The notes under the pieces: generated by a model | The model's database searches: none | What the model saw: the letters and a program-made list of their open reading frames with translations, nothing else | Told to the model about the DNA's origin: nothing | Shown: positions 1-64,000 of the stretch, piece by piece | Layout: every line of letters begins with the position of its first letter | How positions within the stretch are numbered: the stretch's first letter is position 1 | Translations under genes and position numbers: made by a program | Source: Octopus vulgaris | Lineage: Eukaryota | Direction of reading: 5' to 3' | NCBI GenBank assembly: GCA_951406725.2 | Contig: OX597817.1 | Coordinates: forward strand, 148,552,001-148,616,000 | DNA length: 64,000 bases

Positions 1-743
1 AAAGCTCCTTCCCTCTCAAAATATCAGTACTGCGCGCCTCACCTATCCTAATATTCTTTTCTTTTTGTGCGGGATCTACATCGGTTTCGACGGTGAGAAT
101 TTACGCTTTTGATTAACTAATTTACCTTCACATTTGCCGTATAAGTTGAAAGATATTCTACAGACACTTCTTTTTATTTTACCTATCATGAGGAAGAAGT
201 GTTGTTCCCATTGCATATTGCAGGGCCTCTGACACTAGTGAGTGTAAAAAAAACCCCTCAAATGGAAACTCGGTCGGAACGCTTGAACAGAGATGACTCC
301 GCTAAAGGCACCTAAGGTGTTAGATGTTGACGTTAAACAGGACGAAATGGTAAGTGTGCCACCACGGTATGCCATGGTGGGATTTGAATATGAACCTTAA
401 AGAGCTCGAATAAATATAATAAGGCATTCACTCCGACTTTAAAATAGTACAATACAAGCAACGCCTTGATTTGGTATTTTTACTTCAACCCCGAAAAGAT
501 GAAATATAAAGTTGGCCTTAGTTATTTCAACTCGAAACACGGGAATCGAAAAACACTGAGAATAACGCTGTCCGATATTTTAACGACTTACTACCTAAAA
601 CGTATCCTTGCTGTAATCATCAGGAAGGAATTTCATTGAAGCTTGGCCTGCGAATTCAAAATACTACTCCGTGGAATCGAACCCGAAGCTTCATAATTGC
701 ACGTCTAACCTTTTAACAGTTTAGCCATGATCCACAATAAGTT

Positions 744-1124
744 GTGGCACTCCGTCGATCACGACGATGTGGGTTCCAGTTGATCCGGTCAACGGAATAG
801 CATGCTCGTCAAATTAAAGTGCAAGTGGCTGAGGACTCCACAGACGCGTGTACACTTAACCTAGATCTCGGGGAGATTTAGCGTGACACGGTGTGTGACA
901 AGGCTGGCCCTTTGAAATACAAGTACAACAGAAACAAGTTGAAAGAGTAAGAGAAAGTTGTGTGAAAGAGTACAGCAGGACTCACCACCACCCTCTGCCG
1001 GAGCCTCGTGGAGCTTTAGATGTTTTCGCTCAATAAACACTCACAACGCCCGGTCTGGGAATCGAAGCCGCGATCCTATAGCTGCGAGTCCGCTACCATA
1101 ACCACTGGGCCATGGCGCCTCCAC
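744..1124 (-). mobile_element. tRNA-derived SINE, family A head with tail T1
   Basis: Minus strand begins GTGGAGGCGCCATGGCCCAGTGGTTA (A box) ... GGCTTCGATTCCC (B-box-like); homologous copies at 25778-26080 and (head only) 28640-28816. Confidence 0.85.
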
Positions 1125-2371
1125 ATCTACACTAAGTAGCCAAGTTAAGTCTATCTTAGTATATTGCTTAATACCAAGCGATTATATCTGTTCCGATATA
1201 CAAAACAATGTATTTACTACGAAGCACGTGTCCTTCGATACGTGTTCATTTATTTACACTGTATCCATATGTTTAAAGCACCGATTATATCCATTGAGAA
1301 GAGGACACCTTATATGGTTATCTAAAGTAATAAGGGGTGACGAGGAGGAAATTAAACCGTCAGCATACTTTATTGTCAGTCTCAAATATGCTTCTTTAGT
1401 AACAGTGATTTCAACAATTCAGTTTACACAGGCATTGATTTCAATGGACTGGTTTAAATACCAGCTGACCAGCGGCAGAAAATATAATTTCCTCTCAGTC
1501 ATCAAGCCTTGTACTGAAGACCATAAGTCGTTATTAAAGTACTTCTTACCTATTTCTTTTGAGTAGTTGGATAGAATTTAATCAACAGTATTTCCGCATT
1601 TCTACTGATATCGAAATGCTGACCACTAGCAAAAATGCTTTCATTTCTTGTGAATTTCCCAAAAGTGAGGTCATCCACGTATAAATTATTGCAATAACCT
1701 AACCTGATTCCATAGAACACCAAAGTCCAGTATCCACATTTCAATAGTATTGAAGATAATAAGGCACAACGTTCGATTCACTTTGTAATAAACGTGATTT
1801 CCTGTATCGGAATTAATAATATAATATAGCTGTATGCTTCAAACAAGCCATTCCCTCTTCACCTCCCTTACACACGTTATTGTCTCTCTCTATTGTTCAT
1901 TCTTCTTTACAAAATTGTTTCTTTCAGTATGTCTCATTTTGTTCCCATTTCTCTCTTTGTCACTAACTTTCCCCTCTCTCTTTACCACTATCATCTCTGC
2001 CGCTCTCTCTCTCTCTTACACTCTCTCTCATTCTCACTCACTATCTCTCTTTCTGTCTTTCTCCCTCTATCTGGATCCCTGTGCGTGCTAGTGCATTCTC
2101 TTCACCCATACATAAACAAATATTCTGATGTGCACTCCACCCTTCACGTATTCAGTCATGAAATGTATACACATATACATACCAGCCTATATGCAGTTGT
2201 ACATGCAATTACACACACACAAACGTATACACGCACGCATATAGAAATACACGCATATACACAAAAACACATACACACGCACATACATATCGACAAACAC
2301 GCACACACACACATACACACACACACGCACACATATATATATATGTATGTATGTATATCTAAAATTATAAT

Positions 2372-2585
2372 GTAGGGTATGTAAGAGATACCACCATGCT
2401 AGAAGTAGCAGCCAAAACTTGACTCTAAAACCACATTAAATGTTCATACAGCACCAGGAGAGAAGACAAGAGACAAAATAAACTAGCAAAAACAAAGGTT
2501 AATGGATAATTCCAGATCCCGGAATTCTGATTCGGCATAAGAAATGTTCTACCTTCATCAGTGGAATATACTCAGATAGCCCATA
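2372..2585 (-). mobile_element. Penelope-like terminal-repeat fragment (family P1) with hammerhead-like motif
   Basis: Reverse complement of 12280-12490. Minus strand reads attcca-CTGATGA-AGGTA..TGCC-GAA-TC..GA-TC-tggaat. An inverted partial copy lies at 2738-2925 across a (TA)n tract. Confidence 0.55.
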
Positions 2586-2596
2586 AATACATACAT

Positions 2597-2659
<63 letters not shown>

Positions 2660-2737
2660 AAACATAAGAATACTTACATATACGAACGTATACATACATA
2701 TATATGCACGTATGCACACGACCAGTTTAAATATTTT

Positions 2738-2925
2738 TTTGCTAGTTTATTTTGTCTTTTTGGTTTTTCTCCTGCTGTATGAATATTTAATGTGGTTTCA
2801 GAGTCAAGTTTTGGCTGCTATATCCAGCGTGGTGGTATCTCTTAATTTTAATAAACCTTTGAAGGTTTTTATTCCCATGCTGGCCACCAGATAAGATCGG
2901 TTTTTAAATAACAATCTTAACTATA
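2738..2925 (+). mobile_element. Family P1 fragment, inverted relative to 2372-2585
   Basis: ttgctagtttattttgtc...ttggctgctatatccagcgtggtggtatctc...attcccatgctggccac matches 12366-12575 and 11535-11655. Confidence 0.6.
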
Positions 2926-2929
2926 TTTA

Positions 2930-3020
<91 letters not shown>

Positions 3021-3184
3021 TTGTATTATGTATGTGAAGTATATTTGCCATCTAAATGTGGCTAATTACTAAGGGTGGATGTTGCTGTAGCTTGTAGCCC
3101 CAGGAGAATATCTTCTGCAGCTGGCTATCGATACACTTTCTTGCAAAGTGAAGCTATCCTTGCCATCGTCGACCTGAAGTGATA

Positions 3185-3229
3185 CGCACGGACCCGTGTT
3201 TCTGCGTATTTTCCCGTCATCAGCGCACG
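3185..3229 (-). ncRNA. Type I hammerhead ribozyme motif, stem II decayed
   Basis: Minus strand: cgtgcg-CTGATGA-CGGGAAAATACGCA-GAAA-CACGGG-TC-cgtgcg. Core, GUC triplet and 6-bp stem I (2 G-U) are present; stem II is not well paired. Confidence 0.5.
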
Positions 3230-3320
3230 ATATTCACCGGTCTTCAAAGCGAAGGGGTCCCAATGCAAATACTTCACATTGTCGTGCAATCGCTGTCTAT
3301 ACCTCGTTCAGAGATTTATT

Positions 3321-3373
<53 letters not shown>

Positions 3374-3576
3374 ATCTATCTATCTATATATATATATATA
3401 TATATACATATATATATACACATATATATATATACACATATATGTATGTGCAACGACACAGATACATACACATTATTTTGCGTGTTAGTGTTTATGTTGG
3501 TGTAAAAGCACGGAGCATAGTGAAGTATACGAAGATGAAATTGAAAATATGCATACGTATGTGTGTGTGTGTGTAC

Positions 3577-3691
<115 letters not shown>

Positions 3692-3769
3692 TAGATAAAC
3701 TTAGATATGTTTCGACCAAAGATTGGGCCAGGCCATGTCTAACTTAATTGCACCACCTGAACTTAATAG

Positions 3770-4325
3770 CACCACCTGCATATATGGGTACGGAACTCAC
3801 CATATGTGTAAACAACATGAAGTACGAAACCAACATGTTCAGTCCGCAAACAAAAAAATAATAAAATGGAAAGCAGGGCAAGTAACACAAAGAACGACAC
3901 TCCATTAGTTGTCGGCTGTCTATACACTCCTCATTTCGAGCATTCAACGACAATATGTGTCTTCGAAAACAGTTGCTTCCATAAATTCAGAAATAAAATT
4001 TTGAATTTATGTAGGGCTAAAGTTGGGAACAGAAACAGAACAGTAGAGACATACAAGGAAACCGAACGAAAATAAACATGAAAGGTCGTTAGACCAGAAC
4101 GAGAGGAAAATAGTGAAAGCGGTTTCCTTGTATGTCTCCATATGGAATTGCAGAATGCTCGAAATAAGGAGTAAATAGACAGCCGACAACTGATGAAGAG
4201 TCGTTCTTTGTGGTACTTGAACTATTTTCTATCTTTTCTCACATTGTTTGCGTATTTAACTTGTTTGTTTTTGTACTTCATGTTGTTTACACACTTAGTG
4301 ATGCCCTGTATCCATTAATGCATAT
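3770..4325. repeat. Inverted pair of a Penelope-terminus-like repeat
   Basis: 3770-3945 (..caaagaacgacactccattagttgtcggctgtctat..) is the imperfect reverse complement of 4155-4325 (..atagacagccgacaactgatgaagagtcgttctttg..); a related fragment lies at 40865-41030. Confidence 0.55.
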
Positions 4326-4342
4326 ATATGTGTGTATGTATG

Positions 4343-4397
<55 letters not shown>

Positions 4398-4399
4398 AT

Positions 4400-4500
4400 T
4401 TGCTTTATTATTAAAGCTGCAAAAATATCACAAAAACTGCTACTCAGAGTTTAACGCTCCCGTCGTCAGACAGTTGTGAGTCAGAAAGGAACAAGAAATA
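4400..4500 (-). mobile_element. Family P2 fragment with degenerate hammerhead
   Basis: Minus strand aactgt-CTGACGA-CGGGAGCGT-TAAA-CTCTGAG-TA-gcagtt (GAAA changed to TAAA); same family as 29396-29610 and 30310-30480. Confidence 0.6.
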
Positions 4501-4904
4501 TGTTGTAAATATAATACATTATCATGCAATTCGCATTTTGAATTTTATTGGCCGTTTCATGTAACGGCTCTTTTTAAGAAGCGGGGAATTTGAATAATAA
4601 ATATTAAAAATTATAAGGCATAAATATTGTGTTGTACAAATTCGAAGAAAACCTTCTGTTTTTCTGCTAGAGAAACAAGGCTCGTAATTTTCGGGTGTGG
4701 GCCAGTAGATTAGATGGACCCCAGGACACAACTGGTACTCAATCTTAATTACACACACACACACACAAATACACACACACAAACACACACACACACACAC
4801 ACATATATGTGAGTGTGTGTGTGTGTATATGTATATATATATATATATAAATTGTTTGTTTGTTTTCCACCTGCCTTCGTCTTTTGTCTATTTTCATAAA
4901 GCTT

Positions 4905-4939
<35 letters not shown>

Positions 4940-4940
<1 letters not shown>

Positions 4941-5101
4941 TACGAGCTTCTTTCCGTTTCCGTCTACCAAATCCACTCACAACTTTTAGTCGGCCTGAGG
5001 TTATAGTTAGAGACAATTGCCCAAGGTGACACGTAGTGTGACTAACCCGCAACCATGTGGTTGGGAAGCAAGCTTCTTACCACACAGCCAAGCCTGCGCC
5101 T
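4940..5101 (-). mobile_element. SINE family C, 5' half
   Basis: Reverse complement of the head of 25329-25760 (ggcgcagg..ggctgtgtggtaag..accttgggcaa..ggtagacggaaac). Confidence 0.85.
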
Positions 5102-6321
5102 GTATGTGTGCGTGCGTGTGAATCTGTGTATGTGTGTGAGGGTGTATCTGTGTGTGTGTATCTGTGTGCATGCATATATTATGTAGATTTGAATATGAAT
5201 GTGCATAAAGCAATAAAGTGAGCTATAATTAGCCCACGAAACCTGTAAAAGATGTTATTCCTGTATGAGCACGTCAGACTCTTCTGTGTGTAATTGCAAC
5301 GGATTAAACGTCTTCCTTGCAAATGACATGTGCGTTTCTAAAGAATTATTAGACTATAGAATAAATGCCCTTCCTGTAAATTACAGTCAAACATATAGTT
5401 ATATGAAGTGCTTACTGAAAATCCCTACAAAATTCAACGGTCGTAGTATACATTCAGATATTCGGAAGGACACTCAACTAGCTTACTACCCAAATATATA
5501 CGAGGTTAACGGGATGATAATAATATCAATTATTATTTTAATGGTCTGACAAAGAATACGCGTCCTTCTATATTACATGCTCCGAAAAGGAAGAACTTTA
5601 TCAGAGAACAATATCCTACTTCAGTCATCTGCAATTTAGAATAGAACATTGGACTTGGTGAATTGTTACAGAATCACCTAACAATAATTGCTACATAAAA
5701 TAGTTTATTTTCTTCTTAATGGATGCGCCATGCAGGGAAAATTGTCACATATTCTTAAAATTAAAATTTACATATTTATCCATGCTAAACACTTTTAACA
5801 ATAGCACCTCTCCTTGCCTTTGTTTGTCTTATAGATATGATATTGAAAATATGAAAACATCATGCGTATATCCATGTGAATATGCGCATGGATCCGGTAG
5901 TCTTTGTACGGATTTCCCTGAAGGACATGCTTACGCATAAGTCTTATGATAATCCTTCATGGATTATACTACATGGATTATACTACATAATATTTCGTTT
6001 GTTTCTTTTTCGTTTTTAAATATTAGTGTTGTCCAGTATGTGATGAATTATATCACAGGTTCCCATATGTGAGAAATATTTTTTAATGTTATTGTGTCAA
6101 AGATTCAAATCTAGATGACTGATCATAATCATAGTTCCCTATTTTGCCCATGTTTGTTCTTGTGTGTGTCATTTCGGTTTCCTTTCAGTGAATAATAGGG
6201 AATCAGAAACTCAGTGTAACTATAAAATAATCATTAGCTTCGCATTAAAAAAAAACTCCGTGTTGCGCATTGAACATATTACAAACAATCATATGTAAAC
6301 CCGCACGCACACACACACACA

Positions 6322-6357
<36 letters not shown>

Positions 6358-6453
6358 TATACACAATTACATATGCTAATATGTATCCGCATATATACGT
6401 ATGTATGTAATAATATATGTATGTATATTGCGGGTTATTCTGACAAGACATAA

Positions 6454-6684
6454 GGCGGCGAGCTGGCAGAAACGTTAGCACACCGGGCGAAATGCGTAGC
6501 CGTATTTCGTCTGCCCTTACGTTCTGAGCTCAAATTCCGCCGAGGTCGACTTTGCCTTTTATCCTTTCGGGGTCGATAAATTAAGTACCAGTTATGCACT
6601 GGAGTCGATGTAATCGACATAATCCGTTTGTCTGTCTTTATTTGTCCCCTCTGTGTTTAGCCCCTTGTGGGTAGTAAAGAAATA
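6454..6684 (+). mobile_element. tRNA-derived SINE family B, full monomer
   Basis: GGCGGCGAGCTGGCAGAAACGTTAGCA ... GAGCTCAAATTCCGCC (B-box-like) ... CCTTTCGGGGTCGATAAATTAAGTACCAG ... TAAAGAAATA; more than 12 copies in this window. Confidence 0.9.
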
Positions 6685-8200
6685 TATACCGACAAGACAA
6701 TGCTGCATTAGATCTTTTCGGTATAGAGCTTATCGATGGAATTATTCTTCAAACAAAATTTTGTGTATGAGTTTGTGGTAAGAATCAATTATGACAATGA
6801 GAAATTATATAAAAGCCTGGTGGAATTTAATAAAATCAACGCATAAATTTGCAGAGAGATTCTTCATTGTATTGTAAGAATTAATTTTAATTTGTATCCT
6901 CTGTGTTTGGATGGCAATACAATGCATCTTCCTAAATGCTTATTTGGTAAATTTGCACTTCAGAAGCAGACCGTTTATTTTTCTAGTATTCAATATCATG
7001 ATTAAGTCCAAGGAGATGATGTATAACCGCCTTTGACAGGCTTGCATGATTTAAATATAATTCTTTAGATTTGCCGCCTATTAATTTGCCTGTGTAGGTC
7101 TTGTTCAAATGTGTCAACGAAACAACATTGATGTGTGAATAGATACATTTAGATTCCCCCATTAAGAACTTAATATGAGATTAAATGGATAGTCTTTGGA
7201 AAGGAATCAAAAGAAAGACGTAAGGTATGTTACACAACAGACAAGATAAATCTGTGTCAAATGCTACATTTAAACAGCGATTCAGTGAACTACAAAGTAT
7301 AATGTGTCGTAACTCGTTCAATTCTTTACACAATTATATACGATACAGTAGAACTGGTCTCGGGTTGTGAACGGCAGAAATTGACAGGGTAATAAAGTGA
7401 TGTTAGTAATGACAAAATTGATTACTCATGTAATGAATGATTGATAGACCATCATTAAGAGCAAATAAGGATAGAATGATCAAATGGATACACGAAGGAG
7501 AACTTACAAGTGATAAGAAGCAATTTATCGATCAGATTTCTTCCAAAGATTTAAACGTAACTTGCCTAATTGAAAAGGAAATTCAATTCAACTTTGCACT
7601 GCATTAGAATTCTTCAGGCCGAGTTGAAGACTTTACAAGTTTTGTGAAGACTACCACACATTTATAACAACTGTACTCTCTTTATCAGACTAAACAAAGC
7701 ATTTTCATTTTCAATTTCAATTTCTGGAAAAGACCATTATACCTTTGAGAAGCGTAAACACTGGAGAAAATAAATGTGCATGTGATTTCCAGAATCTAAT
7801 CATTTTAAGTTAAAATCTTTAACACATTAAAGAGTAGATTGTTATTTCTGCCTCTTAAATATATATTAGATGTACGGATACAGGATTATTTTATTCACAG
7901 TACTTTGCATAAAGAAAAAGAATAATTGACTTTAATACGATTTTAATAGCCATCTATATATCTGTGAATAGTTCTGTGCTATTGTTATTATTACTTTTTA
8001 AAACAAATCAGCTCGAACAAATCAACTTCATCTAGGGTGCCATGCCCGCTTTCTAAAACAGTAGACATAATCTGTTAAGGGATACTTAGTAGATACTTTG
8101 AAGAAAGATATTTCTCTTTGTTGCTCATTCTTTCTCAGTCTGTCTGGATGTTTCTTTCTCTCCCTCTCTCTCACTCTTTCTGTCTTTCTTTATATACATA

Positions 8201-8588
8201 CTAGCAGTATCGCCCGGCGTTGCTCGGGTTTGTAAGGGAAATAACTATACAGCATTTTTAGAGAGTCAAAAAATAGCAAAAAAATGCATTAAAAATGGGA
8301 AAAATATGATGGTAATTTTTTTTTTAAATCGTTGACTCATCGTAGACATTTTTAAAGAGTAAGTTCCCTTTAAAAAAATATGCATGAAAATGGAAAAAAA
8401 TAATGGTAAATTATTTTTAAAATCGTAGTCTCGTCGAAGACAAGCGCTAATACCCAGAAGGGCTCGATATGAATCAAGACTATAAGATACCCGGTTTTGG
8501 TTAAACTGCACCGCAAAATGTGGGAGTAGTTAGGAATCTAAATCGAAGGGGACAGACACTCACACAACTACAGTTTTATATATAAAGA
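8201..8588 (-). mobile_element. Non-autonomous Helitron
   Basis: Minus strand A|TC...CTAG|T termini, no TSD, subterminal GC hairpin CCCGAGCAACGCCGGG about 10 nt before CTAG; termini shared with 61096-61486. Confidence 0.8.
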
Positions 8589-9138
8589 TATATATATATA
8601 TATATATTGTAGTGTACATGTTATGTTTATGAAACATTTACAAGAAGATTTGTACAGGCGACATCGAAATTGCGGCCTGACGTCCTTTATCGACCAAAGT
8701 TTTACGGCTCATCTTATACAAATTATCATATTCTAAAATGTCTTACATAGTTCATTATTTTCTAATAAGAGTATTTTTTAATACGTTCAAGCACCTATTA
8801 TTCGAATAAAACCAGAGTAACAGGACCGTATGCTACATCTTCAGATTATCACACAATTAGGTAATTTTATAACGTAAGCCAAATTTAAAAAATGAAATTA
8901 GTGAATATCGGATTCGTTCTTTAGCTGGTAGTACGGCTTCGGTTTTGCCCAGAACATTGTAGCCGCCACAAAAAATTATGAATATTGTGTTGCTGCTCAA
9001 TATGATCTGTTTCGGTGAAAATTAGATGTACAGTATACACTCTACAGCGTTTTCACAGGAATGTACATGCAGGAACACACATACACGCAGGCTCGTATCT
9101 ATATAAACATAAACACACACACACACATATATACATAC

Positions 9139-9455
<317 letters not shown>

Positions 9456-9608
9456 GACAAGCACAGACACATATATATATATACATATATACATATACAT
9501 CATATCAAAAGGGAAATGGAATTTAATTAAATTTGAAATATTCAATCAAAATTTACATTTCCAGTGGTCTAACGTGTAAAAAGTTAGTCAAGAAGACTAT
9601 ATATTAGT

Positions 9609-9849
9609 TATACGATAGTGTATATTTATACACATAAGGAATCCACACTTAGGGTGAAATTCAACACATAGAACCATAAAAATTACGGATACGATTCGAC
9701 AGGAACAAAATTTGGAAATGAAAAACTAAATGTTTTTCATTTCCAAATTTTCTTCCTGTCGAATCTTATCGGTAATTTTTGTGGTTCTATGTGTTGAATT
9801 TCACCCTAAGTGTGGATTCCTTATGTGCATAAATATACACTATCGTATA
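9609..9849. repeat. Long inverted repeat (about 118-bp arms, about 5-nt loop)
   Basis: tatacgatagtg...ggaaatgaaaaac / taaat / gtttttcatttcc...cactatcgtata with few mismatches; the upstream flank 9500-9625 matches 48885-48985. Confidence 0.9.
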
Positions 9850-10614
9850 TACATATACATATATATATGTTTGTATACATATTTATGTATACATACATGT
9901 ATAAATATGCCTATATATATGCATATATATGAGTTTACACAAATACGTTTATATGCATTTATGTGTGTGAGTGTGTATATATGTATGCATGTATGTTTGC
10001 ATGCTTGTATGTATGCATGTGTGTACAGAGAGACAGACAGAGACGGTATAACTATTTCGTATTTATTACAAGATGTGGCAGCATGCAGGGAAAAGAAATA
10101 ATCGGTGGAGATGTGTGCATAATCTGTCTTTCATAAGCTTTTTTTTTTTGTTTCTTTTCGTTTCTTCATTCACACAAGCAGATTTTAGGAAAGGTGTAAC
10201 CACAGCTGAGGGCACCGCCAACAGCATTGCTAAGAAGAGATTTAAAATTGCGCTTCATCTTCAACAGAACGACTCAGTAGGATATTGATAAGCAGAAGTT
10301 TTAGTAAAACATAAATAAATATAATAGAATCGGCACAACATGCGCTGAAAGATAAAATTATCAAACAGTTTAACCGCATGGAGATCCCCAATACAACAAA
10401 GCCTATTTTCTTCCGGATTTCAATTCCCTGCATTTCTACATGCTTTAGATACCCTCCACTGAGTCAACAATTTCCATATGAAGTCACTGCTCTGTTTTCT
10501 GGCTCCTAATTCATTACAGATTACTCTAGACAAACGCAGTTAATAAGCATTAGGTTTATTTCTAGATATAAAACTGCCTGGTGTTGTTAATATAATGGAG
10601 CATCGTCAAAAGCG

Positions 10615-11260
10615 ACTAGCAAACAGAATTGTTACCGCTCCATGCAAAAATGCTTGGCGGTATTTCTTCCGATTTTACGTTCTTTCTTCCAATGTGAACG
10701 GAATTGACTTTGTCTTCCATCCTTTCGGACTCGACAAAATACGTAATAGTTGAACATTGGATTCGATTCAGTGAACTTAGCCCCTCGCCGTACCTACTGA
10801 TCATGTGCCAAAATTTGAAACCAGTGTTATGGCGTATCACCAAAAGTAGCTGCTGATAGAATCCTTAGTATGCCGGGTGAGATTCGTAGCAGCATTTCGC
10901 TCGTTTTTATGTTCCGAGATCAAATTCCACCGAGGTTGGTTTAGCCTTTTATCATTTGGGGGTCGATAAAATAATAAGTACCAGCTGAGCACAGGGATCA
11001 ATGTAATCGATTTGCCTCCTCCACCCCACGGATTCATTGGCCTTGTACCAAAATTTAAAACTAATAATATTATAGGGCATCATGAAAGGCGGCGAGCTGG
11101 CAGAATCGTTACTGCGCCTGATAAAATGCTTAGCGGTATTTCATCCGGCGTTGCATTTTATCATTTCGTACTCCTAAAAATAATTTCCAATTGAGCAATA
11201 AGCACGAATGTAATGGACTTATCTTTTCCCTCAAAAGTTACTAACCTCGTGCCAAAGTTA
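10615..11260 (+). mobile_element. Three consecutive degenerate SINE family B copies
   Basis: Three repeats of the head/ggtcgataaa/gatgtaatcgac/ccttgtgccaaaatttgaaa layout at about 10615, 10845 and 11088. Confidence 0.7.
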
Positions 11261-11898
11261 AAATATTGTACAGTAAACGGAAGCGTTAATTATTAGTACA
11301 TTTTAAAGGTATTATTGTAGAATGTTGTAGAATAATTAATGTCAAAGGTACCTGAAGATTTATTCTCTAATCTTGTTTAGAATTCTTGGGACCATCGAAA
11401 TTTCTACTTATTTTTACTGTATAAACACACAAAACTGGCTTTCACACCTTCAAGAGTTAATGACCTACAACTATTTAAATCCAGCCGCCAATCTCTGAAA
11501 ATAGCAGTCAAAATGTGACACTAAAGCCACAGAGTGGTGGTATCTCTCAGATACCCTAAATTATAATTTTAAATAATTATTACCATTGAAAGGTTTTTAT
11601 TCCCATGCTGGTCACTTGATAAGATCGATATTTAAATATCGATCTTATCCTTATTTATAAATTTATATATTTTCGTCATTATATTCACTGCGGTGTTTAT
11701 TCTGACCATATCACAAGGGGAGCTTTAAGGCGAGCAATTTAAACTGGTCGTGTACATACGTGCATATATATGTAAGTATAGACGTTCGTATATGTAAGTA
11801 TATCTTATGTTGTGTGTATATATATAAGTAGTTGAATGAATTATCTTAGTATGGATAATTCGGTTAACCGATACCTGGGTAGCAAATTCACATATATA

Positions 11899-12153
11899 CA
11901 ATTGCAGCGTGGAAGGTGTTTGTAAGCTATTTAAGAAACACACAAAAGCCGTTCGATTCACTTCAACATTTAAGTTTAATTTGTCAAAATATTTTCGTCG
12001 CTATAAGACCGCAACCTGTTCACTGACAAAAATCCGTGCTGCATCTCATAGCGACGAAAATATTTTGATAAATTAAACTTAAATGTTGAAGTAAATCGAA
12101 CGGCTTTTGTGTATTCCTTAAATGGTTTACAAACACCTTCCACGCTGCAATTG
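11899..12153. repeat. Inverted repeat (about 110-bp arms, about 35-nt spacer) containing a hammerhead-shaped motif
   Basis: caattgcagcgtggaaggtgtttgtaa...tcgtcgctat / atagcgacga...ttacaaacaccttccacgctgcaattg; minus-strand HHR-like fold at 11980-12030. Confidence 0.85.
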
Positions 12154-12210
12154 TTTTCGTTCCAGCACACGATCTCAAATCAAATCACTTGCTATGCAAG
12201 TACATCTCCG

Positions 12211-12274
<64 letters not shown>

Positions 12275-12279
12275 ATCTA

Positions 12280-12575
12280 TGTGCTATCTGAGTATATTCC
12301 ACTGACGAAGGCAGAGCATCTCTTATGCTGAATCAGAATTCCAGGATCTGGAATTATCCAGTATTGTTGCTAGTTTATTTTGTCTCTCTGTTATCTCTCC
12401 TAGTGGTATATGAATATTTAATGTGGCTTTAGAATCAGGTTCTGATTGCTATTTTCAGCGTGATGGTATCTGTCCCTAAATCATAATTTTAAATACTTAT
12501 TACCTTTGAAAAATTTTTATTCCCATGCTAGCCACTTGACAAAATCGATATATAAATATCGATCTTGTCCTTATA
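12280..12575 (+). mobile_element. Family P1 element between (TA)n tracts, hammerhead-like motif at 12296-12354
   Basis: attcca-CTGACGA-AGGCA..TGCT-GAA-TCAGAATTCCAGGA-TC-tggaat; matches 2372-2585 (inverted) and 2738-2925. Confidence 0.6.
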
Positions 12576-12795
12576 TATATATATATATATATATATAAAG
12601 TAAGCTGAGTTGAAGGTTACAGTAGCCGTCTAAGGGATGGAAATATCCATTATACTAACGGTATATTGCCTATGTTTAACCATGGGTATAAATATGCAAG
12701 AATATTATTCTCATAAATTATAAGTAAAGACAAGGATAAACATGAGTTTATCAAGAATCAACATTGGGTGTACGTGTGTGTTTGTTAGTGTGTGT

Positions 12796-13091
12796 GAAGG
12801 CGCGTGGCTTGGCTTAGCGGTTTGGGTATTCGGCGCAATATCGTATTCGGTCGTGAGTTCGATTTCCTTTATTTCATGTTGCTCCAGTGCATTCAGTCGA
12901 CAAGCGTGAGCACTAACTCTGTTTCAAAGTGACAGCCTTGTGACATGTTGTGCCTCACTGAATCCCGCTTAGAACTACGTTAAAGTTTCGAATCTTTGGG
13001 GATTAGTCAGACACTTGCATGCTAATTTCTCGAAAAGGCACTTCCGTTGATCGGATTACCAGCACACTCGCTTCGTAACTAACGGAGTCGC
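12796..13091 (+). mobile_element. Degenerate SINE, family D head with tail T1
   Basis: gaaggcgcgtggctt..gtgagttcgatt..tttatttcatgttgctccagt head; 3' end cacttgcatgctaatttc..ttccgttgatcggat..cggagt is the same tail as in 744-930. Confidence 0.7.
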
Positions 13092-13096
13092 ATTCT

Positions 13097-13300
13097 TTTA
13101 TTTGTTTCAGTCATTTGAATGCGGTCAAGCTGGAGCACCGCCTTTAGTCGAAGAAATCGACCCCTGGACTTACTTTTTGTAGGCCTAATACTTATTTTAT
13201 CTGTCCCTTTTACTGAACCAGAAATTTACGAGGGACATAAACACACCAACATCGGTTATCAAGCAATGGTGGAGGGACAAACACAGACACACAAATATAT
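13097..13300 (-). mobile_element. SINE family C, 3' half
   Basis: gtttcagtcatttga..gctggagcaccgcctttagtcga.. is the reverse complement of 25560-25740. Confidence 0.85.
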
Positions 13301-13464
13301 GCATACATACATACATACATAAATATATATATATAAATATATATATCTGTGTTTGTGTGTGTGTGTGTGTGTATAACTTCTTTCCTGAGCGTCTCGTAAC
13401 ACTATACTTGTTCCACGTCCTCGCGTTATTGTGTTTTCTCTTTGTGTTTTCATATTTGGATTAA

Positions 13465-13501
<37 letters not shown>

Positions 13502-13537
13502 TGTATGAATATATATATATATATATATATGTATGTA

Positions 13538-13768
13538 TACATCGGACAAACGGGACGCCGCCTGGCTGACCTGTTCGCAGAACACCTCCGTGACATCCGC
13601 CTTGCCAACGTCACACCGGTCTCACGCCATTTCTGCTCCACCGGTCACTCCTTGCAACACCTGTCTGTGTTCGGTTTGTCCTTGCACAGAGGCCATCCAG
13701 ATTCCCGTTTACGCCGTGAACAAGGATTAATCTTCTCTCTTCGCTCTTTTACGCCATTTGGTCTCAAC
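13538..13768 (+). pseudogene. C-terminal half of the GIY-YIG endonuclease of a Penelope-like retroelement (5'-truncated)
   Basis: Inside ORF 13442..14314: YIGQTGRRLADLFAEHLRDI...PVSRHF...GHS...REQGLIFSLRSFTPFGLN fits the PLE GIY-YIG pattern YIG.T.R.L..R..EH...V..HF....H...E...I..L....P.GLN. Confidence 0.85.
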
Positions 13769-14552
13769 TCTCCCCCCTCATCATCTAACCTCCCCCTGAC
13801 TGCTACTTCTCTTCAGTCCTTCATCTTTTCACCCCTACTCTCTTTCCCTCCTCTTCCCTTCTTTCCTCTTTCTTCTTCCTTCTTCCCCTTCTCTCTTTCT
13901 CTCTGCTCCCTCACTCCCTTCCCCCTTCTCTCCCCTTCCCCATATCCTCCCCCTCCTCCTCTCCCCTACTTTCCAACCCCCCTCCTCGTCTACTCTCCTC
14001 CCTTGTTCCCCCTCCTCCCTCCTCCCTCCTTTTCTCCTCTTTCCTCCCACCCTTCCCGCTCCTCTGCTTCCTTATTTCCCCCTCCCCCTCTTTCCTTCTC
14101 CCCCTCTTACCCCCTACTCCTCCCCTCTCCCCCTCATCTCCTCTCTCTACACTACACCATACGACATTACACATCACATCATACATACATACACACGTCC
14201 AGACCTCTCATACGCACATACATACTCTCTCATACACACACGCACCCTTATGTTGGGGCGAAGTCATTTGACCCTGTTATCTCCCCTACTTTCCCTCTTG
14301 CATTTCACGTCTGATCTCTGACTTCTGGCCGAAATCAGACCGCCATCTTGATTCGTTAGCTCCTGCACGCATTTTTTTTTCTCTCCTTGTTTCTCTCCGT
14401 GTTTCTTTTCTGTGTATCGTTCTGTTGAAGAGCGTAGGCTCGAAACGTAAAAGACTTGTTTTATTTCTATTCCTGAGCGCCATACTGCTACAATTGTTTG
14501 TTTGTACTCCACCTGCCTTCATCCTTTGTTTATTTTCATAAAGCTTCCCGTT
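13538..14552 (+). mobile_element. 3' end of a Penelope-like element: GIY-YIG remnant, pyrimidine tract, terminal repeat with hammerhead-like motif
   Basis: Bounded by TA-rich microsatellite on both sides; 14375-14552 recurs at 24815-24978, 54600-54735 (-) and 4850-4910; motif CTGTTGA-A-GAGC-GTAG-GCTC-GAAA-CG-TA at 14422-14449. Confidence 0.75.
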
Positions 14553-14913
14553 ATATATATATATGTATATGTATGTATATCGTAAAATCACAACAGATCA
14601 GATCCGTTATGGTATAGGAACGTAAACACACCAGCATCGTTGTTCAAGCTATGGCAAGGGGACATAGACACACACAGATACATATATATAAACATATATA
14701 TGTATTCATATATATATATGCACGCACACACAGTCACACACACAAACACGCACACAAACACACACACAGAAATATATATCTTATGTGTGCGTATGGTTAC
14801 ATAAGCATATATATATATATATATATATACATATACACATGCATACATATATACGTACATATATATATATGTACATGTATATATGTGTATATATATATGT
14901 ATATATATATGTG

Positions 14914-14945
<32 letters not shown>

Positions 14946-14950
14946 TATAT

Positions 14951-15536
14951 TCCTGGTTTACGGAATTAATTTTTATTTGCGGTTGAAGCTTTGGCTGTTA
15001 TTTCTAGTGGGTGAATGGCCTATTATGGCCGTTCCTTGATTGTTGATGTTGAACTTAAAAATGGTCTATGACTATTTAATTTTTTCCCACTAGGCCGCTG
15101 GTGGCAAAAAAATTCTACAAAATTTTTTTTGCCACCCTATATTGATTAATTATGAATTTTCTGGTTAATTCCGTAATGGAATCGACGGCTTATATTTATT
15201 TGCTGCCGATAAATTTGGCGCGAGTGCGACGATTTGAAAATTTTAGGTCAGATATAACCTTGGCAAGGTCGGAAATGCCTCGTGAAAATATCTGTTCCGA
15301 CTTGGGCTATTTCTTACTGAAGAATCTGAGGGCCTATGGAAGATTGGCTTGATTTAATTTAATCAGGTTAGTTTACCATTAATCAGCAGATGAAACGGTG
15401 CATCGTATAAGAAATTACAGGGTAAATGTTTTTTTTAATTTTCTCCTGGTTTACGGAATTAATTTTTATTTGCGGTTGAAGCTTTGGCTGTTATTTCTAG
15501 TGGGTGAATGGCCTATTATGGCCGTTCCTTGATTGT

Positions 15537-15540
<4 letters not shown>
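14951..15540 (+). mobile_element. 493-bp unit with 97-bp perfect terminal redundancy and intact hammerhead (retrozyme-like / PLE pseudo-LTR)
   Basis: 14951-15047 is identical to 15444-15540; flanked by (TA)n on both sides; no credible ORF; many internal stems. Confidence 0.75.
15309..15415 (+). ncRNA. Type I hammerhead ribozyme with intact catalytic core
   Basis: Stem I atttctta(15309-16)/taagaaat(15408-15); CTGAAGA 15317-23; stem II ATCTG/CAGAT (15324-28/15387-91) with a structured 58-nt insert; GAAA 15392-95; stem III CGGTGCATCG; GUA cleavage triplet ending at 15407. Confidence 0.8.
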
Positions 15541-15590
<50 letters not shown>

Positions 15591-16167
15591 CTGTATACAG
15601 ACACACACACGCACACTCACATATATATTTATATACTCTACAATGTGGAAACAAAAGACACACTGAATCTAGATCGTATGAAAACCTTGTACAGAGTAAT
15701 AATAGAAACCAAAGAAAAAATCTCCATAAGTATCTGTTGGCCTTGGAAGAAGAAGGCCATTATTGCAAGTGTGATTGTTATGCTAAGGATTATACTAAGA
15801 ATCACATTATATGTCTAAGCAGTGAATCACAAAATACTTTACATTGAAGGATTATATGTAAGCGAAAACTAGAATCGAAGTACAATTTGTTGAAGTCGAG
15901 AAAATGATGGAAAGCGCGAACAATACCTAAGTGTATACCGACACATATGCACAAGCTAGCACACAGACAGACAAAGACACACACATGCATGTGTGTGTGT
16001 ATGAGTGTTCTTTTGTCTTTACTTATTTCAGTTATAAGTCTACGGCTATGGTGGGAGACCACCTTGCATGATTTATAGTCGAATGAATCGACCCCGGCAT
16101 TATATATTTATCTATATTTTCTTTCTTTAGTACTTGTACTTATTCTTTTCTGCTCTCGACACAAAGC

Positions 16168-16385
16168 CCGAAATTTTTGTGGGAGGGATACAGTCGATTA
16201 GATCGAATCCAGTGCGCAACTGGTACTTAATTTATCGCCCCCGAAAGGATGAAAGACAAACTCGACCACGGCGGAATTTCAACTCAAAACGTAAAGACGG
16301 GCGAAATACCTATTTCTTTACTACCCACAAGTGGTTAAACACAGAGAGGACAAACAAGGACAGACAAACGGATTAAGTCGATTAT
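16168..16385 (-). mobile_element. SINE family B fragment spanning the dimer junction
   Basis: ..cgcaactggtacttaatttatcg..ggcgaaatacctatttctttactacccacaag.. has the same junction as 35206-35620. Confidence 0.8.
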
Positions 16386-16970
16386 AAAAGTTTTTGCCAG
16401 TCATTATAGTTTGAACATTTAGTTTAACTTGCACTTTACTTCAATAGAGAAATCTAATTCTAAGCCTTTGAACATTTTTTCAACCAACCCATCCATCTTT
16501 ATTTGATCTCTACTTATTATTTCTTTAACCCTTCTCTTTCTAGTATCTGCTTTTGACGTCGAATCTACTAACGGTTTTTTTTAAATACTTAATAACGTTC
16601 TTTTTATCATTTAGGCAGTCATCGTAATTGTTATAATGTCTTGTTGTTGAGATAGGCTCTCTTTCTTTCCTGATGAGAAGATTGCATTTTACACCGTTTA
16701 TTCCTTTGAAATAAAACCAATGTTGTCTTCGAAACATATGTCGAAAGTAAACGAATTTTAATAACATGTGCGTTCAACTCCATTTACTTACTTATACTAC
16801 ACAAATTACTGCACATTAACTCGGAGCTTCTACCTTTGAATAAGTCGCTTCATCCGTGTTACTTGCGTGAATTTTGCTACCCTGGTAACTGTTTATTGAA
16901 TTTTCCATATCAACGGTAAACAAAGGATAATTCATTCATCCATTTATATATATATATATATATATATATA

Positions 16971-18256
16971 CAAGGTTTTCAAAGAGTCTCTCTGCAGTGA
17001 ACATTTTTATCCTGCGCATGCGTAATTTGGCTATCACTGCGTGGGCGTCCGGGTGTCAGCCATTGTCCCCAGTCAATGAGTACCCTTCAGCGTGTCGACA
17101 TGCTAACCATTGAAGGACGTACATCTTTAGTTGAATGGCTGTTTCGAGCTGGAAACAAATATAGAGATACTGTGAAACAGAAGTTCAGGGACATTTTCCC
17201 TATACCTTTCTTCGTCATCGTGACACTGTGCAGGATTTGATAAGAAAATTTAGAAACACAGGATGAGTGGAAGACGCAGTAAGAAGCGATAGGCCTACTG
17301 TTCTTTCAGACGAAATACTCTCCAGTATTCCTAATAAACTGTTGGCAAGCCCAAGAAATCCCTTGCGAAAATTGTCACAGGAAGCGGAAATCAGCTTCAG
17401 AAGTGCTTACACGGCAGTAAAAGATAAATTCAATTTCTTCCCATACGAAGTGCTGGCCATTCAAGGATTTAAGACTACGGATCATGCTAAAAGTCTACAT
17501 TATTGTGATTGGTTCCAAAACTTTGTTGCTGAAAAGAGAATAGAAGTGCTGGATGGTGCTTTTACACCGGTGAGGCTGGGTTTCATCTGTCGGGAGACAT
17601 AAATTCGCAAAACACAAGGTTATGGAGCAATGAGAATCCACACGCGACGCATGAGCAACCTCTGCATCCCGAAAACGTTGAAGTATCGATAGTAATTTCG
17701 AGAAAGTGTATTATGGAACCAATATTTTTTTAAGACACCATCAACACCGAGAGGTATAGGTCAAATATTGTCTATCTGTTTGTAGGTCAACTCACTGAAA
17801 GTGAAATGAATAATGAATACTTTCAGCAAGATGGAGTTACAGCACATAATTCGCGCATCACCATGGCGCTACATCAAGAGTTTTTCGGTGAACGGATTAT
17901 TTCGAAGGGACTTTGACCACCAAGATCGCCTGATTTAAAACCGCCAGGCATTTATTTCTGTGGAGCAAATAAAGAATCAGTGTACAAGAATCGCCCGAAA
18001 ACCGTTAATGAGTTAAAGACGCAATCATAACCGTCACACGGTTCATACCGCCTCAGACTCTCCAAGATGTATTTCAAAACATGTATAGAAGAGTCAACTT
18101 ATTGTATTGAAAATGAAAACGATACTTTCAACACCCCTTATAAAGTTTTTTAAAGTCTTGTAAAGTATAATATATTTTTTTTGTAGTTTTATACAATCTT
18201 ATAAATATTTATGTTGCAATAAAAACTTACTGCCGAGAGACTTTTTGAACACCCTG
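16971..18256 (+). mobile_element. Tc1/mariner DNA transposon, full length, inactive
   Basis: TA-flanked imperfect TIRs: left caaggttttcaaagagtctctctgcagt, right (rc) cagggtgttcaaaaagtctctcggcagt; about 1.29 kb. Confidence 0.9.
17100..18143 (+). pseudogene. Mariner-family (rosa/DD41D-like) transposase pseudogene
   Basis: ATG at 17100; motifs EAG(W)FHLSGDINSQNTRLWS, FQQDGVTAH, *PPRSPDLKPP, VYKNRPKTVNELK, FQHPL-stop; several frameshifts and stops. Confidence 0.88.
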
Positions 18257-18284
18257 TATGGTGGAGGTAAGTGAGTGTGAATAT

Positions 18285-18465
18285 GTTTGTGTCCGTGTCT
18301 GTACCCCCACCATCGCTTGAAAACCGATTTTGGTCTGTTTACTTAACTTGGCGGTTCGGCAAAAGAACCCGATAGAGTAAGTACTAGGTTTATGAAAAGA
18401 CGTCCTGGGGTCGATTTGTTGAAATAAAGGTGGTCTCCAGTGATTGAAATAAATAAAAGAATGAA
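18285..18465 (+). mobile_element. SINE family C, 3' half
   Basis: catcgcttga..aacttggcggttcggcaaaag..taagtactagg..ggggtcgatttg matches 25560-25740. Confidence 0.8.
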
Positions 18466-18617
18466 AGCATCTATATGAGTAATTAATTAAAGTATAAATC
18501 TTGGGCTTACACCTATTAGTATGCTTATTAAAGCACATTTACTGCCTATGGTTACCTGATACATTGGAGTTGTTACACACAGCGACAGCCACACGTATAT
18601 ATGTATATGTATATGTA

Positions 18618-18724
<107 letters not shown>

Positions 18725-18762
18725 ATATATGTATATATGTATATATATATGTATATATATAG

Positions 18763-18794
<32 letters not shown>

Positions 18795-18824
18795 TTATAT
18801 ATATATATGCATTTAAAAAATGTA

Positions 18825-19025
18825 ACTACATGTGGACCGTTGGCGATTTTCCTGTGTTTCCTATTTTCGAAGAAGAGCTATGTGCTCGAAACGTAAAACA
18901 ACTAATCTTTTCCTTCTGTGACCGTCCTGTTAATACTTTGCATGTGCTACGTCCTCAGATTGTTGCTTTTTTCTTGTCTTTATTTCCTGATCGTCTTTTT
19001 ACTCCGTTGTTTGAATTAATTAATT
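18825..19025 (+). mobile_element. Family P3 fragment with minimal hammerhead-like motif
   Basis: ttt-TCGAAGA-A-GAGC-TATGT-GCTC-GAAA-CG-TA-aaac at 18864-18899; homologous to 9278-9455 (inverted). Confidence 0.55.
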
Positions 19026-19056
19026 AGTTATACATACATTCATACATACATAGAGA

Positions 19057-19110
<54 letters not shown>

Positions 19111-19926
19111 CGCCACTTGACAGTAAATGTTGGTTTATTTACACAAGCACAACTAAGTACTAAGTCCTTTGAATACTTTTGATGGCTGTCCCAGCTTCAC
19201 CGCAGTCCAGTGATTGAAGCAAGTAAGATAGCACGATTGAACAAACATATAACGGTTCCCGATTCCGGTAAAACCACAAAGGCGTGTTCCATTGTAGGTT
19301 AAGCAACAGCCAGTTCAATTAAAACAATTTAATTGAACTAACCTAATTTAATTTCCAGAAACTAGAAATATTCAATTTTATTATCAATTTTGTATTTCAC
19401 CGTTCATGTTCTTACCTTTCTTCACAAGAATTCTCATCAATTGATTTTTCAATTCATTACGGTTGTGATTTCTATTGATTAGTTCTATTTTACGGTTCAT
19501 TCCACAATATGTATGTTAGCCTGTACTTAACTCTACATCTGTCATGCAGAAAATAACAATGGGAAATGTTCGAACGTCATTAAATTAAATTGCTGATTGT
19601 TCCTAATGAATGAATATCTCGCATGCAAATAGCATTATGTTGTCAGATAAATTCTTTCGATTTTTCTCTATTTATTGAAATCCCTTTCAATATTATTTGA
19701 ATTAGTGTGAAAAATATCGTAGTGTTGTATGGATATTTTTTCTTCCTCTATTCTTAATAATTTTGTTTGTCAATTTGGCTATTTAAATAAGTTGTACCTC
19801 TTTTCAAACTTGCAGCTGTGAAGTACCATATGAAAAAAAATTAAAAAACGACCAGCTTTATCTGGGAGCTTCCTATATCCTCCAGTCGTTGTCAAATATT
19901 GCCTAATCAATGAATATTCTTTATTA

Positions 19927-20130
19927 TTTTATTCTTTTATTCGTTTTACTCATTTGAATGCGGCCACGCTGGATCACCGGCTTTAGTCGAACAAATCGAC
20001 CCCGGGACTTATTCTTTGTAAGCCTAGTACTTATTCTATCGGTCTCTTTTGACGAACCGCTAAGTTACGGGGACGTAAACACACCAGCGTCGGTTGTCAA
20101 GCGATGTTGTGGTGACAAACACAGACACAA

Positions 20131-20204
<74 letters not shown>

Positions 20205-20369
20205 ACGACGGGCTTCTTCCAGTTTCCGTCTACCAAATCCACTCACAAGGCTTTGGTCGGCCCGAGGCTATAGCAGAAGACACATGCTCAAGGTGCCACG
20301 CAGTGGGACTGAACCCGAAACCATGTGGTTGGTAAGCAAGCTACTTACCACACAGCCATTCCTACGCCT
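19927..20369 (-). mobile_element. SINE family C, full length (CORE-like, internal microsatellite)
   Basis: Reverse complement of 25329-25760; tRNA-like head, CORE-like caccttgagcatgtgtctt (caccttgggcaagtgtctt at 47658-47676), internal (TA)n(TG)n. Confidence 0.9.
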
Positions 20370-20834
20370 ATAGCCACTCCTACGCTAATTGTTGGCAGAA
20401 AATAAATAATCTCGTAAATTGTTCTAATTTCTGGAAGGTATGTGTAAGACTATGCTTCACCGAAGAGGACTAATCATTCCGAAACATGTAGCAATTTTTG
20501 AACACCATTACTAAAGAACAAACCCACTTCTCACTTAGCATTTATGGTCTTCATTCAGAACAAACTCTGAGAAACCTTTCAAGTATCATCCTTTCTTTCT
20601 AATGATTCGACTATATTAGATGAGGCGGTTGTAGTCACACATATGTTTTTCACATATAAATGCAACCTCATTAAGTCGAAGGTTAATTCAGTATAGCTTG
20701 GTGAGGCACTAAATATGATACCAGAAAGGAGTCAAAAATGCACGTGATATGGTAACACGAAAATCAAGGAAAGGGGTTCGATTCTCACTTTCTGCGTTAT
20801 TTTCTTTCTCTTTTTCATATGTGCAGCTTATTTG

Positions 20835-21000
<166 letters not shown>

Positions 21001-21001
21001 A

Positions 21002-21420
21002 GGCGGCGAGCTAACAGAAACGTTAGCACGCTGGACGAAAGCCTTAGCGGTATTTCGCCTTCCGCTACGTTTTGAGTTCAAATTCCACTGAGGTCGACTT
21101 TACCTTTTATCCTTTCGGGGTCGATAAATTGCGTAAAAATGAAACAGTAGGGTCGATGAAATCGACTATTCCCGCACCACCAAATTTCAGGCCTTTTGTC
21201 TATAGTAGAAAGATGAAAGACGGGAAGCTGGGAGAATCGTTAGAACACCGAGAGAAATGCTTAACGGTATTTTGTCCATGTATACGTTCGGAGTTCTAAA
21301 TTCTGCCGAGGTCCACTTTTTGCCACTTATCCTTTCAGGCTCGTTAAAAGAAGTACTAGTCGAGTACTGGGGTCGATGTAATCGACTGTCCCCTTTCCCC
21401 AAATTTCAGGCCTTGTGCCT
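21002..21420 (+). mobile_element. Two tandem SINE family B copies
   Basis: ggcggcgagctaacagaaacgttagcacg.. directly after (TTA)n; second copy from about 21218. Confidence 0.8.
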
Positions 21421-21575
21421 ATTATTCATAATTGTCTATGCACAGCTTCTAACACTGGAGATGTACTACGGTGTGAGCTGTTCACTACCAGTGAACTAGG
21501 TAACTCTTCTTATTTTTCGAGCTCCATGCGGAGCGGTTCCAAGCAGCACTGTTTTCTGCAAATGCTCCACCCCAA
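21421..21575 (-). mobile_element. 3'-terminal fragment of an R4/Dong-like (RLE) LINE
   Basis: Minus strand encodes VEHLQKTVLLGTA, the typical C-terminus of these ORFs, followed by a short 3' UTR; abuts (TAA)n. Confidence 0.6.
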
Positions 21576-21640
<65 letters not shown>

Positions 21641-21657
21641 CATCATCATCATCATCA

Positions 21658-21724
<67 letters not shown>

Positions 21725-22004
21725 CATTATTATTATTATTATTATTATTGTGATACAGAAAGGGGGTAAGAGAGAGAAAAAGGAAAAGATAAAATTTAAA
21801 AGTCAAAAAAAATAAAGGGAGTGAGAAAAGGAAAGAAAATTTACAGCTACAATGCTCTTTTTAATACTAGTGACGTACCAGTTAAGACAAACTTTTTGAC
21901 TTCCTGCATGAATATTAAGCCAGGGATCATTCTTAAATAATTTTCGGTTCCTTTTTTTATCGTTCCAAGTGGTCCTACAATCACTGGTATTGTAACCGTC
22001 TTGA

Positions 22005-22745
22005 GACGTCACGTCTTTTCGATTTCGATTCGCAGACCTTTATAATTTCTGAGCCTATCATATTCTTTTGACGAGATATTATGGTCACAGGCTATGCTCA
22101 TGTCAATCAATAAACATACTTTATTGTTTTGGTCTTTCACAACTATATCTGGTTTATTTGCTTTGATGATCAGGTCTGTACATACTAGGAAGTCCCAAAG
22201 AATAGTTACATTTCCCCCCTCAGTTAGAGTCTCAGGGTGGTGCTTATACTATTTGTCAGCAGTTTTGATTTTATAATTCCGACACATTATCCAAAATAGA
22301 TATTGGCCAACTCTGTCATGGCTTGATTTGTACACTGCGTGTGCTAAAACCTAATAATCGGAGATTAGGTGGTCGACTGCTTCTATCCCATCGTTGTGGT
22401 ATCGATACTTAGGGTCTACTCCATTTTTCATTACATTGGCTTGATAGTTCCGGGTCAATAAGTTCTGATATTGGGCAGCCAAAGTAAAGTCTCCACTCTC
22501 TGCCTTTAGCTCTGAGCTCCGTTCCCACTGATAGATGTGCTTCTGGTCTACATCAGCTTGTTCGCTATGGACCACATATTTGCCATGCAGAGGCTTTTGT
22601 TCCCACAAATCGGTCAATTGTTGAAGAGTGTTTTCCTTTGCTATTGATTCAACCTTCTTTGCAAATACAGTTGCTGCACTTCCCTCATGTTGTTCAACCT
22701 GGGTATTATGCATACAATCACTTAAAAATTTTCGCTCTCCTTCAT
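22005..22745 (-). pseudogene. R4/Dong-like non-LTR retrotransposon fragment (zinc-knuckle and RLE region)
   Basis: ORF 22351..22713: WEQKPLHGKY..ELKAES..LAAQ.QNLLTRNY..DPK.R..E.VDHLIS; downstream frames give SRHD and ANKPDIVVKD..LLIDMSI. Confidence 0.8.
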
Positions 22746-22762
22746 AACAAAGTGAAGCCTCT

Positions 22763-22913
22763 TTCTTCTTCTTCTTCTTCTTCTTCTTCTTCTTCTTCTT
22801 CTTCTTCTTCTTCTAATTCTTCTACTCTCCTTCGTCTTCTTCTCGTCCTCGTCCTCCTCCTCCTTCTTCTTCTGCTTCGTCTTCTTTTTCTTCTTCTTTT
22901 TCTTCTTCTTCTT

Positions 22914-22990
<77 letters not shown>
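22763..22990. repeat. (CTT)n followed by (ATT)n microsatellite
   Basis: Direct reading. Confidence 0.95.
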
Positions 22991-22992
<2 letters not shown>

Positions 22993-23589
22993 GTTTTAAA
23001 ATACAAACAGTTATTTTGTCTTATGAAAAATGACAATTTTACATTAGGTACAAATATTAACTTATTTTTCCTTTAAATATATTTAACTGACAAATATGGA
23101 GAATATCTGACAAGCTTTCCTTTTTAAATATGTGACAGTTTTACTCATTCTTAAACATCCCTGACGGGAACTTTTTAAAATGCTCTATTCATTCAGCCAC
23201 ACACTCTACCCTATATAAATCATACATATTCGGTGAAATATCAGATTTTCAGATTTTAACAAGCCACCGCGAAGTCTGTACTACTTTTGTTTCTTCAAAG
23301 ATTATTTTAAAATGTGACAAAATCTATTAAAGTTGAGCATAATTTGAATGTCATTCACAACATTTAAAATGGTTTATAATATTTGGCATTCTATGGGAAC
23401 CATTGACAGCTGCATAAGCAGTTTATCAGACGACTCTACAAAGCATTATGCATATTGTGTGCAAAAAAAATATCCAGCACATCTATATAATATATACGGT
23501 AAGACACACACACACACACACACATATATATGCATACGCACGCACATGCGCGCACACACATATACATACACACATTTGTATATGTGTAA

Positions 23590-23647
<58 letters not shown>

Positions 23648-24740
23648 GCATACACACCCATATATATATATAAATATACATATATATATATATATACACA
23701 GATAGATAGATATATAGATAGATAGGTAAATAAATAGATAGATAGATATACAGATAGATAGATAGATAGGTAAATAAATAGATAGATAATTAGACAGAGA
23801 GACAGACAAACAGACAGATACATGGGTAGATAGAGAGATTGATAGATAGATATAGATTAATAGATAGAGATATACGGGCATATACATATGCATAAATGTG
23901 TGCATATACACACTTACATACATGTAGATATGCACAATTATAGACATGTACACAACACACACACCTACACACCCAGACACACATAACATATATACATACG
24001 CAAGACACACACACACATATATATATATATATTTATACTTATGCATATTTATGTATGTGTCTATATATACTACATTAAATATATTGCGTTTGGCATCAGC
24101 AATTTCCCATTTATGAACCAGTGAAGCGAACTGGTGGTTAAAGAGGGAAATTAAACGTCATAATTGCTAAAGCATGCAAGAGAGATATTAAGCATCATTC
24201 ATTTGTGTATTCATAAGGCAAGGCATTAGTTTAATTGACAGGGAATCCAACGTATTAAAGTAAAGGGAATATTACATTGAGACCAATAATCCTAAAGCAA
24301 ACTTCAAATCCTCCATGGAGAAGGTTGGAAGTAAACTGCAAGCAAAGTATTCATGTAGTTATATTCGTAAAGGTAATCATCGAACTATGATTAGGATTAT
24401 AATTATGTAGTTATGTACTCTTTTAATTGTTTATTATATGCATAAATGCATATATATATAGGAATACACATACATCTGTATGTATGTATGTATGTATGTA
24501 TGTATGTATGTATGTATGTATGTATGTATGTATGTATGTATGTATGTATGAATGTATGTATGTATGTGTATTAAACATATCCACACATATACTGGTCAGT
24601 TGCAGATTTCGTTAAAATCTAGGTACTGCAACATGTAGGAGACCAGAATAGACTGGTTCTGTGCTTAGAATACGCTAGAACAACATAAAGTTGTCGTTTG
24701 TTGACACTATGCTGTAAGTATGCATGTATACACTTACACA

Positions 24741-24798
<58 letters not shown>

Positions 24799-24799
24799 G

Positions 24800-24978
24800 A
24801 TGGTTAGCCACTATACACATTCTTTTCTCTCCTTGTTTTTTCTGTGTCCCTTTCTGTAGAAGAGCGTAGGCTCGATACGTAAAAGACTTTTTCTATTCCT
24901 GAGCGTTATACTAACACATCAGTTTGTTTTGTACACCACCTGTCTACGTCTTTTGTTTTTTCGTAAACTCTCCCTATA
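24800..24978 (+). mobile_element. Solo Penelope-like terminal repeat with degenerate hammerhead
   Basis: Matches 14375-14552; cttt-CTGTAGA-A-GAGC-GTAG-GCTC-GATA-CG-TA-aaag at 24850-24885; in (TA)n. Confidence 0.65.
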
Positions 24979-25000
24979 TGTATATATATATATATATATA

Positions 25001-25255
25001 CCAAGGTTAAAATTAATTAATCAGTTAATAATAAATAATTTTACCAAGTATTTCGGTATGTTAAAACAACCATTATCGGTAACCTTATACATAAATTCTA
25101 TGATTATGAGTATAATTATAATTAGAGTTCAGCAAAATTGCTTCACCACATACCGAAATTTAGAAATAGCAGTTAAATACTATTCCACTACCATAAGATA
25201 TCTTCCAGACAGCTTCACCCTAATTATAGTTATGCTAATAATTGTAGAATAACAA
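25001..25255 (-). mobile_element. Family P4 fragment (PLE-terminus-like)
   Basis: Reverse complement resembles 39270-39435 (actgctatttctaaat..ggtga.gcaatt..gccgaaat.cttggt..aattaattt). Confidence 0.5.
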
Positions 25256-25328
25256 TGTAGCAAAACGGCGGTGCATCAGCATGGCCGCAGCTCTGAGCTG
25301 AAATCGAAATTTTAAAAAATTATATATA

Positions 25329-25495
25329 GGCGCAGGAGTGGCTGTGTGGTAAGTAGCTTGCTTGTGAACTACATGGTTCCGGGTTCAGTCCCACTGCGTG
25401 ACATCTTGGGCAAATGTCTTCTACTATAGCCTCGGGCCGACCAAAGCCTTGTGAGTGGATCTAGTAGACGGAAACTGAAAGAAGCCTGTCGTATG

Positions 25496-25540
<45 letters not shown>

Positions 25541-25760
25541 TTGTGTGTGTGTGTTTGTCCCCCTAGCATTGCTTGACAACCGATGCTGGTGTGTTTACGT
25601 CCCCGTCACTTAGCGGTTCGGCAAAAAGAGACCGATAGAATAAGTACTGGGATTACAAAGAATAAGTCCCGGGGTCGATTTGCTCGACTAAAGGCGGTGC
25701 TCCAGCATGGCCGCAGTCAAATGACTGAAACAAGTAAAAGTAAAAGTAAAGTAAAAGTAA
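25329..25760 (+). mobile_element. SINE family C, full length
   Basis: GGCGCAGGAGTGGCTGTGTGGTAAG (A box)..GGGTTCAGTCCC (B box)..CORE-like catcttgggcaaatgtctt..3' ggcggtgctccagcatggccgcagtcaaatgactgaaac plus (GTAAAA)n tail. Confidence 0.92.
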
Positions 25761-25777
25761 GTATATATATATAATTT

Positions 25778-26080
25778 TACGACGACGAGGGTTCCAGTTG
25801 ATCCAATCAACGGAACAGCCTGCTCTGAAATAAACGTGCAAGTTGCTGAGCACTCCAGGGAGACGTGTACCCTTAAAAAAGAGTGTGACACCTGCAAGGC
25901 TGGCACTTGGAAATACAGGTACAACAGAAAAAGGAAGGAAGAATGAGAGAAAGTTATGGTAAAAGATTATAGCAGGGTTCGCCACCACCCACTGCCGGGT
26001 CCTCATGGGGCTTTAGGTGTTTTCCCTCAATAAACACGCACAACGCCCGGTCTGGGAATCGATACCGCGATCCTACAGCC
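25778..26080 (-). mobile_element. SINE family A with tail T1, internally deleted
   Basis: Colinear with 744-1124. Confidence 0.85.
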
Positions 26081-26121
26081 ACTGGGATATTGCGCATCCC
26101 CCACTATATATATATATATAG

Positions 26122-26593
<472 letters not shown>

Positions 26594-26657
26594 TAGATAG
26601 ATAGATAGATAGATACATACATACATACATACATACATACATACATACATACATACA

Positions 26658-26688
<31 letters not shown>

Positions 26689-26743
26689 GTATGCATATAT
26701 CTATCTATCTATGTATCTATCTATCTATGTATCTATCTATCAA

Positions 26744-26782
<39 letters not shown>

Positions 26783-27009
26783 AGATACCGCACGAGTGGA
26801 AATATATATGAAAGAAGCTTTGAAAATGCAATTTTAAAAGGTGTTTATTCACTTGACCGGTTTCACTTTTTTAGAAAAAGATTGTCAAAAGAAAATGTAA
26901 AGCTTTGTAAAAACTCTGTTGTGTTAAGTACTGACCTGTTTTACCATTTTATCTTTCACAGAAAGAAAAAAAGGCTGAAGGTGTCTTGGCATCATTTACT
27001 AAGTCCTTT

Positions 27010-27642
27010 GTGAGCCGCTCTCCGGCTAACTATCTCAGGCTTTATATAGCTATGTTGCGGCCTTACCTGGAATTTGCCTCACCGGTCTGGAACCCCTATC
27101 TCGCCTAGGATGTTAATCGTTTGGAAACCCGTTCAGCGACGTGCAACCAAGAGAATACCATCCATCAGGGTTTTTGCCATATTCTGAACGCCTTACTTCC
27201 CTTGACATGGATACATTAAACTCCGACGTCTGGTAGCTGACTTGGCAGACACTCATAAAATTATTAACCATCTTACTAACAATAACTCTGAGCACCTTTT
27301 CAAACTCCATCTGTCTAACACCTGTGGACAGGTATACAAAGTCAGAAAACAGCACAGCTCCTATGACTTTCGGAAACATTTTTTCACGCTAAGAGCTGAA
27401 GTATGGAACAAACTGCCGGCATCAGTTGTTAGTTGTCGGAGCATTGCATCCTCCAAAACTTCCATGCTTCCTGAGATTCGCCAACACTACACCTGATTTT
27501 CTCCCCTCCATACACACGCAAGCATGTATCTGACTCATACACTGTTCACTTCCCAGACATTTGTACATTACTGCATATGCTTTATACGCACTTTTGACAA
27601 ATTGTGGTGCACCTGAGCACTATATACAATAATTTCATTATC
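27010..27642 (+). mobile_element. CR1-clade LINE 3' end (C-terminal ORF2 and 3' UTR)
   Basis: Translates YIAMLRPYLEFASPVWNPY..ETVQRRATKRIP..YSERL..LKLRRLVADL..KHFFTLR..WNKLP. Confidence 0.85.
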
Positions 27643-28529
27643 ATAGACTAGCTCCTTTTAAGTCCTCAACGTTCAGTCATTACTTGTAAGCATCGAGACG
27701 TAAGAATGCGTCTTTGTTACAAATCAACAACAAATAATACAGCCATTCACAGACGTGTCAAAACCTTTACCTAACAATTGTTGAGGATTTTAGCTCGCAT
27801 CTATACATTAATAAAATAGCAAAGAAAACTTCTTAAGCCTTCCTTCCGCGCTGAAATATATTCTTTGGTTTCAAATATTTTCAAAGGTTCTTCGTGAGAT
27901 GGTGGACGTTTCCCAAAATACAGCTGTTGATCTTTAAATCGGCCTGTTGTAGGATTTTGTCCTGACAAAGTACGTCTTCTGGAATTAGGGATAAAGATGA
28001 ATGTGATGTCTTTAGTTGTTGATAGATGATGATTGAAAGTGTAGAAAATAAATGTAAAATGTTACTGAGGTTGAGGAAATTAGTTGTAGACATAAAATAG
28101 TGGAACGGATTTTCTCTTTCAGATCAGCAAGAATCATAATGGTATTGTTATATCGCAATACTACACCGTGGCTGTGTGAGCTACGAAATCCTCGCCGCCA
28201 GTTATGTCACACGTTCGGATGACCTCTACTTAACCTACTCTACTACTCTACTCGACGTCTAGACTTCTCCCTCTATATCTACGTATTGGGCTAGTCTACT
28301 TCATCGTCTGAGGTCGTCAACACAACGGGTATACAAGAGTAGCGAGATGGTATATGTGAGTGATATTTAGCAGGATGGTAGGGAGAGTTGAAGAACAGCG
28401 ATATCCAGTTATATGTGCCGAATAATTTATAAATACACAGCAACGCAAAATGTTATTTCAGTTATAAACGTTAATGTTATCGTGCGTGAAATATGATTCC
28501 TAACACTACATTTTTTGGTTGTATTTTTG

Positions 28530-28816
28530 CTTGTTCCTTCTAGAGCCATGCCTGGCTCATAGTGGCCTGTTTCCCGGTTTCCTTCGAGTATAGGTTCTCC
28601 ACCTGGACGGGACGCCAGTCCGTCGCAGGTGAGCTGCAAGATGCAGGAGGAAAGAGTGAGAGAAAGTTGTGGCGAAAGAGTCATTACATTCTGCTGGAGC
28701 CGCGTGGAGCTTAGGGGTTTCGCTCATAAACACATGCATCGCCCGGTCTGAGATTCAAACCCACGATCCCTCGACCGCGAGTCCGCTGCTCTAACCACTA
28801 GCCTATGTGCCTCCAC
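28530..28816 (-). mobile_element. SINE family A head with a different tail (T3)
   Basis: Head matches 940-1124, but the 3' part (rc of agagccatgcctggctcat..cctggacgggacgccagtccgtcgcagg) is unrelated to T1. Confidence 0.8.
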
Positions 28817-29219
28817 CCTAACACTAATACAAAACCACAAAATTTGTGATGCAATTATAGACAATAAAATATACACAGCTACTGACCCTCAAGAGAATAC
28901 GAGATAACGGCTCTGGCTGCGAAATTTGAAAATAGAACGTAAAGTGATGCGACCAAATGTGGTGACCTGTGAGTTATATTGTCAGACAATCTACCGATTT
29001 TATCATTGAAATACCCTTTTGTATATGTTACTACAAATATGGAAATACCATTATTGAACTGCAGATATATATTCGTGATAGCCTATCTCCTTAAATATGT
29101 ACATTTGTGTCTATATGAACATAGCTATTGCCAAGGACATATATACATGCATATATGCATGCATGCATTAGAACATACATACATACATACATACTTACAA
29201 ACATACATACATACATACA

Positions 29220-29250
<31 letters not shown>

Positions 29251-29395
29251 TTCAAAAATCGGAGAATAATTGCGATGATCTTTCTATATAGAAATATAGA
29301 ATCAGAAGTGATATAACGTGGCCTAACTGATAATTATACCCGGTCGCCAAACTCAATAGATAAAAAATGACAACCTATATATATATATATATATA

Positions 29396-29553
29396 CTTTA
29401 TTTAAAGCAGGAGAAAATTCAACAAAATCTGTTACTCTGAGTTTCTCGTTGCCGTTCATCAGACAGGTTTTGCTAGCAAAACCTGTCTGATGAACGGCAA
29501 CGAGAAACTCAGAGTAACAGATTTTGTTGAATTTTCTGCTGCTTTAAATAAAG
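29396..29553. repeat. 158-bp near-perfect palindrome carrying two opposed hammerhead motifs (family P2)
   Basis: Centre GCTAGC (29472-77), one mismatch (29411/29538). Plus strand: aaaacctgt-CTGATGA-ACGGCAACGA-GAAA-CTCAGAG-TA-acagatttt (29478-29525); mirror on minus strand at 29424-29471. Confidence 0.9.
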
Positions 29554-29623
29554 CATATTACTCTACCACTGGTATTTAAGTACTCTTTTTTTCCACCTTG
29601 TTTCACATTTATATGTTTACTCC

Positions 29624-29685
<62 letters not shown>

Positions 29686-29724
29686 TCAGTAATAATAAAG
29701 GGTAAATTAATAATTTGGAATATT

Positions 29725-29763
<39 letters not shown>

Positions 29764-30309
29764 AGATATAGCTATTCCTTCTACTAAAAGGGGGATCTCA
29801 GTAAAAACACAGCACTTGAAAGGCAAACACAGACAGGTATATGACGGCAATCTATCATACAATTTTAAGACCTACACACACAAGTTTTAGGAGAGCATAA
29901 GAATTAGAAAATTCTACTTTACCCAAATTTGGGTATATTTATAAAATATATATACGTGTATATATGCATGTGTGTGCATATATGTAAGTATGTATGTGCA
30001 TCTATGTATGCATAAGTCTGCATCTGTAAGTGTATGTTTGCTTTCACAAATGAGACACAGAGCGAACTCAATAGGTCGGGTCTCTAAGTAACCCGGCCAG
30101 TGTTCTCATCAGTTATATATATACATGTGTGTATCTGTCTGTGTGTGCGTGATATGCAGGCATGTGTGTGTATGTGTGGGGGGATGGGTGTATGCGAATC
30201 TATCTATATCTATACCTTGTATGATTTATCTGCCGCCACGCTGAGGCACCGCCTGGAAGGGTATTAGCCGAACAAATCAACCCCAGGACTTATTTGTTTT
30301 AAAGCTTGG

Positions 30310-30480
30310 CACTTTCACGTTCGCGCTCGTCTGACAGTTGTGATTAAGAATGGGACGAGAATTCTTGCCCCATTCATAATCACAACTCACAGACGAGTGC
30401 GAACTTGAAATTCTGAGTAGCAGATTTTTGTGAAATTTTTGAGATGATCTTGCAGCTTGAATATTAAAGCATATTTCTAT
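30310..30480. repeat. Older inverted (fold-back) copy of family P2 with decayed hammerhead
   Basis: tttcacgttcgcgctcgtctg..gttgtgatta / taatcacaac..cagacgagtgcgaacttgaaattctgagtagcag. Confidence 0.65.
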
Positions 30481-30908
30481 AAATCCGTTATTCGACTAGG
30501 GCTTCTGCCAGTTTCCATTTTCCGAATGTACGTACAAGCCTTTGGACGATTCGAATGGGGGTGGGGGTGTAGTAGACGATAAATGCCGAAAGTAACACGC
30601 AGTGGAACTCAACCCAAGTCTTTACCGCCGCGCCTGCGTCAATGGACATATATACATGCATATATGCATACATGCATTAGAACATACATACATACATACA
30701 TACTTACAAACATACATACATACATACATACATACATACATACATACATACATACATACATACATAAATGGCCTGAAGAAATGAATGCATGAACATGACC
30801 TAGCCAATGTCCGTGGATACCACGGACTGTACTATGATCTTAAGAAACATGCGATTGGTGGAAACGAGCGGAATGATACTTTAAAATGTCTATTGATGCC
30901 ATCCGAGG

Positions 30909-30968
<60 letters not shown>

Positions 30969-31430
30969 GAGTGAGAGAGCATTGTATGCCATCAAAGTTA
31001 CACTGGGGTAAAATATACGAAGCCCAGTACATCCATCATGACTACCCGTCTGATAAGGGTGCACCAGGCACATGCTTCACAACAACATGTGAGCGACATG
31101 GTGATCTCATATAAAGATTAACGGCGCATGACCGTGCAGGTGGGACCCAGTTAAATTTGTCTTGGGGTTCGTTAGCCCATCCCGCTCAAAAGGTCGCTGA
31201 ATAAGGGTTGTTTAAGGATGTTGAACGAAACACCCATGTTTCTACAGGTGACTTATCCAAACCCCAAAGAATTCCTCTCAATACATGGCTATGATCCCCC
31301 CGTCCACAGATTATGTTCGTGATCAGAGATGCACATATCATTAGCTACTGAGAGATATGCTCAACTGGTTAAGTTTAAAAAACTGACAAGCAAATCTGTG
31401 GTTTGGAGCAAAATATTTGCTCTAGACAAC
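30969..31430. repeat. Unclassified interspersed element bracketed by (TAA)n tracts
   Basis: GC-richer block of about 460 bp with sharp boundaries between two TAA microsatellites; single copy in this window. Confidence 0.35.
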
Positions 31431-31547
31431 ACAACGTACATGATAACACACCCAATCAGCTACTATAATAATAATAATAATAATAATTATTATTATTTTT
31501 ATTATTGTTGTTGTTGTTGTTATCGTTATTATTATTATTATTATTAT

Positions 31548-31583
<36 letters not shown>

Positions 31584-31632
31584 CAGCAGCAGCAGCAGTA
31601 GTAGCAGTAGTAGTAGTAGTAGTAGTAGTAGT

Positions 31633-31699
<67 letters not shown>

Positions 31700-31706
31700 T
31701 TTATTA

Positions 31707-31741
<35 letters not shown>

Positions 31742-31769
31742 TCTAGTTCGTAACAGTGTAGATAAAAGT

Positions 31770-33150
31770 GCACCGGAGTCTTTAGTCTTCTGTCAAGTCA
31801 CAGCAAGGACCTCCAAGACATCAATCTGGCATGGGGTTTCCAGTTGCCTTAAGAAGTTCTAAAATTTCAATGGAATTGGGCCCAACAATCTGACCACCAC
31901 TGGTATCACTTTTACATTACCCTTTCGCATTGCATACAGTCTTGCCATTTCCATTTTCAATTCGGAGTACTTGGTGATTTTTTTTTTCAACCTCTTTACT
32001 CACAACATTCATCTCATTTGGTATGGCTACATCAATGATCTGACAGTAGTTGTCTCTCTTATTGAATATGACAATATCCGGTCGACAGTGTTCGATTACA
32101 CCATCCGTCTGAAAATCATAGTCCCTGAGTACCATTACTTTTTCATTCTGCTGCATAACTTTACTTGATACATGCTCGTACTGGTTCTCTGTTACTTCAT
32201 ATTTGTATTTACGGCATATGAGCCAATGAAGATACACACACACTTATCGTTGTGGTGCTTGTATTCTTTTTGTGCAAGGCTCTCACATCCACTTACCAAG
32301 TAGGTCATATTTTCTACACTCTTTCCACAAAGTCTGCATTTCTGGGTGTCAGAAGTTTTACAAATGTTATATTTCACTGAATTGGTGGCGAGAGCCTGGT
32401 CCTGTGCAGCAATGATCAGGCTTTCGGTGGTACGCTTCAAATTACCTCGGTGAAGCCATGCCCACGATGCTGCATTATCCTTAACGTCTTGTGTATTCCT
32501 TTCAAACTGTCCATGCATTCTCATTTCAAAAAGGTCTCCTCTTCTCTTCTGAGCTCTTTTGTTAAACTCTTCCTTGTCCATCATTTCATCTACATTTACA
32601 CCCATATCTTTCGCGACATATTGCAGCAGGTCTGCATCACTATTTATCAAATACTCGGCAAGCGTTCTCCTTTCACTCCTTATAAAATGGTCTCTACTAA
32701 TTATTCCTCTGCCACCATTCTTTCTTTTCATATACAATCTGTTTATGTTTGCTTTAAGGTATAGCGCCCCATGCGGCGTCACCAACTTTCTCGTCCTTCT
32801 ACCCACTGTTGATATTTCCTCCTTAGTCCATTTGAGGACGGACGCACTATATCTGACCACCGCAACTGCCCAGATATTCATTGCGGTAATCAAATTTTTG
32901 ACATTCAGGTTTCATTTCAACACCATCTTCACCCTTATTTGATACGCTTCGCTGATATTGACTTCCATTTCTCTGTGTAGAATGTCATGCAGCTCCAAAA
33001 TCCCTAAATATCTATACCCACTACGGTTGGGTTCACCAACGGTCTCTCCTGATGGTCACCGCAATCCTCTGCAGGTCGCTTTCTTCCTTCTTTTCATATT
33101 AAGTACTGAGCATTTGGTAATCCCAAATTCCATCCCGATATCCTTATCAT
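31770..33150 (-). pseudogene. R4/Dong-like non-LTR retrotransposon 3' portion (RT thumb, CCHC knuckle, RLE endonuclease)
   Basis: YRYLGI, RLYMKRKNGGRGI, MHGQF, ESLIIAAQDQAL, CRLC..LVSGC, RPDIV..CQIIDVAIP in ORFs 32192..32893 and 31917..32243; frameshifted. Confidence 0.88.
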
Positions 33151-33290
33151 TAATCGTATTAAACGTATTTCGGCTAAAATACGATTAATGTTTAAAATAA
33201 AATAAGCTAAAGCAAATTAACACCATGTACAGTCCGTGTGTTTTATTGGCTAAACTGGCAACATGACCATCCCCAAATACAACAATATCT
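33150..33290 (-). repeat. Interspersed repeat, inverted copy of 36503-36628
   Basis: ttttattggctaaactggcaa..ccccaaatacaa versus ttgtatttgggg..ttgccagtttagccaataaaa. Confidence 0.7.
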
Positions 33291-33811
33291 GTTTCAACAC
33301 ACGATTTCACATCAAGAATCTTGCAAATCGAACATATAAACATGTATATATATATATAATTAACTTTATACAGAGTTGCTTTTGTTTTGTATTTTTTTAT
33401 AACTTCATCTATTCAGGCGAAATCACCATATAGCTATTCATAAACTAATATTCAATTACTAACAGTGAAGTGTAATTTCTAGAATGCCGCCATGAAATAT
33501 CGTAAAACCAAACAGTTTTAAAAGAGCTCAAACCTTTTTATATAATGGAAAGTAAAACTATTGGAGATAAAATTTACAATCCTTCTAATTTTACGACAAT
33601 CTATACATAAAGAAACTTTATATGGTATATTTGAATTAAGTAAGCAATAAATATGTGATTAAGCTATAACCTTTGCAAGCTTAAGCCATAAATTATCATT
33701 AACACTTAAAACGAAACAGACTTTATTTTTATTATTTTGAACTGAAGTATAAGGTTGATTCCGTGAACTTAGCAGTCTATAATATGTTTTGGCAATCTCT
33801 GATCATGTTTT

Positions 33812-33881
<70 letters not shown>

Positions 33882-33974
33882 CATCTATCTATCAATCTAT
33901 CAATCAATCTATTTGCAGCCCTGTGTAGCTAATAAAGAAACATATCTATCTATCTTCTTCTTCCCTATTTTTCT

Positions 33975-34108
<134 letters not shown>

Positions 34109-34111
34109 TAA

Positions 34112-34187
<76 letters not shown>

Positions 34188-34212
34188 CTCCTATATATAT
34201 ATTATATATATA

Positions 34213-34344
<132 letters not shown>

Positions 34345-35205
34345 CATAATATATCAATTCATTTCTGAGTTTGTGCGTGCGTGTGTGTATGTGTGTGTGT
34401 GAGGGGGTGTATTGGGATTCTCTGTCCGCAGGGCATAATTGGCGTCAGTTGTCTTGATTGCATGTGAACGAGGATTAGGCGAGGAAATTTAGGGAAGAAT
34501 GAACAGTTGTATCATCTGCTTAGGTGTTGATGTTTTGTTGGAAGTGGAAGCAGGTAAAACATTAATGCCTGGGAGGGTCGAGGGGGGTAATTGTGCTGAA
34601 TAAAATAAGCAGGGCCCTCATATGAATTGCTCATTATCGAGATTTGACTGTATTAGTAGATATAAAGAGATTGTGGCTTTAAATGAATCATCTTTTGGAT
34701 TACCAGAAAGTCACAAATCAATAATTTATTCGATGCAATGTGAGACCAAGTACGAACGAAGGCATATTAATCCACATAATTTAGATGTTCGCTTCGTAAC
34801 CACAAATTCGCTGGTTGGACATAATGCGCGCTTTGTCTTGAGTTTTTGTCAGACGTTAAGAGTGAAACCATGATTGTGTAAGCTACACCAATTCAACGAA
34901 ACAATACAGTATCTGACCAACTCACCTAACATCCAAATATTGTTTTTGAAATTCTCACTCGCAAAATTATACACAGCCGTATGATGAATTCTACAACATG
35001 ACACATGATAACCGTCTATATCAGACTACGCAATCTCGACAATTTCGACTATGTCTGTGCATCTATGAGCTATGAGCCATGGCCGCAGGACTTTATTAAA
35101 GCCCTGAGAGACAAGATGAACAAGATGGAATGAGATATCTCTACGTCATTAATTGGTTTCAATCGACATACAGTTGTGAAACACTTATCTCACTCACTAA
35201 ATATC

Positions 35206-35620
35206 TATTTCTTTACTACCCACAAGGGGCTAAACACAGAGAGGACAAACAAAAAGAGACAAACGGTTTAAGTCGATTATAACGACCCCAGTGCGTAACT
35301 GGTACTTATTTAATCGACCCCGAAAGGATGAAAGGTAAAGTCAACCTCGGCGGTATTTGAACTCAAAACATAGCGGAAGACGAAATGCCTATTTCTTTAC
35401 TACCCACAAGAGGCTAGACACAGAGAGGACAAACAAGGACAGACAAACGGATTAAGTCCATTATATCGACCCCAGTGCATAACTGGTACTTATTTAATCG
35501 ACCCCGAAAGGATGAAAGGCAAAGTCGACCTCGGCGGAGTTTGAACTCAGAACGTAGCGGCAGACGAAATAGCGCTAAGCATTTCGCCCGGCGTGCTAAC
35601 GATTCTGCCAGCTCGCCGCC
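35206..35620 (-). mobile_element. SINE family B, 1.8-mer
   Basis: Full monomer followed by a second monomer lacking about 45 nt of the head. Confidence 0.9.
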
Positions 35621-36465
35621 TTTCACTCACTACATATCATTAACTGGTATCTAGCGACAATAGTTACGAGATGGCTGCCGGCTGCATGACCCAAACACCT
35701 GATTTCAGATTTCAGAGTACTTTCTCTAAGACCCACACGTCAGTAGGGATTTGAAAGAAACATAGGTAATTGTTCAGTTTACGTTTGTAAAATGAAAACC
35801 TACGGTTGACAATATTGATAATTCTGATTTTAGTTACAGGTTTTGTTTCTGCTTTTACCCAGTTCTTGTTCATTTTATATCCTTTTTAAGGCGTACTTTT
35901 AGCTGCAAGTCTGTTTCATGAAAGGACAGGACAAAGCAGTAAGAAATAATATCTAGATAACCAGTCAGAAATACAGGTTATTTGTCCTTGTTTGTCCCTT
36001 GTAGGCAATAAAGAAATAAGAAATAAAGATTAATGTGTGAGAGATACAAATAGATACTTTTAGAAGTCGTGTAAATTATCATTTTCTCCAAAGCTAAGCG
36101 AGAAATCAGTTGTAAGTAACATATAAGAATGACGAGTGGTGACAAGAGTGAGTAACGTATCAGACAACATTCTTTGATCTATCTAGTTATGTCCCTTTCA
36201 TTCAAACGGTACAGTTAACGAATCATATGTGCGCAAAATCGGATTTCTGTTTCTTCCACTCCTTAACTAATCTCATGTCTTTTATCCTGAAATGTGCAAC
36301 AAACACACCTCCGCAGTTAGCTGGTTTGGTGAACTCGCGAGTGTATTAGGCGACGACCCGAGTATTAAACAGGGGTCTGGAGGTTACATACTACCTGTAG
36401 CACTCTAGAGTGACCAGAATAGGAAACAATAGAAAGATAGATATACATATATTTATGTATGTATG

Positions 36466-36508
<43 letters not shown>

Positions 36509-37027
36509 ATTTGGGGATGATCATTTTGCCAGTTTAGCCAATAAAACACACGCACTATATATTTGGTGTTAATTTGCTTCAGCTTTATTTTATTTCTTAC
36601 ATTAATCGTATTTCGGCCGAAATATAATATGTTTTGGCCTCACCTGGCTTGCATGCGAGTGACAGTATGTTATATATCTCTACTCTGACATTCTGTTATT
36701 CCTTCTGTGACATGATCCACTCAGTAAATTAACGCGCAAAGGTGTTGAACTGGCTGAGTCGTTAGAGCTTAAGCCATACAACTTGGTATCATTTCTTCCG
36801 GCTCCTTATGTCCTGAGTTCAAATTCGCCCATGTGAACTTTGCTTTTTATCCTTTCGAGGTCAATAAAACTGTGTACAAGCCAAGTACTTGGATTTATAT
36901 GATCGACTTGCCTCTATCCTTAAACGTTTTTGGCCTTGCGTCAACATTAGAAAGAACTAAATTAACACACATATACATTTGCGGCAGTTATAGTTTATTC
37001 TGTCGTATAACTTGATACAGAAACAAT

Positions 37028-37447
37028 GCGGCGAGCTGGCAGAAATGTTAGCACGCCGGGCGAGATGCTTTGTGGTATTTCGTCCGCCGCTGCGTTCTGA
37101 GTTCAAATTCCGCCGAGGTCGACTTTGTCTTTCATACTTTCGGGGTCGATAAATTAAGTACCAGTGAAACACTGGGGTCGATGTAATCGACTTAATACCT
37201 ATGTCTGTCCTTGTCTGTCCCCTCTATGTTTAGCCCCTTGTGGGTAATAAAGAAATAGGTATTTCATCTGCCGTTACGTTCTGAGTTCAAATTCCGCCGA
37301 GCTCAACTTTGCCTTTCATCCTTTCCGGGTCAATAAATTAAGTACTAGTTACGCACTGGGGTCGGGGTCGATATAATCGACTTAATCCCTTTCACTGTTC
37401 TTGTTTGTCCCCTCTATGTTTCGCCCCTTGTGGTTAATAAAGAAATA
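37028..37447 (+). mobile_element. SINE family B, 1.8-mer (an older copy lies at 36740-36950)
   Basis: Junction taaagaaata|ggtatttc near 37257. Confidence 0.9.
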
Positions 37448-37936
37448 ACAAACATGATGTACAATATTTGATCGGACATGAACTGGATACATTGACTGGA
37501 CAAACACTGCCTTCACTTCGGGCCCAATCAGCGTTCATACAGTCACGCGATCCCCAATGATCGGATCTCAAAACAAAGTTACTATGTCACTCCAGTCGAA
37601 CCGTACCTCAGCTGATGGCAGTTTGTGCTATAATTAACTCCCTCCCCTTAAAATTCGGAATTGTTAAACTTCCAGTCAGAATAAGGGCATTTACTGTAAA
37701 GTTCCTCGTCTCTCCTTCTCCAACTGTTTATGAAAATCATGATATTATGAAAGCAGTGTTAACCTAAATGAACCATTGTAAATAATCCAAAAACATTTTC
37801 AGCATCAATTCTACCTCCATGTCTAAGAAGGTAAGTTCTATTTTACAAACAAACGCGATTACACAAACACACACATGGACGTATATATACGGCATATACA
37901 CCCATACATACACACACATACACACAAACACACACA

Positions 37937-37976
<40 letters not shown>

Positions 37977-38844
37977 TATACCGAGGGAAAGAGGGAGGCG
38001 GATAGAGATTGAGATGGGGATACAGAGAGGAAGGAGAGCATGCAGAAAGAGAGGGGGTACAGAGAGAGAGAGAGGGAGAGAGAGAGAGATGAGTGGCAGT
38101 TTTAAACCTATATATTCAACGAAGTTAGTTAAAAACAAAAATTTAGCGAAGCTATGAAAGTAGAAAGTAGGTGTGTTTTAAATACATGGATGTGTGTATT
38201 TGAGTGTGTGTCTGTGGGTGAATACATATGTATATATATATATACTTTCCAGCTCCATTTTAATTTTATGCCAGTATATTCCATTCAGTCTTAGATATAT
38301 TTCTTCTAAAGAAAGGTGGTTTCACCATTTCTCGGTTCGATAGCTGCACAATGTAAGTCGAATAAATAGCTATGTTAGTAGATTTTATCTCTGTAATTAT
38401 TCGTGTCAATAACACGCCTTAGGTACGGAAGTGATTATCGTTATTTGCTTTCATGCGTAGCACATGAAAATTGATGGTAATTACGATATATTGAATGAGA
38501 AGAAATTTGACGTCAACCTTAAGCTAAAACACTTTTACCTAGTAAGGAAAATAATTATTAGTGTCCGTTTGTATTGCGTCAAGACCATTATATCAGATGT
38601 ATGTGTGTGCTTGTGTGTGTGGTGTGTGTGTGTGTTTAAGAATATGTATATATGTATGTATATAATTATGTATATGTATATGCTTATGATTGTACGTATA
38701 TATATGTATGTATAAATAAATATATATATATAGATTATACATGCCTATATATGTGTACTATGTATGTGTATTTATGTGAGTGTCCATGTATATATTTACA
38801 TATGTGTCTGTGTGTATGTATACTATGTACATGTAATATTTATG

Positions 38845-38885
<41 letters not shown>

Positions 38886-39122
38886 ACACATATGCATATA
38901 TAAATATATATATATATGTATGTATGTATATACATGTGTGTGTGTTCGTGTGTGAATATACTATATACTTATATTATGTGCCTGTATATAGACATATCTT
39001 TACATATATACATACACGTACAATAAATACATGATATAAAGTGATGGCTACATATATATACTCATGTTAAATATATATATATATATATATATATATCCAC
39101 ACATACATATAGGCATATATAA

Positions 39123-39172
<50 letters not shown>

Positions 39173-39179
<7 letters not shown>

Positions 39180-39426
39180 GCAGTCAAAGAGATATAGCTA
39201 TTCCTTCTACTAAAAGGGCTGTGTTTTTACTGAGATCCCCCTTTTAGTAGAAGGAATAGCTATATCTCTTTGACTGCTATTTCTAAATTCGGTGTGTTGG
39301 TGAGGCAATTCGTTGCTAAACCCTTAATTACTTAGTATTACTTAAATTTTCCTCGAATGGGGCTTTTACATGCCGAAATCTACTTGGTGTAATTGATAAT
39401 TATTCCAAATTAATTAATTTCACCCT

Positions 39427-39435
<9 letters not shown>
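39173..39435 (+). mobile_element. Family P4 element with a 46-bp perfect terminal inversion
   Basis: agaaatagcagtcaaagagatatagctattccttctactaaaaggg (39173-39218) is the reverse complement of 39239-39284; related pieces at 29686-29830; in (TA)n. Confidence 0.7.
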
Positions 39436-39481
<46 letters not shown>

Positions 39482-40713
39482 TGTGTGTGTGTGTGTGTGT
39501 GTGTGTTTGTGTGTGAATATACTATATACTTATATTATGTGCCTGTATATAGACATATCTTTACATATGTACATACATGTACAATAAATACATGATATAA
39601 ATGCGTGTAAAAATATATATATACACATAAACACACATACATACACTCATATACTTACCTATATGCATTTGTATGTATGTATGTATGGTTTTATATTAAT
39701 AAGCATACATAATACATATACATAATTGAAATCTGAGAAAGTATGTCGTTAAAAGTGTAAGCTGATGTACAATTTTAAGCAGGCAGGTGTTACTTACACA
39801 GCCATGAACTAGAAACAATTGTAAACAAATATGTCGGTTCTCCAAATACATTAATACCCACTGCATTTTGATAAACAATTCTTCAAATAATGAAATATTA
39901 ATTATATGGTGAGGCGGCAACTCATAATACAGAAAAAAAAGGAAATAAATGATTCGGGTGGGGAATTATATTTAAATATATATTTTGTAACAGCAGTAGA
40001 AAAAATAAGATCTTCGAGTCATACGACTATGTGATTTTTATCACTTGGTAGGTATCTGTACTTTTAAATTCATTGAATTTTAAAAAAAAGATGGATGACA
40101 TCTATAAAAGGGAATAATGAAAGAAATATAACAATTAATTTGTGCCTGAAGCTGCTCGAAATATAATGAAGTAAACAATAATTATTCGTTTGATTTTACA
40201 GTAGGTCATCCGATTTTATGACAATCCTCAATATATTTATATGTCTTATATGTGTTTAATTGTTACGTGTGTGTGTGTCTGCGTACATATATGCACAAAC
40301 ACCTGCACACACGCATATAAAATCTTATACTGTAGAACCTCGCAGTACGAGTATGTGCTGTGCGAACCGAAACGCGTACAAGTTTTTGTCTTGAAGTACG
40401 AGAGAAAATCCGCTTTACGAGCACACAAACATCTCATCTTTACGGTAATTCAGTTAGTACAACTAAGTATTTCTTTCGCATTCTCTTTTTTATAATTGTC
40501 AATTTACTTATAATGTCATACTGCCAATGTACACGTTGAGAAGAAAGAAAAGAGATACAGCTAAAAGAATCCAGAAGGGAGTCGCTTCTGGTTGCTGTTC
40601 AGTAAAAAGTGATCATTTAATAAAAGAAAAAAAATACAATTCTATTAATTTTTCCCCTCTTTTCGCACTTTTTTTTCATTTAAAATGCATGCAAAACGAA
40701 GTTCAATAAATAC

Positions 40714-40793
<80 letters not shown>

Positions 40794-41154
40794 TATATAA
40801 ATATATGCATATATACATACATATATGTATATACCTACATATATATGTATACATACATACATGTAAGAGTACAGGACATCAAAAAAAAAAAAACGTTGAA
40901 CTAAAAATAAAGAAAACGAACTTTTTTTCAAACAACGAAAAAGAAAAACAACAGAGAAACGAGACATGCAGCATAAAGAATATTTCCCTTCATCAGTTGT
41001 CCCTGTTTCATCTACTCCGCTTTTCGAAGGTATAAGTGTGTGTGTGTGCGTGTGTGTGTGTATTAACTTCACTACGTAAAATCATTACAAAACAGTTCTT
41101 TTCAGATTAAATCTCTACAAAGAATTTGATAAAAAAATTAATACAAATTATTCG

Positions 41155-43562
41155 CTAAACAAATTATTCTCACAAATGCCTCTTTCATGGAGCAAATAGT
41201 TCTGCAACCAACAAGGGCATATAATATTCTGGATCTCTGCTTCACAAACAATATGGATATTATCCATAATGTTAATGTGATGCCGATAATGATCACGGAT
41301 CACAACATAATAGAGCTGTCTATGAATGGAACAAAAGCCCCCGTAGACACACTTAAACTTTCATAAAGCAAACTGGAAGTTGATTGAGAAAGAGATCCTC
41401 AAACAGGATTGGCCTAAATGTCTCTCCACACCGGATATTAACATGAAACACAAACAATTCATGTCCATATTACAAGCCATATGTGACAAATATGTCCCAG
41501 TGTGCAGGGCCAGCACACACAAAAACAAAAACAGGATCCCTAGAGAAAGGAAGATTCTTATGAGACAACGGACAAGGATTGCGAACTGCCTGAGCAAGCA
41601 CACCAAAAGTGGTGAGAAGTCTCGGCTCGAGAGAATGCTAATGGAAATTGAGAAAAGTCTGCATCAGTCCCACGAAAAGGAGAGAGCAGATAAAGAAGCT
41701 TGGGTAATAGAAAATATAAAATCTAACCCTAAAGCTTTCTTTACGTTTGCCAAAGAGTCAGCCACAGTGCACCAGAGAATAGGACCTCTCATTCAAAAAA
41801 ATGGCTCTCTCACAGGGTAAGTGAAATACTGAACGAACAATTCCAAAGTGTGTTCACTACACCTCTAGGACACAGGCAAGTAAACAACCCAGAAGAATTC
41901 TTTGCCACTTTACCTGCGGTCAAAGAGACAAAAATTGAGTACATCAACATCGAAGATGATGATATCACACTAGCCATAGATAAGATTGACACAAACGCAG
42001 CTGCTGGACCTGATGGATTCCCAGCGATCCTTCTCAAATCGTGCAAACGAGCCCTTGCAAAACCGCTACAGCTTCTTTTTCAGAGCTTTCTTGGAAGTGG
42101 TAAGCTCCCAATCAAATTGAAAGAGGGGTAATATGCCCTATCCATAAGGGAGGTAGCAGAGCAGATGCTAAAAATTATAGACCTATCTCTCTGACCTCAC
42201 ACATCAGCAAAGTCATGGAACGAATAGTCCGTAAGAAACTAATCATGTTCCTTGAAGAAAATGTCTGACACCCAGCATGAATTTCGACCAGGTAGAAGCT
42301 GCCTAACACAGCTCCTGCAACACTATGGCTGGGTGTTGAAACAGCTACTAAATGGCTCAAATGTGGATGTAATATATCTCGACTTTGCAAAAGCCTTTGA
42401 TAAAGTCGACCATGGTATGATCTGTCACAAACTGCGTGGTCTCGGCATAGGCGGAAAACTTGGAGAGTGGCTGCACAACTTCCTAAAAGACAGAAAACAG
42501 GCAGTTATGAGCAATGGAGCCACCTCCAAGGAAACACAAATAACAAGCGGTGTCCCACAGGGCACTGTCTTGGGGCCACTGATGTTCATAGTGGCACTTT
42601 CAGACATTCCTTCAGTTGCTACGATGACCACCCTTGCTAACTATGCAGATGACACAAAAGTCTCCCACACAATACAAAACCCTGAAAATATTGCGCATCT
42701 GCAACAGGAGTTGGACACAATATACAGGTGGGCTGAGGACAACAACATGCAGTTTAATGCAGGTAAGTTCCAGGACCTGCGTTCCTGGCACACAAAGGCA
42801 AACGGCGTGCAGACTGGATACACTGGCCCAGGAAGAATTGCAATCCCTGAGTCAAAGTCAGTGCGTGACCTAGGCATTGACATGAGCAATGATGCATCTT
42901 TCCAAGTGCATATTGCTAATCTGGTGATAAAATACAGACGGCTAGCTGGATGGATTCTCCGAACTTTCAGAACAAGAGAGAAGGAGACACCGATGGTCCT
43001 ATGGAAAACATTCGTCCTCAGCCGCTTGGACTACTGCTCCCAACTATGGTCACCACACAATATAAAACTAACAGCAGAACTTGAAGCAATTCAGAGAAGC
43101 TACACAAAGAAAATCGTCTCAATGCAAAATATCAGCTACTGGGAAAGACTGAAGGTATTAAACATCTTCTCCCTAGAGCGGAGGCGGAAGAGATATGCGG
43201 TGATATACATCTGGAAAATCCTGGAGGGTCTTGTCCCATACTATGGCATACAAAGTTACCCCAACCGCAGAACGGGGCGCCACTGCATGGTGCCAAATAT
43301 TCCAACATCACCATCAAAATACAGGTCCAGATACTGCAACAGCTTGGGTTTCAGAGGACCACAGCTCTTTAACATCCTCCCTAAATGCCTGAGAGACACC
43401 TTACATGGTGTAGATGTGGGTTTCTTTAAAACCAAACTGGATCTCTTCTTGTCGGGAGTCCCAGATGAACCTACCTCACGACAGAAGACGCAGATGCGGG
43501 CAGCAGCGTCGAACTACCTTGTTGATCAAGTGCCACGTATCAGAGGTGGATTCACATATTAG
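41155..43562 (+). pseudogene. LINE ORF2 (endonuclease/reverse transcriptase), frameshifted
   Basis: ORFs 41380..41820, 41850..42131 and 42252..43562: AAGPDG, NYRPISLTS, YLDFAKAFDKVDH, SGVPQGTVLGP, YADDTK, RDLGI, RLDYCSQLWSP, YWERL...SLERRR. Confidence 0.92.
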
Positions 43563-43633
43563 TGTAGCTCATTCAGCGGTGGTGCCCCAGCATGGCCGCG
43601 GCCTTCGGGCTAAAACAATTTTTAAGGATTTAA

Positions 43634-43636
<3 letters not shown>
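41155..43636 (+). mobile_element. CR1-clade LINE, 5'-truncated, about 2.5 kb
   Basis: End of the APE domain (QPTR..NILDLCFTN..DH), linker, RT, C-terminal domain, short 3' UTR and TTTAAGGA repeat tail. Confidence 0.92.
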
Positions 43637-43695
<59 letters not shown>

Positions 43696-43700
43696 GTATA

Positions 43701-43772
<72 letters not shown>

Positions 43773-43782
43773 TATATAAATA

Positions 43783-43853
<71 letters not shown>

Positions 43854-44569
43854 TAGTTAATCCAAACATGAAAACACAAATACATATATATACCTCTGTT
43901 TATCTACATAGGAAAAAAATCAACTACACAACTAAATATGTACTTCTAAAAGACACCCTACAATTGCTCATTTAATTGATTTGATGATTTCGCTGAAATA
44001 TATCAGCAGAACATTATCCTTAGTAAAGCTCTTAAAAAGTGGACTATTTTGGAAACAAAAGAAAGGAAAATATTACGGTGTAGCCGCCGATGTCTTCTCA
44101 ACGACATGTCTTCTCAATAATGTAAATAGATCTGCTCTTAGTGCTAAAACAAAAGGAAAACTTATGCGTTTGGAAAGGAACCTTCTCCAAACAATTGCTT
44201 CAACTTGACAGCGAAAAGCACTTTAGCTGAATAAATTAGTTCTTGTGCGTGTTACAAGGTTTGGCTTCCCGTCTAAGAGGTGTTATGATGGCTGATAAGG
44301 AACGAGAACTGCAGTAGGCGTAGTAATTAGGTTGGATAAGTCTATCTCTTGTTTGTTTGTATTGAACATTATTTAAGTGTTGAGAGGTGGGGAATAGGGG
44401 AATATAGGGCTTTCTAGGAAATAGGGTGAGGAGAAGAGAGAGAGGACGAGAAATATGGAGGGAGATAAGAAATACAACGGAGGGAGAGAAATATTGAGAG
44501 GAAATGTGGCAGTGATGTGCACGGGGGGGACATGCGCGTTGGCAGCGCGGGGGGAGGGGGAGAAGTCTT

Positions 44570-44690
44570 ATTGATGATGACAATGATGATGGTGATGTTT
44601 ATGATGATCATGATAATGTTCTTGATTATAATGACCATGACGATGACGACGACTTATGATGCTGATGATGATGTTGATGATGATGATGAA

Positions 44691-44729
<39 letters not shown>

Positions 44730-45240
44730 ATGATTGTGATGGGTGATTTGATGATGACTATGATGATGATGTTGATGATCATCATGATCACGATGATTAT
44801 AGCATTGATGTTGATAATGATGATGATCAAGGGGTTGGGTAAATTGATGATGATGATGATAATGATGAAGACAATGGAGATGAGATGATAATGTTGATGC
44901 TGATGTCAATGATGATGATGATGATAATGCCTGTGATGAGGGATTTGATGATGGCTATGATGATCATCATGACCATGGTCATGGTGATAATAGCATTGAT
45001 GATGATGATGTCGACGACGATGACGACGACCACGACGCCGACGATGACGTCGTCGATGATGACGATGACGACGACGATGATAATGAGACATATTGAAAAT
45101 AACTGGGACCGTGATGATAATAATTATGATAAAGATGGAGGATGAGGAGAAAGAGGTGGTGGAGGAGGACACTAATGACGAAGGTGGTGACCACGATGAT
45201 GATGATGATGATGATGATGATGATAATGATGATAATGATG
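44570..45240. repeat. Degenerate (GAT)n low-complexity tract
   Basis: Direct reading; similar tracts at 51770-52330 and 58441-58868. Confidence 0.95.
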
Positions 45241-45309
45241 ATGACGACTGCGACGATGACGATGACGATGAGGAGGATGAGAAAGACTATTAAGAAAACT
45301 CCGGTGACA

Positions 45310-45346
<37 letters not shown>

Positions 45347-45404
45347 CGACTGCGACGATGACGATGAGGAGGATGAGAAAGACTATTATGAAAACTCCGG
45401 TGAC

Positions 45405-45439
<35 letters not shown>

Positions 45440-45504
45440 CGACTGCGACGATGACGATGACGATGAGGAGGATGAGAAAGACTATTAAGAAAACTCCGGT
45501 GACA

Positions 45505-45544
<40 letters not shown>

Positions 45545-45717
45545 CGACTGCGACGATGACGATGACGATGACGATGAGGAGGATGAGAAAGACTATTAAG
45601 AAAACTCCGGTGACAATGATAATGATGATGATGATGATGATGATGATGACGACGACTGCGACGATGACGATGACGATGAGGAGGATGAGAAAGACTATTA
45701 TGAAAACTCCGGTGACA

Positions 45718-45748
<31 letters not shown>

Positions 45749-45825
45749 CGACTGCGACGATGACGATGACGATGACGATGAGGAGGATGAGAAAGACTAT
45801 TAAGAAAACTCCGGTGACAATGATA

Positions 45826-45868
<43 letters not shown>

Positions 45869-45945
45869 CGACGACTGCGACGATGACGATGACGATGAGG
45901 AGGATGAGAAAGACTATTATGAAAACTCCGGTGACAATGATGAAG
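45241..45945. repeat. Compound minisatellite, 7 units of about 95-120 bp built on (GAT)n
   Basis: Unit gacgactgcgacgatgac..gaggaggatgagaaagactatta(a/t)gaaaactccggtgac followed by (GAT)n. Confidence 0.95.
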
Positions 45946-46289
45946 ATATCGACGACGCTGACAACGATGACGACGGCATTTTACGACAAGAATTGTGAAG
46001 TTATTATCGCGATAAAATAACAATTGGAATGAAGAGACTATTGTTTCACTTTACACTTAATCTGATTTGTTTTATTGCTTTCGTATATTAATGGTGAATG
46101 CGTAACTGAATTTGAGCAACGACGGCGCAAAGATGAAACGTTGATGAATATATTTGTCACCTTTATTACGAGTTTTAAATTTTATGATGTGTGAATCTAC
46201 ACTCCAGTATCGCCTTCACCACTGCAGAAGGGAATAGTGGAGGAAGATATCTTTATGGGACTGAGTGTACTGTGTCCTATCAGTGTCGC

Positions 46290-46501
46290 TGTTTACTTGG
46301 GTATATTTTCGGGTGCACGCAGGTCAATTTTGAAACTTAAACGGATATATCTGTGTGTCAGTGTGTATGTGTTTGTGTTGGTGTGTGTGTGAATCTGTAT
46401 GGTATTGGCTATATTGTGTACTATCGGTGTGATCATTGTTAAATTGATCATCGTGTATATTTCGGGTGCACGCAGGTCAATTTCAAACTTAAACGGATAT
46501 A

Positions 46502-46541
<40 letters not shown>

Positions 46542-47370
46542 TGTGTGTGTGCGTGAATCTGTATGGTATTGGCTATATAAGGTACTATCAGTGTCATTGT
46601 TTACTAGATCATCGGGTATATTTTCGGGTGCACGCAGGTCATTTTCAGACTTGAACGGATATATCTGTGTGTGTGTCTGTGTCTGTGTCTGTGTGTGTGC
46701 GTGAATCTGTATGGTATTGGCGATATAATGTACTATCAGTGTCATTGTTTACTAGATCATCGGGTATATTTTCGGGTGCACGCAGGTCATTTTCAGACTT
46801 GAACGGATATATCTGTGTGTGTGTCTGTGTCTGTGTGTGTGCGTGAATCTGTATGGTATTGGCGATATAGTGTACTATCAGTGTCATTGTTTACTAGATC
46901 ATCGGGTATATTTTCGGGTGCACGCAGGTCAATTTCAGACTTGAACGGATATATCTGTGTGTGTGTCTGTGTCTGTGTGTGTGCGTGAATCTGTATGGTA
47001 TTGGCGATATAGTGTACTATCAGTGTCATTGTTTACTAGATCATCGGGTATATTTTCGGGTGCACGCAGGTCAATTTCAGACTTGAACGGATATATCTGT
47101 GTGTGTGTGTGTGTGTGTATGTGTTTGTGTTGGTGTGTATGTGAATCTGTATGGTATTGGCTATATTGTGTACTATCGGTGTCATCATTGTTAAATTGAT
47201 CATCGGGTATATTTCGGTGCACGCAGGTCAATTTCAAACTTAAACGGATATATCTGTGTGTGTGTGTGGGTGGGTGGTATTGGCGATATTGGGTACTATA
47301 GGTGTCATCATTGTTTACTTAGGTATATTTTCGGGTGCACGCAGGTCAATTTCAATCTTAAACGGATATA

Positions 47371-47418
<48 letters not shown>

Positions 47419-47420
47419 GT
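46290..47420. repeat. Minisatellite, 8 units of about 120-160 bp (modal 142) with internal (TG)n
   Basis: ggtgcacgcaggtca at about 46312, 46465, 46627, 46775, 46917, 47059, 47216 and 47334. Confidence 0.95.
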
Positions 47421-47583
47421 GTGTGTGTGTGATTGTGTGTGTGACAGAGAGAGAGAGAGAGTGTGTAGGTATGTGTACAGAAATCGACAAGAAGAATACA
47501 GTGAACAGGCGGAATTATGGGACTCCAAAATCCAACGTTTCCGATAGAATTTAAGGACACCTTCAAAAAGAATGTAAATTTCT

Positions 47584-47997
47584 AGGCGAAGTGAGTGGCT
47601 GTGTGGTAAGTAGCTTGCTTACGAAGTACATGGTTCCGGGTTCAGTCCCAATGCGTGGCACCTTGGGCAAGTGTCTTCTACCATAGCCTCGGGCCGACCA
47701 AAGTCTTGTGAGTGGATTTGGTAGACGGAAACTGAAAGAAGCCCGTCGTATATATATGTATGTATGTATATGTGTGAGTGTGTGTATGTTTCTGTGTCTG
47801 TTTTTGTCCCTAACATCGCTTCACAACCGATGCTGGTGTGTCCCCGTAACTTAGCAGTTTGGCAAAAGAGGCCGATAGCATAAGTACTAGGCTTACAAAG
47901 AGTAAGTCCTGGGGTCGATTTGCTCAAGTAAAGGCGGTGCTCCAGCATGCCCACTGTCAAATGACTGAAATAAGTACAAGAATAAAAGAGTAAAAAA
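47584..47997 (+). mobile_element. SINE family C, full length
   Basis: Colinear with 25329-25760. Confidence 0.9.
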
Positions 47998-48134
47998 AGT
48001 TCTAGTGTATTTCTTGAATTTCACACCTGTCTACTCGAAAATCTTTAGGAAAATAAGAGAAAAGTGGAAATTTTACCGGTGAGTATGTTACATTATAAGG
48101 CACAAAAAGAAAATTACTCTCCCCAGACACAACA

Positions 48135-48172
<38 letters not shown>

Positions 48173-49074
48173 AGATGGATGGATGGATATTAAAACAGAT
48201 GCTTACATACATGCGTGTATAATGTGTGCATAAGAGCATTCTTGCAGTATGGCCAGATGTTACAACTCTTATTTCGTAAGAGTCAAGTTTTAGCCTTCGA
48301 GCCATCCTACATGTTTACTATAAGCACCAAGTATCTATATTTTGTGTGATCAAGTTCTTTCTTATTGAGCTTTAGTACGTAACCGATCGAAAGGTCACTC
48401 TCTCCCTTTCCTTTCTTTTTCTCCCTCCTTCTCTCCCTCCTTCTCTCCCTCCATCTCTCTCTCTCTCTCAGTCCCCTGTAACTATCTATCTATATATGTA
48501 TCTGCCTGTTTGTCTGTCTGTCTGTCTGTCTACAAATAAATCTATATATCTATCTTTCTCTCTTATAGATTTAGTAACGTGTGTGCGTTTGTATGTGTGG
48601 GTTTGAGAGTGTGTGTGTATGCGTGTGTGTGTATGTGTATGTGTGTGCGGGTGGGTTGTTTATGTGCGGGCGCGCGTCCGATCCGGTGAAGTGGAAGAAT
48701 CACTATCTTTGATATTCGCAAGATTTTCAAAGACAGGTGAGACCAATAATCCGATTCATGTTCAGTTTCAGAATCTTGCAATATACGCACTAGATCTCTC
48801 CAAGAAGAGAGTAGTATCACACACACACACACACACACACACACATAAATAATATATATATATATATATATATATAATTAATAATATCAAAGGGTAATCG
48901 GAAATATTAGAAATTTCCTTTACCAGTGGTCTAGCGTGTAAAAATTTAGTCAATAGACTATATTATTCATATAAATACAGTGTACATTTAAGCTGTCCTC
49001 TGTAGCGTGTAGGTAGTCCTATGGTTGCTCCCTCTTATGTACTTAAATGTACACTGTATTTATATGTATGTATG

Positions 49075-49108
<34 letters not shown>

Positions 49109-49141
49109 TATATGTATTATATATATATATGTATATATATG

Positions 49142-49285
<144 letters not shown>

Positions 49286-49494
49286 CATATTTATGGATGG
49301 ATGGATGGCCGTATACATATATCTGTGTGTGTGTATATATACATATATAAAAAATTAGTGTACATTTATACATAAAAAGGTGAGCCTTAACAGGTTGCCT
49401 AACATACTAGAAAGAACAGTCCAAAAAGTTCAAACCATATATATATATATATATATATATATCACTAAATAAACAAACAGAGAGGACAGACAGG

Positions 49495-49588
<94 letters not shown>

Positions 49589-49935
49589 TGCATGTATGTA
49601 TATAAATGTATGTATATATAATTCAGTTAAAGAGAGGATATTGTAGTATAGATGTGATCAGCAGAGACAACTAAAGTACGCTCTGGTGACCATGTTTCAT
49701 ATTCTGCCGGTTACTGATGAATGCTGTTTAGGCTGCTTTGTTCGTAGTACCAACGTCTCCCGAGATAAATCCTCAATGATCGAAAGTGTGTCATGCGTAA
49801 TAAACACACGCATTGGTTCTATTTTACTTCTTGTATTATTATTTGTTCATTTAACTAATTAAGTTTTCACTTGTTTGATTAGTGGTCCTTGTTGATTGAT
49901 GAATTGACTGAAAAAATATTTTTAAAAATCAACAA

Positions 49936-50198
49936 TTTTTTAAATGTTTAAATTTTTCTAGTAATAATAGTTTTCAAGTAAATGTTTAAATTTTTCTAGT
50001 AATCGATTAGTTAATTTTTTAAATGTTTAAATTTTTCTAGTAATAATAGTTTTCAAGTAAATGTTTAAATTTTTCTAGTAATCGATTAGTTAATTTTTTA
50101 AATGTTTAAATTTTTCTAGTAATGATAGTTTTCAAGTAAATGTTTAAATTTTTCTAGTAATCGATTAGTTAATTTTTTAAATGTTTAAATTTTTCTAG
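49936..50198. repeat. AT-rich tandem repeat, 79-bp unit x about 3.3
   Basis: Each unit has two sub-repeats of taaatgtttaaatttttctagtaat. Confidence 0.92.
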
Positions 50199-50698
50199 CT
50201 GAAGTGTAATTGTATCAGTGTTTTTGTTTGTTATTGGCAGTTATCGTTCAGACATACAACAGAACATCTTTGAACACAGGAGTTCACATCAAAAATTTTG
50301 CAGGCCTCTTCAACAAGATTTGGACCCAATATGCAGGTGGTTTTAATGCTGTAAAATTAAATTTTTAATACAAAGATGACTGACACGAAGACCATAGACG
50401 CGCAGATTGATGAGGATATTCTGATAACACGATATGGTTTGAAGGCATTGATATCATGAACTTCTCGCGAAGAAGGAGTCACTACTGCCCGACTCAACAC
50501 AATAAATATTCTATAAATCTAACTCTACGGAAGGCATATTTGTGATAACTCAGAGATGAGAGAGATAGAAAGACAGAGGATAATTGATAACGAACGATAA
50601 TCTCATGGAATATGGGACATATGATGTTAAATCAATATGTAAATGATTGTTAGATTCGAAAAGACGTTACATCTCTTGGATATAGTACACGCTATAAA

Positions 50699-51113
50699 GG
50701 CGGCGAGCTGGCAGAAATGTTAGCACGCCGGGCGAAATGCTTAGTGATATTTCGTCTGTCGTTACGTTCTGAGTTCAAATTCCGCCGAGGTCGACTTTGC
50801 CTTTCATCCTTTCGGGGTTGATTAAAAAAGTACCAGCTACGCACTGGGGTTGATATAATCGACTTAATCCGTCTGTCTGTCCTTGTTTGTCCCCTCTTTG
50901 TTTAGCCCCTTGTGGGTAGTAAATAAATAGGTATTTTGTCTGTCGTTACGTTCTGAGTTCAAATTCCGCCGAGGTCGACTTTGCCTTTCATCCTTTCGGG
51001 GACGATGAATAAAGTACCTGTTACGCATTGGGATCGATGTAGTTGACTTAATCCCTTTGTCTGTCCTCGTTTGTCCCTTCTATGTTTAGCCCCTTGTGGG
51101 CAATAAAGAAATA
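50699..51113 (+). mobile_element. SINE family B, 1.8-mer
   Basis: Same junction taaataaata|ggtatttt near 50930. Confidence 0.9.
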
Positions 51114-51769
51114 TTTAGTACACACTATATCATGTTTGAAAAGATCTGCATACTCACTGTAAGAATAAGAAAGTATTGTAGATTTTGTCGATGAGAACGT
51201 TTAGAAGATTGTTTTGTTAACTAATATCTAACAAGGATAACACAGAGTACAAAACATTTCTATTGTGCGTTTGAAACTGCTTATAATTCTTACTTTACTA
51301 ATACATCTTAAAAAGCTTTGGATAACGTTTCCCTTTGTTCTTCGTGTTAAGCTAATTACAGAAATAAATAGGAATTACATTATATTTCTTCTGACGCAAC
51401 ATTTCTTTGAATATACATTACGCATCAAACATCTATTTAGCTTTCTGAGAGATACATTTATTGAATATTATGTGAAAATCGAGGCATATTTTACTCCCAG
51501 ATGCGGAGATCAGATACATTCGTAGGAAATATTGTTTTTAAAACCAAGTTTATCAAAATGTTTGTTGTAGCCATTTTCTCTTAAAACGAAATTAGCTCTA
51601 GGTTCGATTTAAGAAAGTGGAACGCAGCTGCTTTGAATCTGGCGAGTCCAAGACTAATTTCATAAGCAGTTTTACTATTTAATCGGATTATTAACTAAAA
51701 TCTCTGAAGATCAGAGGACAGACATCAAGCTGGATGACAGCGGTAATTATGACATTTCATGTTGACGTT

Positions 51770-52178
51770 CATGCTGATGACGATGCTGATGATAATGCTG
51801 AGGGTGTCGAAAATAATGACGACGACGATAACGATGACAACCACGAGGATGATGATGATGATGATGATGACGATGACGACGATGATGATCATGGTGTTAA
51901 TGGTGGTGGTGATAATGATGTTGATGATGATAATGATGATGATGGCGCTGGTGGTAGGGATGATGATGGGGATGATGATAATGATGATGATCATGAGGAG
52001 GAGGAGGAGGAAGGTGGTGATGATGATGTTGTCAACGATGATGACAATGATCATGATCATGATGATCATCATCATTATGGTCATGATCATGTTGATGAGG
52101 ATGATGGCGACGACGAACTTGACTAAAACAACAAGGGAGAAAACAACTACGATGAAGACGTTGATGATAAGGACGACG

Positions 52179-52210
<32 letters not shown>

Positions 52211-52249
52211 GATGATGACGGTGATGATGACGGTGGTGACGATGATGAC

Positions 52250-52296
<47 letters not shown>

Positions 52297-52330
52297 CGAC
52301 GAGGATGATGAAAACGATCATCATTATATG
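51770..52330. repeat. Degenerate (GAT/GAC)n tract
   Basis: Direct reading. Confidence 0.92.
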
Positions 52331-52827
52331 ATTACAACAACAACAGCAATGACCACAATCCTGACAGCGATAGTGATTTGCTGAGGATATAATGACTGAG
52401 ATTAAAGCAATCTTTAAAATCCATCGTTACATAGATTTCACTATCAATTGCTGAAATTATGTTCACTGGATCTTTACTTTAGCTTTTTTTTTCTTTTATG
52501 TATTTATTTTCATGTATTTTATTGTTGGAAATTTGAATTATTAGAAGAGATCGAATACATCGTTTACCACCCACCCTACCATGCCATTCACACTAACACA
52601 GTATGGATTACTTCAGACATTAATCCTTAGAGACATTTTGCTTTCAGAATGTACTCTCTCCTTCTCACTCTCACTCTCCCCCTCTCTCTCTCTCCTTCTC
52701 ACTGTTTGTCTTTCAGTTTCTCTCTCCATATATCTATTTATTTTCTACACATATGTATGTGTATGTATATATAATATGCGTGTGTGCGCGCGTGTGAGTG
52801 TATATAAAAATATACATATATATATAT

Positions 52828-52951
52828 AACTGGAGCAACGTGAAAAAGCGCGTCTTGCTCAAGTGCACAACACACAGCTCGGTCCGGGAATCGAACTCAC
52901 GACCTCACGATCGTAAGCTCGACGCTCTACCCACTGAGGCATGTACCTTCA

Positions 52952-52993
<42 letters not shown>

Positions 52994-53159
52994 CGTAGAA
53001 ATCTTTATACATTTTGTTTTCAGAATATATATATATAACTGGAGCAACGTGAAAAAAGCATCTTGCTCAAGAGCACAACACATAGCCCGGCCCGGGAATC
53101 GAACTCACAACATCACGATTGTACGCTCGTCGCTCTTACTACTGAGCCATGCGCCTTCA
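52828..53159 (-). mobile_element. Two SINE family D heads, truncated at the same point
   Basis: 52828-52952 and 53037-53159 both run aactggagcaacgtgaaaaa..ttgctcaag..gggaatcgaactcac..ccttca. Confidence 0.85.
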
Positions 53160-53166
53160 AACACAC

Positions 53167-53198
<32 letters not shown>

Positions 53199-54241
53199 AA
53201 TTCACCACTGTAACATGATCGTAGTTAGCAACAAGGCAATGACAACTTTGGCTGCACACTGAAGAAAGCGTCCTCCTGAATTCATATGGCCCCATTTAAG
53301 TACCAGACATTGGCATGAGACCCGAGGTTCGAAACATTTTGTTCTGTTTAGAGACATGATATAAGCGATTCAATGTTCTGTCTAACATTCACTTCATTAT
53401 TAAACTCCAGCATACGAATGTTGAGACTGCTTCCTCAGCGAAGGGAATTATTAGTAAAACAAGTATCGTACGATGTATGGAACAACATAAATTTGGATAT
53501 TCAAGAAAGGACAAAGATTACACAGAAGTCCTCATGCAAAAACATTTATTTAATTTCATTTAGTGGAAAGCATACATCTGCGATGAAGATAACAATGATA
53601 TCAAAATAGAAATATTAAAGCTGAGAAAGTATACCACTCTAAAGTGTTCTGCACGCGAAATGCCAATAAGTTAGAACACATATGTAATATAGTGACTTGA
53701 AAAACTTCGATTGATTGATATGATCAATGCAGTAGGTCTATGAGACTTTATGTAGTAGCTTAACAATTGAAACAAACAAACAATGGATATAATTACAATA
53801 AGAACAGTTGATAAAATGTTCAGATAATATAAGCAAAGTAGATTGGTGTGATATGAGCATACAACAAACTTTCAACTATGGGTCACACAATTATTTGACG
53901 CAGCTTACTTTAAAAGCGACCTCTGTGCCCAGAAATTATCAGATCCTACACCATCGCCTTCTAGTCACTCTCGAAACACTCGTTTGTCTAGCTCCATCTG
54001 ATTTTTTTTCTGCCCCTACTGGTCCCCTCGAAATCATGAATGGATTGCAGATATGCATATGTTTCATATAATTTTTACATTGATTCATTGTACACCCAAC
54101 AGGATTTCCCCCAACTACACACATGCTTGTCGCGTGTGTTTATAAGTGTATACATACACATACATTCATATATACATACATACATACACACATACATACA
54201 TACATACATACATACATACATACGTACATAAATACATGTAC

Positions 54242-54299
<58 letters not shown>

Positions 54300-54495
54300 A
54301 AATATGTTACAAAAAGAAATTGCACATTGAAAATCCCAAAAAGTAAAGGCTTTTTTATGAAAAGTAACGATAGATATATACAATTAGATGAACGGAGGTA
54401 GGAATAAAAGTAATAAAAGTCATTATTGTGAAGTATTAAAGAGATTCAAGCATACCGGTTTCGTAAATTTACTAATCATTGCTATGCATATATAT

Positions 54496-54561
<66 letters not shown>

Positions 54562-54599
54562 ATATATATATATCTGTTATTTCACATAGTCATAAAGAT

Positions 54600-54735
54600 A
54601 CTAAACAAACAGATGTATTAGTATAACGCTCAGGAACAGAAAAAGTATTTTACGACTCGAGCCTACGCTCCTCTACAGAAAGGTACACAGAAAGAAACAA
54701 GGAGAGAAACAAGGAGAGAAAAAATGCGTGTTGTG
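54600..54735 (-). mobile_element. Solo Penelope-like terminal repeat with decayed hammerhead
   Basis: Reverse complement of 24815-24930; minus strand cttt-CTGTAGA-G-GAGC-GTAG-GCTC-GAGT-CG-TA-aaat. Confidence 0.65.
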
Positions 54736-54890
54736 GCTAACGATCTACGCAAAGCTAGAACATCGTTATGCTGCAGATATATATACCTGAACATTAGTAG
54801 AAATGAGACACATTTGGAATTAACAAAAGGCAAACTCACTTTACCTTCAAACATTCCATTTTGGATAGGATCCCTTTATGAAGTATGTGA

Positions 54891-54937
<47 letters not shown>

Positions 54938-55064
54938 GGAACATGTCCATGTTTATAGTGTAACTTCGATGTTTGCATTGAAACACAAAATCACATCGCT
55001 TTCAAATTTCATGTTTTTGCATTAGAGAACATTAGTATAACCACTAAGCCCATCACTACCTTTG

Positions 55065-55130
<66 letters not shown>

Positions 55131-55466
55131 GCTGTCTATCTATCTATATATCTATCTATCTATCTATCTATCTACCTATCAGCTTATCTACCTACTTATA
55201 TTTCTATCTGTCTATCTCTATTGTCATGGAACCTCACTCAAAACAAAAAACAGAATGTTTTCTTCTTCTTCTAAATAAAACTCCCAGAAAACATCTGTTT
55301 TATATAAATGAACCAGCTGTTTGTACATTCACAAAATTTTATTTGACAAGTTCGAGAAACGGACGAAAGCGCTAGTAATATTGAAGAAATAAAACAATTT
55401 TTTAAATCAAAATTCTGATAGATTTTTTCTCAATATATGTATGCGTGTGCATGCGTGTCTGTATGC

Positions 55467-55530
<64 letters not shown>

Positions 55531-56591
55531 TTGAGCAGAAATGTTGAGAGTTTGTGCCAGGGATAAAGAGGGATATGCTGAGAGACATAGACGAATCAAA
55601 TATACTGAAAGACACAAATGAAAGTCTATACCGTAATTCTACAGCGTGATACTTTGTCCAACATAGCCAACATCACATCATCTTTAAAGTTCAATGAATT
55701 ATTAATCAATATCCCGTTAATCTCAGCAGGAGAGATAAGTTATCTGTGTTAAGGCATAAACTAACTACGAGCTGTCTTCAAATACTTCGCCACTTAATAA
55801 GTTTTCAATGTGTATAACACAATTGAAATCTTCGAGATAGCATCAGGCCAATCTCGCATAATATATTGATTTGTTGGTACGCACTCAAGCATCCACTGTA
55901 CAAAGGATAAGTTCACGAGTCTCGCCCATTCTACAAGAAGCTATAAAGGTAGCGGTCTTGATTGAAAGTATGCTGTGGCTGAATATTTCATTTCAGCATT
56001 CGGGGCTTTCGCACGGTCCTAATTAAGATATATGGAGTGAAACAGTTTGCACAAAGATAGTTTAATAGGAAATAAAATATTACATAAATATTTAATCAGC
56101 TTTGATTCAATTTTATATCTTCAAGCAATAAAGAAACGGATATTGAAATTGTCAAGAAATTCCACTATACCGTTCAACTTAATATCTCTCTTTGTTATAA
56201 GGTGTGTTTAGGCTCTCCTAAAGATCAATATCAAATATCAACAATGTAAAGAGTTTTCAATAGAAAGAAATTTAAAATATTGCTGTTATAATAAATGTAC
56301 ATTGTAGTCTTTTATATAAAATAATTTCCCTGTTTTATTGTGTGAGTCGTAACGAATTCACGGTGCTGGCAAGGGGTTTCAGCAAGACATTTAATGGAAA
56401 TAATTTTATGGGCAATACATAAGGTATTTCGTATTTGAAATAACAACTGAGGACCCAACAAAACATATAGAGAAACTCCATGAAAACAGATTCTACTCCG
56501 TCACCCGAATTGTTTAAAGTATCGACAGATATTCTCTCCAATCAGAAAATATATATGCTTCATGCACACATATGCGTGCGCACACATGATC

Positions 56592-56822
56592 TATTTCTTC
56601 ATTGCCCATAGGGGGCTAAACATAGAGGGGAAAAACGAGGACAAACAAAGGGATTAAGTCGATTATATCGACCCCAATGCGTAAGTGCTACTTATTTAAT
56701 CGACCCCGAAAGGACGAAAGGCAAAGTCGACCTCGGCGGAATTTGAACTCAGAACGTAGCGGCAGACGAAATATTGCTAAGCATTTCCTCCGGCGTGCTA
56801 ACCATTCTGCCAGCTCGCCGCC
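56592..56822 (-). mobile_element. SINE family B monomer
   Basis: Reverse complement of 6454-6684. Confidence 0.9.
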
Positions 56823-56854
56823 CTGTGCACACACATAATCGTGCATCCACTCCT

Positions 56855-56895
<41 letters not shown>

Positions 56896-56931
56896 GCGCG
56901 CATGTGTACATGATAGTGTGTGCGCGCTCAT

Positions 56932-57184
56932 GTAAAGACATGTAGCCTAGCGGTTAAACTGTTGCACTCGCGATTGCTAGATCGTGAGTTCGATTACCTA
57001 ACTGGGCGGCTCGTTGTGTTCTTGAGCAAAACATTTCACATTGCTCCCTTCGATCAGGGAGGAATGTTCGCTTTCTCGCCTAGCCAGCGGGGTGGCATTA
57101 TTTGAACGCTAAAACAAGGCAAAACGCGTTGCGCCCAGCGAAGTTTAACCACATTTAATAGCCTGGTTGATGACGTGATCATGT

Positions 57185-57185
<1 letters not shown>
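56932..57185 (+). mobile_element. Degenerate SINE, family D-like head with another tail
   Basis: gcctagcggttaaa..gatcgtgagttcgattacc..gttgtgttcttgagcaaaacatttca. Confidence 0.6.
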
Positions 57186-57219
<34 letters not shown>

Positions 57220-58079
57220 CACACACACACAACACACACACACACACATAAATACATATATATAAATAAGCATTCTACACGATCCCATAGTTATGGACGA
57301 TTATTTAATACATACAATATACGGGTCCCATTCTGCGGTGTAGGAAAGATTTTCATGAATGCCCTTAATGCCCCGAGAGCAGAGGCAGGATGCTCATTTA
57401 AAATGAACAATCATTGCCTAGTAGGCGATCAATGCAACTCAGAAACCATGGTCATATATATATATACGTGTGTGCTGCATGATTCCTAATGTGAAACCGT
57501 TTGTTGAAACAAATATTGGATAAACTCTGCGATAACATGAAGGATGCAGTCTTCCTGCAGGAGGAGAAACCTCAACTAGGGCAAATCAAAAAGTCCAACA
57601 GATCCAGGTTTACGTCGGTCACCAAAGCCTCGAGCTCTTACTCAAATGGTTTTCTCTGATATACAGGCGTGCGCTTAGAGTATGTGCATTCGCCCTAAAC
57701 ATTTTAGCCGTAGGCACCATCCCTTCACAAATTCTGTGGTAGGTGGTATTCTCCTCTCACTTTCCTTTCTAAGTAGATCTTTAAAGCGTCTATGTTGGCT
57801 TGACCGCAGAGGAAAGTATCTCATCTCGATTTTTCAACTTCGGTCACCTCGCGACCTCTTTCACCATATCAACTGGTATCAGGACAATCAAGCCCCTAGG
57901 ACAAATGCTCCCGACGATAACTACCCCCTAGGGCAATCACCCCCACCCCCATCGTTAATTACTCCCTTTCTAATATATTAAGAAGTTTTAAATCATTATC
58001 TGTTGACTTAATGATAATTGTATTTGAGTGGGGTTATCTTCCATGGGTTGTAAATGACCCAGACCCTACCAATTAGCCA

Positions 58080-58420
58080 GAAGAACACAGACTTCTCTGC
58101 CATGTTAAAGGTGGATGTCGGGGCAACACTCAGGGTGGACTTGGCAGGTAGTCAGATTTATCACATACGCAATGACTTTTTGATTTAGGTACACAGGTCA
58201 GCAATACTTAGACACTGCCCAGCTGTGTGCTGTTCGGGTTTCTTCGCTCGGCTCGGACCTGGGAAGTCCTTTCTGGAGGCGTTCCCAGCTATGTTTAGTT
58301 TATTGTGAACAAGCAGTGCTTCTTGATAACCCTGTCAGGCCAGAGATTGCAGGAATTTATCCGTGGTGGTACTGGATTGTCCAGCTGTGAGAACAGCGGC
58401 GCCTAGCAAGAGTACAAGTA
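58080..58420 (-). pseudogene. Possible L1/Tx1-clade LINE ORF2 C-terminal fragment
   Basis: GC-richer block; minus strand gives QSLA*QGYQEALLVHNKL..QC..IADL, reminiscent of the zf-RVT region; heavily decayed. Confidence 0.35.
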
Positions 58421-58440
58421 AAAACGGCATTGATTAAAGC

Positions 58441-58781
58441 GATGAGGATGAGGATGATGATGATGATGTGATGATAATGAGACGATGAGGATGATGATGA
58501 CGGTTGGGGCGACAGCGACAAGAACCACGATGACGACGACGAAGATGATGATGATGGCGATGATGATGATGATGATGATGACGATGATGATGATGATGAT
58601 GATTATGATGATGATGATGAAGACGATGATGATGATGACGATGATTTCGATGATGACTATGATGATGACGGTGATGATGACGATGATTATAATGATGATG
58701 ATGATGATGATGACGACGACGATAATGATGATGATGACGATGATGATGACGACGATGATGATGATGATGATGATGATGACG

Positions 58782-58813
<32 letters not shown>

Positions 58814-58831
58814 GATGATGATGACGACGAC

Positions 58832-58868
<37 letters not shown>
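58441..58868. repeat. (GAT)n microsatellite, degenerate
   Basis: Direct reading. Confidence 0.95.
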
Positions 58869-58870
<2 letters not shown>

Positions 58871-59914
58871 AACAGCCTTTGAAAACCAAAATTTCATTTT
58901 TCGGTAAATTTTCATTTCAATTTTCTATTTTGTTTTTTTTTTCTTTTTCTTTTTTTCTTTTTTCTATTTGTTTTCATATCGGAAAAAAAAAATTTTAATT
59001 AAAAAATTACGATAAATTTTGCTATTTGTCTTATATAATTTTTCCATTTTTCGCTTTCATTCTTTCTTCATTTCAAAAAACTTATATTATTCATAAACAA
59101 TATTCTATATGTTTGTTCCAGATTTATTCTGGTGTGGTTTGAATGAGATTAGTTCTGTTTTTTTTTTCTTTTTAATATTGGTTTTCTATTTATTATATTT
59201 ACACAATTTTTATATTGCTGTGTTTACCATATAGATATTTGTAAATGCGTATTTTCCTGTGGTTTCTGATTAAATGTTTAGCTTCTATGCAGGTGTAATA
59301 TATGTGCGATATTTCCGTGTTATGTATATGTGCGTCACATATAAATGTACGTCTGTAGAAAACAGTCACTGTTTGTGGCTATGCGTGTATATTCGTATCT
59401 ATTTGAATGTGTTTTAACATAGGTGAACAACAAAGCGTAAAGACGGCTGGGTTTTGGCGCCTTCAGTCTCTCTCTGCTGTACATCTCTGTGTTATCAAAC
59501 CTAAAACATTAATTGAATGCGTTTACAATGTGCATTATCTGCTCTGTGATTATTCCGATGTAAAGAGCACACCCTACTCCACCCCACCCCCACCTCACCC
59601 CTCGCTCCTACTTTTATTCACCATGATTGTGGATGACAGGCCAATCACATAGAGTACGGCGAAATTTATAAACGCTCAAATAATACAGGCTACATACACA
59701 CATACACGCTCCTTTAGATATGTATACCTACCGATACACACTCACATAAATAGAAAGACACACACACACACACAGATATATGCTACATGCATGCGTGCTT
59801 ACATATATGTTTATGTGAGCGTGTGTGTGTGTGTGTGTATATATGAATGTATATGTACATTTAGATAATACATACATGCATATATGTACGGTTACACAAA
59901 CACATACACCTATG

Positions 59915-59957
<43 letters not shown>

Positions 59958-59985
59958 GTGTGTTTGAGTGTGTGGGTGCGCACAC

Positions 59986-60030
<45 letters not shown>

Positions 60031-60034
60031 GAAA

Positions 60035-60071
<37 letters not shown>

Positions 60072-60223
60072 ATATATTATATAAATGTATATATTCATAA
60101 ATATATGCGCGTATATGTACATTTATGCATGTGTACGAGTGTATGTATATTTTATATATGTAGATATATACCCACACGTATTTGTCTACACAAACAAAGA
60201 CAGACACACACACATATATATAC

Positions 60224-60274
<51 letters not shown>

Positions 60275-60276
60275 TA

Positions 60277-60338
<62 letters not shown>

Positions 60339-60734
60339 CACGCTCACACATATATTTCTGTGCGTGTCTGTATGGAGAAAGCGAAAAAGCGTTTAGAGGC
60401 CTAGGTGGGATTGCCATAGTCTAATGATCTATCTAATGTATTATTTGTATATCGTTGTTTTTTGCATCTTCTTTGCTAAATACGGCACCTGTGACTGTTC
60501 TAAGTCAGTAAGTATGGGCGTTGTTCTTTGTTTTCTTTATCATGTCTCCAATGTGAGTTTTAAACGCGTTGGGGTGGGGTCGTAACTAATATATGAGTGT
60601 GTGTTTAAGCTTGCGATTTTCTTACGTGTGTGCTTTGTAACAGAAATAAGCGGCGATTGTTTTATATTATAGTGGTTGCACCAGTAGAATTTCAATGTGA
60701 TATTTGCAGTTAAAGTGAGAGAATGTTTATGATT

Positions 60735-60950
60735 TATCTTTTACTTGGTGCAGTCACGAGTCTGTTGCCAAGGTGGAACACTGCCTTCAATTGTTTAGTC
60801 AAATAAATCGCCCTCTGTAAGTATGTTTCAAAAAATTATGTCGCTCTTTCTATTTGCTTCTTTTGCAGAAGCTCCAGATTAAATAGACATAAACAAATCA
60901 ACACCGGTTATCAAGCAGTGATTGTGATTGACAAACACAAGAACACAGAC
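60735..60950 (-). mobile_element. SINE family C, degenerate 3' half
   Basis: cttttacttg..cagtca..ggaacactgcctt..aaatcg..acaccggttatcaagc. Confidence 0.6.
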
Positions 60951-60994
60951 ATATATATTCATATATATACATGTATCTATGTATCTACTATCTA

Positions 60995-61036
<42 letters not shown>

Positions 61037-61047
61037 CTCTATCTATC

Positions 61048-61095
<48 letters not shown>

Positions 61096-61096
<1 letters not shown>

Positions 61097-61486
61097 TAGC
61101 AGTATCACCCGGTGTTGCTTGGGTTTGTTTCGACACTTTAGAATTGGAATTTTTGAAAAGTAAAACTTTTGCATTATGCAACTTGTTATTCTCTTGAAGT
61201 GAACATTTTTCCAGTTGAAATACACCGAAAAATGGTGAGACTGCAGTCAAAAATCGTAAAAAAATAGAGATTTTCATAGAAAAAAAAGCACCTTTTTGAT
61301 GTAAAAAAGTTTTGGTGTTACCATGGTCCGATTTGAATTTTATCTCCTACAGAATGAAGAGCAAGCCTTCTTCTATCATACTCCCAAATTTGGTCAACTT
61401 GCGCCGCAGGGTCTTGAAGAAGATACTGTTAGTTGAAGGCTACCAAACCTGCCACACACAGACAACTTCAGCTTTATATATATAGA
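61096..61486 (-). mobile_element. Non-autonomous Helitron
   Basis: Minus strand A|TC...CTAG|T, subterminal hairpin CCCAAGCAACACCGGG; termini match 8201-8588, interior differs. Confidence 0.8.
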
Positions 61487-61656
61487 TTATTATAGAAGAG
61501 TTATTATAGAAGACATTTTCTTACATTGCGTGCGCAATGGGGCTGAGCCACGAACCACCTGTTGCAGGGCGAGTTTCTTAAGCATACACCCATGCCTTTT
61601 CGGTATTTCACCGAATTGTCCTACTCTGAAAGCATTGCTCAATTGGTAATACGAAC

Positions 61657-61955
61657 TGGCACTTCGTGGGTTACGACAGCGAGGGTTATAGGTGCGTCGA
61701 TCAACGGAACAGCGAGCTCATGCAATAAACGTGCTAGTGGCTGAGCACTCCACAGATAGGTGTTCCCAGCGTGACATAGAATGTGACAAGACTGGCCGTT
61801 TGACATAGAGGTACAACACATTTTTGCCGGCAAAATGGAATGGAGCTACGTGAAATAAAATTCCTGCTCAGGGACACAACCCGGTGCCGGAATAGAACTC
61901 AAGACCATACTCTCGTCTGCTGAATATCCTAACCTTGTAACCACGTACCTTCACA
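61657..61955 (-). mobile_element. Degenerate SINE, D-like head with tail T1
   Basis: gatcaacggaacagc..gtggctgagcactccacaga (T1) joined to acgtgaaataaa..tgctcagggacacaac..ggaatagaactc (D head, rc). Confidence 0.7.
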
Positions 61956-62118
61956 CTGGTACTACAAATATATAATATATCAATCTTTACTTGCCTTATC
62001 TCCCTTTAGGAAAACTGTACCTGTATAACTTTAGAATGATCGTGTGTTGTATTTTTAGTCTAGTAAAACAATTTAAAAGTTTGATAACTAATCATAACAT
62101 CGAGAATTGGAAAGCTGA

Positions 62119-62167
<49 letters not shown>

Positions 62168-62657
62168 CACAAATGCCCACCGTTGGCTCTTCGTTTTCCA
62201 TAATTTATCCTTTTGTTTCTGCATTACAATGCTTCAAGTAAACTACAACGCTCTTCTAGAATAGAGCTAAACATGGCTAAATTTACCGTCCAGACTTTTG
62301 TCGTCGCTCTTGTTGTTAATATCGTTGATGTTGTTGACTTCTTCCAATCAGGACTCACGGCATTAGCCACAAAGAAAAATCTTGAAATTTTGTCTATGTA
62401 AATGCAGCTGATGAAGACTAATCAAATTTACGTTGTCAAACGTATTTGAAGAGTTAGAAACCGGTCCTGTATTATCCGATTCTAGGTTGTCCAATTATCG
62501 AATGTTCTTCCTAGAGGAAAGACAAATTTGTTTCATGTTTATTGCACACACACGTCTTTGCTTGGATATACGCAGTGAAGCTATACAATAGCGTCGTATT
62601 TATACCGATTGTTGTTTTCCAGTAAATATTGGTTTCTTGTACCATTTATCTACTTTG

Positions 62658-62692
<35 letters not shown>

Positions 62693-63004
62693 AGAGAGAG
62701 AGAGAGAGAGAAGAGGAAAAGGGAGAGAGCGAGCGAGAAAGTGAGAGGGGGAGGGAAATAAATTTTGTTATATCTTTGAATGAGACTACGTTCTGTTTTG
62801 GATTTGTTTTTATCTGGAATATGTCCAAACAGAGAAAATATCGCCCAGAGTTATCATTCTGTTGTGTCTCATAGATAACTGTGTTTCATTTATCAATAAC
62901 AAAGTAATTACTTAATAATCTTCTGTAATTCATATTATTTATATTTATAGATTAAAATATATTTTTAAAATGTTGTCTTTTTTCGATGTATTTCTCTTTA
63001 CAAA

Positions 63005-63412
63005 GGCAGCGCGCTAAGCGGCATTTCGTTCCTCTGTGCGTTCTGAGTTCAAACTCTGTCGAGTTTGACTGTACGTTTTATCCTTTTGGGGGTCGATAAA
63101 ATGAATACTAGCTGAGTACTGTGATCGATGTAACCGTATTATCCCTCCAATTAAATTTCGGCCCTTGAGTCAAAATCTAAAACAAATACATTTCTTTTAA
63201 GGCGACGAGCTGGCAGAATCGTTAGCACGCCAGGCGAAATGCTTAGCTGCACTTCGTCCGTCTTTAGGTTCTGAGTTCAAATTCCGCATGGGTCGACTTT
63301 GCCTTTCATTCTTTCGGGGTCAAAAAAATAAGTACCAGTTGAAAACTGGGGACGTTGCAATCGACTATTTCCCTTCTCCTAAAATTTTAAACCTTGTGCG
63401 TAATTTAGAAAG
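63005..63412 (+). mobile_element. Two tandem SINE family B copies
   Basis: Degenerate copy at 63005-63185; better-preserved copy from 63201 (ggcgacgagctggcagaatcgttagcacgcc). Confidence 0.8.
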
Positions 63413-63691
63413 GAGTTATCAAAACTACCACAATATTGTCTTAAAAACGAATAAATAAACCAGTTGTCAAAGTCTTTCGTCACCATTTGTAACCTCATCA
63501 AATATAAACCCTCTATATAACAGAACAGTCCAACTAAGGGTCAAATGTTTTCCAGATTGTCACGAAAAATAATGGGACGATGACACAGCTCCAGTTTGGT
63601 CAGAACAATGTAGAATTCGTCATGTAGAATTATTTTTCCTCTGTTTCACTAGTCAGAGACTTCAAACGAAACTGTCTGTCTGACTGTCTAT

Positions 63692-63896
63692 TTGTTTCTT
63701 TATTACCCACAAGTGGCTAAACATAGAGGGGACAAACAAGGACAGACACACGGATTAGGTGCGTAACTGGTACTTATTTAATCGACCCCGAAAGGATGAA
63801 AGGCAAAGTCGACTTCGACGGAATTTGAACTCAGAAGGTAACGCAGACGAAATAGCGCTAAGCATTTCGCCCGGTGTGCTAACGTTTCTGCCAGCT
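63692..63896 (-). mobile_element. SINE family B monomer with internal deletion
   Basis: Reverse complement of the family consensus, lacking the cgattacatcgaccccca segment. Confidence 0.88.
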
Positions 63897-64000
63897 CTAT
63901 CTTCTATCTATTTATCTATGCAAATATATCCATAAATGTGTTTGTGTGTTTTTGAGATTATGCGTGTGACGGGAATATGTGTGCACGCGCGAACTCATAT

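Follow-up and report, generated by a model that had tools for sequence, protein, structure and literature searches.

Within a 64,000-nucleotide stretch of Octopus vulgaris DNA (the window), a non-coding, hammerhead-bearing insertion lies between two (TA)n arrays. It comprises the following features, given in window coordinates.

14807..14950, no strand: (TA)n target, left flank
14951..15540, + strand: single-armed insertion of 1.2 units of the 493-bp retrozyme unit; the 3′ end is fixed site 1 and the 5′ end is variable
14951..15047, + strand: 97-bp repeat, first copy, whose end is an internal site-1 copy (unit position 97)
14958..15176, + strand: predicted folded domain that leaves both start sites unpaired and to which related families can be aligned
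14958-69/15165-76, 15004-11/15086-93, and hairpins 15013-34 and 15100-36, + strand: predicted helices and hairpins of the folded domain
15048..15153, + strand: 106-nt “tail” from site 1 to site 2; site 2 (unit 198-203, window 15148-15153) is the second putative start
15266..15303, + strand: predicted 9-bp hairpin on the upstream side of the ribozyme
15309..15415, + strand: type I hammerhead, assigned by motif anatomy and conservation among copies
15329..15386, + strand: 58-nt hairpin extending stem II
15407..15408, + strand: predicted cut; it follows GUA here and GUC in an older subfamily; arm 5′ ends accumulate just 3′ of it
15444..15540, + strand: 97-bp repeat, second copy, terminating at site 1, the putative reverse-transcription start for the window insertion
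15539..15590, no strand: (TA)n target, right flank

The two copies of the repeat match at all 97 positions, with the identity extending in neither direction, and the longest stop-free frame of the unit is 68 codons. An earlier, sequence-only reading of this locus, which described an exact 97-bp repeat set between (TA)n arrays with no credible open reading frame, is borne out on these points. It had also treated the 97 bp as a terminal redundancy. This is not a feature of the family: the 5′ ends of its copies (“arms”) are variable, with arms ranging from 40 nt to 9 units, and the 97 bp merely mark where that of the window arm fell. The window copy consists of one arm, ended at site 1, that passed the predicted cut once and halted 36 nt before reaching it a second time. 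It differs from the commonest letters of the family only at subfamily positions and at one homopolymer position and is thus, to judge by its letters, among the youngest copies. Because it contains a single hammerhead, no unit-length RNA would be released from it, and, having a single arm as well, it is likely a dead end.

The hammerhead is complete and of type I, with every part where it had earlier been placed: stem I (15309-16/15408-15), CUGAAGA (15317-23), stem II (15324-28/15387-91), GAAA (15392-95), a palindromic stem III (15395-15406), and GUA (15405-07), with cleavage predicted to follow 15407 (unit position 457). Absent from that description is the 58-nt hairpin that stem II encloses. 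The proposed search with the Rfam Hammerhead_1 model returned nothing, and no Rfam hammerhead family matched at E ≤ 10, probably on account of the long stem II; identification of the ribozyme therefore rests on motif anatomy and conservation among copies. The catalytic core is nearly invariant over more than 200 unit passes, most changes falling on N7, N17, and the middle of the stem III palindrome. N17 reads GUA or GUC, and the palindrome centre reads GC, AT, or an intermediate AC. Relative to a family of 73% identity, 5 of 27 pairs are changed on both sides, spread over stems I, II, and III. Across 14 related rows, which amount effectively to two or three lineages with few independent events, 94% of cells pair, compared with 29–52% when partners are slid. 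Considered together, core invariance and the double changes in stems I, II, and III argue for a ribozyme under selection. Self-cleavage of the RNA is predicted, and 5′ ends accumulate at the predicted cut.

All four helices named in the sequence-only reading can be read in the sequence, and three of them are present in the predicted folds. The extensive folding it claimed is likewise recovered: in circular mode, the fold z of the unit relative to 60 shuffles is −5.0 (+ strand) or −3.9 (− strand), and 14951-15185 gives −6.1. A ribozyme-competent fold lies 1.6 kcal/mol above the minimum of the predicted circle. Stem III is predicted at −0.2 kcal/mol within one unit and −17.5 kcal/mol between two units, and predicted pair probability is low for stem I (0.14–0.54) and high for stem II (>0.9). 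An alternative fold that buries the core is seen for 15300-15540 alone and is gone when the whole unit is folded.

The genome searched, 2.8 Gb in 227 contigs, is microsatellite rich. At least 232 matches to the unit come from the best 40 of 1,341 candidates, and the full-length ones are mostly 97–100% identical; a single-copy sequence, which the sequence-only reading had allowed for, can be set aside. The 3′ half of the hammerhead has 2,503 exact matches. A pattern spanning the site-2/TA junction has 593 forward-strand matches, which on doubling gives ∼1,200 insertions; its reverse-strand count (1,249) was discarded as inflated by the variable gap in the pattern. Exact site-1/TA junctions number 231 (control, 0), an undercount since site 1 varies among subfamilies. 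These subfamilies range from 99% down to about 91% identity, the 73%-identical family shares the layout, and two more relatives at 65–72% align over the folded domain. Hammerhead runs reach 10 at 493-bp spacing, and arms reach 9 units, as expected of the young, multi-copy, tandem retrozyme first proposed. Older relatives of 65–75% identity with a two-arm layout occur at L172-L201, L193:820-1090, and L208:6290-6720, and inspected copies of the 73% family have the core CCGAUGA.

With one type I hammerhead per unit, head-to-tail tandem units from dimers to multimers, no coding frame, a GC content of 36% (<45%), and ends that are not LTRs, the 493-bp family is a young non-LTR retrozyme, an element of a known kind. 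Its long tail (103–106 nt) and long stem II set it apart as a variant. The published non-LTR retrozymes (Cervera and de la Pena, 2020, PMC7229834; Li, Clavereau and Pollet, 2026, bioRxiv 10.64898/2026.07.22.740005) are likewise non-coding, low-GC tandem units with one type I hammerhead each, found as dimers to multimers alongside Penelope-like elements, with a ribozyme fold accessible in the predicted circle. In contrast, the octopus unit has the 58-nt stem II hairpin, and its 493 nt exceed the 170–400 nt of PMC7229834, although they fall within the 51–972 nt of the preprint. Circles have been demonstrated for published elements, whereas the 493-nt family is known here from genomic copies. Both papers propose circle copying and Penelope mobilisation, and the portions of them available here do not describe fixed starts, paired arms, or stops at the cut. 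Neither “octopus” nor “cephalopod” appears in the main text of PMC7229834, and the preprint, which covers 35 genomes, has no mollusc among the groups named in the part available. In the literature searched, which excluded most subscription papers, Repbase, Dfam, and supplements, we found no description of this family, of paired arms stopping together, or of stops at a hammerhead cut.

The sequence of the stretch was found in 20 of 23 sequencing runs (5 organism labels, 8 studies; 14 runs guessed to be RNA). Contigs from four runs cover all 29 bins, tandem junctions included; such contigs reveal no ends, strand, or circles. Differences from window 14951-15443 in runs X3 and X6 are most often A>G (11 of 17 and 9 of 26 places, respectively), and several of the A>G differences are absent from the largest run. 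They could reflect A-to-I editing, at low depth and in runs guessed, rather than recorded, as RNA.

The arrangement of arms is highly regular. Among 72 arms (39 loci plus the window, with one nested locus and one rearranged piece left out), 69 end at unit 90-103 or 196-208, adjoining (TA)n. These positions define site 1 (window 15047/15540) and site 2 (∼15153), which lie 103–106 nt apart, both read TTGATT-NN-T-N-AT ahead of the TA run, and are predicted to be unpaired; 5′ ends are variable. The sequence-only reading had asked whether copies are tandem or circularly permuted with different start points. The copies are tandem and not freely permuted; their 3′ ends are fixed at these two sites. 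Requiring a full unit, as was done for the initial 39 loci, skews the 5′ ends, and stops were therefore counted again in two samples selected by their ends. In sample A (60 loci from contigs C1-C5, picked by the site-1 junction), an opposite arm is present in 45 loci, all 45 ending near site 2, and was not detected in 15. Sample B (40 loci from contig C1, picked by the site-2 junction) has 25 clean pairs, all ending at 92-102, with 12 single arms and 3 loci set aside. All 70 clean pairs use one site per arm in head-to-head orientation, and 27 of the 100 end-picked loci have one arm only. Arm-arm junctions have short overlaps or short filler. Two fixed 3′ ends with a tail, an inverted 5′-truncated arm, and a microsatellite target together form the insertion pattern of Penelope-like elements.

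At least one ribozyme is present in 54 of 97 insertions, and at least two in tandem in 24 of 97. Li et al. (2026) take two consecutive hammerheads as their criterion of activity, and the window copy has one. Two loci depart from the general pattern. In L126, the site-1 arm contains tandem repeats of a 241-nt mini-unit in which a deletion has spared the ribozyme and site 1, as if a smaller circle had been copied. L034:2394-7223 is a nested insertion in which both arms carry the same aberrant junction, local flank sequence included.

In 41 of 43 loci, both arms belong to one subfamily, where chance would give 14%. Of 70 pairs, 32 have their two stops within 30 nt of each other on the RNA, against a permutation mean of 9.8 (0 of 20,000 permutations reach 32), and with arms that stop at the cut removed, joint stops are found in 13 of 45 pairs (mean 2.3). 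Both arms halt at the first cut in 17 pairs (single stops, 22 and 20; p = 3e-9). Shared subfamily and joint stopping thus point to two arms copied from one RNA, likely the same molecule.

We counted encounters with the predicted cut over 168 arms, dropping three rearranged arms and one locus. At unit 458-487, 51 of 199 encounters are stops, compared with 72 of 1,365 (5%) in ten other 30-nt windows, stronger helices included. At the first encounter with these 30 nt just 3′ of the cut, 45 of 136 arms stop. The edge at the cut is sharp, with 33 versus 2 ends on its two sides in sample A and 17 versus 5 in sample B. Site-1 arms end at 458-473. Most site-2 arms end at 479-487, some 22 nt before they would reach the cut; this offset calls for an extra assumption, either queueing behind the first polymerase or trimming to A/T microhomology. 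We read the pile-up as probable run-off from ribozyme-cut RNA. A stop here yields an insertion without a ribozyme.

Stalling of the reverse transcriptase at hammerhead stem I, or a preference for joining in the A/T tract at unit 476-487, would place ends in the same region without a cleaved RNA end. The 3′ strand of stem I (unit 458-465) overlaps the pile-up, the site-2 arms terminate in the A/T tract, and stubs shorter than 30 nt halt at a strong hairpin beside site 2 (L121, L122, L139, L164). However, stem I is predicted to be weak and stem II strong, yet windows at stem II and at four other helices stop only 4–9% of arms. Site-1 ends in unit 451-473 fall inside the stem I 3′ strand in 14 of 26 cases, with one beyond the cut. 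Moreover, either a stall or a joining preference should recur at every pass, and such recurrence is not observed, which makes this explanation improbable. Stops number 45 in 136 first encounters with the cut and 6 in 59 later ones (33% versus 10%; p = 7e-4, an arm-level value that is too small since paired arms are non-independent), the later rate does not differ from background (p = 0.13, also at arm level), and the second encounter alone gives 6 stops in 42. Read-through junctions lack an indel in 227 of 230 cases, and we therefore rejected template jumping at the cut as the principal route of read-through. Rare later stops and exact junctions are what a ligated circle predicts. Among 20 locus-private variants seen in at least two passes, 13 are in all passes, several of them in both arms, and 7 are in some; a further 111 private variants are confined to a single pass. 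Variants recur with period 3 in L060 and period 2 in L033.

An account in which Penelope-driven insertion uses the two sites but circles are never copied, with long arms derived from uncut tandem transcripts and arrays lengthened or homogenised in DNA, has several observations in its favor. Some arms halt at the cut after 1–7 read-throughs, the 7 of 20 variants are present in some passes only, the weak monomer stem III implies that uncut multimers should exist, and uncut RNA also yields exact junctions. We nonetheless judge it rather unlikely. Independent partial cleavage predicts a constant stop rate, in contrast to the observed fall; most shared private variants are in every pass; and linear RNA copying can only shorten arrays, yet tandem ribozymes persist in the 24 insertions noted above. 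Since the stops after read-through and the partial variants are unexplained by a closed monomer circle, uncut multimers also serve, and we conclude that both templates were probably used, leaning toward circles as a real template. When checked by eye, ends did not clearly accumulate at one full circle's length from the start sites. The earlier proposal of reverse transcription around a 493-nt circle therefore holds in part: the cut was probably copied through from a circle in a share of insertions, but the 1.2-unit window copy alone is no proof, since an uncut tandem transcript yields the same.

A search for a partner enzyme, using a GIY-YIG profile and two protein searches (150 of 6,136 GIY-YIG candidates scored), identified three intact Penelope-like families with frames of 775–781 aa containing reverse transcriptase and GIY-YIG, (TA)n ends, and two-site tails of 30–37 nt. 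Their linker suggests the Neptune or Nematis type. The unit has no DNA similarity to these three families or to the other fetched GIY-YIG loci, and we infer a partner of the Penelope-like class. In the 781-aa family, a hammerhead-like motif lies about 75 nt before the first end (L100:6051-6115 and 27 other places). Its core reads UUGAUAA, the positions of C3 and G8 being occupied by U3 and A8; stem II has 4 bp, stem III is palindromic, and young copies have a poor stem I. A core with U3 and A8 may be active. At L234-L247, one Penelope-like family is present in many copies whose 775-aa frame is intact; a frame of about 450 aa lies upstream, and the copies form exact tandems of about 4.27 kb. 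No Pfam match was found in the upstream frames of the other two families.

Two further explanations concern what the unit is. It could be the pseudo-LTR of an autonomous Penelope-like element, known here from truncated fragments, since fixed 3′ ends, a tail, inverted arms, a (TA)n target, and a hammerhead are all described for pseudo-LTRs in the available part of PMC8557442. But what lies upstream of each unit is another unit, up to 9–10 in a row. Fixed ends attached to a Penelope frame, the case weighed in the sequence-only reading, are not seen: in 140 stretches, no copy runs into a Penelope frame, and no frame combining reverse transcriptase and GIY-YIG is joined to the unit. Penelope-like protein matches occur in 4 of the 140, three of them 0.7–1.4 kb from the arms and one across the (TA)n run beyond an arm 3′ end. 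Apparent retrozyme/Penelope chimeras (L072, L208, L239, L163, L069) resolved into separate insertions, either within a common (TA)n run or at a distance from each other. We consider a pseudo-LTR very improbable. The same holds for a SINE-like passenger of a LINE, whose inverted arms would reflect L1-type twin priming. In L1, two primers on one RNA do give inverted arms, but they copy adjacent, non-overlapping parts, whereas here both arms start at fixed internal sites and the same stretch is copied twice. The family has neither poly(A) nor a fixed RNA 3′ end, and four T runs of 5–8 in the unit argue against Pol III.

The closest parallels to the insertion pattern are among Penelope-like elements. 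Neptune-type endonuclease-positive elements (Craig et al., 2021, PMC8557442) share the (TA)n target, partial tandems, an inverted 5′-truncated arm, a tail at one end, and a hammerhead upstream of the 3′ end. The 493-bp family differs in having no open reading frame and a tail of 103–106 nt rather than the 30–40 nt reported there. Poseidon from the green anole, studied in vitro (Frangieh et al., 2024, PMC11167929), has two internal start sites whose spacing equals the tail, nicks and extends both strands of an AT-rich target, and has its hammerhead upstream of the start sites. Its two strands, however, did not differ in start site, whereas pairs of the 493-bp family use one site per arm. In addition, uncut RNA was the main Poseidon substrate, the ribozyme was dispensable in vitro, and no RNA-seq ends mapped to the cut, where a third of arms stop in the 493-bp family. 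Chlamys elements such as MRC1 (Craig et al., 2021) are also non-autonomous, Penelope-like, and inserted as multicopy head-to-tail arrays, but resemble their partners at the 3′ end and, as described in the portion available, mostly lack a canonical hammerhead; the 493-bp family has a hammerhead.

Other repeats were also noted. A second, unrelated hammerhead element occupies window 16383-16946 (core from 16670, + strand), 0.85 kb off, and has a long stem II, a palindromic stem III, GUC, and a (TA)n end. It has 2,553 candidates at 93–95% identity, some copies at least 1 kb long, and its inverted arms end about 150 nt before the main end; no Penelope frame match was found near its copies in 12 loci. 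Another head-to-head hammerhead family, at L078:94-570, has a 59-nt stem II, with one arm ending in (TA)n and the other reaching further. Long tails and long stem II may be general among the non-autonomous elements of this genome. Window 35205-35570 and 50748-51113 are 184-bp tandem dimers of a SINE-like repeat, also present at 16200-16390, which resembles an octopus SINE.

Our main reading, to which we assign a probability of roughly three in four, is that the 493-bp family is a non-coding hammerhead tandem repeat that has entered (TA)n tracts ∼1,200 times, likely through a Penelope-like reverse transcriptase/endonuclease priming two cDNAs on each RNA. In the mechanism we propose, tandem copies would be transcribed, probably by read-through or by Pol II, and the ribozyme would cut part of the RNA, probably as a dimer via the palindromic stem III, with some monomers ligated into circles. 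The borrowed enzyme would nick both (TA)n strands, which would prime on a single RNA molecule, one from site 1 and the other from site 2. On cut linear RNA, both polymerases would run off at the cut after about 130 and 220–240 nt, and the resulting copy, lacking the ribozyme, would be dead; a circle or uncut multimer would instead be read through to give up to 9 or more units. The cDNA 3′ ends would then be joined head-to-head via short microhomology or templated filler. The window copy would have retained one arm, which passed the cut once.

The origin of Penelope tails and inverted arms, the role of the hammerhead, and the reverse transcription of retrozyme circles are described as open in the available parts of the literature (PMC8557442; bioRxiv 10.64898/2026.07.22.740005; PMC11167929; PMC7229834). 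More tentatively, at somewhat less than even odds, the insertions may be a record of the Penelope/retrozyme reaction itself. A dimeric enzyme would nick both (TA)n strands and use two structure-defined starts on one RNA; the hammerhead would act as a switch between cut linear RNA that yields dead copies and religated circles that yield live arrays; and the folded 106-nt spacer would mimic the 30–40-nt tail of the partner without sequence similarity. With ∼1,200 short, young insertions, the site used per arm, joint stopping, and the frequency of cut passage can be answered by counting. In contrast to the in vitro study, the sample suggests frequent use of cut RNA as a template and a separate start site for each strand. 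The 493-nt RNA would also be a small template on which to try the three intact Penelope-like proteins of the same genome.
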